Numbered from the stretch's first letter, positions 1 through 64,000 are shown. The stretch: DNA of 64,000 nt from an uncultured Cycloclasticus sp. (GCA_913060865.1 CAJXTU010000006.1:19009-83008), one strand, 5' to 3'. Program-made: numbers and translations. Notes: generated by a model from the letters alone, not told the origin.

Positions 1-495
1 GCCGAATGGCGTGAAACGATAGCGCAGCAAAAAAACATTCCTCGTGGCTGGTTGATTAAAGACGATATTTTAATAGAAGTGGCGAAACTTAAACCGACTG
101 ACCAGCACTCTTTATCAAGTGTGCGTGGTGTATCAGCTAAATTCATAGAAAAATTTGGCGCCACTGTCATTGAGATTATTAGCACCGCGATTAATAAAAA
201 GCCGACGCCGCAAGAGACTCAAAAAAAATCGGCTAGCGTTAGCGAAAAAGAAGAAGCCTTGGCAGACCTTTTAATGGCTCAAGTCAGGTTAAAAGCTGCC
301 AACGCCAACGTTAATCCAACATCCATCACCAACCGTAAAGAGCTATTGCAACTGATCCAAGGTCAGCGTGATCTTGATTTACTCACCGATTGGCGACAAG
401 ATATGATTGGTGACGAGCTGATTGCCACTCTCGATGGTCATAATAACTTTAATATAGTGTCTGGAGAACTGGTCATATCACCTTCTCCAAAGTGA
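1..495 (+). CDS. rnd: Ribonuclease D, C-terminal part (5' end lies outside the window)
   Basis: Frame 1 is open from base 1 (AEWRETIAQQKNIPRGWLIKDD). HRDC-like segment followed by the RNase D-type C-terminal LL.DWR motif. Confidence 0.8.
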   Translation, partial: AEWRETIAQQKNIPRGWLIKDDILIEVAKLKPTDQHSLSSVRGVSAKFIEKFGATVIEIISTAINKKPTPQETQKKSASVSEKEEALADLLMAQVRLKAANANVNPTSITNRKELLQLIQGQRDLDLLTDWRQDMIGDELIATLDGHNNFNIVSGELVISPSPK

Positions 496-500
496 CTGCG

Positions 501-2516
501 CTACTTCGACTTCTTTACAATCGTCGGAACAATCAATCGCGTACCCACGCCCACGAGATTCAAATCTACCCCCGTGTTGTATTGCCTTAACAACCACATA
601 GGTACGCTGCGTTGTTGCGCTATCAGCCAAACCGAATCACCTTTATCTAGGATTAGCGCCTCAGTTGCAACCACACTAAACCGCTTAAAAAAATTATTCT
701 GTAACGTCTGATGATGCGCTAACCTGAGTCGTTCAAACTCTGCTCTTTTTACTCTCGAAAAATCAAGCATTACACGCTGACCAACCGCTAGACCAGCCTT
801 AGAGCTCATCTTATTTAGCTGCCTGAGCTTGGTTGTATTTAATCCTAACCAGCCAGCAAAATGACCTAATGTTTCATTACTTTGAATTTCAACTGAGCCA
901 TTTTTAGCCACCCAATAATTACTTGGATCTGCCCGTAAAACATTTTCCTTAACCGCCTCTTTTGGGTCCAGCACCTTCGCATTAGCCGCCACTGACAACA
1001 CATCTGGGTTTTTCCTTAACCTTAGTTTCTGGCCTATATATAAATAGTTCTTATTTTTCAGCTTATTCAAGGCCAATATATTCGCTTCAGATACAGCTGA
1101 TTTTTCTGCAATGACAGATAAGCGATCACCTTTTCTTACGGTATAAAAAATGGCATTCTGAGCAACTGGATGTGCGCCTTTCATTTGTTCTTTAGCTGCA
1201 CTGGGTAGTTTTAATACTTGCCCGATACGAATTTTGTGTTGGCTTCTAAGGCCATTTATCGCTACCAACTCACTACTTCGCACCTTAAAGCGCTTAGCAA
1301 TTTCAGATAAGGAATCCCCGCGCCTTACTTTATAAGAAACATCCGGTTTTTGTTTCGTCGACTTTTCATCGCGCGGAATAGTTGCTATTAAAGTACTCGA
1401 CTCCGCATGTCGCATGTCAACCGGCACTCGAAGCTTATAACCCTTTGGAACATATTTAGTGTTTGACCAAATAGGTGGCTGCAATGCCGGGTTAAGTGAT
1501 TTAAAGATATTGTTCTTCATGCCAAACGCCGTCATTAAACCTTGCGCTGTATAATATGATGGCAATTTAACTTCTTGAATTACCATCGGTTTATCACGCT
1601 CTATTTGCCCAAAATACGTTGATGGTCGTTGATCAATATCATGCGCCGCGACAAAAGCATTGTAGAAATTTCTTGAGGCAAACCCAAATGTCCGCCCCTT
1701 ATACTCGCGGACAATTTTCGCAATATCCGTCCCACCGGTTGCCTTAACCGCTCGCCTCATCCCCGCAGCGCCGTGGTTATAAGCGGTTAAAGCAAGCGGC
1801 CATGTGCCCGTTATTTCGTGATTATCTTTTAGTAACAAACCTGCTGCTCTTGTGGCTAGAAACGGGTCAAGCCTTTCATCCACCACATGATCGATACGCA
1901 TAAAGCGTCGGCCTGTTGGACGCGTAAATTGCCATAAACCAGCCGCTCCGGCATGCGACCTTGCATCGGGGCGAAATGACGATTCCACATGCGGTAAAGA
2001 AGCCAGCTCATTCGGCAGCCCCAGTTTATTGAACTCTTCTTTTATATACGGTTGCCATCGGCCAGATCTCACTAAGCCTTCTTTGAACCGATCTGATTGC
2101 CCCAGCTGAAACCGCAACCGATCTGCCGCCTTCTTAAATTCTTTACCGCTCGTACCTGCTGGCCACAATGCCTTCACATGCCTATAACGTGCTTTATCAA
2201 GACGTTTACTCGAATTAGCTGCTAAGTAAAGCAAAATATTTTGATAATATTTTTTCTTTTGCTTAATCGCCTTTTGGCGGGCTTTATAGTCTGTTCCAGG
2301 CGTAAAAGACAACCGCTCATAAATAACGTTTAAATGCTCCTTGTCATGAATAAAGCCTTCACTTGTTGTGACTTCTGTGTAAACTTTTAGCCAAAAATTT
2401 ACATCCGGTTTTAACGTATTAGGCAGCGGAAAAAAATTGGAATCTCTCGCAAAAAGCATGCTCGGAAGCAATACAATCAAAAGCCCCGTTAACATTAAAT
2501 GACGTATATTTTCCAC
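501..2516 (-). CDS. mltD: MltD-like lytic murein transglycosylase with LysM repeats
   Basis: Signal peptide; SLT motifs LPHVESSF, AAGLWQF and ALTAYNHG; LysM repeats YKVRRGDSLSEIA and YTVRKGDRLSVIA, plus degenerate C-terminal copies. Confidence 0.85.
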   Translation of the reverse strand: MENIRHLMLTGLLIVLLPSMLFARDSNFFPLPNTLKPDVNFWLKVYTEVTTSEGFIHDKEHLNVIYERLSFTPGTDYKARQKAIKQKKKYYQNILLYLAANSSKRLDKARYRHVKALWPAGTSGKEFKKAADRLRFQLGQSDRFKEGLVRSGRWQPYIKEEFNKLGLPNELASLPHVESSFRPDARSHAGAAGLWQFTRPTGRRFMRIDHVVDERLDPFLATRAAGLLLKDNHEITGTWPLALTAYNHGAAGMRRAVKATGGTDIAKIVREYKGRTFGFASRNFYNAFVAAHDIDQRPSTYFGQIERDKPMVIQEVKLPSYYTAQGLMTAFGMKNNIFKSLNPALQPPIWSNTKYVPKGYKLRVPVDMRHAESSTLIATIPRDEKSTKQKPDVSYKVRRGDSLSEIAKRFKVRSSELVAINGLRSQHKIRIGQVLKLPSAAKEQMKGAHPVAQNAIFYTVRKGDRLSVIAEKSAVSEANILALNKLKNKNYLYIGQKLRLRKNPDVLSVAANAKVLDPKEAVKENVLRADPSNYWVAKNGSVEIQSNETLGHFAGWLGLNTTKLRQLNKMSSKAGLAVGQRVMLDFSRVKRAEFERLRLAHHQTLQNNFFKRFSVVATEALILDKGDSVWLIAQQRSVPMWLLRQYNTGVDLNLVGVGTRLIVPTIVKKSK

Positions 2517-2533
2517 CTATTTGCACACAAAAT

Positions 2534-3154
2534 TTAAAATGGCCAAAAGGACCAACCTGAATCCAAATTAGATTCACACCCTTTAAGTTGCGACGCATAA
2601 CGTTTCGCTTCAGCACCTACTTTTTTTGCCACACGCTGTAACCAAGGTTTGGCTAAATACGTCCCTCTACTATAACCGCCATGGCCTTCGTGATAAGCCA
2701 GGTATTGCTTTTCACCATCCCATTTTGACACGCCTAGTTTCCGCTGTGACACATTGCTATACCAGCCAATAAAATCAGTGACATCAGAAAAGTCATCTCG
2801 ATCAGCACCTGAACTACCCGTCGACTTGATATACCAATCCCAAGTTGAGTCTTGTGCTTGCCCATAGCCATACGCGCTTGAGGATCGAGGCAAAGGAATA
2901 ACACCCAAGAACCAATCTCTTGGTGGCTTAACGTTAGATTGAAAATTAGATTCCTGATGGATTATTGCCATCTGCACCGCTATAGGCGTCCCCCATTTTT
3001 TCTGAGCAGCTAATGCTGCTGTATACCAACCCCCTTTCTGATAAAAAATAGAACAAAGATCGGTTTGATTTTTCGGTGGAGTCGTTGCGCAACCAAGCTG
3101 AAGTATGATCATGGCACACACAGCGACTATTTTTCTACGCCTATTACTCATCAC
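2534..3154 (-). CDS. Transglycosylase SLT-like lipoprotein
   Basis: Lipobox LQLGC; catalytic-type IIHQESNF; SSAYGYGQA and YLAYHEG motifs of the SLT/lysozyme-like fold. Confidence 0.75.
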   Translation of the reverse strand: MMSNRRRKIVAVCAMIILQLGCATTPPKNQTDLCSIFYQKGGWYTAALAAQKKWGTPIAVQMAIIHQESNFQSNVKPPRDWFLGVIPLPRSSSAYGYGQAQDSTWDWYIKSTGSSGADRDDFSDVTDFIGWYSNVSQRKLGVSKWDGEKQYLAYHEGHGGYSRGTYLAKPWLQRVAKKVGAEAKRYASQLKGCESNLDSGWSFWPF

Positions 3155-3291
3155 CTTTCTACTGAAACCTGATTAGGCTTTTTTGCCTTTTGTTTGATCA
3201 GTTGTCGTTTTTTACTTAAGCACGTCACTATATTTCCTTTTTTTAATTCACCGAAAAAATTGCGAAACCTGCTTTATTGTATGATGTTAGC

Positions 3292-3792
3292 CTACATGCT
3301 ATGTCTCGCTCTTTCCCAACTATCAACAGCAATAACAAATTTTTTAGCCGCTTGCTCTAACAGGGCTAAGAACTGTTCATTCTCACTAAACTTCATCGCT
3401 TCCCAGGCTCGTTGTATATCCGTATCTGACTCCGCCGTTATGCCAACACCTAGTATCTGTTCATATGCTCTAACGAGCGAACTAATCATTGATCCTAGCT
3501 CATTTTTACCAACATTAGCCTCTGTTAACACCATCATACACGCAGCCTCTGCCGCTTTCTCTAATGATGCATGGCTAGACATTGCAGTCATCACCGCCCA
3601 TTCATCAACATAATAATCTTTAAGGCTCGTCACCAAATGCATTAAACATAGCATGCTTGGGAGATCTTGAAGCAATGTTGGGTCACCTCGACTCGCCGCA
3701 AGTTCTGCCGCCACCTTCAACGATGGACCAACAATCATTTGATACTCTTCTGGACTCAGCCAATCTGGTTGATTCTCACTCATATATCTCAC
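3292..3792 (-). CDS. Hypothetical acidic helical protein
   Basis: 166 aa ORF with protein-like composition filling the gap; no motif recognised. Confidence 0.7.
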   Translation of the reverse strand: MRYMSENQPDWLSPEEYQMIVGPSLKVAAELAASRGDPTLLQDLPSMLCLMHLVTSLKDYYVDEWAVMTAMSSHASLEKAAEAACMMVLTEANVGKNELGSMISSLVRAYEQILGVGITAESDTDIQRAWEAMKFSENEQFLALLEQAAKKFVIAVDSWERARHSM

Positions 3793-3934
3793 TCAAAACC
3801 TTTAAAAATATTCTTAATTTAAACACCCGCTATCTATTCAGCTTGCATTCACCTACTTAACCTCACTATACTCGGCTAAACATTCTGTCATCTAGCTCAA
3901 CGAGCTTTACCATTAAATCAATATAGGGGAAATA

Positions 3935-4351
3935 ATGAAATACTCAACTTTACTTATCGCCGTACTTGTTTCAAGCTTTTTATTCTTAACAGGTTGTGAA
4001 GAAGCCGAAAAAGCTGCTACTAGTGCTAAAGAAGCCACTGTCAACGCAATGGATTCTGCAAAAGAGATGGCGAGCGATGCTGTAGACTCAACGACTGAAA
4101 CCTCAACTTCAATAGGTGAAGCGACGACTGATGTTGCAAACACTGCGATTGATGCGACTAAAGAAGCCACTACCGAGATAATAGAAACGGTTAAAGAACA
4201 AGCGGTTGGCGCTGTAGACGCCGCTAAAGATATGGCAAATGATACGATATCTCAAGCAAGCGAAGAAACTGCAACTGACGCTGCTACTGAAGAAAAAGCA
4301 AGCAGCCTTCTTGATGAAACAAAAGGCACGATGGACAGCCTAACTAAATAA
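3935..4351 (+). CDS. Ala/Thr/acidic-rich lipoprotein with 11-residue repeats (LEA-like)
   Basis: RBS GGGGA upstream, hydrophobic signal with lipobox LTGC, low-complexity mature part, own terminator. Confidence 0.8.
   Translation: MKYSTLLIAVLVSSFLFLTGCEEAEKAATSAKEATVNAMDSAKEMASDAVDSTTETSTSIGEATTDVANTAIDATKEATTEIIETVKEQAVGAVDAAKDMANDTISQASEETATDAATEEKASSLLDETKGTMDSLTK
4025..4255 (+). repeat. Seven tandem degenerate 11-codon repeats
   Basis: AKEATVNAMDS / AKEMASDAVDS / TTETSTSIGEA / TTDVANTAIDA / TKEATTEIIET / VKEQAVGAVDA / AKDMANDTISQ. Confidence 0.7.
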
Positions 4352-4367
4352 ATATCTAGTTAGTTAT

Positions 4368-4396
4368 AAAAAAGCCCCTTTATAGGGGCTTTTTTT
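4368..4396. terminator. Bidirectional intrinsic terminator
   Basis: AAAAAAGCCCC-TTTATA-GGGGCTTTTTTT between convergent genes. Confidence 0.9.
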
Positions 4397-4438
4397 GTTT
4401 TCAAGAAATAAAAAAAGAACACTATAGGTCTCTAGTGA

Positions 4439-5109
4439 CTATTCCTTCTTGCCGCTCCTCAAAATAGAAAACAGCAACCCGATAGCATCAATAACCGCTC
4501 CTGCAAAACCTAGTAGCCCAAAGAATGGCAAACCCAACATCGTCGGACCACCCTGCACAGTCATAACAATCGACGATCCAACAATCAATGCCGCAACAAT
4601 ACCGCTCATCGCTAACCGACTAAGAGACTGATCTATACGATCTGCAAATCGCTCCAAATCATCTAAATCAACCTGCACTCGAAAAGAACCGCTTTTTATC
4701 AAACGCAACACCGTACGTAAATCTTTAGGCAACCCCGTTATTAGATCAATAACTGTTGTAATGCCCTGCCAACCTCGTTTTGCTAGAACAACTGGTGCAT
4801 ATCGCGCCAACATCGCTCGGCGCATGAAAGGACTGGCTTCTGCTGTCATATCAAAGTCAGGGTCAAGTTGCCGCCCGACACCCCTTTAAGGTAAGGCTGA
4901 CACTCTATCTTGAAACTTTTCAAATTCCACTATCCATTCAGGTGAGAATAAGTCCATTCTTGTCACTAATATTTAACCCAGCTTTACGAAAGAACTCCGG
5001 CCATTCCTAATCGCCAAACAACATATCCAAAACCATAGCGAATTAAAATTGAAGAAATATCATGCAAGCGACCTAAGTCACGCGCTGCACTGAGGGTCTC
5101 TCAAAACAT
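4439..5109 (-). pseudogene. Decayed AarF/ABC1/UbiB-family kinase with nonsense codons and two internal deletions
   Basis: Three collinear pieces: MF*ETLSAARDLGRLHDISSILIRYGFG (from 5109); FVKLG*ILVTRMDLFSPEWIVEFEKFQDRVSALP (4990-4889); GVGRQLDPDFDMTAEASPF...C-terminal TM helices (4882-4439). The kinase core is missing. Confidence 0.88.
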
Positions 5110-5326
5110 TAGTCAGCTTTATCTTGCCATAAGTTATTTGTTTTGGCATTAGCCGACTCCTAAACCATAATTATATTTAAACTCCAAGAAATCATGGACC
5201 AACAAATAGCCGAATACAATTTGCTCTAGCGCAGAGAGGTAAGGGTGATTAGCTCAATAACTCAAAGCAATGTGGGTAGTGTAATGAGCTCTTCTGCATC
5301 CTATCTCTCCCTATTCTTTTAACCTA

Positions 5327-6496
5327 CTAGCCAAATTGCCGTTTAAAGCGCCAGACACCAAATAAAAACACCACGCTTCCTAGCATGGTAAGCCCCAGCA
5401 ATGAATCCCACAAAACAGCCAAACCCGCCCCTTTAAGCAAGATGCCATAGGCCATTTCAATATAGTAATAGAGGGGAGAGAAATACATCGCTTGGCGAAT
5501 AACTTCAGGCATGGCTTCTGGTGGCGTCCAGGCACCCGATAAAAGGATAATAGGCATCATAATCATGATAACTAGCATGGCAGCTTGGGCTAAATTTCGA
5601 CTCATGGTTGAAACAAAAAGCCCTAAGCCCGACATTGCAAAGGTATAAAGCGCCGTTACTAGAAAGAATAGCGGCAGACTGCCTTTCATCGGAACATCAA
5701 ATACACCATGAAGAATTAACCCAACACTCAGCGCCGTTCCCAATAATATAACCAGTGTCATGGAAATCACTTTCGGCAGCAGTATTTGCATCGGTGTTAA
5801 AGGAGAAACTAATAACTGTTCTATAGTACCTCGTTCTTTTTCCCGCACCGCAGCGGCGGCAGGAAGCATCATCGCCAATATCGTAATCACCGTTAATAGT
5901 TCCGATATTGACATAAACCAAGCGTCTTTCTGGTTGGGGTTGTACCAGACACGATGACGATCATCGAGCATTGGGACCGTTTCCAGGCTCTCTCCTGTTA
6001 GGCCCATTCGTTGTAGCGCGGCATCAAAACCATATTGACCAATAATCTGACTGCTGTAACTGGCCGCCAGTGAACCAAGAACGGTGTTGCTGGCATCGAC
6101 CTGCACCTGTACCGCCGCCGGCTTCCCTTGAAGTAAGTCATGCTGAAATTTAGGAGGGATGTCCAACACGACTAATGCTTCACCTTGATCTAATAATTGA
6201 ATTCCTTCCTTTTCATTAAGAATCTCACCCGATAGCTTAAAATAAGGCGGTTGAAAGCGATAAATAAGCTCTCGTGACGCCATGCTATGGTCTGAGTCAT
6301 GCACAACAACGGCCCCTTGATTAAGGTCCATCTTAACGCCACCTGCCATCAAAACATCTAAGGTAAAGAGGTAAAGAACAGCGCAGACCAAAACGGTATC
6401 ACGACCGAGTTGCAATAACTCTTTGCCGGTCATGGCAGCCATTCTTGACCACCAGTGATAGCTCTTTCCTTCTGTGATTCGCGCCATAAGGCTCAT
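5327..6496 (-). CDS. ABC-2 type exporter permease (YbhR-like)
   Basis: N-terminal TM, periplasmic loop, VREKERGTIEQLLVSP motif, five C-terminal TMs. Confidence 0.9.
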   Translation of the reverse strand: MSLMARITEGKSYHWWSRMAAMTGKELLQLGRDTVLVCAVLYLFTLDVLMAGGVKMDLNQGAVVVHDSDHSMASRELIYRFQPPYFKLSGEILNEKEGIQLLDQGEALVVLDIPPKFQHDLLQGKPAAVQVQVDASNTVLGSLAASYSSQIIGQYGFDAALQRMGLTGESLETVPMLDDRHRVWYNPNQKDAWFMSISELLTVITILAMMLPAAAAVREKERGTIEQLLVSPLTPMQILLPKVISMTLVILLGTALSVGLILHGVFDVPMKGSLPLFFLVTALYTFAMSGLGLFVSTMSRNLAQAAMLVIMIMMPIILLSGAWTPPEAMPEVIRQAMYFSPLYYYIEMAYGILLKGAGLAVLWDSLLGLTMLGSVVFLFGVWRFKRQFG

Positions 6497-7647
6497 GCTT
6501 TCACCCGTTTGTGAAAAAGGTTATAAGAGGCAACCCACAGGATGACGGTATAAAGTAGTAATGCGGCAACACGCGTCCAAAGTTGCTCCATTCCAACCCC
6601 TTTAAGGAAGCTCCCCAATGCAATATCCGTGTAGTACATGGCGGGAAATAAATGCGCTTCAAATTGCGAGGCTTCATCCATGGAGGCAATGGGTACCAAT
6701 AACCCAGAATAGAGTACCGCTGGCACAATGGTAACCACGACGGTAATCATCATTGCGGATATCTGCGTTTTTGCGAACAGGGAGACCAACAAGCCGATCC
6801 CCGTTGTACAGGTCACATAAATAACCGAAGCGATAAAGAAAAAAAGTGGATCACCTTTGAATGGTGCGCTGAATACAAAAATGGCCATCAGCCAAAGAAT
6901 CACTACGTTGATACTGGAGATAACAACGTAAGGAAATAATTTGCCGACCAAAAATTCACCACGAGTAACGGTTGATGAATAAATATTATAAATCGAGCCA
7001 TTTTCTTTTTCTCGTACAACCCCCAATGCGGTTAAAAATGGCGGTGTCATCAAGAGAATAAACATCATCATCGCCGGTGCAATAGACCAAATACTCTTAA
7101 TTTCTTGATTGTACAAATATCGAATCTCAATTTTTATTGGGCTAACGAGTGCCGTGGCCTGCTCGGGTGTTATGCCCATTCTTTGAGTCACATACGCCGT
7201 TAACAATTGAGTGTTGAATGCGTTATTGATGGCCGCCACATAACCTTTACTGGTCGATGTACGGAACGGAAAAGTGCCATCAATTAAGGATTGAACCGCG
7301 ATAGGCCGCCCTGATAGTAATGTTTCTTGAAACTTTGGAGGCACGATAATCGCGAAGCGAATTTTACTGTCTGCGATTAAGTTATCAATCTCTTTCTCAT
7401 GTTCAACATCGCCTTGATAATCAAAATAGCGAGAATCGATAAATAGATGGAGATAATCACGGCTCATTGCCGAACGATCCTGGTCGAGGATGGCGAAAGG
7501 AATATTTTCAACATCCATCTTGATGCCATAGCCAAAAACAAACATCATTGAAATGGGTACGACAAAAGCGAGAGAGAAAAATAGCCTGTCGCGTAGAATC
7601 TCCCGCCACTCTTTAAAAGCCAATGCTTTAACTCGGTTAATATTCAT
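6493..7647 (-). CDS. ABC-2 type exporter permease (YbhS-like)
   Basis: KEWREILRDR start, VREKENGSI motif. The ATG at 7647 overlaps the upstream stop; the ORF track start is 7662. Confidence 0.9.
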   Translation of the reverse strand: MNINRVKALAFKEWREILRDRLFFSLAFVVPISMMFVFGYGIKMDVENIPFAILDQDRSAMSRDYLHLFIDSRYFDYQGDVEHEKEIDNLIADSKIRFAIIVPPKFQETLLSGRPIAVQSLIDGTFPFRTSTSKGYVAAINNAFNTQLLTAYVTQRMGITPEQATALVSPIKIEIRYLYNQEIKSIWSIAPAMMMFILLMTPPFLTALGVVREKENGSIYNIYSSTVTRGEFLVGKLFPYVVISSINVVILWLMAIFVFSAPFKGDPLFFFIASVIYVTCTTGIGLLVSLFAKTQISAMMITVVVTIVPAVLYSGLLVPIASMDEASQFEAHLFPAMYYTDIALGSFLKGVGMEQLWTRVAALLLYTVILWVASYNLFHKRVKA

Positions 7648-9625
7648 GGCGAGCCATCTCATTTTCGTGCGTCATAACTTGATAGACAAAGACATCCTCT
7701 AAACTCGGATGGCGATGTGAAATTGAATGCAAAGTAATATTATTTTCTGTAAATATTGACTCAATCTGTTGGCGTACTAATTGAGGCTCCTTTGCAAGCA
7801 GGTGAATTTTCTTGCCAAATAAAGCCGCCTCTTCAAAACCAGCCTGTTCGATTAACTTAAGTGCGAGTAAAGGCTGATCGGTGGTGACTTCTAAAAGCTC
7901 TCCAGCCGCCTTGACCAACGCCTCCTTCATCTGCTCCGGTGTTGCATCAGCAATGATACGACCCGCATACATCAGTGCTAAATGGTCACAGTGTTCTGCC
8001 TCGCTCATATAATGCGTAGTGACGAGAATAGCCACCTGTTCAACACGCGCCATCTGTATCAGAATATCCCAAAAACGTCGTCGTCCTACCGGATCGACAC
8101 CCGAGGTTGGTTCATCTAGAAATAATACTTTTGGCTGGTGTACCAAGGCACAGCCTAATGCTAATCGTTGACGAATACCCATCGGCAAAGCCCCCGCCAA
8201 ACGGTTCTCGACACCCTGTAACCCTGCGGTTGCAATCACCCAGTCGACGCGCTGTTTTAATTCTTTGCGAGCTACCGCATAAATACGCGCATAGAGGCGA
8301 ATGTTTTCCAGTACTGTCATATCTTGATAGAGCGAAAATGCCTGAGACATATAGCCAATACGCTCTTTAATGGCTTGATTGGCGCGTAACATGTCTTGTC
8401 CAGCCACTTTCCCTTCCCCGCCTGTCGGCTGCAAAATGCCTGTCAGCATTTTAAAGACGGTCGACTTCCCAGCACCGTTTGCTCCCAGCAGCCCAAATAT
8501 TTCACCGTAACGAACCTGAAAACTGACCTGGTCTACCGCTCTGAAGTCACCAAAATCACGGCATAAGTTCTCCGCTTCAATGGCTAGCTTATCTTTTTGT
8601 GATGCATCAATTTCACTTGCTTGATTAGTGTCAATTGATGGCGCTGTTTCACTATCAGTCAAATTAGCCTGACTTAATAGAGCAATAAAGGCATCTTCCA
8701 TTTCAGCTTGTGAGGCATGTATCTCACTAACCTCCTGCCCTGATAATAAAGATTTTACCTGCTTAATCGCTGCCTCTTCTTCCTGCCCTTCAACAAAGAC
8801 CCGCAGCACTGCACCCACAGCTTCAACCTGTTGAAAGATTGATTTAAGTTGCGACAAAGCTACCGCTTGAGGACGAGCAATTAGCTCAACTAAGGTACCG
8901 GGAACTTTAGCAATTATTTGATCTGGTTCACCCTCCGCAATCACTTTGCCATCGTACATTAAAGAAAGCTGTTGAAAACGGGTCGCTTCGTCCATATAGG
9001 CCGTAGAAACCAGAGCAGCAATATTTTGTTCTCGTAATAAAGCGGTCAAAATAGCCCAAAAATCACGGCGTGATACGGGATCAACACCCGTCGTCGGTTC
9101 ATCTAAAATAATAAGCTCAGGCTCATGAATTAAAGTGCAGACCAAGCCCAATTTTTGTTTCATACCCCCTGATAGTAACTTCATTGGCCGGTTCGTAAAT
9201 TTATCTAACCGAGTCATCGCCAGTAACTTACGTTTTCGACTAATAAGCTGTTCGCGAGAGACTTCACGAAGTTGAGCAAAAAAGTCGATATTTTCTTCTA
9301 CCGATAGCTCTGCGTAAAGATTTTGCCCCAGCCCTTGTGGCATAAAGCCAATACGCCCTTTTATTTTCTCAGCGGCCGCCTCAGAGTCGATTATTTCTCC
9401 AAAAACCTCCACCTGGCCGCCATCGTAGGTTAACACCCCTGCAATGGCTTTCATCAGGGTGCTTTTACCCGCACCATCAGGACCAATTAGGCCATAAATT
9501 TCACCCTTATTGATGGCAAGGTCCACACCATCCACAGCCAGCTTTTTACGGTAGGACTTAGAAAAACCCTGAACCTTTACAATCGGCTCAGACACCACGG
9601 TATTCACCAGCGTGGGTTGGCCCAC
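7637..9625 (-). CDS. ABC exporter ATP-binding protein with two ATPase domains (YbhF-like)
   Basis: Two Walker A (GPDGAGKS, GANGAGKS), signature LSGGMKQ and degenerate LPMGIRQ, two Walker B LDEPT. Confidence 0.92.
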   Translation of the reverse strand: MGQPTLVNTVVSEPIVKVQGFSKSYRKKLAVDGVDLAINKGEIYGLIGPDGAGKSTLMKAIAGVLTYDGGQVEVFGEIIDSEAAAEKIKGRIGFMPQGLGQNLYAELSVEENIDFFAQLREVSREQLISRKRKLLAMTRLDKFTNRPMKLLSGGMKQKLGLVCTLIHEPELIILDEPTTGVDPVSRRDFWAILTALLREQNIAALVSTAYMDEATRFQQLSLMYDGKVIAEGEPDQIIAKVPGTLVELIARPQAVALSQLKSIFQQVEAVGAVLRVFVEGQEEEAAIKQVKSLLSGQEVSEIHASQAEMEDAFIALLSQANLTDSETAPSIDTNQASEIDASQKDKLAIEAENLCRDFGDFRAVDQVSFQVRYGEIFGLLGANGAGKSTVFKMLTGILQPTGGEGKVAGQDMLRANQAIKERIGYMSQAFSLYQDMTVLENIRLYARIYAVARKELKQRVDWVIATAGLQGVENRLAGALPMGIRQRLALGCALVHQPKVLFLDEPTSGVDPVGRRRFWDILIQMARVEQVAILVTTHYMSEAEHCDHLALMYAGRIIADATPEQMKEALVKAAGELLEVTTDQPLLALKLIEQAGFEEAALFGKKIHLLAKEPQLVRQQIESIFTENNITLHSISHRHPSLEDVFVYQVMTHENEMARHEY

Positions 9626-10524
9626 TCAACATCCTCCTGCCAGCGAATAACTGTATCAGCGGGCAAACCTGGGCTTAAGCTGTGATCGGGGTTCTCATCC
9701 AAATAAAGTTTAACCGCATACACCAATTTAACCCGTTCATCAGGTGTTTGAACCTCTTTAGGGGTAAATTCAGCTTGTGAGGCGATATAGCGCACTGTTG
9801 CCGAAAAAGGTTTATCAGGGAAGGCATCGGTGTATACACGGGCCGCTAAACCCAGTCTAACTTTACCTATCACCTTTTCAGGAATATAGACTTTTAAGTA
9901 AAGCCGATCAAGATCGACAATATCAAACAAGGGGCTGCCCGCAGCGACCACTTCGCCTTCATCAGCCAGCCGAGTGGTAATGATGCCGCTGGCCGGCGCA
10001 CGAATCGTCAAATCATCTTGAATGCTCTGTACTTCTTGCAAGCTAGCTTTAGCAACACCACATTGCGCCTTCGCAGCCGCCAGCCTGTCTTTAGTTACTT
10101 TCCAGGCAAGCTCAGTCCGCTCTGCTTCTTGCTGACTCACTGATCGTTTTTCTAATAAATTTTGCAGCCGATTATTATCCCGTAGACTTTGCTGTTCTGA
10201 CGTTTCAGCAGCATCACACTGAGCTTTAGCGGCAACAACAGCATTCTGCGCTTGTATCACCTTTGCTTGTATTTGTGCATCATCCAGGCGCGCTAAAACC
10301 TGCCCTTTAGTAACCGTATCACCTTCACGTGCTTTAAGTTCTACCACTCTACCGGGGAACTTGCTGGCAACACTGTAATGATCACCCTCAATACGACCAT
10401 TGGCCTGAATTAACCCTTCAGGCAAGGGTTCTTTATGAAACCATAGCCAGCCAACTGTGATAGCAATACTCGCTACTAAACCAATCAATAACAGTACGAC
10501 CACGTTTTTTGTTGAAACACTCAT
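9604..10524 (-). CDS. HlyD-family membrane fusion protein (YbhG-like)
   Basis: N-terminal TM, ANGRIEG, lipoyl halves, AEFTPKEVQTPDERVKLVYAVK motif. Confidence 0.9.
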   Translation of the reverse strand: MSVSTKNVVVLLLIGLVASIAITVGWLWFHKEPLPEGLIQANGRIEGDHYSVASKFPGRVVELKAREGDTVTKGQVLARLDDAQIQAKVIQAQNAVVAAKAQCDAAETSEQQSLRDNNRLQNLLEKRSVSQQEAERTELAWKVTKDRLAAAKAQCGVAKASLQEVQSIQDDLTIRAPASGIITTRLADEGEVVAAGSPLFDIVDLDRLYLKVYIPEKVIGKVRLGLAARVYTDAFPDKPFSATVRYIASQAEFTPKEVQTPDERVKLVYAVKLYLDENPDHSLSPGLPADTVIRWQEDVEWANPRW

Positions 10525-10589
10525 CCTTTAACTCCATGTGTTACATTTATTCCAACCACTAAACATACTTCAACTCTTCATTCATTCAA

Positions 10590-10613
10590 GCGATGTAATA
10601 AAGAGTACATCGC
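10590..10613. promoter_or_regulatory. Perfect inverted repeat, candidate operator upstream of the exporter operon
   Basis: GCGATGTA-N8-TACATCGC, about 65 bp upstream of the HlyD start. Confidence 0.45.
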
Positions 10614-10686
10614 AGCGTATCTGTATAAAATTAACTTAGCGCCCTAGTGCTACCAAATATATAAGAATTATTTGTATATACACCAT

Positions 10687-10731
10687 AAAAAAAGCCCTTC
10701 GCTATTGTAAAACAATGGACTCAGGGCTTTT
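10687..10731 (-). terminator. Intrinsic terminator of ssb
   Basis: AAAAGCCCT...AGGGCTTTT stem with inner ATTGT/ACAAT pairing and a U-tract on the minus strand. Confidence 0.75.
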
Positions 10732-10759
10732 ATTTTAACAAAACTAAAAAAGGTGAAAA

Positions 10760-11221
10760 TTAGAATGGAATATCGTCATCAAAATCATCCATTGGAGCTG
10801 TCGTAGGCTGCGCCGGTGCTGATGAGAAATTACTTGGCTTAGACGCCCCACCCGCTGGTGAAAATTCAGCTGAGCCACCGCCTCGGCTATCTAACATTTG
10901 CATGGTGCTGGCTTTTATTTCTGTGGTGTAGCGATCTTGCCCACTTTGGTCCTGCCATTTACGCGTTTGCAAAGCACCTTCCACATAGATTTTAGAGCCT
11001 TTTTTTAGATACTCTCCAACGACTTCAGCCAAGCGATTGAAAAACACCACTCGGTGCCATTCTGTCTGTTCCTTTTGCTCGCCTGTGTTTTTATCTTTCC
11101 ACGTTTCTGATGTTGCCACCGTTACATTTGCAACGGCTCCACCACTAGGCATGTAACGAATCTCAGGATCTTTACCTAAGTTACCCACCAAAATTACTTT
11201 ATTTACGCCTCTACTTGCCAT
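10760..11221 (-). CDS. ssb: Single-stranded DNA-binding protein
   Basis: [16 protein letters not shown] start with GGAG RBS; acidic tail DFDDDIPF. Confidence 0.98.
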
Positions 11222-11275
11222 GTCGTGCTCCGGTTGTTCTTGCCCCAATGGGGCTTGGGTTTAAATTTTGATTTA

Positions 11276-12685
11276 TCAGCCTATATTAAGCTCAGTCTCT
11301 TTGACCACAGGGATGATCGCATCCAGTGCCACTTCATCTAACAATTCATTGTCTACCTTTAGATAGGCAGTTGAATCATCAACCGAAATACCAACATCTA
11401 GCACCCCTTTTACCGCTAATAGCTTATCAGTTATTTGAGTTACTTGCTCAGCCGTTTCTACCTGTACATGTTTCAACAGGCTACTCATATGGCGTGGAGC
11501 TTTCATACTTAAAGCCACTAAGAACCAAACAAATAAAACAGAGGAACAGACCAAAAATACGTCTGCCAAACCATAATTACTCCATATCAGTCCACCCATT
11601 AAGCCGCCACAAAAAGCACCAAAAAACTGCGAGCTTGAATAAACACCCATCGCCGTCCCTTTACCACCGGCAAACGCTATTTTAGAGATCAACGAGGGCA
11701 GGCTTGCCTCTAATAAATTAAACGCGGTAAAAAACACAAATAAAGATACCAGCATGCCCCACAAGTGCCCACTAAATAAATACAAACCGAGGCTGGCCAA
11801 CGATAAGGTTGCTACGGCACTGACAAAAACGGCTTTCATCTTGCGCTTTTTTTCCGCGATAATTATAAATGGCACCATCGCAATAACAGACAAACCCAAA
11901 ACAGGCAAATACACCATCCAATGATCTTCCGCAGCAATACCTAATTTCCCCCGCATCAATAAGGGCAATACTACAAACATTGCTGTCATCACTAAGTGCA
12001 AACAAAAAATACCAAAATCAAGCCGTAATAACTGAGCATCCTTTAGCACTTTACCCATTAATGCGGGAATCGGTTCTGCATCTTTATGCACAGATATTTT
12101 TTTAGGTTGAGGCACCACCTTATGCAAGATGAGAATACCCATTATCGCCAAAACGGCTGTAAACCAAAAGATACCCTGTAAACCGACGACCGATGCTAGC
12201 AGTGGTCCAAGTACCATTGCGATACCAAATGAAATGCCAATGCTGATGCCAATCGTTGCCATTATTTTGGTGCGATTTTGCTCTAATGTTAAGTCGGCAG
12301 CCAATGCCATAATTGCCGCCGCAACTGCACCACTGCCCTGCAAGGCTCGGCCAATAATAATGCCGTATATCGTCGTTGACATGGCCGCCACCACACTGCC
12401 GGCAACAAATAACAATAGGCCAATAGTAATTATTTTTTTACGCCCAAAACGATCTGACATCAAACCAAATGGGATTTGTAATAGTGCCTGCGTTAAACCA
12501 TAAACACTGATAGACAGGCCCAGCAAAACAGGGGTAATGCCTTCGAGATGCTCGGTATACAAAGACATCACCGGCAAGATCATAAACAAGCCGAGCATAC
12601 GCATAGAAAAGATGCCCGCCAAACCTAAGCTGGCTCTTTTCTCTTGTTCACTCATGGTTGATGGTTGGACTGAAGAATCAGCCAT
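11276..12685 (-). CDS. MFS transporter, YajR-like, with C-terminal soluble domain
   Basis: RMLGLFMILPV, motif A SDRFGRK, 12 TMs, typical uvrA-MFS-ssb synteny. Confidence 0.88.
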   Translation of the reverse strand: MADSSVQPSTMSEQEKRASLGLAGIFSMRMLGLFMILPVMSLYTEHLEGITPVLLGLSISVYGLTQALLQIPFGLMSDRFGRKKIITIGLLLFVAGSVVAAMSTTIYGIIIGRALQGSGAVAAAIMALAADLTLEQNRTKIMATIGISIGISFGIAMVLGPLLASVVGLQGIFWFTAVLAIMGILILHKVVPQPKKISVHKDAEPIPALMGKVLKDAQLLRLDFGIFCLHLVMTAMFVVLPLLMRGKLGIAAEDHWMVYLPVLGLSVIAMVPFIIIAEKKRKMKAVFVSAVATLSLASLGLYLFSGHLWGMLVSLFVFFTAFNLLEASLPSLISKIAFAGGKGTAMGVYSSSQFFGAFCGGLMGGLIWSNYGLADVFLVCSSVLFVWFLVALSMKAPRHMSSLLKHVQVETAEQVTQITDKLLAVKGVLDVGISVDDSTAYLKVDNELLDEVALDAIIPVVKETELNIG

Positions 12686-12753
12686 AATTACTTTGCCTAG
12701 GCTTTAAAAAGAGGGGTATATTAACAGGTTTGGCGCTTTAATTAGACACGTAA

Positions 12754-15594
12754 ATGGACACTATTCAAATTCGCGGTGCAAGAACCCATAACTTAAAAGA
12801 AATTGACCTTGACCTGCCTCGAGATAAATTGATTGTTATCACGGGGCTATCCGGTTCTGGCAAATCTTCTTTAGCCTTCGACACCATTTACGCTGAGGGT
12901 CAGCGTCGTTATGTCGAATCGTTATCAGCCTATGCGAGACAGTTTTTGTCGGTGATGGAAAAGCCCGATGTCGACCACATTGAAGGCTTATCACCGGCTA
13001 TTTCTATTGAGCAAAAATCCACCTCTCATAACCCACGCTCAACAGTTGGGACGATTACAGAAATTTATGATTACTTACGGCTATTATTTGCCAGAACAGG
13101 TATTCCTCAATGCCCCGACCACGGCACCTCGTTAGAAGCGCAAACGATTACTCAAATGGTGGATTCTGTTCTCGCGCTTAACCCAAATAAACGCTGGATG
13201 TTATTAGCGCCTGTTATCCAAGAACGTAAAGGCGAACACTTTAATACGTTAAGTGATTTACGCAATCAAGGTTTTATTCGTGCACGTATTGATGGTGAAG
13301 TTGTTGAACTAGACGATGCTCCACCGTTAGAGTTAAAGAAGAAACACACCATAGAAGTTATCGTGGATCGATTCAAAATTCGTAACGATTTATCTACTCG
13401 ACTCGCCGAGTCTTTCGAAACGGCTTTAAAGCTCACCGAGGGCATTGCCGTCATCAGCAGCATAGATGATGACGAAGAAATTCTATTTTCCGCACGTTTT
13501 GCCTGCCCAACATGCGGATACAGCATCAGTGAATTAGAGCCACGAAGCTTCTCGTTTAACAGCCCAAAGGGGGCTTGCTCAAGCTGTGATGGCTTAGGCA
13601 TTAAACAATACATTGATTCTACACAAGTATTACATAGCCCCGATATTAGCCTTGCCGGTGGCGCTATCCGCGGTTGGGATAAGCGTAATATGTACTACTA
13701 CCAAATGGTCATGTCGCTGGCAAAACATTATCATTTTGATCCAGAAGAGCCGTTTAATTCTTACTCAGAAGAAATCCAACACGCTATTTTATTTGGTAGT
13801 GGTGATGAACCAATCAACTTTACAACACTCAACAGCCGGGGCGAATCAGTTAAACGTACTCACCCTTTTGAGGGTGTTATTCATAGTATGGAACGTCGCT
13901 ATCGTGAAACCGATTCGAGTACCGTGCGAGATGAATTGGCCAAGTACCTATCGAGCAAAGCCTGCCCAGACTGTCATGGCCAACGTTTAAACACCGCTGC
14001 TCGCCATGTCTTTGTTAATACGCACACCTTGCCTGCCATCACCAACCTTTCCATTCGCCAATCTAGCGCCCTATTTGCCTCTCTAGAACTTGCTGGGCAT
14101 CGTGGCGAAATCGCCAAAAAAATCATCAAGGAAATTAAAGCCCGTCTCGATTTTTTAATTAACGTGGGCTTAGACTACCTTTCGCTAGACCGAAGCGCAG
14201 ACACATTGTCGGGCGGCGAGGCTCAACGAATACGCCTAGCCAGCCAAATTGGTGCCGGGCTTGTAGGCGTTATGTATGTCTTAGATGAACCGTCCATTGG
14301 CTTGCACCAACGAGATAATCAACGCCTCATCAATACGCTGTTCCACCTGCGTGACATCGGCAATACCGTTATTGTTGTTGAACACGATGAAGATGCTATT
14401 TTAGCCGCTGACCATGTGGTTGATATTGGGCCAAAAGCTGGTATTCATGGCGGAGAAATTATTGCTCAAGGCACGCCACAGGAGATTATCAACAACCCCA
14501 ACTCGACAACCGGGCAATACCTGTCGGGGCAGCAATATATTGCCGTGCCAAACAAGCGCCACCAAGCCGATACGACAAAAAAGTTGCGCATTAATAATGC
14601 TCGCGCCAACAACTTAAAAAATGTTAGCGTTGATATCCCTATCGGTTTATTTACTTGCGTCACGGGCGTGTCTGGTTCAGGAAAATCAACCCTGATCAAC
14701 GAAACCTTGTACCCAACCGTCGCAAAAGTACTCAATAAATCATCGCTGCCCATCGCAGCCAATGATGGTGTTGATGGCTTAAAACAGATTGATAAAGTTG
14801 TCGACATCGATCAAAGCCCGATTGGCCGTACGCCTCGCTCAAACCCTGCCACTTATACGGGGCTTTTCACACCGATTCGGGAGCTATTTGCGGCAACCCC
14901 AGAAGCTCGATCACGCGGTTATACACCAGGCCGATTCAGCTTTAACGTAAAAGGTGGCCGCTGTGAAACCTGTAAAGGGGATGGCGTTATTAAGGTAGAA
15001 ATGCACTTTCTTGCCGATGTTTACGTCAATTGTGAAAGCTGTAAAGGCCAACGTTACGGTCGAGAAACCTTAGAGGTTCGCTATAAAGGCAAAACCATCC
15101 ACGAGGTACTGTCAATGACGGTTGAGGATGCCTGTGTATTTTTTGACGCCATACCCGTCATCTCTAGAAAACTCCAAACTCTAATGGACGTGGGGCTTGG
15201 CTATATCACCTTAGGACAAAATGCCGTCACCTTATCCGGTGGAGAGGCTCAGCGCGTGAAGCTATCTCGTGAATTATCGAAACGCGACACAGGCAAAACC
15301 TTATATATCCTTGATGAACCCACCACCGGCTTACACTTTGCCGATATTCAGCAGTTACTCACCGTTTTACATACGCTGCGTGACCACGGAAATACGCTCG
15401 TTGTTATTGAGCATAATCTCGATGTTATAAAAACGGCTGATTGGGTCATTGATATGGGTCCCGAAGGTGGCGATGGTGGCGGTCAAGTTATCGCTGAAGG
15501 CACGCCTGAAGCCGTTGCTCAATGTAGTGATTCTCACACGGGACATTACCTTAAAGACTTCCTAAGCAAAGCTATCAATAGCCAGTCGGCATAA
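12754..15594 (+). CDS. uvrA: Excinuclease ABC subunit A
   Basis: GARTHNLK, two Walker A ([16 protein letters not shown]), zinc fingers, two LSGGEAQR. Confidence 0.99.
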
Positions 15595-15606
15595 AAAGGA
15601 CTTATT

Positions 15607-16512
15607 TTGATTAACACCGCCACTAAACTTTTCCCCGTTTGGGCGATATTATTGTCCCTCGTCGCTTATGCACTGCCTGGCCTATTTATACCGCTAAAAC
15701 CTAGCCTCTTTTTCTTGCTCGGCCTGGTGATGTTTGGCATGGGCATCAGTCTGAAAGCCAGCGATTTTTTGCGTATTCTCAAATCGCCCAAGCCTATCGT
15801 TCTCGGTTTATTGCTGCAATTTATATGTATGCCATTTTTTGCTTGGGGCATATCCACTTGGTTACAGTTACCACTAGCGTTAGCGAGTGGTATGGTTCTC
15901 GTCGGTGCAAGCCCCGGCGGCACTGCCTCTAATGTTATCTGCTATTTAGCTAAAGGTAACGTAGCCTTGTCTATCACCATCACTACTTTCTCGACCTTAT
16001 TGGCGGTCATTGCCACCCCTACATTAAGCCTGCTCTATCTTGGAAAGCACGTTGATGTACCGGCAATGAAAATGCTCATGGATATCGTAAAGATTATTAT
16101 TTTACCCGTCGCTGCAGGGGTTATTGTTAATCAAGTTTTTGGCCGTTTTTTACACTCAACTAGGCAGGTATTTCCGTTGATTTCTGTCTTTGCCATCGTG
16201 TTAATTATTGCCATTATTGTCGCACTCAATCAATCTCGTTTAGGCTCTGTTGGAGCCTTATTGATTGCCGCTGTTGCCATGCATAATGCTCTTGGCTTAG
16301 TCGTGGGGTATTGGTTGCCTCGTGCGTTTGGTATGGATCAACGCACATGCAAAACCCTGTCGATTGAAGTTGGTATGCAAAACTCTGGTTTGGCTGTGGC
16401 CTTGGCTGTTAAATACTTCGCACCAGTTGCCGCCTTACCAGGCGCTCTATTTTCCTTGTGGCATAATTTGACGGGCTCACTGCTCGCCTCTTTTTGGTCG
16501 CGCGCTAAATAA
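15607..16512 (+). CDS. Bile acid:Na+ symporter family transporter (PanS-like)
   Basis: SPGGTASNV and SIEVGMQNSGLA motifs; TTG start after an AAGGA RBS. Confidence 0.88.
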   Translation: MINTATKLFPVWAILLSLVAYALPGLFIPLKPSLFFLLGLVMFGMGISLKASDFLRILKSPKPIVLGLLLQFICMPFFAWGISTWLQLPLALASGMVLVGASPGGTASNVICYLAKGNVALSITITTFSTLLAVIATPTLSLLYLGKHVDVPAMKMLMDIVKIIILPVAAGVIVNQVFGRFLHSTRQVFPLISVFAIVLIIAIIVALNQSRLGSVGALLIAAVAMHNALGLVVGYWLPRAFGMDQRTCKTLSIEVGMQNSGLAVALAVKYFAPVAALPGALFSLWHNLTGSLLASFWSRAK

Positions 16513-16519
16513 TCAGCAT

Positions 16520-16549
16520 AAAAAACACCCTCTATTTGATAGAGGGCGC
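16520..16549. terminator. Intrinsic terminator between convergent BASS gene and tupA
   Basis: CCCTCTAT-TTG-ATAGAGGG stem with a U-tract on the minus strand. Confidence 0.8.
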
Positions 16550-16573
16550 TTATCAAGCTTAAGCTAGCGTTAA

Positions 16574-17383
16574 TTACTGAGCGTCAGGGTAAAACAACTG
16601 CTGACCACCTTTGCGAAAGCTCGCGATGATGTCTTGACCTTCTTTGCTCGTTACGAATTTAATATACTTCATTGCTAGGTCGTACTTAACGCCTTTATGC
16701 TTTTCAGGGTTAACAGCCATCACATGGTAGGGGTTAAATAAAGCATCATCTCCTTCAAACAATACCTTCAACGACACTTTATCAGCAAAAGCAATTTGAG
16801 TACCTCGGTCTGTTAATGCATATGCTTGCTTTTCATTCGCTATATTTAGCACGGCACCCATGCCTTGGCCCACGTCTACATACCAATCTCCGACAGGTGT
16901 AACACCCCCTTTTTGCCATAAAAGCCTTTCTTTCTTATGCGTGCCTGAGTCATCACCCCTAGAAATAAAAGCCGCCTCTACATCGGCAATTCTTTGCAAT
17001 GCTTCTTCGACGGTCCCCGCCGTGGCTAATCTTGCTGGGTCATTGGCCGGCCCTATCAGCACAAAGTCATTATGCATCACAGCTTTACGATCAATAAAAT
17101 CACCAGACTTAACATATTTCAATTCTGCGCCTGGCGCATGAACAAACACCACATCAACATCACCTTGTGCACCCATTCTCAATGCTTTACCTGTACCGAC
17201 CGCAATCGCTTCAAGCTTGATACCGTACTGCGCTTCAAACGCAGGGTTTAACACCGCCAATAACCCTGAGTTTTCTGTACTGGTGGTGGTTGACATTCTA
17301 AGCACATCCGATGCTAAGCTGGCCGGTGCCACCATAGCTAATGTACTTAAACCTACAAATAACACTGCTTTAATTATTCTCAT
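16574..17383 (-). CDS. tupA: Tungstate ABC transporter periplasmic binding protein
   Basis: Signal peptide; STTTSTENSGLL (TTTS motif), VGTGKAL, HNDFVLIGP, FISRGDDSGTH, NPYHVMAVNP. Confidence 0.88.
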   Translation of the reverse strand: MRIIKAVLFVGLSTLAMVAPASLASDVLRMSTTTSTENSGLLAVLNPAFEAQYGIKLEAIAVGTGKALRMGAQGDVDVVFVHAPGAELKYVKSGDFIDRKAVMHNDFVLIGPANDPARLATAGTVEEALQRIADVEAAFISRGDDSGTHKKERLLWQKGGVTPVGDWYVDVGQGMGAVLNIANEKQAYALTDRGTQIAFADKVSLKVLFEGDDALFNPYHVMAVNPEKHKGVKYDLAMKYIKFVTSKEGQDIIASFRKGGQQLFYPDAQ

Positions 17384-17460
17384 CTAACATCCCCTCTTAC
17401 TTAAGTCATTAATTTTATTCATAACACTTAAGACGGCTAATAAAAGCCGCATTTCATTGC

Positions 17461-18819
17461 CTAGAATGCCCATTGACCGCGAAGCTGCATAATGTCGGCT
17501 TCTTCATTTTCGTGCGCTCCACCGTCCACTTCTAATACTTTGATGTAGTTGGCAGAAAAACGTAAACCTGCTACTGGAAACCAATTTAGACCCAGTGTCA
17601 TATTGTCCATCTCACCACCGTCTATGCCAGAATCCACTAAATCAATCGTGCTATAGCGAAGCGCTAGTTCCCACGCACCCATACCACCGTTACCAAACGG
17701 GCTATTCGGTTTAACGGCTTTAAATTTTGCACCTTTGTGAGTATACGGGCGCGTATCATCCGTTAGGAACCAACCTGTTTGTGCGTACCAACCATCAAAT
17801 GTAGGGTCGCTTGTCGTCTCGCGGTCTAACTGAGTACGGATATATTCCATTTGGCCAGAAAACCTATCTTGAACAACCGCTAATTCAGCCCCTAATGATA
17901 GGTAGCTATCAACATCCATTAGTTTGCCCGTATCCACAAAATTCACGCCTGATATGTTGGTTTCCGGCTGCTGTTTGAATTGAACCTCACCACCACGGCT
18001 ACTACGGTAATTTGCCGCCAACCCTAAATGAACTAACGAGCCCTTTTCATTCACTGGCATCCAAGTAGCACGCCCCCCTAATCCCCAACCTTCATCATCT
18101 GAGCCACCATTGGTACTCGCTTTATCACCAAACACACCAAGTGCTGTTGTCCAGTGCTGACGGTTAATGCTGCCCATTACGCCAATATGTCTGCCTGCCG
18201 TAAAGGCATCAATAGACGCTCTTTCGGTAAATTGCGTATTATTATCACTCACTTGATCTTGCAGCATAAAAGGATCTCTAAAGTGCCCAGCCTTAACACT
18301 TAGGCCTGCAAAATCAAACCCGTTATAACCCACCCAAATATCGGTAATGCCTTTTCTTGTATCCCCTGTTCCGGCAAAATCATATTCAAACTTATAGAAC
18401 CAATCTTTATTTACCGTGCCTTTAATATAAAGCCTTGCACGGCGTACCTTCGTACCATCGCCCAACGTACTACCTGTTGCCGAATCATCTTCGCCATACC
18501 AAGCTGAATCTAACTGCATTCGACCGCCGATTTTTGTAGTGAAATCGCCATCACGTGATTTAACAGCCAAGCCACCTTTATCAACATTCACTTCAACGCT
18601 TGTTGCCTTATCAAGCTTTTCTTGAATCTCGGCTGCCTGCGCTACCGTTTTTTGTTCTGAAGCGTGCGCTTCGGCTAATACACGTTGATATTGCGCATCT
18701 GATATCGTGCCATTTTCATGCAGCAACATGAGCAGCGTTTTAAGCTCCGAACCGGCGTGTGCTGGTGATGATAATCCGGCACAAACGGCCATTGCTAACG
18801 CTAACTTATTAAATTTCAT
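17461..18819 (-). CDS. OprO/OprP-family oxyanion-selective outer-membrane porin
   Basis: Signal peptide from ATG 18819 (AAGGA RBS), KIGGRMQLD, RRARLYIKG, GAWELALRYS, C-terminal aromatic QWAF. Confidence 0.85.
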   Translation of the reverse strand: MKFNKLALAMAVCAGLSSPAHAGSELKTLLMLLHENGTISDAQYQRVLAEAHASEQKTVAQAAEIQEKLDKATSVEVNVDKGGLAVKSRDGDFTTKIGGRMQLDSAWYGEDDSATGSTLGDGTKVRRARLYIKGTVNKDWFYKFEYDFAGTGDTRKGITDIWVGYNGFDFAGLSVKAGHFRDPFMLQDQVSDNNTQFTERASIDAFTAGRHIGVMGSINRQHWTTALGVFGDKASTNGGSDDEGWGLGGRATWMPVNEKGSLVHLGLAANYRSSRGGEVQFKQQPETNISGVNFVDTGKLMDVDSYLSLGAELAVVQDRFSGQMEYIRTQLDRETTSDPTFDGWYAQTGWFLTDDTRPYTHKGAKFKAVKPNSPFGNGGMGAWELALRYSTIDLVDSGIDGGEMDNMTLGLNWFPVAGLRFSANYIKVLEVDGGAHENEEADIMQLRGQWAF

Positions 18820-18863
18820 TCGTTTTTCCTTATTATTGATTCCCAAAATACCTGTTGGCACAA

Positions 18864-18880
18864 AGCAAAACCAATGCCAA
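18864..18880 (-). promoter_or_regulatory. Sigma54 (-24/-12) promoter of the porin-tupA unit
   Basis: Minus strand TTGGCATTGGTTTTGCT = GG-N10-GC in TGGCA...TTGC context, about 45 bp upstream of the porin ATG. Confidence 0.85.
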
Positions 18881-18897
18881 CGGGTTTGCTATTTCTT

Positions 18898-18910
18898 CAA
18901 CTAACTGATT
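18898..18910 (-). promoter_or_regulatory. IHF binding site
   Basis: Minus strand AATCAG-TTAG-TTG matches WATCAR-N4-TTR, preceded by an A/T tract, lying between the sigma54 promoter and the activator sites. Confidence 0.7.
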
Positions 18911-18965
18911 AATAAAAAATTTTCTGAATCCTACTTAATCACGTATCAAAGATGCACTAGACTTA

Positions 18966-19012
18966 TGTGACATTTTGTCTCAAGATACAAAGTCTTTTGA
19001 CAGAATGTCTCA
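18966..19012. promoter_or_regulatory. Tandem upstream activator palindromes
   Basis: TGTGACA-TTT-TGTCTCA (18966-18982) and TTTGACA-GAA-TGTCTCA (18996-19012), 30 bp apart. Confidence 0.7.
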
Positions 19013-19024
19013 TCACTATTTTTC

Positions 19025-19972
19025 ATGAACACTCCAAAAAACCCTCAGCTTCGCAAAGCTATTCGCGACCGCCACTCATTTTTTGGCAATAACCCCATTA
19101 TCGTCAAACTATTGGATGATATTCAGCGTGTCGCCCTTAAAAACACACCAATTTTATTAGACGGCGAAACAGGTACCGGCAAAAGCTTATTAGCTAGAAA
19201 AATTCATGATCTCAGCCAACGTAAAGGTCCCTTTGTATCCATTAACTGTGCAACCTTTAGTCAACATCTACTAGAAACTGAATTATTTGGCCACGCAAAA
19301 GGCGCTTTTACAGGTGCAAAGGACGCACGAAAGGGACTAGTCGCCACAGCGCAAAACGGCACCCTTTTTTTAGATGAAATTGGTGAGCTTCCACTAGACT
19401 CCCAACCAAAACTTTTGCATCTTTTAGAAGAAAAAACGATTCGTCCTGTTGGTTCAGACAAAGAATATAACACCTCCGTCCGTATCGTCGCTGCGACTAA
19501 CCAACGCCTAAAAGACCTCGTTAAACAAGGTTTATTCAGAGCAGACTTATATTATCGCTTAAGTGTCGTCCCCTTTACCGCCCCTCCCCTTCGTGAACGC
19601 CCAGATGATATTGAGGCACTCACCACAACCTTTGTCTCCCAACTTTGTGAGGAACACGAGCTATCAAAACCTAGCATATCAACCGAATCAATCAATGCAT
19701 TAAAAGCGCATGACTGGCCCGGCAATATTCGCGAGCTGCGCAACCATATTGAACGCTCGTTACTCTTAGGCACCCCGTTACATGAGAAGCTACCGATAAA
19801 TAAAAACCATTCGCCAGCTACAAGCACACGATGCCTAAAATCACTCGAGAAGGCACACATCCTTAAGGTTATCGATGAGAGTAATGGCAATAAATCTCAA
19901 GCCGCGAACAATTTGGGGATTTCTCGCCGCACACTGGATAGAAAGCTGAAACGTTGGCAGCAAGCCGCCTAA
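19025..19972 (+). CDS. Sigma54-dependent enhancer-binding activator lacking an N-terminal sensor domain
   Basis: Walker A GETGTGKS, GAFTGA loop, FLDEIGE, FRADLYYRL, WPGNIREL, Fis-type HTH; only about 20 aa precede the AAA+ domain. Confidence 0.92.
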   Translation: MNTPKNPQLRKAIRDRHSFFGNNPIIVKLLDDIQRVALKNTPILLDGETGTGKSLLARKIHDLSQRKGPFVSINCATFSQHLLETELFGHAKGAFTGAKDARKGLVATAQNGTLFLDEIGELPLDSQPKLLHLLEEKTIRPVGSDKEYNTSVRIVAATNQRLKDLVKQGLFRADLYYRLSVVPFTAPPLRERPDDIEALTTTFVSQLCEEHELSKPSISTESINALKAHDWPGNIRELRNHIERSLLLGTPLHEKLPINKNHSPATSTRCLKSLEKAHILKVIDESNGNKSQAANNLGISRRTLDRKLKRWQQAA

Positions 19973-20064
19973 GGATATCTTTTCCATCGTCTACTAGGTA
20001 GTCAGCATTTTTCAGCGTAAAATGTCGCGCTTCACCTGAACTTCATTAACCCAAGAAACCAATT

Positions 20065-21777
20065 ATGCGTACTAGTCAATTCCCACTTAACACTGTTAAA
20101 GAAACCCCTTCAGATGCCGAAATCATTAGCCATCAGTTAACGATTCGCGCTGGACTTGTTCGCAAGTTAGCGGCTGGTTTATACAATTGGCTACCCCTAG
20201 GCGTACGTGTGCTGCAAAAAGCTCAACAAATCGTTCGCGAAGAAATGAACGATGCAGGCGCGCTGGAAGTGTTAATGCCCGTCGTGCAGCCCTCTGAACT
20301 ATGGCAAGAATCTGGCCGTTGGGAACAATATGGCCCTGAATTAGCTCGTTTACATGACAGGCATGGCCGCGAATTTTGCTTAGGCCCAACGCATGAAGAA
20401 ATCATCACTGAATTAGCGCGGAATGAAATCAAGAGCTACAAACAGTTACCGATTAATTACTACCAAATACAAACTAAATTTCGCGACGAAATTCGCCCAC
20501 GTTTTGGCATTATGCGCTCACGCGAATTTATTATGAAGGATGCCTATTCGTTTCACTTAAGCGACGAATCACTACAAGAAACATACGACCGCATGTTTCA
20601 AGCCTACAACAACATCTTCACCCGCTTGGGCCTTAACTTCCGCCCCGTACTGGCTGACACCGGTTCTATTGGTGGTAATGCTTCACATGAATTTCACGTA
20701 CTGGCTGATTCTGGTGAGGACGCTATTGCCTTTTCCACCGAAAGCCAATACGCCGCGAATGTTGAAAAAGCAGAAGCACTCGCGCCAACTGAACAGCGCG
20801 CCGATGCTAACCAAACGTTAGAAAAGGTAGCCACTCCAAACCAACGCAGCATTGAAGAAATCAGCAACTTCTTAAACGTGACTACCGCGCAATGTTTAAA
20901 AACCTTACTCGTTAAAGGGGACGACGATACCGTTGTGGCTCTTTTATTATGTGGCCACCACTCACTGAACGACATTAAAGCCGAAAAATTAGACGGCGTG
21001 GCATCACCCCTAACCATGGCTAGTGATGCTGATATTTCACAAGCAGCTGGCTGTGATGCGGGCTATATCGGCCCGATAAATTTAGGCGTACCAATGATTG
21101 TTGACCGTAGCGCGGCCAAGATGGCGAATTTTATTTGCGGTGCTAACGAAAATGACATGCACTACACGGGCGTAAATTGGGGCCGCGATTTAGCAGAACC
21201 AACTCGCATTGAAGATATTCGCCAAGTGGTTGAAGGTGACGCCAGCCCTGATGGGAAAGGCACTCTCACCATTGCACGCGGTATTGAAGTCGGGCATATT
21301 TTTCAACTAGGCACTAAATACAGCGAAGCGATGAACGCCTCTGTGCTGAACGAAAATGGTAAAAACCAAATCATGACTATGGGCTGTTATGGCATTGGTA
21401 TTACACGCGTTATTGCTGCCGCTATTGAACAAAACCATGATGATAAAGGCATTATTTGGCCGCCTGCATTAGCCCCTTTCCAAATAGCGTTGTTACCGAT
21501 GAATATGCATAAATCTGAACGCCTTAAAACAGCCGCTGAAAAACTATACATAGAGCTAAAAGATGCTGGCTTTGACGTATTATTTGATGACAGAAAGGTA
21601 CGCCCCGGCTTTATGTTTTCTGACATGGAGCTAATCGGCATTCCTCATCGTATCGTACTGGGTGATAGAGGCTTAGATAACGGCATGGTTGAGTATCGCG
21701 CCAGAACAGATAGCGACAATCAAGATATCCCCCTAGATCAAGTTATTGCACACCTAAAAGCAGCCACCCATCAATAG
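20065..21777 (+). CDS. proS: Prolyl-tRNA synthetase
   Basis: YCLGPTHEE-like, [22 protein letters not shown], editing insertion, [11 protein letters not shown]. Confidence 0.99.
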
Positions 21778-21786
21778 ACTGACATT

Positions 21787-22449
21787 ATGGAGACTAACTT
21801 TTGGCATGAACGTTGGGCAAAAAGTGAAATTGGTTTTCACTTAAATGAAGTTAACCCGTATCTTATAAAGTACTTTGGTGCGCTCAAAAAGAAATCAAAG
21901 ACGTCTGTTTTTGTTCCCCTATGCGGAAAAAGCAAAGACCTTATCTGGTTGGCAGAACAAGTAGAGCACGTTATTGGTATTGAGTTGAGCAAAAAGGCCA
22001 TTGATGATTTTTTCAGTGAAAACAAGCTCACACCCTCGATTATTCAGCATGAGCGATTCATTGAGTATCGCTATGCAAATTTAACCCTACTATGCGGTGA
22101 CTTATTCCAACTAACAGCTGCTGATTTAACGGGCCACCATCTCGTTTACGACCGCGCATCGCTGATTGCCTTTCCACCGGAGATGCGCTCGAGTTATGTC
22201 AAAAAATTAGATGAAATATTGCCCAATAAAGCGCAGCGACTACTGATCACTGTTGACTATCCGCAACATGAAATGAAGGGCCCTCCCTTTTCAGTACCGC
22301 CCGACGAAGTACATCAGTATTTCTCTTCACGATATGATATTCAATGTTTGCAGTCTGAGGATATTCTAGATGCATCAAAACGCTTCAAAGATAGAGGCGT
22401 AACGCGCATGCTTGAACACGTTTTTTTACTAACCGACAAAACGGCTTAG
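21787..22449 (+). CDS. tpm: Thiopurine S-methyltransferase family protein
   Basis: FWHERW, IGFH, VFVPLCGKSKDL, YDRASLIA, GPPFSV. Confidence 0.9.
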   Translation: METNFWHERWAKSEIGFHLNEVNPYLIKYFGALKKKSKTSVFVPLCGKSKDLIWLAEQVEHVIGIELSKKAIDDFFSENKLTPSIIQHERFIEYRYANLTLLCGDLFQLTAADLTGHHLVYDRASLIAFPPEMRSSYVKKLDEILPNKAQRLLITVDYPQHEMKGPPFSVPPDEVHQYFSSRYDIQCLQSEDILDASKRFKDRGVTRMLEHVFLLTDKTA

Positions 22450-22459
22450 AGGAAAATAC

Positions 22460-22645
22460 TCAGCCTTCAGTGAGTAGCTTTTCAACAATATAAACACACA
22501 TGCCGCAAGCGACGTTAACTCGCGTTTTTTCTCTTACTTGTTCGAGTGTGTCTATACCTTCAGCCTTAATAACGCTTAAGAGCTTTTGTTTTGTGATGCC
22601 TGTACAACTGCAAATCACATCATCGTCTTTAAACTCATACGCCAT
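22460..22645 (-). CDS. BFD-like [2Fe-2S] protein
   Basis: ICSCTGIT...ACGMC cysteine pattern in 61 aa. Confidence 0.8.
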   Translation of the reverse strand: MAYEFKDDDVICSCTGITKQKLLSVIKAEGIDTLEQVREKTRVNVACGMCVYIVEKLLTEG

Positions 22646-22654
22646 CTTTTAGGC

Positions 22655-23362
22655 TCAGTGATCGTGCCCGCAACTTGACTCTGGTTCTGCCTCATAAGGG
22701 CTTTTACGTTTCGGCGTATTCATTCTGTATTGCACAAAATCTTGTACATTATGGTGATGTAAAAAAGGGTTACCCTTAATCTGCTCTTCTAGCGTGGATG
22801 TTTTCTTCACTGCATAATTATGCCCAGGCAAAATAGTGGTTGAACTAGGCAAATCGGTACGGATTTTATTCAGTGTTTTGAACATCACTTCTGGGTCACC
22901 ACCGGTAAAATCACACCGTCCACAGCCAAATACAAACATCGTATCCCCTGTTAATAACTGGTCGTCTACGTGGTAGCAGGTTGAACCCGGTGTATGCCCA
23001 GGTGTATGCAGCATTTTAATCGGCGTTTTACCCAACATGACTTCATCACCACCGTGATGCAAAGTGGGTGACCCTTCGTGCTCACCCCAAAATTCTGCTT
23101 CTTCTTTAAGCAGGTGAAGCTCTGCATCAAATACATTCAACACATCTGAAATGCCGTTGATATGATCAGGGTGACTATGCGTTAATAAAATATCCGTGAT
23201 TTTATATCCACGTTGATTGACTAACTCAATCGCCTTCGGTACATCCCAAGCAGGGTCAACGATTGCTGCTCGTTTAGTCGCATGGTCTTGTATCAGATAG
23301 ATAAAATTTTCCATTGGGCCAAGCTCCAATGCATCTATTGTATAATTTTTTTCAGTCATCAC
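22655..23362 (-). CDS. MBL-fold hydrolase (glyoxalase II-like)
   Basis: THSHPDH, HTPGHTPG, TGDTMF, PGH metal ligands. Confidence 0.88.
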   Translation of the reverse strand: MMTEKNYTIDALELGPMENFIYLIQDHATKRAAIVDPAWDVPKAIELVNQRGYKITDILLTHSHPDHINGISDVLNVFDAELHLLKEEAEFWGEHEGSPTLHHGGDEVMLGKTPIKMLHTPGHTPGSTCYHVDDQLLTGDTMFVFGCGRCDFTGGDPEVMFKTLNKIRTDLPSSTTILPGHNYAVKKTSTLEEQIKGNPFLHHHNVQDFVQYRMNTPKRKSPYEAEPESSCGHDH

Positions 23363-23381
23363 TTACTCCTGCTATTTATAT

Positions 23382-24959
23382 TTACAGTTCACGTGTCGCG
23401 CTAAAGGTAATATCTGGCCAACGCTCTTGTGTTAAAGATAAATTTACTCTCGTCTTCGCTAAATATACCAGATAACCACCGCCATCTTCAGCCAAGCTAT
23501 CGTGCGCCTTCTTTTTAAACTCTTCAAATTTTTTCGGATCGTCGCAACTCACCCAACGTGCCGCCGTTATCGGTGCATTGTCATACACGCACTCTACGTT
23601 ATATTCGCTTTTTAGACGTTGTGCGGTCACTTCAAACTGAAGCACCCCCACCGCACCCAGTATCAAATCATTATTTCTGAGTGGTTTAAACAGCTGTGTT
23701 GCGCCTTCTTCAGTCAATTGTGTGAGCCCTTTTTGAAGCGCTTTCATACGCAGTGGATCTTTTAAAACTGCGCGGCGAAATAGTTCCGGCGCGAAATAAG
23801 GAATACCACCAAATTTCAACTTCTCACCTTGCGTAAACGTATCACCAACTTGGATAGTCCCATGATTATGCAGCCCGATAATATCACCCGCAAAAGCCTG
23901 TTCTACATTTTTTCGACTATCGGCCTGAAAGGTAATCGCATTACCTATTTGAATATTTTTACCAATACGCACATGGCTCATTTTCATACCTTGCGAATAT
24001 TCACCTGAACAAATGCGCATAAACGCAATACGGTCACGATGTGCGGGATCCATATTTGCTTGAACTTTAAAAACAAAGCCAGTGAATTTTTCCTCTTCTG
24101 GCATCACTTCACGCTCAACTGCGTGTCGAGACTGAGGTGCAGGTGCGTACTCTGCAAAAGCATCCAGCAACTCCCCAACACCAAAGTTATTAACCGCAGA
24201 ACCAAAAAAAACGGGGGTTTGTTTGCCCGATAAATAAGCCTCTATATCGAAGGGTGTGCTGGCTTCGCGTACCAGTTCCAGCTCTTCAAAAAAGTCATCA
24301 ACCTCGTTACCCACTAGCTCTTTTAATTTTGGATCATCTAAGCCTTTAAATATTTCGCCGGTAGCAATTTTGCCGCCGTGTGTCGGGCTAAAGACGTGCA
24401 CCTCATCATTATAAAGGTGATAAACCCCTTTGAAACGCTTACCCATACCGATTGGCCAAGTCATTGGCGCGCATTCAATCTTTAGCACCGACTCAACCTC
24501 ATCAATCAACTCTAAAGGCTCACGCCCTTCTCGATCCAACTTATTGATAAAGGTAATAATGGGTGTATCGCGTAAACGACACACTTCCATTAATTTAATC
24601 GTTCGTGCTTCCACACCTTTAGCGCAATCTATCACCATTAATGCCGAGTCAACCGCGGTAAGCGTTCGATAGGTATCTTCAGAAAAGTCTTCGTGCCCTG
24701 GTGTATCCAGTAGATTCAGCAGCTTTTCATTATGCTCGAATTGCATCACAGAGGTGGTAATCGAAATACCTCGCTCTTGCTCCATTTCCATCCAATCTGA
24801 CGTTGCATGACGTGATGCTTTGCGCCCTTTAACGGAACCTGCGACCTGAATCGCGCCCCCAAACAGCAACAATTTTTCGGTCAGTGTCGTTTTACCCGCA
24901 TCGGGGTGGGAGATGATGGCGAACGTTCGCCGTTTTTTGAATTCGTTAGACATGCTCAT
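23382..24959 (-). CDS. prfC: Peptide chain release factor 3
   Basis: [37 protein letters not shown]. Confidence 0.98.
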
Positions 24960-25029
24960 TGAATACTCACAATAATGTCTGGGCATTATACGGCAAGCGA
25001 TTGTGAGCTAATAATTCTTAAAGCGGTTT

Positions 25030-25530
25030 TTAAGCAGGATTTACTGTTAAATCCAATGAGAGAACGATAGCATCTTCTTTACCATCGGCGGCTGGGTAAT
25101 AATTTTTGCGTTGGCCGATTTGTTTAAATCCGGCTTTTTTATACAGTTTAACCGCCGCTGTATTGGAAGGACGAACCTCTAAAAAAATACTGTCAGCATT
25201 TTTTTTCTTCGCCACGCCTATTAACTCTACTAGAAACTGTTGCCCAAGCCCTTGGCCTTTATATAAAGGATCTAAACAAATGTTTAAGATATGCGCTTCG
25301 CCCACCGCTACAGATAAAATCGCGTAACCTATAAATTGATCATCTTTAATAAATGCCCAGTTTGAATACCCCACATTAAGACAGTCTCTGAAAATACCCT
25401 CACTCCACGGGTAGTTGTACATTTGCCGCTCTATCGACATCACTGCGGCAATATCCTGTTCTTTTAACGAGCGAATATACAGTGGTTTTTTCTTAACAAT
25501 CCCTAATAAGCTTTGTAATCTACCCCACAT
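25030..25530 (-). CDS. rimI: Ribosomal protein S18 N-acetyltransferase
   Basis: EAHILNICL, GQGLG, FLEVRPSN, RKNYYP, EDAIV. Confidence 0.95.
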   Translation of the reverse strand: MWGRLQSLLGIVKKKPLYIRSLKEQDIAAVMSIERQMYNYPWSEGIFRDCLNVGYSNWAFIKDDQFIGYAILSVAVGEAHILNICLDPLYKGQGLGQQFLVELIGVAKKKNADSIFLEVRPSNTAAVKLYKKAGFKQIGQRKNYYPAADGKEDAIVLSLDLTVNPA

Positions 25531-26203
25531 GACGATTATTAACGATGTTGCTCGCTAACTGCATAGCATCCCATGCCTGTGCTTTAGCCAAGGGGGACTC
25601 TAACAAATAACGAGGATGATGAGTGACTACAATCAGCGGAGAAATATCATCCACCCGCTGTGCTTTGCCTATAAGGGTCGCGAACGTACCATCTGACTTA
25701 AGCAAGCTTTGAGCTGCCTGCTCACCTAATACTAAAATCACCGCCGGGTTCACTAACTCAATTTGGCGGAGCAAATAAGGTCTACATGATGATAACGCTG
25801 CTTGGCCTGAGTCGGCACTCACTGCATAACACTTAACACTATTTGTTAAATAGCTGTCCGATTCTTTAATACCAATAGCTAACAACATTTCTGATAATAA
25901 ACGAGCCGCATTACTTGTGAACGGCCGACCTTGAAAGTCGTCTTCTTCTGATGGAAAATCACCCACTATTAGCCAATCCGCTTGCACCGGACCATCACCA
26001 AACACGACTTGCTTTCGCGTTGTTGACGCATCACAACGTTGACAGTCTGTTGCTAACGTATGAAGCTCTGCAAGACTCTCAGCTTCAAGGCCTAAATTTT
26101 CATTATCGACATCGGGCGCCTGTGTCTCATGCCTCCCTCTTTCCTGCCAAACTTGAACACCCATAGTATCCAAGTACTCTAACTGCCTAGCTGATATTGT
26201 CAT
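25520..26203 (-). CDS. Family-4 uracil-DNA glycosylase-like [4Fe-4S] protein with degenerate catalytic motif and a psi(HolD)-like N-terminus
   Basis: CQRC, VKC and CRPYL cysteines; HHPRYLL; motif A reads GDFPS instead of GE(A/G)PG; N-terminus RQLEYLDTMGVQVWQER. Confidence 0.75.
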   Translation of the reverse strand: MTISARQLEYLDTMGVQVWQERGRHETQAPDVDNENLGLEAESLAELHTLATDCQRCDASTTRKQVVFGDGPVQADWLIVGDFPSEEDDFQGRPFTSNAARLLSEMLLAIGIKESDSYLTNSVKCYAVSADSGQAALSSCRPYLLRQIELVNPAVILVLGEQAAQSLLKSDGTFATLIGKAQRVDDISPLIVVTHHPRYLLESPLAKAQAWDAMQLASNIVNNRHVG

Positions 26204-26949
26204 TCAGGTGTTTCGACCTTCTTTTCTCGCCGCCTGCGCCTTAACAAGCTCATCGTTAGTGCAATACCTGAGAGCGCATACGCCAAACAAACAATAAACA
26301 ATACCAACGGGGGAGCCGCGTAAATTAGCGCTAAGACCAGCATCACTATCACCGCAACAACAAAGGGAACTTTACCTGTAAAGTTAAGCTCCTTAAAACT
26401 GTGATATCGAATATTACTCACCATTAATAAGCCAGCACATAAGGTCACCAATGAAAGACCAATGGTTTCTACAGTACCGGAGAGCTGATAATCTTCCATT
26501 AACCAGATATAACCCGCTACCAGTGCAGCAGCAGCTGGGCTGGCTAAGCCTTGAAAATACCGTTTATCGGCTGTACTGTGCTGCACATTAAAGCGTGCCA
26601 AACGCAGCGCCCCACACGTTGCATAAACAAAAGCAACAATCCAACCAAATTTGCCGAACGATGATAGCCCCCAAGAATAAGCCAACGCAGCAGGAGCAAC
26701 GCCAAATGAAACGAGATCTGCCAAACTATCGTACTGCGCACCAAATTCGCTTTGTGTATTTGTCATTCGTGCCACTCGACCATCAAGGCCATCCAGCACC
26801 ATCGCAATAAAAATAGCGATAACCGATATTTCAAAATGCTCATTAATCGCACCCGTAATGGCATAAAAACCAGCGAATAAAGCACTTGTTGTAAACAGGT
26901 TTGGCAATAAATAAAGCCCTTTTGACGGCTGTTTTTTTGTTTCTTTCAT
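26200..26949 (-). CDS. pssA: CDP-diacylglycerol--serine O-phosphatidyltransferase
   Basis: LPNLFT, DGLDGRVAR...FGAQYDSLADLVSFGVAPA, LRLARFN. Confidence 0.95.
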   Translation of the reverse strand: MKETKKQPSKGLYLLPNLFTTSALFAGFYAITGAINEHFEISVIAIFIAMVLDGLDGRVARMTNTQSEFGAQYDSLADLVSFGVAPAALAYSWGLSSFGKFGWIVAFVYATCGALRLARFNVQHSTADKRYFQGLASPAAAALVAGYIWLMEDYQLSGTVETIGLSLVTLCAGLLMVSNIRYHSFKELNFTGKVPFVVAVIVMLVLALIYAAPPLVLFIVCLAYALSGIALTMSLLRRRRREKKVETPE

Positions 26950-27008
26950 CTACAACTAACTCCCCTAATAATACTTTTAGTATAGCTCAGCAACCGCTAC
27001 TTTATGGC

Positions 27009-27034
27009 AAAAAAAACGGCCGTCAAAACGGCCG
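27009..27034 (-). terminator. Intrinsic terminator of the ilvIHC operon
   Basis: CGGCCGT-CAAA-ACGGCCG stem with 8 U on the minus strand. Confidence 0.85.
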
Positions 27035-27059
27035 CTTCTTTATTATAGTGAAAAAAAGA

Positions 27060-28100
<1,041 letters not shown>

Positions 28101-28129
28101 TCAACTGCCTTGCCGATGCAAGACACCAC

Positions 28130-28624
28130 TTACACCGTCAGTGATCTTTCGCCACGAGAAAGACCAATTACACCTGTCCGAACGACTTCTAGTACTTCAT
28201 CTTCGACTGAAGATAAGAAATCATCCAACCAAACCTTTTCCCCCGTCAATTCAATGATTAAATAATCATCAGTATCATCGGTAACACGCGCTAAAGATTC
28301 TGCGCTTAAATTTTCAATTTTTTGCACCATTACATCAGTCTTTTTAACTTTCAGTAAAGCAAGCTCTCGCTCTAGTGAAAAAGATTCTGATAAATCAATT
28401 AACTTAACCACATCAATTAATTTGTTCAGCTGCTTCTTAATCTGTTCAACTGTTTCATCATTCCCCACAGTCACCAATGTTAAACGCGACAAAGTAGGGT
28501 CTTGAGTTGGCGCTACTGTTAACGACTCGATGTTATACGCTCTAGCGGAAAACAAGCCCGAAACACGTGACAAGGCACCCGCTTCATTTTCCAACAAGAC
28601 TGAAATAATATGCTGACGACTCAT
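28130..28624 (-). CDS. ilvH: Acetolactate synthase small subunit
   Basis: ENEAGALSRVSGLFSAR.YNIESL ACT domain; EVVRTG. Confidence 0.96.
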   Translation of the reverse strand: MSRQHIISVLLENEAGALSRVSGLFSARAYNIESLTVAPTQDPTLSRLTLVTVGNDETVEQIKKQLNKLIDVVKLIDLSESFSLERELALLKVKKTDVMVQKIENLSAESLARVTDDTDDYLIIELTGEKVWLDDFLSSVEDEVLEVVRTGVIGLSRGERSLTV

Positions 28625-30351
28625 GCCAGTATCCTTTTATATTTTGAACTGGGCGCCATCACCATATCGTTATGCGCTTTACCCGCTTCAATCATCGGGT
28701 ACACATTTTCTTTGGTATCGGTCAAGAAATCCATAAAAACGGTACGGTCTTTCATCGAAAATGCTTCTCTTAACGCAGGCTCAACATCTTCTTTTTTGGT
28801 GATTTGCATACCGATATGGCCATATGCTTCTGCTAACTTTTTAAAGTCAGGCAATGCCTCAAGATACGAGTGTGAATAACGACTTTTATAGGTGAATTCC
28901 TGCCATTGACGCACCATACCTAAATAGCCATTATTTAAATTAATCACTTTTACGGGCGTATCATACTGCAACATTGTGGACAATTCTTGCAGGCACATTT
29001 GAATACTGCCTTCACCTGTTACACAAGCAACGTCAGCTTCAGGGTGTGCAAACTTAACACCCATGGCCGCTGGTAGACCAAAACCCATTGTTCCTAACCC
29101 ACCGGAGTTTATCCACCGACGTGGTTTATCAAATGGATAGTATTGTGCGGCAAACATTTGATGCTGACCCACATCTGATGTCACAAAGGCTTCACCCTTA
29201 GTTACGTTATATAGTTGCTCTATAACAAATTGCGGTTTGATCGTATCCGTATTTTTTTCATACGCCAAACAATCAACACCACGCCATTCATCTATTTGGT
29301 TCCACCAAGCACCTATACGCGCACGATCAAACGTTTCACCCAAACTCTTCAATTGTGCAAGCATGTCCAATAAGATAGGCTTAACTTGTCCAACAATGGG
29401 CACATCAACCGTGATTGTTTTCGAGATAGAGGCTGGATCTACATCAATATGAATGATTTTTGCATGTGGGCAAAACTCTGCGATTTTACCCGTCACACGG
29501 TCATCAAACCGTGCACCAATGGCAATTATTAAGTCACTGTCGTGCATCGACATATTTGCTTCATAGGTGCCGTGCATACCCAACATACCGATAAACTGAG
29601 GATCCGTACCAGGGAATGCACCTAGGCCCATCAATGTTTGAGTCACAGGGAAATTCAATGTATGGCAGAGCTGCCTTAACTCATCACTCGCTTCACCCAA
29701 AATAACACCACCGCCACTATATATAACAGGGCGTTTAGCTTCTTTGATGAGCTTTATTGCTTTTCGTGTCTGACCAATATTACCGCTAACCGTTGGCTTA
29801 TATGAGCGCATAATCACTTCTTCCGGATATTGATACGGAACCTTAACATTAGGATCAGTAATATCTTTTGGAATATCAACCACCACTGGGCCTGGACGAC
29901 CGGATGTTGCTAAATAAAACGCTTTTTTCATCGTTTCCGCAATATCCGCAACATCTTTCACCAAAAAATTATGCTTCACACAAGGACGAGTAATACCAAC
30001 CGTATCCACTTCTTGAAATGCATCTGTCCCAATAACAGGACGTGGCACTTGTCCTGTTATAACAACCATTGGAATAGAATCCATATAAGCTGTCGCAATG
30101 CCAGTCACCGCATTTGTAGCCCCCGGACCAGATGTCACTAATACTACGCCTGGCTTGCCAGATGATCGCGCGTAACCATCTGCCGCATGCGTGGCACCTT
30201 GTTCATGGCGCACAAGCACATGCTTGACATCGTCCTGCTTAAAAATAGCATCATATATATGTAATACGCACCCACCAGGGTACCCAAACACGTATTCCAC
30301 ACCCTCATCTTTCAAGGACTGGATGACGATCTCACCGCCACTTAACTCCAC
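28621..30351 (-). CDS. ilvI: Acetolactate synthase large subunit
   Basis: GTG at 30351 with GGAG RBS; FGYPGG, RHEQGATH, SDVGQHQM, GEGSIQM..NN. Confidence 0.97.
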   Translation of the reverse strand: MELSGGEIVIQSLKDEGVEYVFGYPGGCVLHIYDAIFKQDDVKHVLVRHEQGATHAADGYARSSGKPGVVLVTSGPGATNAVTGIATAYMDSIPMVVITGQVPRPVIGTDAFQEVDTVGITRPCVKHNFLVKDVADIAETMKKAFYLATSGRPGPVVVDIPKDITDPNVKVPYQYPEEVIMRSYKPTVSGNIGQTRKAIKLIKEAKRPVIYSGGGVILGEASDELRQLCHTLNFPVTQTLMGLGAFPGTDPQFIGMLGMHGTYEANMSMHDSDLIIAIGARFDDRVTGKIAEFCPHAKIIHIDVDPASISKTITVDVPIVGQVKPILLDMLAQLKSLGETFDRARIGAWWNQIDEWRGVDCLAYEKNTDTIKPQFVIEQLYNVTKGEAFVTSDVGQHQMFAAQYYPFDKPRRWINSGGLGTMGFGLPAAMGVKFAHPEADVACVTGEGSIQMCLQELSTMLQYDTPVKVINLNNGYLGMVRQWQEFTYKSRYSHSYLEALPDFKKLAEAYGHIGMQITKKEDVEPALREAFSMKDRTVFMDFLTDTKENVYPMIEAGKAHNDMVMAPSSKYKRILA

Positions 30352-30425
30352 AACAACTCTCCAAAATTCAAATGAATTGATTCGATCTAAAACCGACCTG
30401 ATTACAACGCGCAATCGAACTCGAC

Positions 30426-30454
30426 AAAATACTAATTTTTGCGCACTGGGTCAA
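30426..30454 (-). promoter_or_regulatory. Candidate sigma70 promoter of ilvI
   Basis: Minus strand TTGACC-N17-TATTTT. Confidence 0.55.
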
Positions 30455-30531
30455 GCTCTTTCATTAATCAATAACTACTATATACTGGCACTAAAAGATA
30501 TTCACCATACATAAACTATAAGGATTTAAGT

Positions 30532-30981
30532 ATGTATCGCGCTTTGATTATTTGTTTTTGCTTATTTTTCGCCCATTCATCCTACGCCGCAATTTATAAG
30601 TGGGTTAATGAACAAGGTAACACCCATTATGGCCAGCGACCTCCCCGCGATAAAAACATCGACGTCAAGAAGGTTTTCGTCAAATCCAGCGGAATTATTG
30701 ATAGTGAAAAGGACCCCACATCCATTCAAGACAGCGCAAACGAGATAGCTAAATCTAATGCTGACCGCAAAGCCGCTAATGACAAAATACAGCAACAAGC
30801 CAACGAGAAGAGGCGCCTTCAAGAGCGGTGCGAAACCAGTAAAAAGAACCTTGCCGAACTAGACTATGGTGGCAATCGTTTATACAAAGATGCTGATGGA
30901 AACTATTCTAGGTTGAGTCCTGACGATAAAACCAAAAAACGCGAGGAACTTAACACATTTATCAACGAGAACTGCCGCTAA
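30532..30981 (+). CDS. DUF4124-type exported protein
   Basis: Signal peptide followed by IYKWVNEQGNTHYGQRPP; coiled coil; two Cys. Confidence 0.8.
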   Translation: MYRALIICFCLFFAHSSYAAIYKWVNEQGNTHYGQRPPRDKNIDVKKVFVKSSGIIDSEKDPTSIQDSANEIAKSNADRKAANDKIQQQANEKRRLQERCETSKKNLAELDYGGNRLYKDADGNYSRLSPDDKTKKREELNTFINENCR

Positions 30982-31005
30982 ATATATGATGTTTGATTAT
31001 CACCT

Positions 31006-31641
31006 CTACTTAGACTTTCTTTCTTTTTCCACCAAGAAATTGATAATTTTTAACATATTTTCATAACTCTTTGCCATAGCGCCCGTTATAAGGTACTTAC
31101 CGCCTACAACCATCGCCGGCACACCCGTCACACCATAGCGCTGCACTATGTCTTTCGCCCTAGCGACCTTGGTGTTCACGACAAACGAACGATAGGTTTT
31201 CTTAAATAAGTTTTGATCAATACCATACTGTGCATAGAAAACAGCTAACTTTTCTACCGTATTAATTGTTTTATGCTCCGCGTGCATCGCATGAAATAAA
31301 GCAGCATGAGATTCATCTAGAACATCTAAAATATCAGCCGTAAAGTAGGCTCTAGCATGCACTTCCCATAGCTCATTAAAAACGGCTGGCAAGCGATAAA
31401 AATTCACATCTTTAGGCACACTAGCTACCCAAGGCCCCAATGTGGGTTCAAAATGATAACAATGCGGACAACCGTACCAAAATATTTCCACGACCTCGAT
31501 ACGGTCTGGATCATCCGTCGGTTGAGCTGGCTTTATTAGCTGATAATCAACCCCTTCCTCAAAACCAGCTGTTTCTTTGGCAAAAGCAACGCCGCTCAAT
31601 AACACCATGAAAAAAGTAACCCACACCAATAATTTACGCAT
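31006..31641 (-). CDS. dsbA: Thiol:disulfide interchange protein DsbA
   Basis: Signal peptide, FWYGCPHCYHFE, cis-Pro GVPA. Confidence 0.95.
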   Translation of the reverse strand: MRKLLVWVTFFMVLLSGVAFAKETAGFEEGVDYQLIKPAQPTDDPDRIEVVEIFWYGCPHCYHFEPTLGPWVASVPKDVNFYRLPAVFNELWEVHARAYFTADILDVLDESHAALFHAMHAEHKTINTVEKLAVFYAQYGIDQNLFKKTYRSFVVNTKVARAKDIVQRYGVTGVPAMVVGGKYLITGAMAKSYENMLKIINFLVEKERKSK

Positions 31642-31666
31642 TTTTATCTCCTAAAATTAAGCCGCT

Positions 31667-32842
31667 TTATAACTCGCCGTATGAATGCAAACCAGATAAG
31701 AACATATTCACGCCTAAAAAGGCGAACAAGGTAATAAAAAGACCAACAATTGCCCATATTGCCATTGGTTTTCCTCGCCAGCCTTTGGTTAGCCTCATGT
31801 GTAACCAAGCAGCATAGTTTAACCACACAATTAGCGCCCAAGTTTCTTTCGGGTCCCAAGACCAGTATCCACCCCATGCCTCAGCCGCCCATAGCGCGCC
31901 GAGAATCGTTGCTAAGGTAAAAAAAGCAAAACCCAACGCAATTGATTTGTACATCAGGTCATCGAGAATATCTAACGTCGGTAACGTCATTGCGATACCG
32001 TTTGATTGTTTCTGCTCAGCGTTTGCACGCACCAAATAAGCCATAGCCACCATCGCTGCCAACGCAAACGCACCGTAGCCAACAAAATTAGCTGGCACAT
32101 GAATCTTCATCCAATAACTTTGTAAAGCAGGAACTAACGGTTGAATATCTGCCGCATCTCTATCAAATGCATACCAAAGCAAAAAGGCAACAGCTGCACT
32201 TATCACCAATAAGACAAACCCGCCCAACATGCGTGTTTGATAGCGGCGCTCGTAAAATAAATACAGCAAGGCAGTGATAATTGAAAACAGTATAAACACT
32301 TCATATAAGTTACTAACAGGGATATGCCCGACATCTAACCCAATGAGATAGGACTCACGCCACCGTACCATTAACCCAACTAATCCCATCGTTGTTGCAG
32401 ACCACGTCATCGCGCTAGCTACTTTCCCCGAATACTCTGAACGGGCGAAGAACGCAATAAAGTATGTCACTGTTGCCAATACATATAGCGCACTCATCCA
32501 CATAATCGCTGACTGACTTGAAACTAAAAATCTCAAGAAGAAATCTACTTCAGCATCGGCCAGCCCATTGACGTATCGACTAACGCCAAAAATACTCAGC
32601 AAAAACACAGCCAATGACAGTACTCGAATTCCTTTCCAGTTCCAGCCTAGAACAACCAAGCTAACGCCTGTAGAAACTAAAATTCCTTTTTCATACCCAT
32701 CCATTAACGAGGAATAACTGGCGTAAGCATAACCTGTACCCAGCAAGACAATAATTGCCCAAACCCAATCAAAAAGACTTAACCCCTTCCAAAAAGACTG
32801 CTGATCTAATTCATGTTGCAACGCTGCATGTGTACTATTCAT
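31667..32842 (-). CDS. resC: Cytochrome c biogenesis system II heme-handling protein (ResC/CcsA, WWD domain)
   Basis: PVSNLYE, PALQSYWMKIHV, WGGYWSWDPKETW, GLHSYG. Confidence 0.93.
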   Translation of the reverse strand: MNSTHAALQHELDQQSFWKGLSLFDWVWAIIVLLGTGYAYASYSSLMDGYEKGILVSTGVSLVVLGWNWKGIRVLSLAVFLLSIFGVSRYVNGLADAEVDFFLRFLVSSQSAIMWMSALYVLATVTYFIAFFARSEYSGKVASAMTWSATTMGLVGLMVRWRESYLIGLDVGHIPVSNLYEVFILFSIITALLYLFYERRYQTRMLGGFVLLVISAAVAFLLWYAFDRDAADIQPLVPALQSYWMKIHVPANFVGYGAFALAAMVAMAYLVRANAEQKQSNGIAMTLPTLDILDDLMYKSIALGFAFFTLATILGALWAAEAWGGYWSWDPKETWALIVWLNYAAWLHMRLTKGWRGKPMAIWAIVGLFITLFAFLGVNMFLSGLHSYGEL

Positions 32843-32851
32843 ATTGCTACC

Positions 32852-34843
32852 TTAACCGTTTAAGACACGTTCAAACTGTGCCTGTATTTGTTTAAATTGC
32901 TTTGAAAAATCTAATTTATTTCTAATCGCGTGCCCTGCTAAAACAAATTTAACGCCCTCATCTGCTTGCTCTAACCAAGCCCATAAGCGTTGTTGAGGGG
33001 CGTAAAACATTAAAAACACGCCCAAAATCAACATTGCGCAACCTGGGTAAACCAAGTTTTTCCCAGGTGCTTTAGCAATTTGCAGACCACTTGCTTGATG
33101 ATGAACAAAGCTTGATAACTGAAAATAGACTGGTGAGCCATAACGTCCCATCGCACCTATCGCTGCCGAAGCGGCATCAAAAAACTCTGCCTTTGTTTCA
33201 TCAACACCTAAGCTGACGTCGACACCTTCTTTTATTAAAACATCTACATAGACAGCCCCTAGCATTTGCTGAAGCACCCTTACGTATAGCTTTGACACCT
33301 CATCAAGCTTCTCTGCTGGCGCGTTTTTTTCTACTTGCTCAATCACACCATCCATACCATTCTTAACAAATAACCCCACCAACCTAATCATTGCTTCATT
33401 TAGTTGCGCAGTGTTCTTAGTAGGCAACGTAGCGCCAATAAAGTTCTGCTCTGTCGCTATTCGTTGTAGCAATTCTTCATCACCTAATGCATGTAAGTAC
33501 GCCATAAACCGATCAATACCACCCTTATCATCCACCGGAACATACAAATATCTAAACTCTTCTGCAGGTGATCCGCGAACACCGCTTAAATAATAATATG
33601 CACCGTCTCTCTCCACCGGCACCATATAATTTAAAAACTCTTTCGCTTCGCCCATTTTATTGCGCATTTTAAACTGAACGCTTGGCCCTGCATTTTCAAA
33701 CTTTTTCTCAGGATTGTCTGATGGATTAATATTAAATAAACGAAAATTAGAAGCCTCAAGAACCCATGGCTCATTCAATACATTCATCTGAAATTCATCA
33801 CCGACCTTAGTCTTTACCTTTTGTGGCAATTTATTAGCGCCCGCCAATGGCCAAGCCAACATATCGAGCTCTGAGCCCCCATCAGAAAAACTAGCTTGGT
33901 AAATAGAATACCCGTCATAGATTAACGGGTGATTAACAGAAATAGTTTCTTCTATTGGCACACTTAACCGCTCATCGTATACCACCAAATCACTCTCAAA
34001 GGACTTCGGTTGGCCGCTCTCATAGTGTTCTATTCTAAAATCCTTAACTTCCACCGAAAATGGCAGCTCCTGTACTAAATAGCCGTCTTTATAATTAAGA
34101 AATAAGACATCAGTTTGGCGGCCTTCTGGTATAGAAACACTGCCTCTAAAAGATTGATTATTAAATCCTAAACGACTTATTTGAGGCACGTCACTAGCCG
34201 CTATATTTCTTGTTTCTGGCACAACTTGCCCTAGCATTTCTCTCGCCTTCAAAATGGCATTGCCATCTATTAAGCCGCCGATACAAATCAATACAATCGC
34301 CACGTGAGTCAAAATATAACCCAATCGGCTAGCGCCACCTTTCATACCTGAAATCAACACATAGCCATCACCCTCTTTTAACCGTGCGCTATAGCCATTA
34401 TGTGGCAAGATTTTTTGTACCACATGTTGAATATCCTCTACAGATTGGAGCAATACCCAACTATGTGTATTTAAATAATTCTCCAGAGTTTTAAGTTGAA
34501 TATTCTGTCGATATTCACGCATCTCACGCAGCATATTCGGTGCATTTCTATAAATACATGTGCTGGTCGAAAGAACCAAAAAAAACAGAATGAATAAAAA
34601 CCAACTTGATGAATAAACATCATATAAACCAATCTGATTAAATACATCAAACCAAAAAGGGCCAAACTTTATGATGTAATCGGTATACGGTTGATTTTGC
34701 TGTAAAACGGTACCGATAATAGCGGCGACAGAAAGCGCCACTAATAATGTTATCGCCAAATTCATCGATCCTAGAAACTTTAGCCATAAGGCTGAGGTTC
34801 TAGGTGCTGGAGGCGCTATAGGTGTGCTGGGCTGATTATTCAT
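32852..34843 (-). CDS. resB: Cytochrome c biogenesis system II protein ResB/CcsB
   Basis: LGSMNLAI, GYILTHVAI (TM His), ISVNHPL, large periplasmic domain, GLQIAKAPG. Confidence 0.93.
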   Translation of the reverse strand: MNNQPSTPIAPPAPRTSALWLKFLGSMNLAITLLVALSVAAIIGTVLQQNQPYTDYIIKFGPFWFDVFNQIGLYDVYSSSWFLFILFFLVLSTSTCIYRNAPNMLREMREYRQNIQLKTLENYLNTHSWVLLQSVEDIQHVVQKILPHNGYSARLKEGDGYVLISGMKGGASRLGYILTHVAIVLICIGGLIDGNAILKAREMLGQVVPETRNIAASDVPQISRLGFNNQSFRGSVSIPEGRQTDVLFLNYKDGYLVQELPFSVEVKDFRIEHYESGQPKSFESDLVVYDERLSVPIEETISVNHPLIYDGYSIYQASFSDGGSELDMLAWPLAGANKLPQKVKTKVGDEFQMNVLNEPWVLEASNFRLFNINPSDNPEKKFENAGPSVQFKMRNKMGEAKEFLNYMVPVERDGAYYYLSGVRGSPAEEFRYLYVPVDDKGGIDRFMAYLHALGDEELLQRIATEQNFIGATLPTKNTAQLNEAMIRLVGLFVKNGMDGVIEQVEKNAPAEKLDEVSKLYVRVLQQMLGAVYVDVLIKEGVDVSLGVDETKAEFFDAASAAIGAMGRYGSPVYFQLSSFVHHQASGLQIAKAPGKNLVYPGCAMLILGVFLMFYAPQQRLWAWLEQADEGVKFVLAGHAIRNKLDFSKQFKQIQAQFERVLNG

Positions 34844-34888
34844 AACAAAGTTTAATGAAACACTGTAGAGGCGACATTAACCTAAAAG

Positions 34889-34919
34889 AAAAAAAGGGCA
34901 ACACTGTTGCCCTTTTTTT
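34889..34919. terminator. Bidirectional terminator-type hairpin between cytochrome c4 and resB
   Basis: AAAAAAAGGGCAAC-ACT-GTTGCCCTTTTTTT. Confidence 0.85.
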
Positions 34920-34935
34920 GCAAAAAAACTTATAT

Positions 34936-35544
34936 TTAATGTAAACCAGAAATATATGAGGAAACTGCTTCAATTTCTTTATTGTTCATACGACCCGCAA
35001 TATCACGCATCATTGCTTGGTGATCATTATTACGCGTTTCAGCTTTAAAATCTTTCATTGTTTTAGATAAGTATGCTGCATGCTGACCGCCAATACGAGG
35101 GAAGCGCGCAGGTGCACTACCCGCCCCATTAGGGCCATGACAAGCGATACAAGCAGGTAAGCCATTATCAACCTTTCCAGCTCGATATATTTTTTCACCT
35201 AATTTAATTTTGTCCGCACTGGCCGCTTCAACCGTTGAAGGGACGCTAGCAAAGAACGCCGCTAAGTTTTCAATATCAACATCATTCAAGCCAGCTACCA
35301 TTGGAGCCATCGTTGCATCAATACGTTTTTTGTTTTGAAAATCGCGTAACTCTTTTTCAATATAAAAAGCATGTTGCCCTGCCAATTTTGGCCATACTGG
35401 ATTTGCACTATTACCGTTTTGGCCATGGCAAGCAACACAGGTCGCTGCCTTTGCCCGACCTGCATCAACATCACCTACAGCAAAAGCATTCACAGATACT
35501 ATCGCCATAAAAAAACAAATCACTAATACATTTAATTTCATCAT
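34936..35544 (-). CDS. Di-heme cytochrome c4
   Basis: Signal peptide, CVACH and CIACH, PKLAGQH, axial Met in each half. Confidence 0.95.
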   Translation of the reverse strand: MMKLNVLVICFFMAIVSVNAFAVGDVDAGRAKAATCVACHGQNGNSANPVWPKLAGQHAFYIEKELRDFQNKKRIDATMAPMVAGLNDVDIENLAAFFASVPSTVEAASADKIKLGEKIYRAGKVDNGLPACIACHGPNGAGSAPARFPRIGGQHAAYLSKTMKDFKAETRNNDHQAMMRDIAGRMNNKEIEAVSSYISGLH

Positions 35545-35565
35545 TATTCCAAATCTAACTTAAGT

Positions 35566-35868
35566 TTATTTAATACTCGCATAATACGCAGCTAGGTTTG
35601 CTACGTCAGCTTCAGATAACGCAGCAATCATTGCTTGCATTGTTGGGTCTTTACGTACCCCTGAACGAAAATTGTTGATTTGCTTTACCAAGTACTGTTC
35701 TTTTTGGCCTGCTAAATTAGGATAAATCCCTATTGGGCTAATGCCTTCCGCGCCATGACATGCCATACATTGCGCAGATTTTACTTTACCCGCCGCCGCA
35801 TCGCCCGCCCATGATTGACCCGAAACTGCTACCATCAAAACTATTACTGCTAGTAAGACCTTACTCAT
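35566..35868 (-). CDS. Mono-heme class I cytochrome c (c553/c554-like)
   Basis: Signal peptide, CMACH, YPNLAGQ, DPTMQAM. Confidence 0.92.
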
Positions 35869-36026
35869 GCCTATCTCTCCAATATATTTCGCTTAATGCT
35901 GATTTAGTTTTTGATTTTACAATAAATTCACTTGAAGTTTAGTATTTTTCTAAGTCATTTGTTGTTATACACACTGAATCTGCCTGCTCCGGTACAATAC
36001 TCAAACTCTATTATCTGGCTTGAAAC

Positions 36027-36650
36027 ATGAACCCTCTTTATCACCGTGCCGAATACCTACTCAATGCTCCGAACTTAAAGACCACGCCCACTGACATTGA
36101 ATACGAAGTTGCTTTTGCCGGCAGATCAAACGCAGGAAAATCTAGCGCCATTAATACAATCACCAACCAAAAAAGCCTTGCTAGAACCAGTAAAACACCC
36201 GGACGAACCCAACAACTGGTTTATTTCAAGCTTGACGATCATCGCTGCTTGGTCGATCTACCAGGCTACGGCTACGCTAAAGTCCCTCCGAGCATTCAAA
36301 AAAAATGGCAAGCCGAACTTGAGCGATATTTAGAGAAAAGGAAGGCTCTTAATGGGCTCGTGTTACTCGTTGATATTCGTCGCTCGTTGGGCGAGCATGA
36401 TATGCAAATGATCGACTATGCCGCTCACTTAAACTTAGATGTCTTTATTGCACTAACAAAATCAGACAAACTTAACCGAAACACTGCCAAAAATACGTTA
36501 TTCGCCGTTCAGAAGTTATTGAAAGACTCAGCCGCTAATATTCAAGTAGAGCTATTTTCTTCGTTAAAAAAGGAAGGCATTGAGCAACTGCACACTTGGT
36601 TAGACAGTCACCTTAATACAGCTGAAATAACAGGCAAAAAAAAGCCCTAG
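36027..36650 (+). CDS. engB: GTP-binding protein EngB/YihA
   Basis: GRSNAGKSS, SKTPGRT, DLPGYG, TKSDK. Confidence 0.97.
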   Translation: MNPLYHRAEYLLNAPNLKTTPTDIEYEVAFAGRSNAGKSSAINTITNQKSLARTSKTPGRTQQLVYFKLDDHRCLVDLPGYGYAKVPPSIQKKWQAELERYLEKRKALNGLVLLVDIRRSLGEHDMQMIDYAAHLNLDVFIALTKSDKLNRNTAKNTLFAVQKLLKDSAANIQVELFSSLKKEGIEQLHTWLDSHLNTAEITGKKKP

Positions 36651-36750
36651 CGTCAAAAGTTGAACCTAGGGCCTAGTCGTTCCAGTTATAGCTAACCGGA
36701 AACTTGCTCAAGGGGAGGGGGATGTGAGCAAGCATATCTACATAGATACA
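36636..36750 (-). ncRNA. Candidate ~115 nt small RNA at the polA-engB (Spot42/ErsA) position
   Basis: Minus strand: hairpin CTTGCTCA-[CATCCCCCTCCCCT]-TGAGCAAG, hairpin TTCCGGTTA-GCTA-TAACTGGAA, terminator GCCCTAG..CTAGGGC-T8; no ORF; ECF promoter directly upstream. The 5' end is estimated from the promoter spacing. Confidence 0.65.
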
Positions 36751-36754
36751 TTCA

Positions 36755-36781
36755 ATAGAGCATATCTTTCTCATAAAGTTC
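36755..36781 (-). promoter_or_regulatory. SigmaE/AlgU-type promoter
   Basis: GAACTT-N16-TCTAT on the minus strand, preceded by an A-tract (UP-element-like). Confidence 0.7.
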
Positions 36782-36944
36782 ATTTTTTTATCTTTTTTTC
36801 GCAACATCCACATTAAAGCTGCCTTTCTTACACCTAAATCGCTATATCACACCCGCTGGATAACTTAGAGATAAAATATCACCCTCTAGAAATAGCTTCA
36901 TTAATCGGCAAAGGTGTTTTTATTTTCAGCCCACCGACTGACGG

Positions 36945-39665
36945 CTAATGTGCTTCATCCCAATTTTTCCCCGTTCCTACATCAACAATCAGCGGAACAT
37001 CCAACATCGCCGCGCCACTCATTTTTTGCTGGATAATAGCCGTCGCTTGATCCAAATAAGCCGTATCAACCTCGAACACCAATTCATCGTGTACTTGCAT
37101 CACCATTCGTACCGGTGGCTTATCTACTTGTAACCAGTCATCAACCAACAACATCGCTAACTTAATGATATCTGCCGCTGTACCTTGCATCGGCGCATTA
37201 ATGGCCGTCCGTTCCGCATATTGCCTACGTTGCCCATTTTTGGCATTAATATCAGGTAAATATAAGCGTCTACCAAATAAGGTTTCAATATAACCTTGCT
37301 CACGCGCCAACTCGCGAGTCTCATCCATATAGCGTTTTACACCGGGGTACCTGTCGAAATATAAATTGATATAGCCTTGCGCCGCACCGCGATCAATATC
37401 CAATTGCTTCGCCAAGCCAAATGCTGACATCCCGTAAATCAATCCAAAATTAATCGCTTTAGCAGAACGGCGCTGATGGCTTTCCACTTGATCTAATGGC
37501 ACACCAAACACTTCTGCTGCCGTCGCTTTATGCACATCTAAACCCTCTTTAAAGGCTTGCAAAAGCCCAGCATCTTGCGACAAATGCGCCATAATTCGCA
37601 ACTCAATTTGCGAGTAGTCGGCTGCCAACACAGTAAAGCCAGGCTCAGCGATAAACGCTTGGCGAATTCGACGACCTTCTTCGCTTCGCACTGGAATGTT
37701 CTGCAAGTTTGGATCAGATGATGACAAACGACCCGTCGCTGCTACCGCTTGATGGTATGAGGTGTGTACACGACCAGTTACTGGATTAATTTGTTTCGGT
37801 AATTTATCCGTATACGTCGAGCGTAGTTTACTAAGACTACGGTGTTCAAGAATCAATCTAGGCAATGGAAAGTCAAGCGCCAAATCCTGCAATACATTTT
37901 CCGCCGTTGACGGCTGCCCTTTCGGCGTTTTCTTTAAAACGGGCAAGCCTAGTTTATCGTACAAAATCTCTTGTATTTGCTTTGGTGAACCCAAATTAAA
38001 TGGCTGACCCGCCACATCATGAGCTTGCGTTTCAAGTATTTTAATTTTCGCTGCTAGCTCACCACTTTGCTGAGTCAACATTTGCTCATCGACCAACACG
38101 CCTATTTGTTCCATTCGTGCCAACACAGGAACGAGAGGCATTTCTATCGTTTGATAAACCTTTTTCAATGCGTCTATTTTTTCTAGTTTAGAAAAAAGCT
38201 GTTGATGTAAACGTAACGTAATATCCGCATCCTCTGCTGCGTAGGGCGCTGCCACTTCAACCGACACTTGATCAAAACATATCTGCTTGGCGCCTTTACC
38301 CGCCACATCTTCGTAATGGATAGTTTCTTGCCCTAAGTATTTCTCAGCCAATGCATCCATGTTGTGCCGCGTGGCCGTACTATTTAAAACGTAAGACTGC
38401 AGCATCGTATCGTGCTTAATACCCTTCAAGAAGATATCGTGATTTGCCAGCACATTTGCGTCATATTTAAGATTTTGACCAACTTTAGCCACATCTTCTG
38501 ATTCTAATAGTGGCTTTAATTGGTCCAATACCCATTGTCGAGACAGCTGTTCTGGTGTTCCCGGATATGTATGCGCTAAAGGCACATACGCTGCGTGACC
38601 GGCCTCAACTGCAAAGGAAACCCCCACAATCAACGCTTTGGTGTAATCTAAATCGGTTGTCTCCGTGTCAAAAGCAAACAGTTCTGCATTTGTTAGCTTC
38701 TCTAACCATGCGTTAAAAGTGGCTTCATCAAGAACAGTATCGACTGTTAATTCGACCCTAGCTGGCAAAGGCTTATCATCCACCTCTTGGCTGGCGGCAA
38801 CCTTAGTACCCGCCCCGCCACCTAGCTGCTTTAACCACGAATTAAATTCAAAGTGACTCACCATCGTATGCAACTTGCCCCGATCCGCTTCAGTTCTGAC
38901 CAAATCAGTTGGCGCTTCATTTAACGACACATCACATTTAATCGTCACCAACTCTTTTGACAGCGGAATGGCACCTAGGTGTTCACGAAGGCTTTCACCT
39001 ACTTTTCCTTTCACTTCCCCAGCACGAGAGATCAACTCATCCAACGAGCCATATTGATTCAACCACTTCGCCGCGGTTTTCGGCCCAACTTTTGGTACAC
39101 CCGGAATATTGTCTGAGGTATCCCCCATCAGCGCCAAATAATCAATAATTCTTTCTGGTGATACGCCAAACTTTTCTTTCACCCCTGCTTGATCCAAAAA
39201 TTGATTATTCATCGTGTTGATCAAAGAGATTTTAGCCGTCACTAATTGAGCAATATCTTTATCGCCTGTGGAAATAATAACGTTAAGCCCAGCCGCTTCC
39301 GCTTGCTTGGCTAATGTGCCAATAACATCATCTGCCTCAACGCCCGACTCCATAACCAATGGCAACCCCATCGCCTTTATCAATTCATGTAACGGCTTTA
39401 TTTGTTCTCGGAGTTCCTCAGGCATCGACGCCCTGTTTGCTTTGTACTCAGGATACATATCATTACGAAACGTCTTCCCTGGCGCATCGAATATCACTCC
39501 AAAATAAGCATCTGGATACGTATCGACCAACTTTTTTAACATATTGGTCACCCCCAAAATAGCATTGGTATATTCGCCTTTTGAGTTCGTCAGCAATGGC
39601 AATGCGTGATATGCACGAAATAAGTAAGAAGAGCCGTCAACGAGCACCAACGTTTTTTCTGTCAT
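36945..39665 (-). CDS. polA: DNA polymerase I
   Basis: LVDGSSYLFRAYHA, FDTETT, ADYSQIELRIMAH, RRSAKAINFGLIYG, QVHDEL; ATG at 39665. Confidence 0.99.
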   Translation of the reverse strand: MTEKTLVLVDGSSYLFRAYHALPLLTNSKGEYTNAILGVTNMLKKLVDTYPDAYFGVIFDAPGKTFRNDMYPEYKANRASMPEELREQIKPLHELIKAMGLPLVMESGVEADDVIGTLAKQAEAAGLNVIISTGDKDIAQLVTAKISLINTMNNQFLDQAGVKEKFGVSPERIIDYLALMGDTSDNIPGVPKVGPKTAAKWLNQYGSLDELISRAGEVKGKVGESLREHLGAIPLSKELVTIKCDVSLNEAPTDLVRTEADRGKLHTMVSHFEFNSWLKQLGGGAGTKVAASQEVDDKPLPARVELTVDTVLDEATFNAWLEKLTNAELFAFDTETTDLDYTKALIVGVSFAVEAGHAAYVPLAHTYPGTPEQLSRQWVLDQLKPLLESEDVAKVGQNLKYDANVLANHDIFLKGIKHDTMLQSYVLNSTATRHNMDALAEKYLGQETIHYEDVAGKGAKQICFDQVSVEVAAPYAAEDADITLRLHQQLFSKLEKIDALKKVYQTIEMPLVPVLARMEQIGVLVDEQMLTQQSGELAAKIKILETQAHDVAGQPFNLGSPKQIQEILYDKLGLPVLKKTPKGQPSTAENVLQDLALDFPLPRLILEHRSLSKLRSTYTDKLPKQINPVTGRVHTSYHQAVAATGRLSSSDPNLQNIPVRSEEGRRIRQAFIAEPGFTVLAADYSQIELRIMAHLSQDAGLLQAFKEGLDVHKATAAEVFGVPLDQVESHQRRSAKAINFGLIYGMSAFGLAKQLDIDRGAAQGYINLYFDRYPGVKRYMDETRELAREQGYIETLFGRRLYLPDINAKNGQRRQYAERTAINAPMQGTAADIIKLAMLLVDDWLQVDKPPVRMVMQVHDELVFEVDTAYLDQATAIIQQKMSGAAMLDVPLIVDVGTGKNWDEAH

Positions 39666-39802
39666 GAAAAGTATCCAATAATTTTTATATTGCCGATTAT
39701 ACCCAAGGGGCATAAGTTACACACAAACGATCTAGGTCGTTTAGTTTAGCTTTATACTATTTACATCCATCATCATGTTATGCAAAAAAACAGGGGCTGC
39801 TA

Positions 39803-40480
39803 ATGAGTGATCAAAAACGCGAAGCATGGAAAGTATTCCAAATTATTGCTGAATTCGTCGATGGTTTTGAACAACTATCACATATAAGACCTGCCGTCAG
39901 CGTATACGGCTCTGCCAGACTCAAAGAAGATCACCCAGATTATCTACGCGCTGAAGCTATTTCGCTTGCCCTATCCAACGCCGGCTTTTCAGTCATCAGC
40001 GGTGGTGGCCCCGGTATTATGGAAGCAGCCAATAAAGGCGCTTTCAACGGCTCTTCAGCTAGTATTGGCTTAAATATTCAACTGCCGCGCGAGCAACAGG
40101 CGAACCCGTATCAAGATATTAGCTTAAACTTCAGGCATTTTTTTGCACGCAAAGTCATGTTCGTTAAATATGCAACTGCTTACGTTGTTTTGCCAGGCGG
40201 CTTTGGAACATTAGATGAACTAGCCGAAATTCTTACCTTAATTCAAACAGGAAAATCACGGAGAATCCCCATTATCCTAGTTAACAAAGATTTTTGGAGT
40301 GGATTAATCGATTGGTTTTCAAACACGTTGGTTGAAGCCGGAACTATCAAAAAGGACGACATGCACCTTTTTCAAATTTGCGAAACACCTGACGAGGTTT
40401 TAGCCGCTATCTTTGATTTTTACGAACAACGTGGTTTCGAGCCTTCCGCCGAAGAAGAAGAGGTGTTATTAGAACTATAA
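39803..40480 (+). CDS. LOG-family (TIGR00730) nucleotide phosphoribohydrolase
   Basis: SGGGPGIMEAAN, RHFFARK, PGGFGTLDE. Confidence 0.9.
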   Translation: MSDQKREAWKVFQIIAEFVDGFEQLSHIRPAVSVYGSARLKEDHPDYLRAEAISLALSNAGFSVISGGGPGIMEAANKGAFNGSSASIGLNIQLPREQQANPYQDISLNFRHFFARKVMFVKYATAYVVLPGGFGTLDELAEILTLIQTGKSRRIPIILVNKDFWSGLIDWFSNTLVEAGTIKKDDMHLFQICETPDEVLAAIFDFYEQRGFEPSAEEEEVLLEL

Positions 40481-40560
40481 CCACCTGCCTAATTATGCAA
40501 ACCATAGAAGATAGTGGCATAATTAACACGTTACCCATACTTTAGTCCAAAGGAAAAACC

Positions 40561-40902
40561 ATGCGCCATATCTTACCCATTATTCTAGTATTACTCTTTA
40601 TGCACTCATCGAATACTATGGCGGAAGATATTACGCCGGCTATTGTTCCTGAACCACCCGAATTACCTGCGCAAATTGTTAGTGGTGAAAATATGTCACC
40701 TGACATCACCATTACGCGTAAAAAGAAAAAAACTATCACCGAGTATAGTGTAAACGGTAGTGTCTACATGGTAAAAATCACTCCTGAAAGCGGGCCGGCT
40801 TATTACATGGTGGATACCGATGGTGATGGCAATTTGGAAACACGTCGTTCCGAGTTAGAAAAAGGCATGGACATTCCTCAATGGTTATTATTTAGTTGGT
40901 AA
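40561..40902 (+). CDS. DUF2782-type exported protein
   Basis: Signal peptide, EYSVNG.VYMVKITP, YYMVDTDGDG, PQWLLFSW; typical position before thrB. Confidence 0.8.
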   Translation: MRHILPIILVLLFMHSSNTMAEDITPAIVPEPPELPAQIVSGENMSPDITITRKKKKTITEYSVNGSVYMVKITPESGPAYYMVDTDGDGNLETRRSELEKGMDIPQWLLFSW

Positions 40903-40923
40903 ACACTCACCCTTTTTCCAATT

Positions 40924-41868
40924 ATGTCTGTTTATACCGTCGTTGAGCGCGCTCAACTAATAACTCACTTAACGCATTATTCTGTAGGCGAGCTCGTTGA
41001 TTTTCAAGGTATCAGTTCGGGCATTGAAAATACTAATTATTTCGTTAGCACCACCCGTGGCGACTATGTATTAACTCTGTTTGAAGAATTGAAAGCTGAA
41101 GAGTTACCTTACTTTTTAACTATCATGGCCTTTGTTTCTGCCAATGGAGTACCTAGCGCCCAACCCATTTGTAACAACGATGGTTCCTATCTTTCTACGC
41201 TAAATGGCAAACCCGCAGCCTTGGTTGAAAAGCTAGCCGGGGGAGATATTGAAACGCCAAACACAACACAGTGCGCCGTTATCGGCGAAGCAATGGCGAA
41301 TTTTCACCTAGCCAGCTTAAAACTCGATATTCATCGCGACAATAGCCGGGGTGCAAATTGGAGGCAGCAAGCCGCTGAATTACTACTGCCTTTGGTTAAC
41401 GAAAGCTCAGCAGAACTTATTCAAGATGAGCTAACGTTTCAAGCTCCTTACAAGCAGTTAAATCTACCAAAAAGCGTTATCCACGCCGACTTATTTAGAG
41501 ATAACGCCTTATTTTCTGGCAATAAACTATCTGGCATTATTGATTTTTATTACGCCTGTAACGACTACTTTACTTACGACATAGCCGTTGCGGTAAATGA
41601 CTGGTGCGTCACTCCCAACGGGCTATTAGACCAAAAACGGTTCGACGCTTTCATATCGGCTTATCAGGCCATTCGGCCATTAACCGAAATGGAAATAACG
41701 CATTGGCCCATCGTAATACGCGCCGCAGCCTTTCGTTTTTGGTTATCAAGATTACGCGATGTACATTTCCCAAAAGAAGGCGAAATGACGCACCTAAAAG
41801 ACCCCGATGTAATGAAGCGTATTTTAAGCGCCCGTCGAGACTTCCCAGACAATTATCGTTTGGAATAA
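40924..41868 (+). CDS. thrB: Homoserine kinase, type II (APH fold)
   Basis: MSVYT, GIENTNYF, IHADLFRDN, IIDFYYAC, RFWLSRL. Confidence 0.95.
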   Translation: MSVYTVVERAQLITHLTHYSVGELVDFQGISSGIENTNYFVSTTRGDYVLTLFEELKAEELPYFLTIMAFVSANGVPSAQPICNNDGSYLSTLNGKPAALVEKLAGGDIETPNTTQCAVIGEAMANFHLASLKLDIHRDNSRGANWRQQAAELLLPLVNESSAELIQDELTFQAPYKQLNLPKSVIHADLFRDNALFSGNKLSGIIDFYYACNDYFTYDIAVAVNDWCVTPNGLLDQKRFDAFISAYQAIRPLTEMEITHWPIVIRAAAFRFWLSRLRDVHFPKEGEMTHLKDPDVMKRILSARRDFPDNYRLE

Positions 41869-41998
41869 TTGCTTCTCCACAACCACTGATACCTCTATAC
41901 ACTGTGATGGCAACCCCCATAAGTAAACTAATGCGTAAGCCTGTATTCGGTCAACAACTCGTTGTAACATATCGCCTTCATTATGAAATTCAAACCAT

Positions 41999-42502
41999 AT
42001 GCTCAATAAACTGATCTGTTGTATAGACTCTATTAACGAGACTATTTCTAATGTAGTGTCTTGGTTGGTTGCTTTAATGGTGATCACGATGTTTTGTATT
42101 GTTGTGTTGCGTTATGGTTTTAATATTGGCTCCATTGCCGCTCAAGAATCCATTACCTACATGCACGGCTTCGTCTTTATGCTGGCTATCGCGCATACGC
42201 TAAAAATAAACGGTCACGTTCGCGTCGATATTTTGTATCAGCGCTTAAAACCAAAAGGTCGCGCTATCGTTAATCTATTAGGTTCTCTCTTCTTATTACT
42301 CCCTGTTTGTGCGTTCATCATGTATATCAGCTGGGATTATGTATCCACCTCATGGGCATACTATGAGGGCTCTAGAGAGGCAGGCGGAATTAATGGCATT
42401 TTTCTACTTAAATCGTTAATTCCTCTCATGGCTGCTTTACTCTTTTTGCAGGGCTTGTCTGAGGCAATGAAGTCGATTTGCCAACTAAGTGAGAAACACT
42501 AA
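41999..42502 (+). CDS. TRAP transporter small permease (DctQ/FcbT2-like)
   Basis: VVLRYGF, GHVRVDILY, four TMs. Confidence 0.92.
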   Translation: MLNKLICCIDSINETISNVVSWLVALMVITMFCIVVLRYGFNIGSIAAQESITYMHGFVFMLAIAHTLKINGHVRVDILYQRLKPKGRAIVNLLGSLFLLLPVCAFIMYISWDYVSTSWAYYEGSREAGGINGIFLLKSLIPLMAALLFLQGLSEAMKSICQLSEKH

Positions 42503-43878
42503 TGGACGGTAGTATTGCTTTATGGATGTTCGGCGCGGTGTTTATCGTTTTATTGATGGGCTACCCTGTTGCTATTAGTTTAGCGGGAACCGCTCTAGTA
42601 TTTGCCTTTGCTGGCGATTATTTCGGTATCTTTGATGCCGCTTTTTTAGAAGCCTTACCCAATCGATTATTTGGCATTATAGAAAATGACACCTTGGTTG
42701 CCGTACCCTTGTTTGTCTTCATGGGGGTGATGCTGGAAAAGTCCAACGTCGCTGAGAGCTTATTGGAAAACATGTCCAAACTTTTCGGCAGTCTGCCCGG
42801 TGGTTTGGGCTTCTCGGTTGTTTTGGTCGGCATGCTAATGGCGGCTAGTACCGGCATCGTCGGCGCAACGGTAGTCACAATGGGCTTATTGTCCTTGCCA
42901 ACAATGTTAAAACGCCATTACGACTCTGCCTTGGCGTGTGGCACCATCTGCGCCTCTGGTACACTCGGCCAAATCATCCCCCCCTCTATCGTCTTAGTCC
43001 TATTAGGCGATGTGATCTCATCGGCCTATCAACAAGCTCAATTAGATATGGGCATCTTTTCACCAGAAACCGTGTCAGTTGGTGACTTATTTGCCGGCGC
43101 TTTAATTCCGGGTATTATTCTGGTTATCTTGTATTTAGTCTATCTAGCAGGCCTCGCCTTAGTTAAACCATCGGTTTGCCCTGCAATACCAGCTGAAAAA
43201 CTGAGTACTTCACTGTTTATAGAGTTAGTAAAAGGTCTTTTCCCACCGCTTATTTTAATCATGGCCGTATTAGGGTCTATCATTGCTGGCGCTGCCACCC
43301 CAACTGAAGCTGCCGCAGTCGGCGCGATGGGTGCTACTTTTTTAGCTTACTTAAAAAAACAGCTCAGCATTAAGCAGTTAAAAGATGTTGCTCAAAACAC
43401 CACTCAAGTGACCAGCATGGTGTTTTTTATACTCATTGGCGCCTCGTTATTTTCACTGGTCTTTAGAGGCTTTGGTGGCGATGAGCTCATAGAAGAATTC
43501 TTATCGAACCTACCTGGCGGTGCGTTTGGTGCTGTATTAGTGGTCATGCTAGTGATGTTTCTTTTAGGTTTCGTTTTAGACTTTATCGAAATCACCTTTG
43601 TTGTCGTTCCTATTGTTGCCCCTATTTTATTGGCCATGGATATCAACCCTGTTTGGCTAGGCATCATGATAGCCTTAAACTTACAAACATCATTCCTCAC
43701 GCCACCGTTTGGTTTTGCCTTATTTTATTTACGGGGTGTTGCACCTGCATCAATTAAAACCAGTCAAATCTACCGGGGTGTTATACCGTTTATTTTAATT
43801 CAACTGTTCCTATTAGCTTTATTAGCTGTTTGGCCTGATTTAGCTACTTGGCTTCCCAACATCATTTACAACAATTGA
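42502..43878 (+). CDS. TRAP transporter large permease (DctM/FcbT3-like)
   Basis: AVPLFVFMG, GTLGQIIPPS, ATPTEAAAVG, SFLTPPFG. Confidence 0.93.
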   Translation: MDGSIALWMFGAVFIVLLMGYPVAISLAGTALVFAFAGDYFGIFDAAFLEALPNRLFGIIENDTLVAVPLFVFMGVMLEKSNVAESLLENMSKLFGSLPGGLGFSVVLVGMLMAASTGIVGATVVTMGLLSLPTMLKRHYDSALACGTICASGTLGQIIPPSIVLVLLGDVISSAYQQAQLDMGIFSPETVSVGDLFAGALIPGIILVILYLVYLAGLALVKPSVCPAIPAEKLSTSLFIELVKGLFPPLILIMAVLGSIIAGAATPTEAAAVGAMGATFLAYLKKQLSIKQLKDVAQNTTQVTSMVFFILIGASLFSLVFRGFGGDELIEEFLSNLPGGAFGAVLVVMLVMFLLGFVLDFIEITFVVVPIVAPILLAMDINPVWLGIMIALNLQTSFLTPPFGFALFYLRGVAPASIKTSQIYRGVIPFILIQLFLLALLAVWPDLATWLPNIIYNN

Positions 43879-43972
43879 CTTTAATCACCTATAAACAAAT
43901 CTTATGTGTAATAACATTGCTTTTTTAAGGGTCAGTAATAGACTAAATGGAATGTAACCAACGAGGGTTAAA

Positions 43973-46105
43973 ATGTCATCTGTAGCAGAAGTCAGTAATA
44001 ACGTAAAAATAACTAAAACTATTGTGCTGAATACAGGCACTGTTGCACAAAAGCGAGAAGAAATTCGCGATTACTTGCATAAAACCTTCCAATTGGAAGA
44101 GCAACTATACGAAGCGCTGACATCTGATGAAGCCTTCTATCTAAGACCTGAATCACTTCGCCACCCACTGGTTTTTTATTACGGTCATACCGCTACTTTT
44201 TTCATTAACAAATTAACGCTCGCCTCTCTCATTCATCAACGCGTTAACCCACGTTTTGAATCCATCTTCGCTGTTGGTGTTGATGAAATGTCCTGGGATG
44301 ATTTAAATGAATCGAATTATGACTGGCCCAGTATTGCTGAGGTCCGTGAATACCGGCAAACCGTGCTGACGCTTATTGACTCACTCATAAGCACGCTACC
44401 GCTCGACCTACCCATCACTTGGGAAAGCCCTTTTTGGCCTATCCTCATGGGTATTGAACATCAACGCATTCATATTGAAACCTCCTCAGCTATCATTCGT
44501 CAAATGCCCCTTGAGTACTTGCAACCGCATAGTACTTGGACTGTTTGCCCTCACGTTGGAGAGTCACCTACTAATCAGTTACTCGATGTGGAAAGTGGCC
44601 GTATTAAACTGGGCAAAGATAAAAACCACAAAACCTACGGCTGGGATAACGAATACGGCGAGAAAGTTGCCGACATTCAAGAGTTTTCCGCCAGTAAGTA
44701 CCTTGTCTCAAATGGTGAGTTTCTCAGCTTCATAAAAGACAATGGCTATCATCAAAAAAGATTTTGGACCGAAGAGGGCTGGAACTGGGTGCAATATAAA
44801 AAACCCGAGCACCCGCTTTTTTGGATACAAAAGGACGATCGCTACCTTCTTCGTACCTTATTAGAAGAACAAGAAATGCCTTGGAATTGGCCAGCAGAAG
44901 TGAATTACTTAGAGGCTAAAGCTTTTTGTAACTGGCTAAGCGATAAAAAAGGAACCACTATTCGCTTACCCACCGAAGAGCAATGGCAGCACTTACATGA
45001 ATTGCATGATATTCCAGATCAACCCGAATGGGAGCAAGCACCGGGTAATATTAATCTTGAACACTGGGCATCTGCCTGCCCTGTTGATCACTTTGCCTTT
45101 GGCGAATTTCACGATTTAATCGGCAATGCTTGGCAATGGACAGAAACACCCATCAGCGGTTTCGATGGCTTTGAAGTCCACCCTTTATATGATGACTTCT
45201 CAACACCCACCTTCGACACACAACACAACTTAATTAAAGGCGGCTGTTGGATTTCCACTGGAAACGAAGCCACCAAACACGCGCGCTATGCCTTTAGACG
45301 TCATTTTTATCAACACGCGGGTTTCCGCTATGTAGAATCAAATCAACCTATGGAAAAACCAACCGCTATGTACGAAACCGATACCGCTGTCTCACAATAT
45401 TGTCACTTTCACTACGGCCCTAGTTATTTTGATGTGGAAGATCTCTCTGCTCATTGTGTTCGGCTATGCATGGAAAAACTCGACGCTAAACCGACCGCTC
45501 GCGCACTCGATTTAGGCTGCGCTGTTGGTCGCGCTTCTTTTGAACTAGCACAACACTTTGACACCGTAACAGGCATTGACTTCTCTGCACGTTTTATTCG
45601 TATCGCCCATCAAATGCAGCAAAAAGGCAACATTCATTACGAATTGATTGAAGAAGGCGAGATCGTGTCCTACCACGAACAAACACTTGAGCAGATTGGC
45701 CTAAGCAAAAACCAAGAAAATATTGAGTTTTTTCAAGGCGATGCTACTAATCTAAAACCCCAGTTCACGAATTACGACCTAGTGTTAGCTATTAACCTCA
45801 TTGATCGATTACGCACACCCGCTGTTTTCCTCGATGATATTCGCCATAGAATTAACGTTGGCGGCGTATTAGCCATTGCTTCACCGTACACTTGGCTGGA
45901 AGAGTTCACCCCTAAAGAAAACTGGCTAGGCGGCATCCGTAAAGATGGTGAACCGTATTCCACCTTAGAAGGCTTAAAGGATCATTTAGGCGTACATTTC
46001 AAATTGATTAACGAGCCTACGGATGTCCCTTTCGTTATCCGTGATACTAAACGGAAGTTTCAGCACAGCTTTAGTCAACTAAGTATTTGGCAGCGCATAT
46101 CGTAA
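43973..46105 (+). CDS. ovoA: 5-histidylcysteine sulfoxide synthase with C-terminal methyltransferase (ovothiol biosynthesis)
   Basis: LRHPLVFYYGH, HQRIHIE (HX3HXE iron motif), FGE-sulfatase domain ending RRHFYQHAGFR, YETD..VSQY, SAM motif LDLGCAVGR. Confidence 0.93.
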   Translation: MSSVAEVSNNVKITKTIVLNTGTVAQKREEIRDYLHKTFQLEEQLYEALTSDEAFYLRPESLRHPLVFYYGHTATFFINKLTLASLIHQRVNPRFESIFAVGVDEMSWDDLNESNYDWPSIAEVREYRQTVLTLIDSLISTLPLDLPITWESPFWPILMGIEHQRIHIETSSAIIRQMPLEYLQPHSTWTVCPHVGESPTNQLLDVESGRIKLGKDKNHKTYGWDNEYGEKVADIQEFSASKYLVSNGEFLSFIKDNGYHQKRFWTEEGWNWVQYKKPEHPLFWIQKDDRYLLRTLLEEQEMPWNWPAEVNYLEAKAFCNWLSDKKGTTIRLPTEEQWQHLHELHDIPDQPEWEQAPGNINLEHWASACPVDHFAFGEFHDLIGNAWQWTETPISGFDGFEVHPLYDDFSTPTFDTQHNLIKGGCWISTGNEATKHARYAFRRHFYQHAGFRYVESNQPMEKPTAMYETDTAVSQYCHFHYGPSYFDVEDLSAHCVRLCMEKLDAKPTARALDLGCAVGRASFELAQHFDTVTGIDFSARFIRIAHQMQQKGNIHYELIEEGEIVSYHEQTLEQIGLSKNQENIEFFQGDATNLKPQFTNYDLVLAINLIDRLRTPAVFLDDIRHRINVGGVLAIASPYTWLEEFTPKENWLGGIRKDGEPYSTLEGLKDHLGVHFKLINEPTDVPFVIRDTKRKFQHSFSQLSIWQRIS

Positions 46106-46107
46106 CT

Positions 46108-46665
46108 ATGGCCGATAATATCGACACCCCCGTTACCGTTTCGATTGCCCGTAAAATACGTCCTGGTGCCGAAGCGCAATATGAGGATTGGTTGCACCGC
46201 ATTTCAGAAGTCGCCACACACTTCCCTGGCCACCAAGGCGTACATATCCTAAAGCCTTCATCAAAAACCAGCGGCGAATATGTGTTAATTGTTGGCTTTA
46301 ATAGCTATGCAAGACAAAAGGCATGGGAAGACTCGGCCGAAAGGCAACAGTTTCTCGATGAGTTAAGCGAAAAAAAGCTGACTGAAGGCGATGCCGAAAT
46401 CAAAAAAGTCTCAGGGCTTGAATTTTGGTTCACCCTACCTGAAATACCCGCATCCGCTACTCCCAACCGTCATAAAATGGCACTGATATTAATTGTAGTT
46501 GTTTTTTCTTTATTAGTGTCCATCAACCTTATCTTTGGGCAGTGGCTAAACCTATTGCCTTTTATCTTGAAGCTTGCGGTGATGGTCATTGGACAAGTAT
46601 TACTGATGACTTATCTTGTGATGCCAGCCATAACACGGGTATTGAAAAATTGGCTATATCGCTAA
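46108..46665 (+). CDS. ABM (antibiotic biosynthesis monooxygenase)-fold protein with two C-terminal TM helices
   Basis: ATG 2 bp after the ovoA stop; VTVSIARKIRPG..YEDW...FPGHQG...W..S.ER; hydrophobic C-terminus. Confidence 0.75.
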   Translation: MADNIDTPVTVSIARKIRPGAEAQYEDWLHRISEVATHFPGHQGVHILKPSSKTSGEYVLIVGFNSYARQKAWEDSAERQQFLDELSEKKLTEGDAEIKKVSGLEFWFTLPEIPASATPNRHKMALILIVVVFSLLVSINLIFGQWLNLLPFILKLAVMVIGQVLLMTYLVMPAITRVLKNWLYR

Positions 46666-46680
46666 GAAAGGCCCTTATTA

Positions 46681-47139
46681 CTAGCTGTGCTGCTGCAAAT
46701 CAGTACGTATCCACTCTGCCATTTTAGTGGCACGCGCTAGCCAAACACCTGCCGTCTCTTTAGTTAAGTGTTCATGCAAGTTTGTGGAAAATAACTGTAT
46801 CCAATCATCGATCAGTATCGGCGGAATTTTTAAATGACGATGCACGAAATGAGGGTTATAAATATCTTCACGGTAACGTTCGCCACCTAAGTCAATCCAC
46901 CAAAAATGGCCGATTCTAGCCTTAAGCTCATCCCAATCTTTAACCTCAGAAAAGTAACCACCAAGAGTTGGATGCTCCTTAACAAGGTCATAGAAGCTAT
47001 TGACCACTACCTGGATTCTTTCTTTACCTAACGTATCGTACAATTGTCGATAAGCCTTGTTAGAATTTAATTCTTCTGCCTTCTTGTCCAATTCATCCTC
47101 CTCAGATAAACCATTCGCAACGGACGCCCCTTTTAACAT
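46681..47139 (-). CDS. Truncated (2/2) hemoglobin, group III-like
   Basis: VNSFY (B9-B10), YF, DW...I.HFW, GGERY, proximal H (FVHRHL), DDWIQLF. Confidence 0.75.
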   Translation of the reverse strand: MLKGASVANGLSEEDELDKKAEELNSNKAYRQLYDTLGKERIQVVVNSFYDLVKEHPTLGGYFSEVKDWDELKARIGHFWWIDLGGERYREDIYNPHFVHRHLKIPPILIDDWIQLFSTNLHEHLTKETAGVWLARATKMAEWIRTDLQQHS

Positions 47140-47267
47140 AACAAGACTGAGGACGCTGATTATTTAAAATAACCCAGCATCATTACCATTTAAGTAGCAT
47201 CCTATCTAAACCAATAGAAAAACTATTTTGTAAGTTATATAGTGAGTTAGCACATTTTATAAGGAGC

Positions 47268-47852
47268 ATGAACATGGATACTGTTATAGATAACGTAGAT
47301 TACGGCCCATTGGCCCAACTGATTGGAAAGTGGTCTGGCAATGTAGGCTTAGACATTGCTCCCGACGCAGATGCAAACCCAGATGAAAGCCCCTTTACCA
47401 ATGTCATCACCTTTACGGTTGCGGGTGCTGCTGACAATGCAGAAGAGCAAAAACTGGTTGCGGTAAAATACCACCATGTCGTTCGTAGAGCCGACAACGG
47501 CCATATTTTTCACGATCAAATTGGCCATTGGATTTACGAGCCTAGCAGCCAAGTCATCATGCACTCATTAACGATTCCCAGAGGTGTTTGCCTACTCGCT
47601 GGAGGCACGTTTAAGCAAACTAACGACGAAAGCATTTTTGATGTAAAGGCAACGGCAGGTAGCGATAGTTATGGCATTGTTCAATCTCCATTTATGCTAG
47701 AAAAAGCAAAAACAAATGCTTTTCATATGCAAATGACCGTTAAACATGATGAATTAAGCTATCGCGAAGTAACCTCTCTTCATATTTACGGCAAAGATTT
47801 TGAGCACATAGACACCAGCACTCTTCAACGTATTACTTACGACCAAGACTAA
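47268..47852 (+). CDS. Nitrobindin/DUF1794-like heme-binding beta-barrel protein
   Basis: YGPLAQLIGKWSG, FHDQIGHW, SLTIPRG, C-terminal FEH.D...L histidine. Confidence 0.75.
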   Translation: MNMDTVIDNVDYGPLAQLIGKWSGNVGLDIAPDADANPDESPFTNVITFTVAGAADNAEEQKLVAVKYHHVVRRADNGHIFHDQIGHWIYEPSSQVIMHSLTIPRGVCLLAGGTFKQTNDESIFDVKATAGSDSYGIVQSPFMLEKAKTNAFHMQMTVKHDELSYREVTSLHIYGKDFEHIDTSTLQRITYDQD

Positions 47853-48039
47853 GTACTATTTTAGCTGAAATAGCGTTACTGGTATTAACCTTTAAATGAG
47901 TTGAGGGGTTCCACATTAGCATTTAAGGCAAGAACGAGTACTTAAGGAACAAACTTTATTACTGAGTGATTTGATCTTGACGACCAATACCAACATACTT
48001 AAGCCTTGTGCAGAATAATAACTCAACAGGAGAAACGCC

Positions 48040-48363
48040 TTGTCAACATCTGTCTACGCACTCAATCTATTTAATATAGTCAGTAAAGAAGAATACCTTG
48101 CGTACGCCAAACGCTCCGTCAAAGAAGTCAAAAGCCATCATGGCCGAGTTATAGCGCTAGGTAAACACCATGAATCTGTTGCAGGAGACCTCTCCCCTCG
48201 CCAGGTATTTATATTGGTTGAATGGGCGTCAAAAGAAGCCTTTGACAGTTACTGTAACGATCCCGCTCTAGCAGATTTGCACCCTCATCGAGAAAATGGA
48301 ACTAAAGACTATATATGGCAACTGTTTGAGAAAACCGAAGACCTTAGGCCCTTCTTTAATTAA
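48040..48363 (+). CDS. DUF1330-like dimeric alpha-beta barrel protein
   Basis: TTG start with GGAG RBS; Y.AY......HHGRV, ILVEWAS.EAF..Y. Confidence 0.7.
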   Translation: MSTSVYALNLFNIVSKEEYLAYAKRSVKEVKSHHGRVIALGKHHESVAGDLSPRQVFILVEWASKEAFDSYCNDPALADLHPHRENGTKDYIWQLFEKTEDLRPFFN

Positions 48364-48429
48364 CACCCTTACGGCTCTAAGAGAGCTTTACCGAAAACTG
48401 TGCTACATTAACTTTAAGGGAAGCAACGA

Positions 48430-48461
48430 AAATCAAACTGGCTAGTCGTTTGATTTCTTTT
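48430..48461 (+). terminator. Terminator-like hairpin
   Basis: AAATCAAAC-N9-GTTTGATTT followed by CTTTT. Confidence 0.5.
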
Positions 48462-48493
48462 ACGCAAACATTAAGCATTTAAGGAAGGTTAAT

Positions 48494-48994
48494 ATGGACT
48501 GGGGCATTGTAATAGCCATTTGCGAGATTATAGGTGCGGTAGCTATCGTGGCCACTTTAGCGTACTTATCAGTTCAAATAAGACAAAACGCAAAGGCACT
48601 GGAACGACAAGAAGACATAGCGCGGAGCCAGATATTGCAGAATAGAGCTGATTCAGTAACCAATTTAGCCGTGCTCATGTCCTCTGTCCAAGAAAATGTA
48701 GAGCTCGTAACAAAATTGAAGTCCTCCGAAGAAATTGGCCCCGCAGACCTCTCGCCAGAAGAAAAAATCCGCGCTTACCTACTCTTAACTGCGTTACGAT
48801 CTAATCTTGAAAATACCTATTTGCAATATAAAAGAGGCTACCTACCTGAGGACTTTTATAAAACCGCAGGCGTGAAAAATAACAGAGACTGGGGAGCACT
48901 ACTTATAAAATTTGGCATGCCCCTAACCGAAGACTTCAAAATGGAGCTTGTGAGAATCATTACTGCCACAGAAAACACGGGGGATACGACTTAA
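48494..48994 (+). CDS. Hypothetical protein with N-terminal membrane anchor
   Basis: AAGGAAGG RBS; EIIGAVAIVATLAYLSVQIRQN anchor followed by a helical domain. Confidence 0.75.
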   Translation: MDWGIVIAICEIIGAVAIVATLAYLSVQIRQNAKALERQEDIARSQILQNRADSVTNLAVLMSSVQENVELVTKLKSSEEIGPADLSPEEKIRAYLLLTALRSNLENTYLQYKRGYLPEDFYKTAGVKNNRDWGALLIKFGMPLTEDFKMELVRIITATENTGDTT

Positions 48995-49204
48995 CTACTC
49001 TATAAACTTATGCTTTTACTTCATGCTTGGGCGAACAAAAAAATAAACGCTCAGAAGAGCACCAAGAAGTTAAAATATAAACGGTCTTACAATAATAAAC
49101 GTACACATACAGCAACCAATGGAATACCAGCAAGGCAGTTAAAGGTGGCTTGACTTCGACTATTAACAGGGAAAACTCACTCCTCCTCAATAATTGGCTC
49201 AATA

Positions 49205-50232
49205 ATGACTCGAATACAAAATATAAGAAAGCGGGCATTTAACGTCCTTGAAATTGGCGAAAAAGGTGACCGTCTAAGTCGAATTATCGACATCCTATTA
49301 ATATCTCTTATCTCACTGAATGTTCTTTCTGTCATCCTAGAAACACTTCCGTCACTGCAAAATAAATATCAACTTTTCTTTGACCGTTTTGAATTTTTTC
49401 CGTCTGTATCTTTAGCATCGAATACTTTGCCCGTGCTTGGAGTGCTGTAGAAAGTTCTGACAAAGACTACACGCACCCTTTCTGGGGGCGGTTACGCTAT
49501 ATGCTCACACCGATGGCCTTGATCGAGCTTATTGTAATATTACCATTCTATTTAGGAATGTTTCTACCTGTTGACCTACGTTTCATGAGGGTTCTAAGAC
49601 TGCTTCGGGTCTTCAAGTTAACGCGTTATTCCTCATCCATGTCATTACTATTACAAGTATTAGCAGACGAAGCCAAATCAATTGGAGCAGCGCTTTTCAT
49701 CTTATTTATTATGATTATTATGGCGTCCAGCCTCATATATCTTGCCGAACATGAAGCTCAACCTGAGACATTTAACAGCATTCCCGCCTCTATGTGGTGG
49801 TCTGTTATCACCATGACCAGTATTGGTTACGGTGACGTCATACCCATTACCGTCATCGGAAAAATACTAGCCTCAATCATCGGCATCATCAGTATTGGCA
49901 TTGTTGCACTCCCAGCAGGTCTTTTGGCATCAGGCTTCAGTGAAGCTCTGAGGCAGCGTCGCGCCCATTATGAAAAATTGGTAGACAATGTATTAAGCGA
50001 TGGCATTATTAGCCCAGTCGAAGAAAAAGAACTTAAAGACTCACAAGAAAACCTTGGTTTAAGCAGGGATGAAGCTGACTCAATCCTTAATAGTGGCCGT
50101 ACTAAACAGGCAGAAAAGAAAATAGAGAGTGTCGTGACCGACCTTGAAAAGGAAATAAAAATCGCTCTCAATAATGAATGCCCTCATTGTGGAAAGCCCG
50201 TAGATTGGCGCCAAGAAAAAAGAAAACAATGA
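49205..50232 (+). pseudogene. Voltage-gated-type K+ channel (ion transporter) split by a 1-nt frameshift
   Basis: The T6 run at 49394-49399 joins ORFs 49205-49450 and 49501-50232; a seventh T gives FEFFSVCIFSIEYFARAWS...; S4 LRFMRVLRLLRVFKLTRY, filter TSIGYGD. Confidence 0.85.
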
Positions 50233-50487
50233 CACCCCCGTCGTCAGAAACAACTTCCGCAGGGGACCTTATAAAGCCGATTGAGTAATCAGCTCGATAG
50301 GCCTTGGAACGTCGATCTTGGCAGCTAGTTCAGCGTTGCCACACAGGCTAAACATTAGGTCTATAGCCTCTAGTACTAATCAGTTCGCTTTCAGACTCAG
50401 GCACTACCTTTTTTGATAACCCAGTACCAACAAATTTTTGTTCCATGTTATTTGAAAGTAAGTGTCATTCTTAACTCATTAACCAAC

Positions 50488-51378
50488 TTAAGTATGAGTT
50501 TTAATAAATGTGCCTATCCGTTGAAGTGCTTGTCGTGCTTCAGGAATCAATTTGGACATTAATTGCCATACATGGACCTGCCCATCCCACACTTCAAGTG
50601 TGCTATCAACACCGGCTTTTTTTGCTATTTTATTTAGACGCACAGCATCGTCTAGCAATACTTCATTACTACCTACCTGAATTAATAACGGTGGCAACCC
50701 AGTAAGATCAGCAAAAATGGGCGAAACTCGTGAGTCATTAGCTGTTAAGTCTGCTAAATACTGCTTACCAAGCCAGGCCAACGATTCCTTACACAAAATA
50801 GAATCTGCCTTAGCATTTGTTTGCATTGAATCACCTGAAAAACTTAAATCAGCCCAAGGCGACAAACAAACACCTGCGGCAGGTAACGGTATACCTTCTT
50901 CCTTTAAAGCAACCATCAGTGCCACGGCTAAACCTCCACCTGCTGAGTCACCTGCAATAACAATTTTTTCTGGTTTTTCAGCATTTTCAAGCAAGGCTTT
51001 ATACGCAGATATTGCGTCATCCAATGCGCCTGGGAATGGCGTTTCTGGTGCTAAACGGTAATCTAAGACAAACACTCGCGCCTGAGCTAAATTCGCCATC
51101 AGCCCCGCCAAACCACCGTGACTGGTTGGCGACCCAAGCACATAACCACCACCATGTAGGTATAAAACGACTGTTTCTTTGCTGCCTAATTGAGCCTCAT
51201 GCCACTCTCCAGCCAGACCACCTATCACCTCTAATCGGCCAGGCTTACCCTTAACACTCATCGCAGACATCTTATCCATCGATGCACGTTCTTTTAGCAA
51301 ATCACCGCTTCTTGCAAACTTCTTTTTAACGGTCATTCGCAGAAAAGTTGCTAATAATTGACTTCGCACACTGGCCAT
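50488..51378 (-). CDS. HSL-family (alpha/beta hydrolase) esterase
   Basis: HGGG, DYRLAPE, GDSAGG nucleophile elbow, E.LLDD, HVW. Confidence 0.92.
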   Translation of the reverse strand: MASVRSQLLATFLRMTVKKKFARSGDLLKERASMDKMSAMSVKGKPGRLEVIGGLAGEWHEAQLGSKETVVLYLHGGGYVLGSPTSHGGLAGLMANLAQARVFVLDYRLAPETPFPGALDDAISAYKALLENAEKPEKIVIAGDSAGGGLAVALMVALKEEGIPLPAAGVCLSPWADLSFSGDSMQTNAKADSILCKESLAWLGKQYLADLTANDSRVSPIFADLTGLPPLLIQVGSNEVLLDDAVRLNKIAKKAGVDSTLEVWDGQVHVWQLMSKLIPEARQALQRIGTFIKTHT

Positions 51379-51594
51379 TACATCCCCTTTGTTATCTATT
51401 TTTTTATTCTGAGCACCCTATCTTCTGTCACAACAGACAGAGAGTTCTACTCATGTGAGTTTCAACATAATTTCCTAAGAATATATCTTTTTACTAATGT
51501 TTGATATCTTTACCTTAAGAAGTATTTAATAATGAGTGTTAGAATTTTTTAAAAAAAACTAATAATCAATTAGAGCAATAGCTAAGAGGCGAAA

Positions 51595-53088
51595 ATGTCA
51601 AATATATCGGAAACAATTAACGCACTAAAAAAGGGAGGTGCTAAAGAACCTCGCATCATTATCATGGGTGCTGGCATGTCTGGTATTTTAATGGGCATTA
51701 ACCTATTAAAAGCGGGTTTAACTAACTTTAGCATTTATGAAAAGCGCCACACCATTGGCGGCACTTGGCGTGAAAACACATACCCTGGCATTGCCTGCGA
51801 CATTCCCTCTTACTTTTATACCTATAGTTTTGAACCCAACCCAAACTGGACTCGACGCTTCCCCCCGGGCTCTGAAGTTCAAGCCTATTTTGAACGTGTA
51901 TTTGATAAGTATCAGTTGGCTAGCCACACCACGTTTAATGAAGAAATCATCAACACTCAACATAAAGATGGCCAGTGGCATATTGAAACCGCCAGTGGTA
52001 AGAGCGATACAGCTGATTTTATTGTAGCGGCCACTGGTGTTTTACATAAAATAAATCAACCTAAGTTTGAAGGTATAGAAAATTTTAAAGGCGACACCTT
52101 TCATACAGCACGTTGGAATCATGACATCGAATTAAAAGGCAAGAAAATAGGCATTATAGGGGGCGGTTCCACAGGGACTCAGATGATTGAACCTCTCTCA
52201 AACGTAGCAAAAGAACTTACACTATTCCAACGTACCCCTCAGTGGGTTTTCCCAATCCCTGATAAGGCTTACTCCAAACTATGGATCAAAGCCGTTAAAC
52301 GTTTTCCTGCTCTTGGTAAAGGCCTGTACCGCATTTATAAATTTATGCAAGAAAGAACCGTGGGCGTTGCGACCATTAAACCGGGCTGGAACCGATCCAT
52401 ACTGAATAAGGCCTGCCAATGGAATTTAAACCATGTAAAGGATGCTGCATTACGCGCCAAGTTAACACCCAACTATGAACCCGGTTGTAAGCGCCTGGTT
52501 ATGTCTACCTCCTTTTATCCCGCTATTCAAAAACCCCACTGTTCTTTAGTAACAGAAGGCATAGATAAAATTGAAGCTAACGGTATTCGTACCAAAGATG
52601 GCGTGCTGCATGAATTGGATATTATTGTCCAAGCCACTGGCTTTGATGGCTTTGCTTTTATGCGCCCGATGACCATGCAGGGTTCAAACAACACCAGCTT
52701 AGCTAATGCGTGGGAAAACGGCCCGCGTGCTTTTCGCGCCATTACCATCCCTAATTTCCCTAACTTTTTTATGCTGAATGGCCCCAATAGCCCTATTGGC
52801 AATTATTCCCTTATTGCCATTGCTGAAACACAAAGCACATATATTATGCAGTGCATACAAAAATATATGGAAGGCGGTTTTGACTATATCGAACCTAAAC
52901 AAGAAGCCGTGGATAGTTTTTACGAAACTGTCCACAAAGCGTTACCTGGTACTATTTGGACGACCGGTTGCCAAAGTTGGTATTTAGATGACAAAGGCGT
53001 GCCTTTATTATGGCCATGGTCCCCACAGCGTTATGCAAAAGAAATGAGTCAACCGAATTTTAATAATTACCACCTAAAAAAGGCTTAA
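51595..53088 (+). CDS. Baeyer-Villiger-type flavoprotein monooxygenase
   Basis: GAGMSG, GGTWRENTYPGIACD, FKGDTFHTARW fingerprint, GGGSTG, ATGF, C.SWY. Confidence 0.9.
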   Translation: MSNISETINALKKGGAKEPRIIIMGAGMSGILMGINLLKAGLTNFSIYEKRHTIGGTWRENTYPGIACDIPSYFYTYSFEPNPNWTRRFPPGSEVQAYFERVFDKYQLASHTTFNEEIINTQHKDGQWHIETASGKSDTADFIVAATGVLHKINQPKFEGIENFKGDTFHTARWNHDIELKGKKIGIIGGGSTGTQMIEPLSNVAKELTLFQRTPQWVFPIPDKAYSKLWIKAVKRFPALGKGLYRIYKFMQERTVGVATIKPGWNRSILNKACQWNLNHVKDAALRAKLTPNYEPGCKRLVMSTSFYPAIQKPHCSLVTEGIDKIEANGIRTKDGVLHELDIIVQATGFDGFAFMRPMTMQGSNNTSLANAWENGPRAFRAITIPNFPNFFMLNGPNSPIGNYSLIAIAETQSTYIMQCIQKYMEGGFDYIEPKQEAVDSFYETVHKALPGTIWTTGCQSWYLDDKGVPLLWPWSPQRYAKEMSQPNFNNYHLKKA

Positions 53089-53098
53089 TACTTCCTCT

Positions 53099-53161
53099 TT
53101 AACAAAGCCCTTTGAATACCTATCCCTGCAATATGTCAGGCTATACAAAGGGCTTTGTTAA
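53099..53161. repeat. 16-bp perfect inverted repeat forming a long hairpin
   Basis: TTAACAAAGCCCTTTG-N31-CAAAGGGCTTTGTTAA. Confidence 0.8.
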
Positions 53162-53327
53162 TGACAACTAAAAAACCAACCTATTCAGTTTGAAATTGAA
53201 ATATAACATTTAGGTCAAAAATAGACCTTATGTCTCGTCGACTAAAAAGGATGTTTAAATCAAGCGGTACGCAAGCCCATCAAGGATGAAAAATTACCCC
53301 CATCTATAGCGCCAATAAAACTACTCG

Positions 53328-54416
53328 TTAAGTCGGCAACGCCCTTGCGCGCATAAACGCATATTCTGATATATCTGACCATTTCATCGCTTGTTGCTGA
53401 AACCCACTATAAGACGCATACACTTTTTGCGAAAAGGCATCTCTATCTACGATTTCCTGCACGACTGCATTTGATAAGGCGTGGAGTTTTTTCAGCACGT
53501 CATCCGGTAGCGGTTTAACATTAACCTGATGCTTATTCACCAATGTATTTAACGCGGTATTATTTTTAGCGGTAAATTCCGAAATCATATCCATATTCGC
53601 GTCTTTACAGGCGTGCTTTACAATCGCTTGCAGGTCTTTCGGTAAAGAGGCAAAGGCATCTTTATTAATAAACGTTTCTAGCGTTGAACCGGGTTCGTGC
53701 CAACCAGGGTAATAATAGTTCTTTGCTGCTTTATACAAACCAAATGCTAGGTCGTTATAAGGCCCAATCCATTCGGTTGCATCGATAGCGCCCGACTGTA
53801 AGGATGTAAAAATCTCACCACCGGGCATACTGACAGGTGTTCCACCTGCACGGCTTAGTACCTCGCCACCTAAACCTGGAATACGCATTTTTAAACCATT
53901 GAGGTCATCAACTGAGTTAATTTCTTTACGAAACCAACCCGCCATTTGAACACCTGTATTGCCGGTAGCCATAGGTATTAGGTTGAATTGGTCATACAAT
54001 TCTTCCCACAGCGCTAAACCACCACCGTAGTACAACCAACCATTAACTTCCTGCGCCGTCATACCAAAGGGGATAGCAGAAAAGAATTGCGTTGTTTCGT
54101 TCTTACCCTTCCAATAATACGCCGCACCGTGACCCATTTGCGCCGTTCCGCGAGAGACCGCGTCAAAAGCTTCGAAAGCAGGCACGAGTTCATTCGCACC
54201 ATAAACCTTGATACGAATACGCCCCGCAGTCATCTCCTCAATTGTTTTCGCCAAATAATTAGCATTGGTACCTAACACTGGAAAGTTTTTAGGCCAAGTC
54301 GTGACCATTTTCCATTTAAACTCTGGTTTAGCTGCGAAAGCCTTGCCGCCCATTGCTAGTGACGTGGCCGCCACTACCCCTGAACCGAATGTTTTCAATA
54401 CATCACGACGTTTCAT
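53328..54416 (-). CDS. TRAP transporter substrate-binding protein (TakP/FcbT1-like), Tat-exported
   Basis: MKRRDVLK twin-arginine signal with GGAG RBS, WKMVTTWPK, LKMRIPGLGG, EWIGPYND, YYYPGWHE. Confidence 0.92.
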   Translation of the reverse strand: MKRRDVLKTFGSGVVAATSLAMGGKAFAAKPEFKWKMVTTWPKNFPVLGTNANYLAKTIEEMTAGRIRIKVYGANELVPAFEAFDAVSRGTAQMGHGAAYYWKGKNETTQFFSAIPFGMTAQEVNGWLYYGGGLALWEELYDQFNLIPMATGNTGVQMAGWFRKEINSVDDLNGLKMRIPGLGGEVLSRAGGTPVSMPGGEIFTSLQSGAIDATEWIGPYNDLAFGLYKAAKNYYYPGWHEPGSTLETFINKDAFASLPKDLQAIVKHACKDANMDMISEFTAKNNTALNTLVNKHQVNVKPLPDDVLKKLHALSNAVVQEIVDRDAFSQKVYASYSGFQQQAMKWSDISEYAFMRARALPT

Positions 54417-54438
54417 TTTTATATTCTCCATTGACTAT

Positions 54439-55134
54439 TTAGCACCAGCTAGCGGCTGCTTTTGGTTTACTCAGTAGCTCTAAAACATTAGCCTCAATAA
54501 CTCGATAGCCTACATTGCCATAAATGATTTGACGGCCTTCGTTAAACACAAGGGTCGGGCTACCCATAACACGGTATTTTTCTTTTAGCTGTACGTCTCT
54601 ATCTAATGCGGCAAATGCCGCACCACTAGCTATTTCTGCTTGAATTTTATCGATCGGTAAGCCTAATCTTTCCGCTAAATCTATTTGTGCGGAGAGCGTT
54701 GAAACATCAATGAGATTTTTAAAGAAATCTTCTCTCATCGCCCAAACAGTCGCCTCAATAATAGATCCCTCACCCTCCACTTTAGGTATTCCTCCTTTCG
54801 CCTCGACTAGTTGAATGGCTTTAAGAAATAGGTGGCAGGATGCAGAACTCGTCGGCGTATTTTTAACCCAAATATCTTTATGCACGTCTATATGATCAAA
54901 CTTAGAGGCTTCATCACAAACCAGCTTCCCATACGCCGTTATGCCTCCTCGATGAGCCCAATTTTGCTCCATTTTTGACTCTACAGAACCAAAAACCTGG
55001 ATAAAATGATAATGAAGATTAATGCGCTCAGCAAACTTGGCTTTCAATGTATCTATTCGAATTTGTGTTAAATAAGCCCATACGCATAGCACATCGGAAA
55101 AGTGCAAAATAGAGACGCTTTTAGATTCCGGCAT
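54439..55134 (-). CDS. DSBA-like thioredoxin-fold protein (FrnE/HCCA isomerase-like)
   Basis: HFSDVLCVWAY, GSPT cis-Pro, C-terminal SWC. Confidence 0.8.
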   Translation of the reverse strand: MPESKSVSILHFSDVLCVWAYLTQIRIDTLKAKFAERINLHYHFIQVFGSVESKMEQNWAHRGGITAYGKLVCDEASKFDHIDVHKDIWVKNTPTSSASCHLFLKAIQLVEAKGGIPKVEGEGSIIEATVWAMREDFFKNLIDVSTLSAQIDLAERLGLPIDKIQAEIASGAAFAALDRDVQLKEKYRVMGSPTLVFNEGRQIIYGNVGYRVIEANVLELLSKPKAAASWC

Positions 55135-55267
55135 TTAATCCCCTGCTAACTAAATTTATTATTTTAATAGCCCCTTATACTACCGACTATGCGCTATTGA
55201 GAGAAGTATTAAAAAGTAGACTTAAGCCATGTATACTAACTTTTTCAAAATTATCTTAATTAACATT

Positions 55268-55765
55268 ATGCCGTCCATCGAACAACACTTAGAAAAGTTA
55301 CTGTATGCCTCAAGGTGGCTACTCGCACCCTTGTACCTTGGATTAAGCCTTGCGCTCATTTTGTTATCCATCAAATTTTTTCAAGAAGCGCTGCATTTCT
55401 TTCCAATTATTTTATCCACAACCGAGTCTGATATGGTTCTCGTGATTCTCTCGCTGGTCGATATGTCGTTGGTCGGTGGCTTAATCATTATGGTGATGCT
55501 CAGCGGCTATGAAAATTTCGTTTCACGAATTGATATCGCAGAAGGAGAAGAGAAACTGTCTTGGTTGGGCAAACTAGATTCTGGCTCATTGAAGCAAAAA
55601 GTGGCTGCCTCTATCGTCGCTATTTCGTCCATTCATCTACTGCAAAAGTTTATGAATGCTGAACACATTGATAATGACAAACTCATGTGGTTTGTTATTC
55701 TCCACATCACTTTCGTCCTCTCTGCGATTGGCATGGCGTGGGTTGATAAGATGAATCAACGATAA
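55268..55765 (+). CDS. UPF0114/YqhA (TIGR00645) membrane protein
   Basis: [31 protein letters not shown]. Confidence 0.9.
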
Positions 55766-55782
55766 AAAAACAAGGATCAACG

Positions 55783-56823
55783 ATGCAATACAGACAACTG
55801 GGTAAAACAGATCTTGATGTTAGCTTAATTGGCCTTGGCACCATGACATGGGGCCGCCAAAATACCCAAGACGAAGGCTTCGAGCAAATGGATTATGCCC
55901 TCAAGCAAGGCATTAACTTTTTTGATACTGCTGAGATGTACGCGGTTCCACCTTCAGCCGATACCTACGGTAAAACTGAAACCATTATCGGCAATTGGTT
56001 CGCCTCTCGTAAAAATCGAGAAAAGGTTATTCTTGCCTCAAAAATTGCGGGACCGGGAATGCCTTGGGTAAGAGAAGGCAGCAATTACATCGATCGAAAA
56101 AACATTCTCCTTGCGGTTGAAGGGAGTTTGAAACGCTTACAAACTGACTATATCGACCTGTATCAATTGCACTGGCCTAACCGTGGCTCATATCATTTTG
56201 GACAAATTTGGGACTACGCACCAAACTTTGACAAGCAAGCGGTTGAAGATAATTTCATGGACGTTCTTGAGACGCTAGATGAGCTTATTAAAGCAGGAAA
56301 GATTCGTCATGTGGGCCTATCAAACGAAACTGCCTGGGGAACATCCAAGTGGTTAGAGCTTGCTGAAAAACACAACTTACCGCGTATGGCGTCCATTCAA
56401 AACGAATACTCATTAATGGCACGACATTTTGAACCAGACCTGAGTGAAATTAGCCTACATGAAGACTGTGGCTTACTCGCTTGGTCGCCCCTAACCCGCG
56501 GTCTAATTAGTGGAAAATACCTTGATGGGGCTATGCCAGAAGGTACACGTTTAGCTATTGATTCACGCGCCGAACACCGCGCATCCGCACAAACCGATGC
56601 CACCATTAAAGCCTATATTGCATTAGCTAAAGCACATGATTTAGATGTTTGCCAAATGGCACTGGCTTTTGTTAACCAACAACCCTTTGTCACCTCTAAT
56701 TTAATTGGTGCAACCAATATGCAGCAATTAAAAAGCAACATCAACTCTATCAACTTAACCCTATCCGATGACGTGAACGAAGGGATTAAGGCGATTAGAC
56801 GACAATACCCTATGTCTTTTTAG
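55783..56823 (+). CDS. tas: NADP(H)-dependent aldo-keto reductase, Tas-like
   Basis: LGTMTWG, DTAEMY, DYIDLYQLHWP, GLSNET, SIQNEYSL. Confidence 0.9.
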   Translation: MQYRQLGKTDLDVSLIGLGTMTWGRQNTQDEGFEQMDYALKQGINFFDTAEMYAVPPSADTYGKTETIIGNWFASRKNREKVILASKIAGPGMPWVREGSNYIDRKNILLAVEGSLKRLQTDYIDLYQLHWPNRGSYHFGQIWDYAPNFDKQAVEDNFMDVLETLDELIKAGKIRHVGLSNETAWGTSKWLELAEKHNLPRMASIQNEYSLMARHFEPDLSEISLHEDCGLLAWSPLTRGLISGKYLDGAMPEGTRLAIDSRAEHRASAQTDATIKAYIALAKAHDLDVCQMALAFVNQQPFVTSNLIGATNMQQLKSNINSINLTLSDDVNEGIKAIRRQYPMSF

Positions 56824-56880
56824 TACCTTAGCCAATGACTTAGTTCATCAAATTGCATTTCGCCCGAATAAACCTCTCGC

Positions 56881-57153
56881 TTAATTCTCTACCTGGTGGC
56901 AGGGGTGCGTGTTTACAAAATGCTGAAGCACCAATTTAAGCTTAGCGGTTTGAACAAGGTTCCCACACGCTTCCGCATCACTAATATCATCTAAAATAAT
57001 CTTTTTAATCGCAGGGATCCCGGCCTCAGTTTCGAGCAAATAATGCCCTAATTCTAACGCCACAATTCTAGGAACGTGTTCGTGTTCTGCGATGGCATCT
57101 ATTTCCTCATCCGTTAAACCACTCAAATCAACACAGTCTTCGTAAGTAAGCAT
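56881..57153 (-). CDS. Hypothetical 90 aa protein
   Basis: GGAGG RBS; LT.EDC.DL.GLT.EEI.AIAEHEHVP motif; function unknown. Confidence 0.75.
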   Translation of the reverse strand: MLTYEDCVDLSGLTDEEIDAIAEHEHVPRIVALELGHYLLETEAGIPAIKKIILDDISDAEACGNLVQTAKLKLVLQHFVNTHPCHQVEN

Positions 57154-57262
57154 AATTCCTCCTTAATAGTATTAACTTGGACAGTTAAAGAAGCCTCTTT
57201 ACTCAATGAGTAGTTGGAGAGTTCACCCCTCTATCAAACTATTTTGATCTGCATCAGGAAAG

Positions 57263-58204
57263 CTACTCAAACTCCATTTGCCGAAACATAGTACTCGCGT
57301 TTCTAAGCGTCAACTCATCAAAAACATCTAGATGCTCATAGGCGGATTGGTCTATTTTAGTGGCATCATGCAAGGTCCCATCTTCTTCCAACAGCTGACT
57401 AATTTGTTGCCGCATGTACACTAAATAATCACGGGTGTATTTAGTCACTTCCTGCATAGTTGTTGGCCCACCATGGCCAGGAATAACGATCTGTGCGCCT
57501 AACGCCGCAAATTGATCCCATGTTTCCAGCCAAGCCGATGTGTCGGTATCTTCCATCACCGGCAAAAGGCGTTTATGAAAAGCCATATCGCCAGCAATGA
57601 CTAGCTTTTGATTCGGCAACCAAACAATAATATCGCCAGGACTATGTGACGGGCCTAAATGTAACAACTCAATCCGCTCACCGCCCATTTGTATTATTTT
57701 TTTGTCTTCGAATGTTTCATCCGGCAGTGTTAACGCGGTGCCTGCTGACTTATCCTTTCGGCCTTTTTTCATTCTATCAAGGCTCTCATGACCGTGCATT
57801 TCAAGCTCTTGTTTAGTTTCAATATGCGCAATGACTGAAACACCTTGCTCTTTCCAATAATTAGAGCCAAGAGCCGCATGGCCTTGGCCATTCTCAAGCA
57901 CTACATATTTTACGGGCTGATCGGTAATTAACTTAATGGCTTTGTGCATGGATTGCGCCAATAAGTAATTATCACTCGCATTTACCAGTAAAACCCCTTC
58001 ACTGGTGATGATAAAACTCAAATTATTGTTATGCCCTGAGTTGTCATACGTCGGCGGTGCCGTGGCGCCAATGGCTGACCAAACATTGTCGGTAACCTGT
58101 TGCGGCTGACTGAACAGCAATGAGCTCGGTGCGTTTCCTGCCAACAACAAGGTTGGCATAAAAGCGACTATTAACAAAACCAATGCCATCCACGTTTTAA
58201 TCAT
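57263..58204 (-). CDS. Exported MBL-fold protein, SoxH-like
   Basis: Signal peptide, GHNNNLSF, ENGQGH replacing HxHxDH, HSPGD, AGD, IPGHG. Confidence 0.75.
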   Translation of the reverse strand: MIKTWMALVLLIVAFMPTLLLAGNAPSSLLFSQPQQVTDNVWSAIGATAPPTYDNSGHNNNLSFIITSEGVLLVNASDNYLLAQSMHKAIKLITDQPVKYVVLENGQGHAALGSNYWKEQGVSVIAHIETKQELEMHGHESLDRMKKGRKDKSAGTALTLPDETFEDKKIIQMGGERIELLHLGPSHSPGDIIVWLPNQKLVIAGDMAFHKRLLPVMEDTDTSAWLETWDQFAALGAQIVIPGHGGPTTMQEVTKYTRDYLVYMRQQISQLLEEDGTLHDATKIDQSAYEHLDVFDELTLRNASTMFRQMEFE

Positions 58205-58219
58205 TTTTGCATCCCTCCG

Positions 58220-60385
58220 TTACAGTTTCTCAAGCCTAGCATACGCCAACATAAGCCATTTACTACCCGCCGTTGAAAAATTGACTTGCAGCCTTGCCTG
58301 GGCGCCACTGCCTTCGTGATTCAGCACGACGCCTTCGCCAAATTTTGCGTGCATCACACGCTGACCCATTTTATAACCGCCTTCTGACTGTTCTTGCGCG
58401 GTGGCCTTATAACTAGGTGCTACTGGCCTAGATACGCGCGCACCTAAACGAACCTCTTGCATTAAGTCAGCCGGAATTTCCCTTATAAAGCGTGATGGCA
58501 TCGGGTAGGTTTCTTGGCCATGTAAGCGGCGCGACTCGGCGTAGGTTAAATATAACTGCTCCATCGCTCGGGTGATACCCACATAGGCTAAGCGACGCTC
58601 TTCTTCTAACTTGCCCACATCATCAACCGAACGTTGGCTGGGAAACAAACCTTCCTCCATTCCTGTTAAAAAGACCAACGGGAACTCCAAACCTTTTGCC
58701 GAATGTAAGGTCATTAATTGCACACAATCTTCAAATTTATCGCCTTGCGCATCACCTGCCTCTAACGCCGCATGCGCTAGAAATGAATCTAATTCACTCA
58801 AGTTCTCATCAGCATCCGCTTCGTATGAAAACTGCCTTGCCGCGTTACTGAGTTCTTCTAAATTTTCTACTCGTGCCTCACCCTTTTCACCTTTCTCTTT
58901 TTTATGGTGCTCTATTAACCCAGACCGACTAATCACTTGCTCCACTTGTTCATGTAATGTCATCGATTGCATATCATTCACTAACTGACGAATCAGCGCT
59001 AAAAAGCCTGTTAGCGCATTCAAAGCGCGGCCACTGAGCTCAATTCCTTCGCACAAATAATTTGCCGCTTGCCACAGACTAATATCTTGCGCGCGCGCCC
59101 GTTCACGAATAATGTCTAACGTACGCGTTCCTAAGCCACGCGTCGGCGTATTGACGATGCGCTCAAAGGCTGCATCATTTTCATGGTGCGTAGCTAGCTG
59201 CATGTAGGCTAAGGCATTTTTAATCTCTAACCGTTCAAAGAAGCGATGCCCGCCATACACCCGGTAGGGAATACCTGCCGCCATTAAATATTCTTCAAAT
59301 AAACGTGACTGTGCATTGGAGCGATACAAAATAGCCGACTCAGCACGAGTATGGCCGTTACTGACCCAATCTTTAATTCTATCCACCACGAAACGCGCTT
59401 CGTCTTGATCGTTATAGCCTGCGTACAGCGAAATTTTTTCGCCTTCCTCACCATCCGTCCAAAGCTCTTTACCCATTCGACCATCGTTATTAACAATCAA
59501 CGCGTTGGCCGCGTTAAGAATCGTACTGGTTGAGCGATAATTTTGCTCTAAGCGAACAATTTTGTGTTTAGGATAATCTTGCTGAAAACGATGAATGTTT
59601 TCTATTTTCGCACCACGCCAGCCATAGATGGATTGATCATCATCGCCCACCACATATAAATTATCTGATTCTTGCGTTAGTAACCGCAACCACGCATATT
59701 GAATGGTATTGGTATCTTGAAACTCATCCACCAAAACATGTTTAAAACGTTGCTGATAATGCGCCCGCACCTCATAATTGTCGCGTAATAACTCATGCGC
59801 CCTGAGTAATAATTCAGCAAAATCAACCAGCCCAGAACGCTGACAGGCGCGCTCATATTCTGTATAAATTTCCAGCATTTTTTGCTCGAAATGATCACTA
59901 GACGGTGCAATGTGCCCCGCTCGACGCCCTTCATCTTTTTGAGCATTAATAAACCACTGCACCTGACGAGGCGGCCAACGTGAATCATCCACGTTCATTG
60001 ATTTAAGCAAACGCTTAATCATGCGGAATTGATCATCTGAATCCAACACCTGAAACGCGTCCGGCAAGCCCAGCTCCTGCACGTGCATTCTTAATAAACG
60101 GTGAGCAATACCATGGAACGTACCAATCCACATTCCACCAACAGGTGCCTTCAACATGGACTGCACCCGTTCACGCATTTCCCCAGCGGCTTTATTGGTA
60201 AACGTAACCGCCAAAATACCGTAGGGTGAAACACCCTCCACTTGCATTAACCAAGCAACACGATGAACCAGTACGCGCGTTTTTCCACTACCAGCGCCTG
60301 CTAGTATTAACGCCGACTTTTCCGCACCACTCACCGCATCACGCTGAGCGTCATTTAAACCATCTAATATATGTGTAATATCCAT
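58220..60385 (-). CDS. uvrD: DNA helicase II
   Basis: AGAGSGKTR, VDEFQDTN, VGDDDQSIYGWRGA, LEQNYRS, EEERRLAYVGITRA. Confidence 0.98.
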   Translation of the reverse strand: MDITHILDGLNDAQRDAVSGAEKSALILAGAGSGKTRVLVHRVAWLMQVEGVSPYGILAVTFTNKAAGEMRERVQSMLKAPVGGMWIGTFHGIAHRLLRMHVQELGLPDAFQVLDSDDQFRMIKRLLKSMNVDDSRWPPRQVQWFINAQKDEGRRAGHIAPSSDHFEQKMLEIYTEYERACQRSGLVDFAELLLRAHELLRDNYEVRAHYQQRFKHVLVDEFQDTNTIQYAWLRLLTQESDNLYVVGDDDQSIYGWRGAKIENIHRFQQDYPKHKIVRLEQNYRSTSTILNAANALIVNNDGRMGKELWTDGEEGEKISLYAGYNDQDEARFVVDRIKDWVSNGHTRAESAILYRSNAQSRLFEEYLMAAGIPYRVYGGHRFFERLEIKNALAYMQLATHHENDAAFERIVNTPTRGLGTRTLDIIRERARAQDISLWQAANYLCEGIELSGRALNALTGFLALIRQLVNDMQSMTLHEQVEQVISRSGLIEHHKKEKGEKGEARVENLEELSNAARQFSYEADADENLSELDSFLAHAALEAGDAQGDKFEDCVQLMTLHSAKGLEFPLVFLTGMEEGLFPSQRSVDDVGKLEEERRLAYVGITRAMEQLYLTYAESRRLHGQETYPMPSRFIREIPADLMQEVRLGARVSRPVAPSYKATAQEQSEGGYKMGQRVMHAKFGEGVVLNHEGSGAQARLQVNFSTAGSKWLMLAYARLEKL

Positions 60386-60458
60386 GTGATTATTTTAACG
60401 CTTATCCAGTTAATAGGTTCAGTTGATTGAATGTTCAAAAAATTACACCTAATATAAG

Positions 60459-61076
60459 GTGATGATGGACGATATTAAGAAAAAAGAAAGACTCACCATT
60501 GAGCATTACGATGCAAATGCTCATTCATTTTGGGCTGGCACTAAAGATCACGATGTTTCACAAAATACCCAGGCCTTTCTTGATGCTCTCCCCCAACAAC
60601 CTAGCTTAGATATTCTTGACTTAGGCTGCGGCCCAGGCCGCGACCTGTATCATTTTAAATCGTTGGGTCACCGCCCTGTTGGGCTAGATGGTTCAGCAGC
60701 TTTTTGTAAAATGGCTTCAGATTACAGTCACTGCCCTACGCTGAACCAAACATTTGTCGACATGCGCTTACCAGACAATCAGTTTGATGGCGTTTTTGCT
60801 AATGCCTCCTTATTTCACGTACCCCGTAGTGAATATATCAATGTACTCCTCAAACTACACGCCTGCCTGCGCACCAATGGCATCCTTTTTACCTCAAACC
60901 CTCGTGGTAATGGCGATGGCTGGCAAGGGCAGCGTTATGGTAATTATTTAGAGTTAGAGCCCACTAAAAATTGTTTAGAGCTTGCAGGGTTTGAATTACT
61001 GCAACATTATTATCGCCCCAGCGACAAACCGATTGAGCAACAACCGTGGCTTGCGACCATTAGTCGCCGAATATAA
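60459..61076 (+). CDS. Class I SAM-dependent methyltransferase
   Basis: LDLGCGPGRD, GLDGS, FANASLFH. Confidence 0.88.
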   Translation: MMMDDIKKKERLTIEHYDANAHSFWAGTKDHDVSQNTQAFLDALPQQPSLDILDLGCGPGRDLYHFKSLGHRPVGLDGSAAFCKMASDYSHCPTLNQTFVDMRLPDNQFDGVFANASLFHVPRSEYINVLLKLHACLRTNGILFTSNPRGNGDGWQGQRYGNYLELEPTKNCLELAGFELLQHYYRPSDKPIEQQPWLATISRRI

Positions 61077-61111
61077 AACCAACAATACAACAAATACCAG
61101 CTCTTGTTATA

Positions 61112-61942
61112 TTAAGAAATAGAAGCCTTGTCTTTTTGCGACGATGTCGCATATAGTTTTTTATTGAAGGGCTGCTTCAAGATGCCCAATAAGCTACCCC
61201 TCGCTAGCTGATCAAATTCGTCACCCAAACCTAAACGAATATTTTGAGGGTCTTCCCTCAAGCGAAAACTAGCAAACAAGCGATCCCAAACTGATAGCAA
61301 ACTCGAGTAATTTGAATCTGTTTCCTCTTTAATATCAGAATGGTGCACCCAATGCATCCGCGGCGTCACAATAAAAACCCTCAGGCACTTATCCAACATA
61401 GCTGGTATCGCAATATTACTGTGATGAAATAAAATAATGGGTAATACGATAAGCTCATACACAACGAGCTGGCTTACGCTAAAACCAAGCAGCGGCAACA
61501 CTAATAAGCGAATACTGGCAGAGTAGATTATTTCAACCGTATGAAAACGAACCGCCGTGCTGGCATCCATCGCTGCATCAGAATGATGAACCGCATGAAA
61601 GCGCCAAAAAAAGCCCACTTTATGATTCAGTCGATGCCAGCAATATTGCCAACAATCGAACATCAACAAACCTATTAACAACTCAACGTAAGGATTTAGC
61701 GCCCATATGTTAAGCAAGCCAAATTGTTCCTTAGCCGCCCACTCCGTGACGCTCACGATTAAGCCTGCGAAAATAAAACCCACTAACATTGCATTTAAAA
61801 CACCCAGCGTAATATTCGACGCATCATGCTTTACACGCCCCTTCTTGAAATGGAACATGGGGTAGATAGCTTCAAGTGCCCACAATATAGCTAGCACAGC
61901 ACCCACTAAAAGTGACTTGTACATTGGATTGATATCAAACAT
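61112..61942 (-). CDS. Sterol desaturase/fatty acid hydroxylase family membrane enzyme
   Basis: His boxes WHRLNH, HAVHH, FHHSN, HWVHH; NYSS..S.WDRLF. Confidence 0.9.
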   Translation of the reverse strand: MFDINPMYKSLLVGAVLAILWALEAIYPMFHFKKGRVKHDASNITLGVLNAMLVGFIFAGLIVSVTEWAAKEQFGLLNIWALNPYVELLIGLLMFDCWQYCWHRLNHKVGFFWRFHAVHHSDAAMDASTAVRFHTVEIIYSASIRLLVLPLLGFSVSQLVVYELIVLPIILFHHSNIAIPAMLDKCLRVFIVTPRMHWVHHSDIKEETDSNYSSLLSVWDRLFASFRLREDPQNIRLGLGDEFDQLARGSLLGILKQPFNKKLYATSSQKDKASIS

Positions 61943-62144
61943 AGCGTGATGATAACTTAATTAATTGGAGCTAAATGACCTTATCATTTAACCATCATCT
62001 TGATACGTATTTCGTGCTCAATACCTACCATCAAACACAAAAAATGTCCCTCTTGTTTTTACAAAACCGTGGGCGTAAGATGAAAAAACCAACGGATTCT
62101 TGGTCATTTATAATTATTTACTTGTGCGCGAAGGAGTCGTCACC

Positions 62145-62555
62145 ATGAATATTTTTTTATCTCGTTTATCACCTAACACAACCTTGAGTGAACTTGAAAA
62201 GACAGCCCACTCATTACTCTCCAAAAAGATTCACATTCCCTTTACCGAACCAGCTACATTACGTAATTGTAAAATTATGAAAATTAAGGATGCTCACGGC
62301 GGTGTCGAATTTCACGGTCTATTAAATATAAAACCGGCCAGTGCAGGGAAGTGGTTCATTAAATCTTGCCGCTCTAAAAAAATTCATAACAAACCTTTAC
62401 TGCCTCACCAATACATCACCCGCAACTCTGCTTGGCAACCTAACTATCACAGCGAAGCCGACCATCGGCGCCCCTCTCTAACAATACGTTATATAACAAA
62501 AAACTCCCCTCCCCTTATTACAGAAGGGCTAGATAGTTTCAGAAGAGAGTATTAA
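62145..62555 (+). CDS. Hypothetical basic protein, possibly RRM-like fold
   Basis: AAGGAG RBS, MNIFLSRL...T.SEL start; Lys/Arg/His-rich. Confidence 0.65.
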   Translation: MNIFLSRLSPNTTLSELEKTAHSLLSKKIHIPFTEPATLRNCKIMKIKDAHGGVEFHGLLNIKPASAGKWFIKSCRSKKIHNKPLLPHQYITRNSAWQPNYHSEADHRRPSLTIRYITKNSPPLITEGLDSFRREY

Positions 62556-62772
62556 ACACTGGCTACAAAACCTTAACCAACATTTGTAATGTTTTATTCA
62601 TTGCTTCAGGTCGTGAATAAAGCGGCCTCGAGACTCTTTTTTCTCTTTAATTATTTAACCTTGAAAGTAGCTTTGAAATGAATACTTATAAAACTTTAGA
62701 TATCAATTTTTTGATGGTAGCAGTATGAATGACCGCTAAGATGCCAACCACCCAAACTCCAAGTCAAACAAA

Positions 62773-63672
62773 TTAAAGGCCAAATACTAAAGAAAGGTTA
62801 TATTTAAAATCATTGTTACGGGAGTCCCCTGAAGCATTTGAATCAAACTCATTCAGCAAACCCAATTTAAGGTCTATACCATTTAAGTCGTCTAGCCCAA
62901 TTATCCAACTTAATTCAGAAGTATTACGAAATTCGCCAACGTCTCTAAAGCTTGGGTATAAAGTATTTTTAAAAACCAACATATTTCTTTCTGCAATTTT
63001 CCAATCACTCTCAATGCCGATTACCCCTTCTGGAACCCATTCTGCATCTTCGCCACCAAATTCTTTACTAAACCCTAAGCCCAACCGCCCCAACACTCGC
63101 CAATTGTCTTTCTTAACAAGCTGTTCACCCAAACCACCGCCGAGACTTATTCGGTAATCCCAGTCTTCAAACTCGTCCCAATCATAGCGTCCTTCGGTAA
63201 AGTAAAAGCGTGAATCACCGGGCGTTAAGTAATCCCTTGAAAACTTTGCAAAAAAGTCACTTCTAGATGTTTCGCCAGAGTCCTCTGTACTGTTATAAGC
63301 CGCTTCTATATTCCAACGTTTATAGTCATTTTCATACTTTAACTGTGTGCCCGTATGAACATGCATATTGCGCGTATTGCCTTCACTGCCATTCACGCCT
63401 ACTTCAACAAGCCTTTTCCAACTTTGCAGCCAACCTGTGTTGAATACACCTGCATCCATAAGTTTTGGCTCTTCTAACTTCATCGGTTTTATAGCCGCAC
63501 CCACTAATACAATTGTTCCTAATACTGAGTGCTTAAGAGTGATCTCTCCACCTTCATTGTGGAGAACTTCCCCGTTTAATACATCGCCGTTGCTCAACAC
63601 CACTTCTGCGGCATGGGTCAGTGTGCCACTTAAGACCAGTAAGAAAGCACAACAGTTAAGAACTAGTTTCAT
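62773..63672 (-). CDS. DUF481-like outer-membrane beta-barrel protein
   Basis: Signal peptide, VVLSNGDVLNG domain, GSEGNT, amphipathic strands, terminal YNLSLVFGL. Confidence 0.8.
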   Translation of the reverse strand: MKLVLNCCAFLLVLSGTLTHAAEVVLSNGDVLNGEVLHNEGGEITLKHSVLGTIVLVGAAIKPMKLEEPKLMDAGVFNTGWLQSWKRLVEVGVNGSEGNTRNMHVHTGTQLKYENDYKRWNIEAAYNSTEDSGETSRSDFFAKFSRDYLTPGDSRFYFTEGRYDWDEFEDWDYRISLGGGLGEQLVKKDNWRVLGRLGLGFSKEFGGEDAEWVPEGVIGIESDWKIAERNMLVFKNTLYPSFRDVGEFRNTSELSWIIGLDDLNGIDLKLGLLNEFDSNASGDSRNNDFKYNLSLVFGL

Positions 63673-63726
63673 ATTTTCGATCTTTTAAATTTAATGGTTG
63701 TTAGCACGAACCAAATGCTCTATTTA

Positions 63727-64000
63727 TTAATTTACTTTTGGTTCGCTTATTTTGTCTTTTATATAATCGCAATACTCACCCATATCATCACAATATTCAG
63801 CCGTCACTTCATTCGCCACATCTTTAGATGCATCGGTAATTTCGCTTGTGTATTGTTCAATCGTTCCACCAGGATTTTCCTCTTTCCATTCGTCGTATTC
63901 TTTCTTTTCAAACCACCCTATGGCGACCAAGCCAACCACTGGAATAGCGGCCAAAAGCCTCTTCCCTCGCTCTTTGACTTTCGTTTTAACCAATTGTTTT
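63727..64000 (-). CDS. Hypothetical protein, 3' part (open to the window edge)
   Basis: Frame stays open to base 63999; KRLLAAIPVVG...EYDEWKEENP. Confidence 0.6.
   Translation of the reverse strand, partial: KQLVKTKVKERGKRLLAAIPVVGLVAIGWFEKKEYDEWKEENPGGTIEQYTSEITDASKDVANEVTAEYCDDMGEYCDYIKDKISEPKVN

What the first reader, a model, noticed from the sequence alone, without database searches (positions are those of the whole stretch)
36636..36781. Unannotated sigmaE-type small RNA with an anti-Shine-Dalgarno loop at the Spot42/ErsA locus
Seen on the minus strand: A-rich UP tract, GAACTT-N16-TCTAT, then about 115 nt. These contain hairpin 1 with an 8 bp perfect stem exposing CAUCCCCCUCCCCU (includes CCUCC, complementary to GGAGG), a 9 bp hairpin 2, and a GCCCUAG/CUAGGGC terminator with U8 that overlaps the last codons of engB antisense. 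Established: enterobacterial Spot 42 and the AlgU/sigma22-dependent Pseudomonas ErsA both lie between polA and engB. Inference: this is an envelope-stress sRNA in that syntenic slot whose sequence I do not recognise as either, probably repressing targets by occluding ribosome-binding sites.
Basis: partly seen in the sequence, partly recalled or inferred. Interest (0 to 1): 0.82.

Follow-up and report, generated by a model that had tools for sequence, protein, structure and literature searches.

The report
Conserved C-rich-loop small RNA beside polA
This is a real, conserved and highly expressed small regulatory RNA gene of the oil-degrading marine bacterium Cycloclasticus, with a stress-type (sigma-E-like) promoter and an exposed C-rich loop, and its closest known relative in design and location is the Xanthomonas RNA sX13 rather than Spot 42 or ErsA.

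Summary
On the minus strand, GAACTT (36781-36776), a 16-nt spacer and TCTAT (36759-36755) precede a ~115-nt RNA.

The promoter motif alone is not unusual in this window. What makes the element real is conservation. I found 35 distinct homologues in Cycloclasticus and a sister lineage. GAACTT is invariant in all of them. 19 of 30 base pairs show compensatory changes, and G-U/A-C asymmetry picks the minus strand.

Three seawater metatranscriptomes show a ~45-60-nt species from this locus, in a C. pugetii-type allele. It spans the C-run through hairpin 2 and is 80 to 20,000 times deeper than engB or polA.

No Rfam family matches at its threshold: not Spot 42, and no Pseudomonas family. The sister-clade RNA gives a sub-threshold, full-length match to sX13. 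sX13 is a 115-nt Xanthomonas sRNA encoded downstream of polA that uses C-rich loops to repress mRNAs carrying G-rich motifs.

The most likely mechanism is a sigma-E-type, stress-induced sRNA that masks G-rich or Shine-Dalgarno sites. Sigma-E dependence, targets, transcript strand and transcript ends remain untested. I file it as a new family of a known kind, of moderate interest.

The parts
36782..36803 (-). A-rich tract upstream of the -35 element (possible UP element)
   Evidence: Sequence. The consensus across the family is A-rich, but positions are poorly conserved (mean pairwise identity 0.36).
36776..36781 (-). -35 element GAACTT (sigma-E / ECF02 type)
   Evidence: Invariant in 32 of 32 distinct Cycloclasticus sequences (identity 1.00). 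It reads GGAACTT in three sister-clade loci. The pattern scan that found the homologues did not include it.
36755..36759 (-). -10 element TCTAT, 16 nt after the -35
   Evidence: The spacing is constant. 'TC' is present in 31 of 32 sequences. Variants are TCTAT, TCGAA, TCTAC, TCATA, TCGTA and others. The sister clade has GTC(A/C/G)TA.
36636..36752 (-). Predicted primary transcript of the small RNA (~115 nt)
   Evidence: Fold z = -4.47. Covariance model R1 scores 110.6 bits, E = 2e-25, and finds a single copy in the window. The 5' end is inferred from the promoter, not mapped.
36734..36749 (-). Hairpin H0 (6 bp) at the 5' end
   Evidence: Three of six pairs show compensatory changes, for example GUAUCU/AGAUAU against GCGUCA/UGACGC.
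36702..36733 (-). Hairpin H1 (9 bp) carrying the C-rich loop
   Evidence: The arms are nearly invariant (identity 0.90 and 0.94). Compensatory CUUGUUCA/UGAACAAG occurs in L030 and the sister clade.
36711..36721 (-). C-run CCCCCUCCCCU, the proposed seed (complement GGGGAGGGGG contains GGAGG)
   Evidence: Identity is 0.89, while the 5' part of the same loop scores 0.25. The run lies inside the highly abundant RNA species.
36680..36701 (-). Hairpin H2
   Evidence: All 7 modelled pairs show compensatory changes.
36636..36674 (-). Intrinsic terminator (9-bp stem, 15-nt loop, U8)
   Evidence: Six of nine pairs are compensatory. Positions 36636-36650 overlap the engB 3' end.
36677..36724 (-). Window equivalent of the abundant ~45-60-nt RNA species seen in metatranscriptomes
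   Evidence: Mapped on L048 at 1618-1670/1678. The same contigs lie on window 36685-36723, where the two alleles agree. The strand is not determined by the reads.
36027..36650 (+). engB (yihA/ysxC), convergent with the sRNA
   Evidence: TIGR03598, 230.6 bits.
36945..39713 (-). polA, upstream of the sRNA on the same strand
   Evidence: NF004397, 1224.7 bits.

Best explanation
An independent small-RNA gene lies between polA and engB. Transcription most likely starts about 36750 from an ECF02/sigma-E-type promoter (GAACTT-N16-TCTAT). It ends at the U8 terminator at 36636, giving a ~115-nt RNA with four hairpins.

The functional element is the exposed C-run (CCCCCUCCCC) in hairpin 1. It pairs with G-rich, Shine-Dalgarno-like sequences near the start codons of target mRNAs, blocks ribosome binding and lowers their translation or stability. 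This is how Xanthomonas sX13 works.

The primary transcript appears to be trimmed to a very abundant ~50-nt core consisting of the C-run, the 3' arm of hairpin 1 and hairpin 2.

Shown here:
- The gene is real, non-coding and structured on the minus strand.
- The promoter motif and the C-run are under selection.
- The locus yields a highly abundant short RNA in nature.

Inferred:
- Sigma-E dependence.
- The transcript's strand and 5' end.
- Processing to the core.
- The anti-Shine-Dalgarno mechanism and the identity of the targets.
For: Structure:
- Fold z = -4.47.
- The family has 32 distinct Cycloclasticus sequences plus 3 sister-clade sequences, all at the engB 3' end.
- 96.4% of cells are paired. 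19 of 30 pairs show compensatory changes, against 9.5 +/- 1.7 in shuffles. Register-shift controls give 27-48% paired.
- G-U 107 against A-C 17 in the helices picks the minus strand.

Promoter:
- The -35 is invariant and the -10 'TC' sits at fixed spacing. This is true in loci recovered without using the promoter in the search and in the sister clade.

Seed:
- The C-run and the hairpin 1 arms score 0.89-0.94 identity. Hairpin 2 scores about 0.6 and the linkers about 0.3.
- In the sister clade, C-rich motifs sit in the loops of hairpin 2 and the terminator.

Not coding:
- The 46-aa ORF is not conserved.

Expression:
- Depth peaks at 6,314, 413,019 and 6,013 over the core, against 20-78 in engB and polA, in three metatranscriptomes. 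Adapter junctions mark discrete ends.
- Three further runs of unrecorded type, probably DNA, show no peak.

Comparison with sX13:
- The sX13 model aligns full-length to the sister-clade RNA at 26.2 bits.
- sX13 lies downstream of polA, is 115 nt, has C-rich loops, represses mRNAs with G-rich motifs and accumulates under stress.
Against: - No rpoE or rseA was found in the window or in the 524 kb I held, so the presence of the sigma factor in this organism is assumed.
- The promoter motif alone is expected by chance about 0.6 times per window.
- The abundant RNA does not include the 5' hairpin or the terminator. Those regions are at baseline depth. The predicted ends are therefore not confirmed, and the libraries are unstranded.
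- The expression evidence comes from a different allele (C. pugetii type), not from the window's own strain. The one RNA run holding the window's allele shows only a low-depth engB contig.
- No convincing target lies in the window. The best duplex, -16.2 kcal/mol, is within the top ~2% of background. None was found in the other loci either.
- All Rfam matches are below threshold.
- One sister-clade member (L080) has no C-run in hairpin 1.
Confidence: 0.6

Rival explanations
1. It is a diverged orthologue of Pseudomonas ErsA, and more distantly of Spot 42. On this reading the same ancestral gene kept its place and its sigma-E/AlgU promoter but changed its body, and it regulates through an ErsA-like mechanism rather than an sX13-like one.
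For: It has the same slot and orientation between polA and engB, and the same wider synteny: cytochrome c genes, engB, polA, then thrB nearby. ersA lies in the polA-engB spacer and is sigma-22-driven.
Against: ErsA is 132 nt with three stem-loops and a 34-nt U-rich unstructured seed. Here there are four hairpins, no long unstructured U-rich domain, and a C-rich loop. No Pseudomonas or Spot 42 family appears even at E <= 10. I could not obtain an ErsA sequence to compare directly.
Confidence: 0.2
2. The abundant RNA is made from the plus strand, as a stable fragment of the engB 3' untranslated region. The minus-strand promoter and terminator would then be secondary or act only as an antisense partner.
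For: The libraries are unstranded: the same adapter type abuts both ends. engB has no obvious intrinsic terminator of its own before this region. The plus-strand version of the fragment also folds well (-17.7 kcal/mol).
Against: G-U/A-C asymmetry (107 against 17) favours the minus strand. The conserved promoter and the U-tract terminator are both on the minus strand. Depth is 80 to 20,000 times that of the engB coding region, which is hard to reach from an mRNA fragment.
Confidence: 0.1
3. Its main role is local. It would act as a convergent or antisense terminator module that controls engB 3'-end formation or stability, or insulates polA from engB, with no targets elsewhere.
For: The element always stays attached to the engB 3' end, even where polA has been separated from it by another gene. 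In the window it overlaps the last five engB codons and the stop.
Against: In most relatives EngB is 199-200 aa and stops before the terminator, so the overlap is lineage-specific. A terminator module would not need an invariant -35, an invariant C-run or such abundance.
Confidence: 0.07
4. It is a protein-binding or sponge RNA, in which the C-rich loops titrate a protein or a G-rich RNA rather than repressing mRNAs directly.
For: The abundance is extremely high. The arms of hairpin 1 are conserved in sequence with little covariation, which fits recognition of a specific sequence.
Against: No known bacterial protein family is tied to CCCCUCCCC loops at this locus. The characterised relatives in design (sX13 and others) act by pairing with G-rich mRNA motifs.
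Confidence: 0.05

Closest known systems
sX13 (Rfam RF02232), Xanthomonadaceae
   Same: - About 115 nt.
- Encoded just downstream of polA.
- Strongly structured, with stable stems and apical C-rich loops.
- Abundant, and accumulates under stress (salt, 37 C).
- Represses mRNAs through G-rich motifs at or near the ribosome-binding site.
- The sX13 model aligns end to end with the sister-clade homologue L076 and is its best Rfam match.
   Different: - Scores are below threshold: 26.2 bits against a gathering score of 50. The window's own RNA gives no sX13 match at E <= 10.
- The Cycloclasticus form has one long C-run in one loop rather than three 4-5C loops, plus an extra 5' hairpin.
- The downstream neighbour is engB, not XCV4199.
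- Its promoter is sigma-E-type, and I found no published promoter class for sX13.
- sX13 is reported only in Xanthomonadaceae.
ErsA of Pseudomonas aeruginosa
   Same: It lies in the polA-engB spacer and is transcribed from an envelope-stress (sigma-22/AlgU, sigma-E-type) promoter. It is of similar size at 132 nt.
   Different: ErsA has three stem-loops and a 34-nt U-rich unstructured seed domain and depends on Hfq. Here there are four hairpins and a C-rich loop. Sequence similarity could not be tested.
Spot 42 (spf, RF00021)
   Same: It occupies the same slot and orientation between polA and engB/yihA.
   Different: There is no match to the Rfam model at any threshold tried. Spot 42 is repressed by CRP-cAMP and acts on carbon metabolism through unstructured regions (and established knowledge). 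The promoter here is a different type.
Sigma-E-dependent sRNAs MicA, RybB, MicL, VrrA, MicV
   Same: They share the promoter type, the small size, an intrinsic terminator and the expected role of lowering synthesis of envelope proteins under stress (established knowledge).
   Different: None of these families matches. Their seeds are not C-rich loops. Their dependence on Hfq is known, whereas it is unknown here.
Other C-rich-loop sRNAs: anti-hemB (RF02837), alpha-r7 (RF02342), 6C, beta-proteobacterial toxic sRNA, RsaE
   Same: All have exposed C-rich motifs in hairpin loops that pair with G-rich or Shine-Dalgarno sequences. Alpha-r7 is also encoded at the polA locus. Weak matches to these models appear.
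   Different: All matches are far below threshold: 15-22 bits against gathering scores of 47-60.

Membership tests
Spot 42 (RF00021) | Match to the Rfam covariance model at the gathering score | tested here: not met
   No match at gathering threshold over the whole window, and none at E <= 10 over 36500-37000.
Spot 42 (RF00021) | Gene between polA and engB/yihA, same strand as polA | tested here: met
   polA is at 36945-39713 (-), the sRNA on (-), and engB at 36027-36650 (+).
Spot 42 (RF00021) | Sigma-70 promoter repressed by CRP-cAMP | tested here: not met
   No sigma-70-like site lies in the spacer. A conserved GAACTT-N16-TC motif is there instead. I did not search for a CRP site.
ErsA | Located in the polA-engB spacer | tested here: met
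   ersA location is from PMC8575079.
ErsA | Sigma-22/AlgU (sigma-E-type) promoter | tested here: met
   The motif is present and conserved in all 35 homologues. This tests the motif only, not dependence on the sigma factor.
ErsA | Three stem-loops with a 34-nt U-rich unstructured seed domain | tested here: not met
   There are four hairpins with short linkers, and the conserved single-stranded element is C-rich.
ErsA | Sequence or model similarity to ErsA | not testable with these tools
   I could fetch no ErsA sequence or Pseudomonas locus. No Pseudomonas sRNA family appeared at E <= 10, but I could not confirm that Rfam holds an ErsA model.
sX13 (RF02232) | Match to the Rfam covariance model at the gathering score (50 bits) | tested here: not met
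   The window's RNA gives no match at E <= 10. The sister-clade L076 scores 26.2 bits over the full length (E = 0.12 over 11.5 kb; 0.0019 over 181 nt).
sX13 (RF02232) | Encoded downstream of polA | tested here: met
   The promoter lies 164-190 nt after the polA stop. sX13 lies 175 bp after polA.
sX13 (RF02232) | About 115 nt, stable stems, apical C-rich loops | tested here: met
   The window RNA has one loop with CCCCCUCCCC. The sister clade has C-rich loops in hairpin 1, hairpin 2 and the terminator.
sX13 (RF02232) | Represses mRNAs through G-rich motifs near the start codon; independent of Hfq | not testable with these tools
   Only 64 kb of the genome was available, and it contained no convincing target.
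Sigma-E-dependent sRNAs (functional class) | Transcription depends on RpoE/AlgU | not testable with these tools
   No rpoE lies in the window or in the loci I held. No expression data under defined stress were available.
Sigma-E-dependent sRNAs (functional class) | Membership of MicA, RybB, MicL, VrrA or MicV | tested here: not met
   No match to any of them.

The most novel reading that the evidence does not exclude
The spot just downstream of polA may be one ancient small-RNA locus kept across Proteobacteria: Spot 42, ErsA, sX13, alpha-r7 and this family. On this reading the Cycloclasticus family and its sister clade form a bridge, combining an ErsA-like sigma-E promoter and engB neighbour with sX13-like C-rich loops. 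That would imply that sX13-type RNAs are part of the envelope-stress regulon. It would also imply that a ~50-nt processed core lacking a terminator is among the most abundant transcripts of a key oil-degrading bacterium in the sea.
Probability: 0.25. Interest if true: 0.75.

Novelty: new member of a known kind. Interest (0 to 1): 0.52.

Why it matters
Cycloclasticus is a main degrader of aromatic hydrocarbons in the ocean, and hydrocarbons damage cell envelopes. I found no report of small RNAs in this genus. An RNA that reaches 80 to 20,000 times the depth of its neighbours in natural samples and carries an envelope-stress promoter is a strong candidate for a central stress regulator, and a possible marker of stress in situ.

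The authors of the sX13 study asked whether the polA locus of other bacteria also encodes C-rich-loop sRNAs. This family answers yes for a second gammaproteobacterial lineage. It also gives a concrete, testable link between sX13-type RNAs and the sigma-E response.

Tried and rejected
- **Coding gene.** The 46-aa ORF at 36673-36813 starts upstream of the promoter. In 32 homologues it varies from 0 to 44 aa in different frames, so I rejected it. It matches no protein family.
- **Known RNA family.** Rfam gives nothing at gathering threshold over the whole window. In permissive mode it gives only weak anti-hemB, NsiR1 and snoR41 matches.
- **Second copy.** The covariance model finds only one copy in the window and none in the outgroups. 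The G-rich element at 62500-62525 is not a sibling and does not fold better than shuffles.
- **Expression of the window's own allele.** One metatranscriptome holds only a low-depth engB contig. Four other RNA runs hold nothing. Runs for the mussel-symbiont allele were not indexed.
- **Pure-culture transcriptomes.** They give only long, flat contigs that cannot show transcript ends.
- **Targets.** A duplex scan of 60 gene starts in the window gave nothing beyond background. A motif scan of 524 kb of held sequence also gave nothing.
- **rpoE and hfq.** Neither is in the window or the loci. I found no paper on rpoE in Cycloclasticus.
- **ErsA sequence.** I could not fetch it.
- I repeated it with the equivalent metagenome locus.

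Full report
**1. What is in the sequence**

Reading the minus strand from 36811 down to 36630 shows the following elements in order:
- an A-rich tract;
- GAACTT at 36781-36776, a 16-nt spacer, and TCTAT at 36759-36755;
- hairpin 1 (36733-36702), with eight Watson-Crick pairs plus a closing G-U, exposing CAUCCCCCUCCCCU;
- hairpin 2 (36701-36680);
- a five-base linker;
- a terminator hairpin (36674-36642) followed by eight U (36643-36636).

The stretch folds at -41.9 kcal/mol against -26.3 +/- 3.5 for shuffles (z = -4.47).

The flanking genes are engB (36027-36650, plus strand) and polA (36945-39713, minus strand). Two cytochrome c genes lie beyond engB, and a LOG-family gene and thrB lie beyond polA. 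The terminator's 3' arm and U-tract are antisense to the last codons of engB...KKKP-stop.

**2. Is it more than chance?**

The promoter motif alone is not. GAACTT-N16-TCNWW occurs once in the window against 0.58 expected, and 46 of 100 shuffles have at least one match. The case rests on relatives.

The EngB protein places the window in Cycloclasticus, with 93% identity to an uncultured Cycloclasticus. Ten species-level genomes carry the element at the engB 3' end. Four of these have another gene between it and polA.

I then scanned public metagenome contigs with a pattern that specified only the hairpin 1 arms and the C-run. The scan returned 38 stretches:
- 27 are family members. Every one has TGAACTT at the same distance upstream and a U-tract terminator downstream.
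- 11 are unrelated chance matches with neither feature.

The result is 32 distinct sequences (alignment A3). Mean pairwise identity by segment:

| Segment | Identity |
|---|---|
| -35 element | 1.00 |
| Hairpin 1 arms | 0.90 / 0.94 |
| C-run | 0.89 |
| Hairpin 2 | about 0.6 |
| Linker | 0.28 |
| 5' part of the hairpin 1 loop | 0.25 |
| Upstream region | 0.36 |

The -10 keeps 'TC' in 31 of 32 sequences at constant spacing.

**3. Structure and strand**

On A3, 91.4% of cells pair and 15 pairs show changes on both sides (8.8 +/- 1.6 in shuffles). Shifted registers give 30-49% paired.

After adding a deeper Cycloclasticus member (L030) and three sister-clade loci, the model-based alignment A5 gives 96.4% paired. 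19 of 30 pairs are compensatory: 3 of 6 in H0, 3 of 8 in hairpin 1, 7 of 7 in hairpin 2 and 6 of 9 in the terminator. A5 was fitted to the model, so it leans towards the structure. A3 was not, and it agrees.

G-U pairs outnumber A-C mismatches 107 to 17, so the helices work on the minus strand and not on its complement.

The 46-aa ORF across the region is not conserved. This is a structured non-coding RNA gene.

**4. Distribution**

The covariance model R1 finds one copy in the window (110.6 bits). It finds none at the engB 3' end of several outgroups: Methylococcaceae, Beggiatoa, Acinetobacter, Oceanospirillaceae, Lysobacterales and Methyloprofundus.

It does find homologues in three metagenome loci: L076, L080 and L082.
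- Their EngB is about 58-60% identical to the window's.
- They share the synteny ResB, cytochrome c, cytochrome c, engB / polA.
- The matches score 33-42 bits, with E between 2e-7 and 3e-9.
- They carry GGAACTT-N16-GTC(A/C/G)TA.
- Their H0 and hairpin 1 are compensated: GCGUCA/UGACGC and GCUUGUU/AACAAGC.
- They have C-rich motifs in the hairpin 2 loop (AUCCCCA) and the terminator loop (CCUUCCCCCUCUCC). The hairpin 1 loop is less C-rich, and in L080 it is not C-rich at all.

So the promoter type, the four-hairpin plan and the exposed C-rich loops are the conserved themes. Which loop carries the C-run varies.

One Cycloclasticus subclade (L031/L032) has a remodelled version. Its -35 is broken (GAAAGCTT), and H0 and part of hairpin 1 are missing.

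**5. Expression**

No RNA run held the window's own allele beyond a low-depth engB contig.

The C. pugetii-type allele (locus L048; sRNA on the minus strand at 1577-1697) is held by many RNA runs. Pure-culture transcriptomes give only long flat contigs and are uninformative.

Three seawater metatranscriptomes from one study show a sharp peak:

| Run | Peak depth, about 1618-1670 | Depth in engB and polA |
|---|---|---|
| X40 | 6,314 | 52-78 |
| X41 | 413,019 | 20-27 |
| X45 | 6,013 | 30 (engB only; no polA coverage) |

Sequencing adapters abut position 1618 in all three runs, and positions 1660-1678 on the other side. Three other runs that hold the locus have no recorded library type and are probably DNA. 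They show long contigs and no peak.

The species runs from the start of the hairpin 1 loop through the C-run and hairpin 2, into the U-rich linker. H0 and the terminator are at baseline depth. In window coordinates this is about 36724 to 36677, and the shared part of the contigs lies on 36685-36723.

The same adapter type occurs at both ends, so the libraries are unstranded. The reads do not give the strand, and the predicted ends (about 36750 and 36636) are not confirmed.

My reading is a primary transcript trimmed at both ends to a stable core that carries the seed at its 5' end. This is an inference.

**6. Mechanism**

The promoter matches the RpoE/AlgU (ECF02) consensus: GGAACTT, 16 nt, then (G)TCnnA. 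The consensus itself is established knowledge.

The conserved single-stranded element, CCCCCUCCCC, is complementary to GGGGAGGGGG, which contains the Shine-Dalgarno core GGAGG. Some members carry the variant CCCCCUUCCC, which could still pair with the same G-rich site through G-U.

The most likely mode of action is pairing with G-rich ribosome-binding regions to lower translation during envelope stress.

I could not name targets. The best duplex among 60 gene starts in the window is -16.2 kcal/mol, within the top 2% of random sites. Nothing better appears in 524 kb of held sequence. No rpoE or hfq gene lies in that sequence either.

**7. Comparison with known RNAs**

- **Spot 42.** Same slot, but no model match at any threshold, and a different promoter type.
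- **ErsA.** Same slot and the same kind of promoter. But ErsA is described as 132 nt with three stem-loops and a 34-nt U-rich unstructured seed. That is not what is here. I could not fetch its sequence.
- **sX13.** This is the closest known RNA. The sX13 Rfam model is the best match to the sister-clade RNA and aligns over its full length. The score is 26.2 bits against a threshold of 50, so this is a lead and not membership. sX13 is 115 nt and lies 175 bp downstream of polA. It has three stable stems with apical 4-5C loops, is abundant, and rises under salt and heat. It represses mRNAs through G-rich motifs at or near the ribosome-binding site without Hfq. Its authors noted that Spot 42 and alpha-r7 also lie at polA, and asked whether other bacteria encode similar RNAs there.
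- **Other C-rich-loop families.** Weak matches also appear to anti-hemB, alpha-r7, 6C and the beta-proteobacterial toxic sRNA.

I found no paper linking sX13 to sigma-E and none on small RNAs in Cycloclasticus.

**8. Verdict**

This is a real, conserved and highly expressed small RNA gene. It forms a new family that is not in Rfam. It belongs to a known kind, the C-rich-loop repressor RNAs of the polA locus, and carries a sigma-E-type promoter. The gene, the promoter motif, the loop and the synteny hold. Sigma-E dependence, targets and transcript ends are open. sX13 is a better comparator than Spot 42 or ErsA.

Noticed in passing
L076:2108-2260, L080:1635-1800, L082:975-1140 (minus strand of each locus): A sister lineage (EngB 58-60% identical, GC 0.49-0.57, organism unknown) has a homologous sRNA with the same promoter type. 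Its C-rich motifs have moved to the loops of hairpin 2 and the terminator. The L076 copy is the sequence that weakly matches the sX13 model.
   Followed up: partly
L031:3102-3252 and L032:2105-2244: One Cycloclasticus subclade (EngB 78% identical) has a remodelled spacer. The -35 is interrupted (GAAAGCTT). The 5' hairpin and the 3' arm of hairpin 1 are gone. A C/U-rich stretch, hairpin 2 and the terminator remain. The model no longer detects it (9 bits). It may be a decaying or rewired copy.
   Followed up: partly
window 36630-36650; EngB lengths: EngB is 207 aa in the window's lineage but 199-200 aa in most Cycloclasticus. The extra residues (...GKKKP) are read from the sRNA terminator's U-tract and stem, so the gene overlap is a lineage-specific C-terminal extension.
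   Followed up: partly
L002, L004, L008, L010 and several metagenome loci (e.g. L036, L051, L057, L067), upstream of the sRNA promoter: In these genomes polA is not the upstream neighbour. In L002, L004 and L008 a divergently transcribed gene with a strong GAGGAG ribosome-binding site sits there instead. The sRNA stays attached to engB.
   Followed up: no
window 62500-62525 (minus strand): AAGGGGAGGGGAGUUUUUU is complementary to 11 nt of the sRNA C-run. It lies about 260 nt downstream of a DUF481 protein gene (62773-63672, an outer-membrane family from my own knowledge). The region does not fold better than shuffles (z = 0.2), so this may be chance.
   Followed up: partly
L048:1618 (equivalent to about window 36677): The abundant RNA species has one very sharp end in the U-rich linker after hairpin 2 in all three metatranscriptomes. 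The other end is ragged (1660-1678). This suggests a defined cleavage or termination site upstream of the canonical terminator.
   Followed up: partly
window 36489-36644: In the one metatranscriptome that holds the window's own allele, a 156-nt low-depth contig covers the end of engB and stops inside the A8/U8 tract.
   Followed up: no
window 57263-58204 (minus strand): This is a metallo-beta-lactamase-fold protein. Its best match is to quinoprotein relay system zinc metallohydrolases, with weaker matches to class B beta-lactamase models, all far below their cut-offs. Its start region gave the best (still unremarkable) predicted duplex with the sRNA seed.
   Followed up: no
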